Shown here: piece by piece, positions 1 to 9,703 of the stretch
Layout: each line of letters begins with the position of its first letter
Numbering within the stretch: position 1 is the stretch's first letter
From: Amoebidium appalachense
Taxonomy: Eukaryota; Protista; Ichthyosporea
Reading direction: 5' to 3'
Assembly: GCA_963693365.1 (NCBI GenBank)
Contig: CAVNZM010000094.1
Span: forward strand, 1 to 9,703
Length of the DNA: 9,703 bases
Notes under the pieces: model-generated
What the model was told of the DNA's origin: nothing
Seen by the model: only the letters and a program-made list of their open reading frames with translations
Databases searched by the model: none
Made by a program: the position numbers and the translations under genes

Positions 1-14
1 TGCATCTTGGGGAA

Positions 15-48
15 GGGGGGGGGGGGGGGTTTCATCCCCCCCTTTATT
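15..48 (-). terminator. Putative 3' end signal: AATAAA followed by a G7/C15 hairpin
   Basis: Plus-strand tttatt at 43-48 reads AATAAA on the minus strand, 4 nt after the TGA at 53-55. It is followed on the minus strand by G7-ATGAAA-C15 (plus strand C36-42 and G15-29). Confidence 0.5.
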
Positions 49-52
49 TCGT

Positions 53-883
53 TCAAAAAAGCAGTGTCGACGCCAGCTCGTTTGAGAACGACTCGCGCTG
101 CCTGAGGTCGCGCTGTGTGCTGATGGACGGGAGGTTGTCCAACCCGGCGCTGTGGATCGCTGGGTCGGGTCGTAGCTGAAGGTTGCCGTTCTTCTTGTAC
201 ACGGCGGGTGCCGCCACGTTGCGGGGACGTGTCGTGGCGGCAAGCACCTCCTGCGGCGTCAGCTTCGCCACGCTCAGCCTCTCACGCGGCCGCATCTCGC
301 TGCCCGTGAAGAGGCCCGTGCCCCGGATCTGTGAGATCGCGTCCATGGTGGAGTTGCTGACGTTTGGCCCTGCCCGATGCACGGTCTGCACAAGGTTGGG
401 GTGCACAGCCGGACGTGCGGGCGCGCCGATGAGCGCTGACGGTGTGCCTGAGGGAACCACCGAAGCCTGCTGCACAGCCCGCGTCGAAGGAGGCGCCTGC
501 GGTACCGTAACTGGCCCGTTGCCCGTGTTGACGACCGTGCCCCCGCCGTCGGCCGTGGCGTACTCGTCGTAGCCGAGCACGTACTCGTCCTCCTCGTCTC
601 CAAAGTACTCCTGGTTGCCCATGGCGACGGTATCGTCGTCGAACCCCCTAGCACTGTCCCGGTATGCAAGTGCCAGGTCTCGGTCAAATGGGCTGTCGGA
701 GGTTTGCAGCCCCCACTGCATGCCAGGGTCGTTGTTGCCTCCGGGCTGTTGCCCCGGGTCACTGTCCTCAGGCTGGAACGTAGGTGCTGTTGGCCATGCC
801 GACGCCCTCTTGTTGTAGTAGTAGAAGCCAGCTGCGATGATGCCCATGTACAGCAGCGTGCGGTCCATGGATCCAGAATTCAT
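53..883 (-). CDS. Membrane-anchored protein with NCLDV minor capsid protein P11-like C-terminal motif (276 aa; alternative start at 868)
   Basis: N-terminal hydrophobic anchor (TLLYMGIIAAGFYYY) followed by basic NKR, then a long low-complexity middle. The C-terminal KNGNLQLRPDPAI...STQRDLRQR (motif at nt 155-193) resembles the RNANLQLRSDPPI...STIxPDLxR motif I recall from chlorovirus P11-like proteins. AATAAA lies just past the stop. Confidence 0.65.
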   Translation of the reverse strand: MNSGSMDRTLLYMGIIAAGFYYYNKRASAWPTAPTFQPEDSDPGQQPGGNNDPGMQWGLQTSDSPFDRDLALAYRDSARGFDDDTVAMGNQEYFGDEEDEYVLGYDEYATADGGGTVVNTGNGPVTVPQAPPSTRAVQQASVVPSGTPSALIGAPARPAVHPNLVQTVHRAGPNVSNSTMDAISQIRGTGLFTGSEMRPRERLSVAKLTPQEVLAATTRPRNVAAPAVYKKNGNLQLRPDPAIHSAGLDNLPSISTQRDLRQRESFSNELASTLLF

Positions 884-927
884 ACCGGTTGTATAGAAAA
901 AAGCCCCAACCCCCGGGCCCCCAAGGG

Positions 928-934
928 TATAAAA
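928..934 (+). promoter_or_regulatory. TATA box of PCNA gene
   Basis: GGTATAAAAAC, 44 nt before the ATG at 972, which has a Kozak-like context (CCACCATG). Confidence 0.7.
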
Positions 935-971
935 ACAGCGTTGCCGGCACGTTCAGCGTCAGTCCCCCACC

Positions 972-1757
972 ATGCTCGTCAAGACCGTGCAAGTCAACAC
1001 GTTCAAATGCGCCATCGACAGCGTCAAGGACATCCTCGGCGAGGTGACCGTGCTGTTCAGTGGGAAGGAGGGCTTTGTTCTGCCCGCAGTTGACAATGCA
1101 AAGAAGGCCTACGTCTACATGAAGCTGCACCCCGACAAGTTTGAGATCTTCGACGTACCCAACGATGTGACCGCCACGTTCGAGATCCAGAACCTGTACA
1201 AGATCGTCAAGAACGCCACCGCCCACCGCTTCAACAGCATCGCATTCACCGCCACGGACGACACCCTGCAGGTCAAGATGGAGACCACCGATGACAGCAG
1301 CTGCATCGTGTACAACATGACCCTGGTCAAGGAGGTGCGGCAAATCCTCGACGCCCCATCGCTCGATTACGACTGTGTCTTTGTCATCGACGCCCAGGAG
1401 CTTGCGCGCTACCTGAGGGACATCCAGGCCGTGTCCAATGTCGTGAAGATCACTGTCGCGGATCGCACGCTCCGGCTGCGTGCGCTGGGCGCGCTGGGGA
1501 AGTGCAGGATAGACATCCCCGAAAAGGGAGAGGACGCGCTGAAGATCAGAAGGGGAAAAGCCACGGGTGTGGAGTTCAAGAAGGTCCCGATCGAGAAGGT
1601 CAAGGCGCAGTTCATGGTCAAGTATCTCAGCGCGTTCTGCAAGGGCGCGTGCGTGAACAGCAACGTCAGGATACACATGTCCAGTAACAAGCTCATCCGA
1701 TTCGAGTACGCCGTCAGTGACTTAGGCGTCCTAGCCTTCCATCTGTGCCCATTGTGA
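972..1757 (+). CDS. PCNA: Proliferating cell nuclear antigen (DNA sliding clamp), viral type
   Basis: 261 aa, the typical PCNA length. Motifs: FKCAIDSVKDIL, AVDNAKKAYVYMKLHPDKFE, NLYKIVK, FMVKYLSAFCKG, and C-terminal IRFEYAVSDLGVLAFHLCP. Strong G/C-ending codon bias and no introns. Confidence 0.93.
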   Translation: MLVKTVQVNTFKCAIDSVKDILGEVTVLFSGKEGFVLPAVDNAKKAYVYMKLHPDKFEIFDVPNDVTATFEIQNLYKIVKNATAHRFNSIAFTATDDTLQVKMETTDDSSCIVYNMTLVKEVRQILDAPSLDYDCVFVIDAQELARYLRDIQAVSNVVKITVADRTLRLRALGALGKCRIDIPEKGEDALKIRRGKATGVEFKKVPIEKVKAQFMVKYLSAFCKGACVNSNVRIHMSSNKLIRFEYAVSDLGVLAFHLCPL

Positions 1758-1776
1758 GATTTTCCACGCCTGGGGC

Positions 1777-4700
1777 ATGGACCGGTCCCGTAGACCGGGG
1801 TATGTTGTGGTGGACACTCAGTCCAATAAAGTCGTGGCCGATGCCTGGCCAAGTGCCGAGAATCCTGGCCGCTTCTTTCTAGAATCCCGAGCCGATGACC
1901 CTTTCCCCCTCGCACAGCTGGTGCAGGACCCGCGTCACCCGTCATACAACACCGGCACCGATAGGCAGGCCAGGGATGGCAATCTGAACCTGCGATTCCG
2001 TGTCCGTGATCCCATGTACGCACCCGCCCCGCCTACACAAACCCCACCGTCCCGATCCGAGACCTGGTGGGAGGAGCTTGCAGGCAAGGACCTGACCCAA
2101 GAACCCCTCGATGATGCCCGTGTAACTGCCGAGAACGTTCAGGGGATACTGAGCAAGGCGTATGTTCGCACAAGCACGCCGCGCCTGGTCAAGCTCGAGG
2201 GTGTCACGGACTCTAGGGGCCACGCGCTTTTCGCCAAGGAGGTGGAAAATCGGAAGGCACGCCACCCCACGACACCGGACCATCCCGAGCGCATCCGAAT
2301 GGCGTATGCCGCCCTTGCGGAGGCCCAGCGCATAGCTGGAAAAAACGTAAGGGATTCCCAGAAAGCAAAGGAGGGCAAAGCGCCGGAAGACTCCGATGAT
2401 CCCGGAGAGCCCAACATGCTCGAGGCGCTCGCCCTGATGGTGCCCGGGCTGCCACGGCCTGAGTTTGTGGAAGGAGTCCACCGCGAGGACGACGAACGGG
2501 CCTACCCCTACAAGCACGCGCTCCAGACACTCATCGCCGAGCGTGCAAAGCTGGCCAAGGAGCTGCGCGCAGCCGGTACCGATCGTGCGACCATGCGGCA
2601 GGCCCTCAAGGAACTGACCATGAGTGTTGCGCGCGACCTTTCAGGGCAGGAGTACTACGGCCGTGTCCAGCACATCCTGCGGGCCCTTGCCGATGACCAG
2701 GATCTTGACCTTCGAGATGGTAAGCGTATTCACCTCGGGTCACACGCCCCCCCCGGAGCCACCAGCATCGATGATGAAAGGGAGATGCACAAACGCTTCT
2801 ACGCCGATCTCGGCCGGCCTGAGCTCTCAGAAACCCGTTTCGATGACGCCCGCAGCCGTCTTGTTGCCAATGCCGTTTCGACCCGCCGAAGAGCAGAGGC
2901 GCCCACACCCACCACTGCCGACTCCACCGCCCAGGAACTTGCCACGGTTGCACATGCGCTGGGCGTGAGCCCGGACAACGCTCGCACGGCCATCGCCGCC
3001 TGGGCCGACCGGAAGCGGGAGCAGCTTGCGGGCCTGTACACCGCCGGGAGGCCCCGGTCGCCGGGCACCGCCGTCAACACAACATCCGACATTACGGACT
3101 CGGTGTGCGGGATCGTGTTTGTGGATCCGCACATCTCCAAGCACTTCCGGCCGATGACGTACCTGGTCGTCAGGCTCGACCGCTTTGTCCCGCGCGCAAT
3201 GCTCGTGGCGATGCACGTCATCGAGCACACGGGCAGGCCCGTTGTGTACAAGTCTAAGGCCACGGTCGCGGGGTTCTACCCACCCCAGCCCGGGGGAAAC
3301 CCCCCTCTGGCGCTGTACCAGCTGGAGCGCCAGCGGCTGATGCCCTTGGAGTCCACAGGTGATCTTCTCAACGTCGACGCGCCTGACAGCCCTTCGCCTG
3401 TCCGCTCCGTGGTCTATGAACCCCTGCCATCCCGAAGCACCGTGGCATCGAAAGGCTCCTTCACGCTGAGGCTCCTCCCCGACAACAAGGTCGCCCTGGG
3501 GGCAGAGGAGGCCCTGTGGGTGGTGGGCCCCGGGGGCGCCCGCCTGCTGCTGGTGCCGGGGGGGCGTTGGTACGGGGAGGAACCCCTCGCACAGCCCCTG
3601 CCCGCAGACGTCGAAGTGCACACGCTGAGAACTGCCGAACAGCCCGTAGGACGCCTGGGCCGTGGGAAGGCATACACGCAGGACATCCGCGATGCCATCC
3701 TGCTTGCGCACCTGCGGGACGAGAGGCTCACGGACACCGCACAGAGGCTCAAGGTCAGCACGCAGACCGTGCGGCGGGTAATAGCACGTGCCCTCAAGCA
3801 CGGCGAGTTCAGCAGCCGGCACGGCACCAACCTCGCAAGGGCCCATGAGAAATCCACCAAGCTGACGGACACACAGAAGATCGTGCTCTACGAGCTCACG
3901 ACCAAGGTACCCAACCTGACCAGCGAGAAGCTCATGGCCGCCTACAACGCACTGCCTGGCCTGCCCGAATCCGAGCGCATGAACGTGTCGGTGTCCACGC
4001 TCAACAAGTGGCGCAAGCGGCTTGGGCTGACGTACCGCCGTGGGGAGGGCGACCCGACAAACACCTTTGTAAGGTCCGTGGCTGCCGCCACCCAGTACTT
4101 TGAGGTCGAGCGCTTGCCACACCTGCAGGACAACCGCCAGAATCTGCTTTTCATCGACGAGGCCTCCGTGTACCTGGATGAGACCCCTGGCCGCGTGTGG
4201 GGGCACCGCGGCTCGCATCACAAAACCCCCAAGCCCAAGCTGCGCGGCATCGGCACAAAGCTGCTGATTTCCGTGGGGTTCCCCAAGGCGGACAACGATG
4301 GAAACATGCGGGCCGTGGTCAACTACCTGATTCTCAGTCCTCGGCCATCCGACGACCCGCTGTTCAACTACCGGCCTCTCGCCCCCCACGGCCGCGAGCC
4401 CCAAGCCGAGCTTTCCAACGAAAGCCTGGTGCCTGACGAGCTTGACGGTCGTGCGTTCTACGTGTTCTTGGAGTACGTCCTGGGGGCCGACCCACGCACG
4501 AACGGCGCAATCCTGTGCATGGACAACGCCCCCGTGCACAACACCAAGGAAAACTTGCCGGACATCAGGCAGCTCGCCGTGAGCAAGCATTGGCGCTTCC
4601 AGTGGCTCCCCCCCTACAACTCCAAGTACAACGTCGCCGAGTTGGCCATCGGCTTTGTCAAGCAGCACGTGCGCTCCCACTACCCCAAGACCTACTACCA

Positions 4701-6189
4701 CCTTCGCAAGCTGATCCAGGACGGCTGCTCACTGATCGAGCGGAACCCGGACTACATCGTCAACTGGATGAAGAAGTGCGGCTATGGTCTGCCCATCAAC
4801 ATCACCCGCAACGCCAACATCCGCAAGGACCGCATGGGCTTCTTTGCACCAGAAGGCACCATCTACACTCGCGTTGTCAAGATCACAAACCCCCAGGACA
4901 AACCCCTCAAGTGGCCCGATAACCCGAACTGGCCACGGTCCCAGCTGCGCCGCCTGCGCAACAGCATACTGGAGAACCCCGCGTGCTTTATCAGCCACGC
5001 CGGCGCCCTGTGGCGGCTGACCGAAACGGGACGCACGGCCGTCATCGATGCCCTCAACAGGGGGCACGCCACCACCGACCTGGCGCGTGCGTACACGCGC
5101 ACCGCCCCCACCACCGGAGATCCCCGATGGCAGCTGTTCAGCACGGACCCAAAGGCCTGGCAGCGGAAGGAGCTGGTAGCCACACAGCGTCCTGCCAAGC
5201 AGAAGCCTGTGAAGCCCCAGGCCCCAGCCACCCCTGTGCTTCCAGAGGTCCTCACGTCCAATCCCGCGGTCCTCCAGGCCGCCCGAGACAGGGCGGATAA
5301 AGTGCTGGCGGCCCTCAACGAGAAACTGAAGGCCGAACTGCACGAGAGCATGAAAGTCCGCGATGATCTGGACCATCTGCGGAGCAAAGCGGGCCGCGTG
5401 AGTGCTACGGACAACATAAACCCTATGTTTGCGGCCATATACGACAAGCGTGTCAGCACAAGAGCAAAAGAAGCCGCGAAGGAGAAGGAAAAGGAAAAGG
5501 TCCCCGACCCGCCCCAATCTGCGCCCGACCCGAACCAGGCCATCCACCAGCGCGAGTACTTGAACCCTCAGGTCCCTATGGACCTGGATTCTTACAACCC
5601 CCTGACCCCCGCGAGTTTGGACTCTTACAACCCCATGACCCCCATGAGTTTGGACCCGCCGACGCCTGCACCGCCTCCTCGATCTCCCCGGAAGCGTACG
5701 CGGTCTGAAGACCAGGATGAGGTCTCCGGCCCGGGCGGTGGGGCCAAGCGGTCGCGCACTGAGCAGCCCCCGGAAGGTCAAAGCGTTTTGGGTACAGCCT
5801 ACAGCCAGATGTGGTCTCCAGGGAGAGCTCATCCCGGACCGAGGCGTATCCTGCCACGGCCCGCAATCCCGCTGCAGCCACTGTCCTTTGTCCCATCCAC
5901 GAACACGTTGGGTTCGCCCGGGACTCCCTTCCCGCACATGCCATCCCCCGAGCAGCTCCGGTTTAACACACAGGCGCAGGCAATTTCCGCCAGGCCCCCG
6001 CTGAGCCATGCCTACCTGATACCGCCCCCGCCCTCGCCGTTCCCCAACCCGCAGTCGCAGATGTCCACGCCCGTAAATAATTTCACCTGGCACTATGCCA
6101 TTCGCCAAGCGCAAGCTCAAACGGTTCGGCCTCCTCCGCCTGACTGGCAACCGCAACCTCCAGCGCATTTTCAGCGCCGTGATGCGTAA
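1777..6189 (+). CDS. 1470-aa multidomain protein containing an IS630/Tc1/mariner-family DDE transposase/integrase domain
   Basis: Uninterrupted 4.4-kb ORF. Residues ~628-1003 carry HTH-like DNA-binding segments and the FIDE / MDNAPVH / LPPY...NVAE catalytic motifs. The N-terminal region is unrecognised. The C-terminal tail is Pro/Ser/Thr-rich with a basic NLS-like stretch. The true start could be a later ATG (e.g. 2014). Confidence 0.88.
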   Translation: MDRSRRPGYVVVDTQSNKVVADAWPSAENPGRFFLESRADDPFPLAQLVQDPRHPSYNTGTDRQARDGNLNLRFRVRDPMYAPAPPTQTPPSRSETWWEELAGKDLTQEPLDDARVTAENVQGILSKAYVRTSTPRLVKLEGVTDSRGHALFAKEVENRKARHPTTPDHPERIRMAYAALAEAQRIAGKNVRDSQKAKEGKAPEDSDDPGEPNMLEALALMVPGLPRPEFVEGVHREDDERAYPYKHALQTLIAERAKLAKELRAAGTDRATMRQALKELTMSVARDLSGQEYYGRVQHILRALADDQDLDLRDGKRIHLGSHAPPGATSIDDEREMHKRFYADLGRPELSETRFDDARSRLVANAVSTRRRAEAPTPTTADSTAQELATVAHALGVSPDNARTAIAAWADRKREQLAGLYTAGRPRSPGTAVNTTSDITDSVCGIVFVDPHISKHFRPMTYLVVRLDRFVPRAMLVAMHVIEHTGRPVVYKSKATVAGFYPPQPGGNPPLALYQLERQRLMPLESTGDLLNVDAPDSPSPVRSVVYEPLPSRSTVASKGSFTLRLLPDNKVALGAEEALWVVGPGGARLLLVPGGRWYGEEPLAQPLPADVEVHTLRTAEQPVGRLGRGKAYTQDIRDAILLAHLRDERLTDTAQRLKVSTQTVRRVIARALKHGEFSSRHGTNLARAHEKSTKLTDTQKIVLYELTTKVPNLTSEKLMAAYNALPGLPESERMNVSVSTLNKWRKRLGLTYRRGEGDPTNTFVRSVAAATQYFEVERLPHLQDNRQNLLFIDEASVYLDETPGRVWGHRGSHHKTPKPKLRGIGTKLLISVGFPKADNDGNMRAVVNYLILSPRPSDDPLFNYRPLAPHGREPQAELSNESLVPDELDGRAFYVFLEYVLGADPRTNGAILCMDNAPVHNTKENLPDIRQLAVSKHWRFQWLPPYNSKYNVAELAIGFVKQHVRSHYPKTYYHLRKLIQDGCSLIERNPDYIVNWMKKCGYGLPINITRNANIRKDRMGFFAPEGTIYTRVVKITNPQDKPLKWPDNPNWPRSQLRRLRNSILENPACFISHAGALWRLTETGRTAVIDALNRGHATTDLARAYTRTAPTTGDPRWQLFSTDPKAWQRKELVATQRPAKQKPVKPQAPATPVLPEVLTSNPAVLQAARDRADKVLAALNEKLKAELHESMKVRDDLDHLRSKAGRVSATDNINPMFAAIYDKRVSTRAKEAAKEKEKEKVPDPPQSAPDPNQAIHQREYLNPQVPMDLDSYNPLTPASLDSYNPMTPMSLDPPTPAPPPRSPRKRTRSEDQDEVSGPGGGAKRSRTEQPPEGQSVLGTAYSQMWSPGRAHPGPRRILPRPAIPLQPLSFVPSTNTLGSPGTPFPHMPSPEQLRFNTQAQAISARPPLSHAYLIPPPPSPFPNPQSQMSTPVNNFTWHYAIRQAQAQTVRPPPPDWQPQPPAHFQRRDA
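1825..1830 (+). promoter_or_regulatory. Possible polyadenylation signal for PCNA mRNA
   Basis: AATAAA about 68 nt downstream of the PCNA stop, inside the 5' end of the large ORF. Confidence 0.35.
3658..4785 (+). mobile_element. Tc1/IS630-like transposase domain (HTH + DDE catalytic core), no visible TIRs
   Basis: GKAYTQDIRDAIL...TAQRLKVSTQTVRRVI (first HTH); VSVSTLNKWRKRLGLTYRR (second HTH and linker); LLFIDEAS (D794, nt 4156); ILCMDNAPVH (D916, nt 4522); WLPPYNSKYNVAE (E955, nt 4639); terminal IVNWMKKCGY like IS630 C-termini. Confidence 0.88.
5584..5655 (+). repeat. 33-bp coding tandem repeat (about 2.2 copies; LDSYNPxTPxS)
   Basis: ctggattcttacaaccccctgacccccgcgagt (5584-5616), ttggactcttacaaccccatgacccccatgagt (5617-5649), and a partial ttggac. 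A degenerate unit (EYLNPQVPMD) precedes them. Confidence 0.85.
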
Positions 6190-6316
6190 GTATAAAAGCC
6201 GCAGCAACGTGGACAACGCCACCACTCGCAGACTGGAGGCCCAAGTGACACGCCGCTACAGAAACAAGCCGTTCTCTCGTCACGATATCGACGTGTTTGT
6301 AGGTTCGAGGTTGTGA
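6095..6316 (+). CDS. Possible small basic protein (73 aa) overlapping the 3' end of the large ORF
   Basis: Lys/Arg-rich, protein-like composition, with AT-rich taaataattt about 20 nt upstream. However, it overlaps the large ORF by 95 nt and spans a TATA box. Confidence 0.3.
   Translation: MPFAKRKLKRFGLLRLTGNRNLQRIFSAVMRKYKSRSNVDNATTRRLEAQVTRRYRNKPFSRHDIDVFVGSRL
6191..6197 (+). promoter_or_regulatory. TATA box, probably for the 6340 gene
   Basis: GTATAAAAG immediately after the TAA of the large ORF. There is no ATG between it and 6340. The spacing (149 nt) is longer than at the other three boxes. Confidence 0.5.
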
Positions 6317-6339
6317 CCCGATTATTGACGCGTGCTGGT

Positions 6340-7227
6340 ATGGTGGAGGGGAGGCTGGTGAACGTGCGAAAGGAAATGATCTGCTACATCGCCAGGCGCT
6401 ACGGAGGCTTTGCCCTGCCCACGCACAAGAGGCACGCAGAACTGGTTTCGATTGTACAGGCCGTGCCGGGCCTGCGCCTGCTCTTCCGGCGCGTGTTCCG
6501 TGTCTTCGACTTCCTGCGCAGGCGCCCACCCAACCTCACCAACGACACCGACCCTTTCTCTCTGGAGCCGCTGGCCCGGGACTGCTTCAAGTACACGCGC
6601 GCTGGCCACGTGTACGGATGCGATGCGGCCACCCTGGCCGACTACATCAGCAAGACCGGCAACCTCCGTGACCCGTTTGCCAACACCCCCTTCAGCGCAG
6701 CCGAGCTCGCACGCCTGGACCAGTGCACCGGGTTTGTGTTTGCGCTGTGTGTGCGTCTGCGCACCGAGAACCTGACGCGCACCAAGATGGCCGCCGTCAT
6801 CGAGCACGACGCCATGGTGCTCGTTGACCGGATGCTGGCGGACCTGGTCAGCCGCATTTCCGAGCAGCTGCAGCGCCTGCACGCCGCAGACCCCTACTCA
6901 AACGTGTCCGTCGAGGCGCACATTGCGCTTTCGCGGCTGTTTGACGAGTTCTGCAGCATCTGCAACCAGGGCAGCCGCTTCCAGCTCGAGGTGCAGACCA
7001 ACCTGCGCCGGCTGCAGGAGATGCTCGACGAGGCCGCCACCACCCACCCATCCCCCACGGTGACCTGGCTGCGCAGCGAGACCGTGCGCGTGCAGGGCCA
7101 GCTGCTTGACCGCGGTATGCCGCCCCCGCAGCAGGTCGCGGAGGGCGTGTGGATCCAGGGCCGGCAAAACGAGGTCATTGTCCATGTGGCTTCGGGCACT
7201 CTCGCAGATTTTGCACGGCGCTTGTAG
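6340..7227 (+). CDS. NCLDV-type protein with degenerate U-box/RING-like domain (295 aa)
   Basis: NDTDPFSLEPL...VYGCDAATLADYISKTGNLRDPFANTPFSAAELARL follows the DPITxE...YDxxxLxxY...DPxTxxxF U-box-like pattern common in giant viruses. Helical C-terminal half and G/C-ending codons. ATG 6340 is preferred over GTG 6313. Confidence 0.7.
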   Translation: MVEGRLVNVRKEMICYIARRYGGFALPTHKRHAELVSIVQAVPGLRLLFRRVFRVFDFLRRRPPNLTNDTDPFSLEPLARDCFKYTRAGHVYGCDAATLADYISKTGNLRDPFANTPFSAAELARLDQCTGFVFALCVRLRTENLTRTKMAAVIEHDAMVLVDRMLADLVSRISEQLQRLHAADPYSNVSVEAHIALSRLFDEFCSICNQGSRFQLEVQTNLRRLQEMLDEAATTHPSPTVTWLRSETVRVQGQLLDRGMPPPQQVAEGVWIQGRQNEVIVHVASGTLADFARRL

Positions 7228-7229
7228 CA

Positions 7230-7487
7230 ATGAGTCTGTACAACTCGGTCAACTTCAACGTCGACAACCCCCTGGACGCCCTGTTCCCGCCCATCACCAC
7301 CGACGTGCAGCGGCATCCAGGCCGCGTGGCGCGCACACACGGTGGTCCAGGCATAGGCTACCTACGTGGGGCGACCCAGCCCGGGGGGCGCTGGTTCTCT
7401 CGTGACCCCGTGCTCAGGCGCCTTGACTTCATCGTGCTGCTGCTGCTGCTGATCCTGGCGCTGGAAATCACAAAGGGGGGTTTGTAG
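7230..7487 (+). CDS. Small tail-anchored membrane protein (85 aa), unknown function
   Basis: ATG 2 nt after the upstream TAG. Reads MSLYNSVNFNVDNPLDALFPP... with a C-terminal hydrophobic helix FIVLLLLLILALEI. Coding-like codon bias. Confidence 0.72.
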   Translation: MSLYNSVNFNVDNPLDALFPPITTDVQRHPGRVARTHGGPGIGYLRGATQPGGRWFSRDPVLRRLDFIVLLLLLILALEITKGGL

Positions 7488-7523
7488 ATGGAGGGAACTT
7501 GGGTCTGATCCCAAGTTCATCTA
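7485..7523 (+). terminator. Hairpin beginning at the stop codon of the 7230 gene
   Basis: GAACTTGGG (7495-7503) pairs perfectly with CCCAAGTTC (7510-7518) around a 6-nt loop. The stem extends via TAGAT (7485-7489) / ATCTA (7519-7523) across a 5-nt bulge. Confidence 0.55.
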
Positions 7524-7613
7524 GCAGCCGACAGAGTTGCATACGAGTTGGGTAGGCCTGCTCCTACGGCTTTTGCGGACAATTCTTCCACCAGAACTGT
7601 CCCTCAGAACTAC

Positions 7614-7619
7614 AATAAA
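7614..7619 (+). promoter_or_regulatory. Putative polyadenylation signal AATAAA
   Basis: Intergenic, downstream of the 6340 and 7230 genes and upstream of the next TATA box. Confidence 0.45.
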
Positions 7620-7660
7620 CGATTGCTTCTGATCCACACGAGCACCACCCTCCTCGAAGG

Positions 7661-7667
7661 TATAAAA
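7661..7667 (+). promoter_or_regulatory. TATA box of KilA-N gene
   Basis: GGTATAAAAGGG, 40 nt before ATG 7701, which has a Kozak context (GCGCCATGG). Confidence 0.72.
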
Positions 7668-7700
7668 GGGCGACAAACGCCAGTCTAAACCACCTGCGCC

Positions 7701-9041
7701 ATGGCACGGTACAACCCCCCGCCCTATTCCACTCCCGTCATCGGGCCCACCTGGAAGCCCGCTCCTGGCAATGAGGCGCGTGTCGACACCTCGTCCGTGC
7801 CCGACTGGCCCGGGGTGCGCCCGTTCTACGCGCCCGACGGGGGGAGGGTGCTCACGTGGCTCAGCAAGTTCGACGGGCACGTGTTTTTCAACGCCGGGTA
7901 CTCGGCGGGCAAGGGGGGAGTAGAGGCGGGGGTGAGGAAGAATGCAATTGACTGGAAGAAGGACAACACACGTAAAATCGCGGATGTGGTATCATTGATA
8001 AACAAAGAGAGGACAGTAGGACAGCTCCTACTCTCCTCTGATTGGCTGGTTCGTACAACCTTTGCTAACATCAAAAAGCTCCCGGTCGTTACCTGCCCAG
8101 ACAGCTCGATAGTAAACGCGTTTGCAACCCATGGTCTGACACCCACCCTGGAGATGTTCCGCGGCACCTGGATGGCTTTCGAGCTGACAGCACCGTTCCT
8201 GCGCTTCTGCTTTCCCGACCTGGGCCAGTTCTGGGACGGCGTGATGGTCAAATCCCATTTGGGCCAGATGGATTTCTTCCCTGAATTGATCCGTATTGCG
8301 GATCAGGGACGGGGGGACGGGCACCGCACGGAAGCTGTCAACGTAGACATGAACGAGGGGTCCCGGAAGCGTGAGCGAGAAGAGGACGCCGAGTCGGCAG
8401 TGGTCAAACGAAGCACACTGGATGCCATGCTCGATCCGGATCGCTGGTTCAAACCCGGGGTTGATTTTGACACGGCCATGAAGCAGCTGCACCACTTTGT
8501 GGTTACTGTACATCGCGATTTCTGTACCAATGACAACCCCGAAGCGCTCGCCGCTGTCAAGCGCGCCGAGGAGGCTGAGCGTACCGAGAAAGCCAAACAG
8601 GACACAATACAGCGGGGCATCGACTCCACGCTTGCCATGGTCAAGGCTGTGCGCGAGATGAAGGCCGAGCTCAAGGGACTGGACGTGCACTTTGTGGCCT
8701 GGCGGCAGCTGAACTTCGAGTGGTCTCTCAAGGCGGCGGCAGGGGCGTGTGTGTACGCACTGCACATCGACGGCTACATCAAGATTGGACACACAGGGAA
8801 CTCTCTATTCGAACGCTACAAGTATGACCTCTGGTCTCACGACATGAAGGAGCTTATCATCCTGTGCATGCCCCACCGCAACAAGAAGGAGGCCGAGCAG
8901 TTCGAGAAACTGGTGCAGAACCAACTGAAGCCGGTGAGGTGTGCAGTTGGGAACAAGCGGGAGATGTTTGCCGCGGACTATGTACGCGTCTCAAATGCGT
9001 TCAAGGAAGTTTACGGAGAGGATGATATTCGGCTGGTGTGA
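7701..9041 (+). CDS. KilA-N (APSES-like) DNA-binding domain + coiled coil + T5orf172/GIY-YIG-like nuclease domain protein
   Basis: KilA-N-like motifs DGHVFFNAG, IDWKKDNTRKI and RGTWMAFELTAPFLRFCFPDL (cf. GTWVHPxLAxxFAxWxSPxF). Basic SRKRER stretch and a central helical region. C-terminal CVYALHIDGYIKIGHTGNSLFERY...EAEQFEKLVQNQLK...REMF matches the T5orf172 pattern. This architecture is common in NCLDVs. Confidence 0.8.
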   Translation: MARYNPPPYSTPVIGPTWKPAPGNEARVDTSSVPDWPGVRPFYAPDGGRVLTWLSKFDGHVFFNAGYSAGKGGVEAGVRKNAIDWKKDNTRKIADVVSLINKERTVGQLLLSSDWLVRTTFANIKKLPVVTCPDSSIVNAFATHGLTPTLEMFRGTWMAFELTAPFLRFCFPDLGQFWDGVMVKSHLGQMDFFPELIRIADQGRGDGHRTEAVNVDMNEGSRKREREEDAESAVVKRSTLDAMLDPDRWFKPGVDFDTAMKQLHHFVVTVHRDFCTNDNPEALAAVKRAEEAERTEKAKQDTIQRGIDSTLAMVKAVREMKAELKGLDVHFVAWRQLNFEWSLKAAAGACVYALHIDGYIKIGHTGNSLFERYKYDLWSHDMKELIILCMPHRNKKEAEQFEKLVQNQLKPVRCAVGNKREMFAADYVRVSNAFKEVYGEDDIRLV

Positions 9042-9074
9042 TCTGGTTTTCTGTGGATGACAGGGCACTCAACC

Positions 9075-9081
9075 TATAAAA
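9075..9081 (+). promoter_or_regulatory. TATA box of 9121 gene
   Basis: CTATAAAAG, 46 nt before ATG 9121. Confidence 0.68.
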
Positions 9082-9120
9082 GCGATCAATATCTGTTTAT
9101 TTGTTCATTCTGCATTCGCT

Positions 9121-9624
9121 ATGGACTTAGACACGATCATGGATTTGGAGGTTCTGAGGAGAAAACGTGAGCTTGAGCGCCAGTATAGAAAATACGTAGA
9201 GGCCATCCGGGCTGACCTGGATGCCCTCAACCCCTCATTCGACGCACGATACCATATCATAAGCGGTCTAAATACAGTCCAAACTTCTGCGGCAAGACAT
9301 GGTGCTTGTTTTTACTTCATAAATCTACCTGACAACACAATTGCTTTTGGTTACACGGGCAAGGGCCTGGACAGAAAGTACCCCCCTTCTGGGCCCATAC
9401 GTGTTATCAATGGCTCAGTATTGCTTGCCATCCCGGCCCAGAACAAGCAAATCGCTGCACGCATGAAAGCGGAATTCAAGTCGTTGATGCACAAGTATGC
9501 AAGTTCCATGCAAATTGATGGGTCTGAAATCATCGGTAACGACTATGAGCTGTTCAGATCTGTGATGGAGAAATGGAACAGCTGCGCTATTGAGGAGGGC
9601 TGGTCGACCTTGGCGCTTGCCTAG
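9121..9624 (+). CDS. Degenerate T5orf172/GIY-YIG-like protein, paralogue of the upstream C-terminal domain (167 aa)
   Basis: GACFYFINLPDNTIAFGYTGKGLDRKY aligns with upstream GACVYALHIDGYIKIGHTGNSLFERY. VLLAIPAQNKQIAARMK aligns with IILCMPHRNKKEAEQFE. SEIIGNDYELF aligns with REMFAADYVRV. Has its own TATA box. Confidence 0.72.
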   Translation: MDLDTIMDLEVLRRKRELERQYRKYVEAIRADLDALNPSFDARYHIISGLNTVQTSAARHGACFYFINLPDNTIAFGYTGKGLDRKYPPSGPIRVINGSVLLAIPAQNKQIAARMKAEFKSLMHKYASSMQIDGSEIIGNDYELFRSVMEKWNSCAIEEGWSTLALA

Positions 9625-9703
9625 GACACTCCTTGGTCAGAGGCTAGCGCTAATGAGCGCGTGTACTGGTTACGCCAGCATAAAGAAGATACCAAGGTCA
9701 GTT

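Follow-up and report, generated by a model that had tools for sequence, protein, structure and literature searches.

A giant IS630/Tc1/mariner-type DDE fusion protein as a resident gene of a virus-like element in Amoebidium appalachense and a candidate integrase

The stretch of DNA analysed here (the window: Amoebidium appalachense contig CAVNZM010000094.1, positions 1-9,703, forward strand) contained, well inside its borders, a single ORF for P0001, a 1470-aa protein in which an IS630/Tc1/mariner-type DDE transposase is fused between long extensions. Comparison with its homologues indicated that the fusion is ancient and no fresh insertion, and that its gene is an old resident rather than a passenger insertion sequence. 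P0001 may be the element's own transposase or integrase, acting on distant genome termini, a reading to which we give a little short of an even chance. The window was made up of tightly packed ORFs, apparently without introns, with the following features:

972..1757, plus strand: PCNA (Pfam PCNA_N/C), with TATAAAA at 928
1758..1776, plus strand: 19-bp spacer from the PCNA stop to the giant ORF, with neither TA nor a terminal inverted repeat (TIR) arm
1777..6189, plus strand: P0001, giant IS630/Tc1/mariner-type DDE fusion protein, 1470 aa (ORF, Pfam, homologues)
1777..3657, plus strand: N-terminal extension, aa 1-627, matching no known family and without a confident fold, homologous across the P0001 family
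3658..4146, plus strand: HTH DNA-binding region, aa 628-790 (Pfam HTH_23/29/28), predicted to be bipartite and Tc1/mariner-like
4147..4791, plus strand: RNase H-fold catalytic domain, aa 791-1005 (Pfam DDE_3, triad, Foldseek, VIA-align)
4912..5151, plus strand: small predicted alpha/beta domain behind the DDE core, aa ~1046-1125 (C-terminal profile, pLDDT 50-68)
5527..6186, plus strand: proline-rich tail (21% Pro), with a basic cluster at aa 1305 and a 33-bp tandem duplication at 5585-5655
6182..6316, plus strand: small basic ORF of 44 codons, candidate small gene, overlapping the giant ORF stop and containing TATAAAA at 6191
6340..7227, plus strand: gene for 295 aa, no assigned function, downstream neighbour of the giant ORF
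7701..9041, plus strand: T5orf172-domain gene (Pfam E 5.8e-4, 20.8 bits, cut-off 20), with a TATA box upstream at 7661

When the window was shuffled 200 times, no stop-free frame exceeded 444 codons, compared with 1470 aa for the giant ORF. As the original prediction had claimed, an intact HTH and DDE transposase was fused in frame inside this ORF: Pfam HTH_23 matched aa 641-676 above its cut-off (E 1.3e-5), DDE_3 matched aa 888-972 (E 4.6e-10), and the catalytic triad was intact at D794 (4156), D916 (4522) and E955 (4639), giving a DD38E signature. The HTH region also gave a weak match to the Sleeping Beauty N-domain (E 0.06), and the NCBIfam IS630 transposase profile matched P0001 at E 5e-26 with 91.8 bits, its cut-off being 100. 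The same prediction had placed the ORF 19 bp behind the PCNA stop and likened the codon bias of the DDE domain to that of PCNA; the spacer measured 19 bp, and GC3 was 0.85 in aa 628-1003 vs 0.84 in PCNA and 0.66-0.73 in aa 1-400 and 1151-1470. A TATA box had also been placed 1 bp after the ORF. TATAAAA does start there (6191), but its role as a promoter is doubtful: the other three TATA boxes lay 40-46 bp upstream of their ORFs, whereas this one lay 149 bp upstream of the next long ORF and inside the 44-codon ORF, so that it may be coding sequence rather than promoter. GC3 in the 44-codon ORF was 0.67 vs 0.47/0.47, and the sole gap within 6087-6627 in the close relative described below fell at 6317-6318, directly past its stop. 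The proline-rich tail of P0001 is probably disordered and had no significant similarity to the tails of the homologues; its basic cluster at aa 1305 is a possible nuclear localisation signal.

Single-sequence folding of P0001 gave a mean pLDDT of 34. AlphaFold2 with eight aligned sequences modelled the core and the small domain behind it with moderate confidence, and in that model residues 1-635 had pLDDT mostly below 50, which allows no statement either way on their fold. A fold check of the DDE part, proposed with the original prediction, returned the fold of Mos1 and Sleeping Beauty: Foldseek matched the predicted core to Mos1 at E 8e-7 and to Sleeping Beauty at E 6e-6. By VIA-align, the core aligned to 5cr4 with Z 15.1 (rmsd 4.5, 196 residues aligned) and to Metnase with Z 15.0 (rmsd 2.9, 174 aligned); Z was ~15 to Sleeping Beauty, Metnase and Mos1, and at most 12.4 to retroviral integrases. 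The predicted model aligned with Mos1 from residue 631 and also with the HTH of Tc3, and the best viral structure matches of the core included giant-virus transposases. In the Atlas, homologue P0003 matched only ordinary DDE_3 clusters at <0.9, and its N-terminal part had no usable match. By profile matches and predicted fold, the core of P0001 is a member of the IS630/Tc1/mariner protein superfamily. Like Mos1, Sleeping Beauty and IS630 it has an HTH followed by an RNase H-fold DDE domain, but P0001 is about four times longer than standard transposases of this superfamily, with the core internal between conserved extensions. The interval between the first two aspartates was long as well (121 aa in P0001 and 149-164 aa in its homologues, vs ~100 in two standard-size matches).

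The original prediction had proposed a search for full-length homologues, and four full-length proteins plus one partial were found, all with the triad. P0002 (1432 aa) came from a full-length search. Among 1.84 billion representatives scanned with HMMER, 41 matched at E ≤0.001, four of them below 1e-30: P0003 (1619 aa), P0004 (1390 aa), P0005 (1533 aa) and the partial P0006. The four full-length homologues (1390-1619 aa) were ~26% identical overall to P0001 and had the same architecture, with the HTH starting at residue 560-598. All six family members kept the triad, as DD39E in the five homologues and DD38E in P0001. Identity to P0001 was 38-43% in the HTH and DDE parts (38-42% in the HTH) vs 13-27% elsewhere, and so catalysis and DNA binding appear to be what is conserved most. 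The extensions nevertheless share ancestry across the family on profile evidence: an N-terminal profile built from P0002-P0005 only scored 28.7 bits against P0001 (best of 300 shuffles, 0.9), with aa 125-148 the best-kept motif, and a C-terminal profile built from the homologues only scored 34.1 bits (best of 300 shuffles, 2.4). By eye, the small alpha/beta domain showed a WP-helix-strand repeat pattern, apparently single in P0001 and doubled in P0002-P0006. All of these homologues lacked names; their contigs, 4.8-22 kb long, were from Logan and ENA, that of P0003 being a 22-kb ENA contig. Searches with exact short patterns, from which absence does not follow, gave no confirmed related locus for the giant protein in viral, metagenome or genome contigs, and none for its PCNA, 295-aa and T5orf172 neighbours or for the long chromodomain-type relatives described next.

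A quick tree of 29 rows, which kept 23 of the 37 other matches (those of at least 280 aa), placed the six family cores in one clade (SH-aLRT 99). Its weakly supported sister (SH-aLRT 83) comprised long DDE proteins (P0007, P0009, P0015, P0026, P0027, P0041 and kin). They share the insertion between the first two aspartates, but are 470-890 aa in length, have no long N-terminal extension and in many cases carry a C-terminal chromodomain where P0001 has the small alpha/beta domain; Pfam Chromo was found in five of the nine sister-clade proteins scanned. Separate trees for the three parts (N-terminal, core, C-terminal) had the P0003+P0005 split in common (95/56/60) and no supported conflict, which for five taxa is weak evidence. 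Shared architecture, homologous extensions and a single clade of six together argue that the fusion is ancient. Giant viruses often carry IS630/Tc1 elements as passengers, which lends some plausibility to a viral gene having recently been hit in frame by an ordinary element, or to an assembly chimera. Either is barely credible here, given four distant full-length homologues with the same architecture and homologous flanks, the absence of TIR relics at the domain borders inside the ORF, the same arrangement in the close relative and the bridging of both junctions by contigs.

At least half of the window's sampled words were present in 20 of 24 listed runs, and the contigs of 7 of the 24 were compared. 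The N-terminal/HTH junction was bridged by single contigs in X1 (180-4346, with 0 differences), X6 (1307-4542) and X4 (1400-4317), and the DDE/C-terminal junction likewise in X1 (4348-6627), X6 (4516-7488) and X4 (4513-6604). None of these spans the whole window, and one sample may be the window's own source. Since contigs bridge both junctions, the fusion is no misassembly, an outcome that the original prediction had named as one that would refute it.

A second sequence, 82-86% (~85%) nucleotide-identical to the window, was present in the same runs at lower depth, in pieces covering 1400-2081, 2887-3164, 3342-4399, 4516-5018, 5128-5247 and 6087-6589. From their similar depth, we infer that these pieces belong to one element. 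Single contigs ran from PCNA into the ORF (1400-2081, an X6 piece that also bridged the 19-bp spacer) and from the ORF end into the downstream gene (6087-6589), so the order PCNA, giant ORF and 295-aa gene was kept, a synteny seen at ~85% nucleotide identity only. The indels listed inside the ORF (12 of 14 rows) left the reading frame intact, either cancelling out or adding up to a multiple of three. Among 25 differences inside the ORF, a hand-picked and non-random sample, 13 fell at third, 7 at first and 5 at second codon positions; in PCNA, sampled in the same non-random way, 12 of 13 were at third positions. Extra joints at 1749-1824, 4541-4757 and 4805-6580 (the last in an X10 contig, the letters between not being known) suggest that there is a third relative, more strongly diverged and with an unchanged gene order; the joint at 4805-6580 could come from such a relative or from a deletion derivative. 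The depth ratio of the window element to the ~85% relative stayed at about 4-7 across the evenly covered runs (five of five, taken from three samples of 2011-2024), a steadiness that hints at fixed integrated copy numbers, contig depth itself giving no copy number. A stable mixture of episomes would give a steady ratio as well. In X18 and X19 (recorded 'DNA?') contig depth was uneven, gene by gene, and no expression reading was drawn; no RNA runs with the window were among the 24 listed.

Around the ORF at 1777-6189, no flanking TIR pair was found and no TA target duplication was detected in its surroundings, the 19-bp spacer being devoid of TA, in line with what had been noticed originally. 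The best inverted 12-mer matched at 10/12 positions (as good in 16 of 30 shuffles) and the best 20-mer at 15/20 (1 of 30 shuffles). The latter (1802/6159) is not taken for a TIR, since its two arms lie within the ORF, no extension was seen by eye and the match is near chance. With neither TIRs nor a TA duplication around it, the P0001 gene differs from ordinary IS630/Tc1/mariner elements. Among the joints of 7 of the 24 runs, in which contigs drop rare variants, there was no empty-site joint removing the ORF and no sign of dispersed copies. An old family with homologous extensions, the kept gene order and the lack of an empty site, TIRs and TA together argue for a resident gene, as had been proposed for this enzyme from the outset.

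A diverged PCNA, a T5orf172 family, TATA boxes and tight gene packing make it likely that the element is a large DNA virus of eukaryotes, or an endogenous viral copy. Against solved cellular PCNAs, the window's PCNA scored 50-83 bits per domain, and its 12 metagenomic homologues, all without names, were 44-49% identical; we infer a protein strongly diverged from cellular PCNAs and of virus type. The T5orf172 region behaved as a multi-copy family: contigs branched there, and position 9703 was joined back to 7577 in four of four runs. Transcription would probably be by host polymerase II. Within the 9.7-kb window, Pfam recognised, beside the giant ORF, only PCNA and T5orf172 and no capsid, terminase, packaging or polymerase hallmark gene; PHROG gave no match for the window's proteins, and tblastn none in the phage collection. 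The absence of virion genes from the window would also fit the transposase of a large multi-gene DNA transposon lacking them, with virus-derived PCNA and T5orf172 among its cargo, or of a block that moves within viral genomes, with ends beyond the window in either case. One sister-clade cluster occurred on several ~3.4-kb contigs, as a repeat would assemble, and giant gene-rich repeats with transposases are known in a protist, according to the available part of one report (PMC11244446). Such an origin is nonetheless unlikely, because the dense intron-less genes, the TATA boxes 40-46 bp upstream, the diverged PCNA and the T5orf172 family look viral, and one sister-clade protein lay on a 295-kb contig.

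IS630/Tc1/mariner enzymes cut the ends of their elements and insert them at TA. The duplication of the TA is also stated in bioRxiv 2024.09.03.611062 (available in part). If P0001 is the element's own integrase, its HTH region would bind terminal inverted repeats predicted at the far ends of the whole genome, and its DDE site would cleave the element ends and insert them into host DNA at a TA, which would be duplicated. At a later stage, P0001 could excise the integrated genome, and the extensions might, speculatively, control timing, oligomer state or target choice. Because conservation of the end-binding HTH region matches that of the catalytic domain, its DNA sites should still exist, most simply as the termini of the whole element; with an end-binding domain kept and no ends nearby, ends are needed elsewhere. 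Integration or excision of the whole virus by P0001 is possible in view of its transposase core, its place and the precedents discussed below. Counting against this reading, the internal window contained no element end, TIR, target duplication, host junction or virion gene. The 4805-6580 joint of one X10 contig also counts against it.

Equal conservation of HTH and triad would likewise be expected of a domesticated viral nuclease with a non-integrative role, either in site-specific cutting and joining of viral DNA (concatemer resolution, end processing, circularisation or recombination-linked replication) or in nicking of host DNA. The position 19 bp behind a replication clamp, kept in the ~85% relative, suits such a role, as do more than 1,000 extra residues that transposition does not require. 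We nevertheless regard it as rather unlikely: a simple PIP/APIM pattern found no canonical PCNA-binding motif in P0001, no viral IS630/Tc1 enzyme in such a role was found in the literature searched, and the steadiness of the depth ratio is a hint of integrated copies. Domesticated transposases can retain the catalytic fold for other work, as in SETMAR/Metnase. A former transposase whose main task is now to bind specific DNA sequences as a regulator or scaffold, with catalysis incidental, would account for the large extensions, the possible nuclear localisation signal and the lack of ends nearby. This is improbable, since all six members, at ~40% core identity, retain an intact triad and the motifs around it, and the catalytic domain is conserved as well as the HTH region.

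Precedents for the integrase reading come from other DDE classes. Teratorn, a fusion of piggyBac and an alloherpesvirus, has an internal piggyBac transposase and TIRs at its far ends, and its subtypes, ~88% identical, differ in copy number within one host (PMC10175614, available in part). The locus described here resembles it in that a large virus-like element carries the transposase gene internally, at a distance from its ends, and in the presence of related subtypes. The available text characterises Teratorn by piggyBac, TTAA targets, a herpesvirus genome, known ends and demonstrated activity, whereas P0001 is an IS630/Tc1/mariner giant fusion known from sequence alone. Sesarmid endogenous nimaviruses encode a Ginger2-like DDE integrase and have 46-bp TIRs (PMC10871703, in part), and in that source, too, a large DNA virus is inferred to integrate via a captured cut-and-paste DDE enzyme. 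As far as it is described there, that enzyme differs in being Ginger2 and retroviral-integrase-like rather than IS630/Tc1/mariner, in containing introns and in having known TIRs. The best profile and fold matches of P0001 were to IS630/Tc1/mariner, and it belongs to neither the piggyBac nor the Ginger2 class. It does share with both systems a transposase that is a fixed gene alongside its neighbours, as seen in the ~85% relative. Judged against the available accounts, P0001 would most plausibly work like the Teratorn and nimavirus integrases while belonging to neither group.

Other accounts speak against the integrase reading. In the available part of a report on a Chlamydomonas giant endogenous virus (bioRxiv 2024.09.03.611062), IS630/Tc1/mariner genes occur in selfish passenger elements only and do not match the 6-bp target duplication, and the integrating enzyme was not found. 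These IS630/Tc1/mariner-Fanzor elements have the transposase superfamily and the large-virus setting in common with P0001 but, as described there, are multi-copy passengers, >99% identical and paired with Fanzor, whereas P0001 is a single, fixed, old fusion; no Fanzor or TnpB neighbour was detected by Pfam or NCBIfam among the other proteins of the window. According to the accessible portions of two further papers, a brown-algal viral element carries an IS630-like gene among other transposases (PMC11890097), and a tyrosine recombinase is inferred to integrate phaeoviruses (PMC13236599). The main texts of three mirusvirus papers, in the form available (PMC12606086, bioRxiv 2023.06.15.545109 and PMC12768974), did not contain 'integrase' or 'DDE'. 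A search of two Aurantiochytrium mirusvirus gene tables (PMC12606086 supplements) gave no match to motifs from the DDE core or the window's PCNA, and the giant DDE fusion was not found in the supplement tables searched for two of the three papers. The full-text literature searched, mostly outside subscription journals, yielded no description of a resident viral gene that encodes a giant IS630/Tc1/mariner fusion; bioRxiv supplements could list one.

We consider it possible, at well under an even chance, that these loci represent an undescribed lineage of large eukaryotic DNA viruses in which an IS630/Tc1/mariner transposase became a core protein of 1,400-1,600 residues that moves the whole genome in and out of host DNA at TA. 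If so, such viruses would persist as multi-copy giant transposons, with a mariner-type enzyme adapted to a cargo of at least 100 kb, and no earlier hybrid of a virus with Tc1/mariner was found in the literature searched. The integrase model makes a sharp prediction, namely that the element ends in short TIRs with a duplicated TA beside them. P0001 is a named candidate in the wider question of how the genomes of giant and large DNA viruses come to lie in those of their hosts. Were it borne out, another DDE superfamily would join the virus-transposon hybrids, and mariner-type enzymes may be able to handle very large cargo. Even without integration, the P0001 family would represent a transposase domesticated long ago by viruses, in which ~1,000 residues belong to uncharacterised domains.

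The giant gene (1777-6189, +; 1470 aa), which encodes the fused HTH and DDE protein P0001, lacks a TATA box of its own, and its promoter would have to lie inside PCNA (972-1757, +), or else the ORF is read from a shared transcript. Four sequence features were recorded around these two genes and at the window start:

11-43: G-run/C-run tracts at the window start
896-930: sequence rich in G and C and in part palindromic, located between the TATA box of PCNA and the divergent 276-aa gene
1825-1830: AATAAA within the giant ORF, 68 bp past the stop codon of PCNA
6182-6316 (+): 44-codon basic ORF overlapping the giant-gene stop

The supposed TATA box just downstream of the giant gene falls inside the 44-codon ORF. 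Since the only indel nearby in the ~85% relative, a second sequence in the same runs with ~82-86% nucleotide identity to the window, is placed just past the stop of this ORF, the alignment suggests that it is a real small gene.

A further class of contigs matched the window over short stretches, both where PCNA ends and the giant ORF starts (joint 1749-1824) and at the end of the DDE domain and the downstream 295-aa gene (joints 4541-4757 and 4805-6580). These contigs possibly come from a third element that is more diverged but keeps the gene order of the window, or may represent a deletion derivative. In the region of the T5orf172-domain gene (7488-9703) contigs branched in every run, and sequence beyond 9703 led back to a copy of 7577 onward. 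Judged from the assemblies, this region is a putative family of paralogues, tandem or dispersed, with an upstream region in common.

Ten long IS630-like DDE proteins (P0007, P0009, P0013, P0015, P0021, P0026, P0027, P0033, P0037 and P0041) formed one clade (SH-aLRT 99). Their catalytic domain carries a large insertion, and many members have a C-terminal chromodomain. One is encoded on a contig of 295 kb and others on contigs of ~3.4 kb. A literature search for viral IS630 transposases with a chromodomain listed two papers, and the title of neither concerns this clade.

Across window positions 1-9703, the contig depth (not a copy number) of the window element was about 4-7 times that of the ~85% relative in all five runs compared (X1, X4, X6, X10 and X13, from three samples, 2011-2024), and both were assembled even in a run that comprised only 0.65 Mb of contigs. 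Such a steady ratio would fit either fixed multi-copy insertions or a stable mix of episomes.
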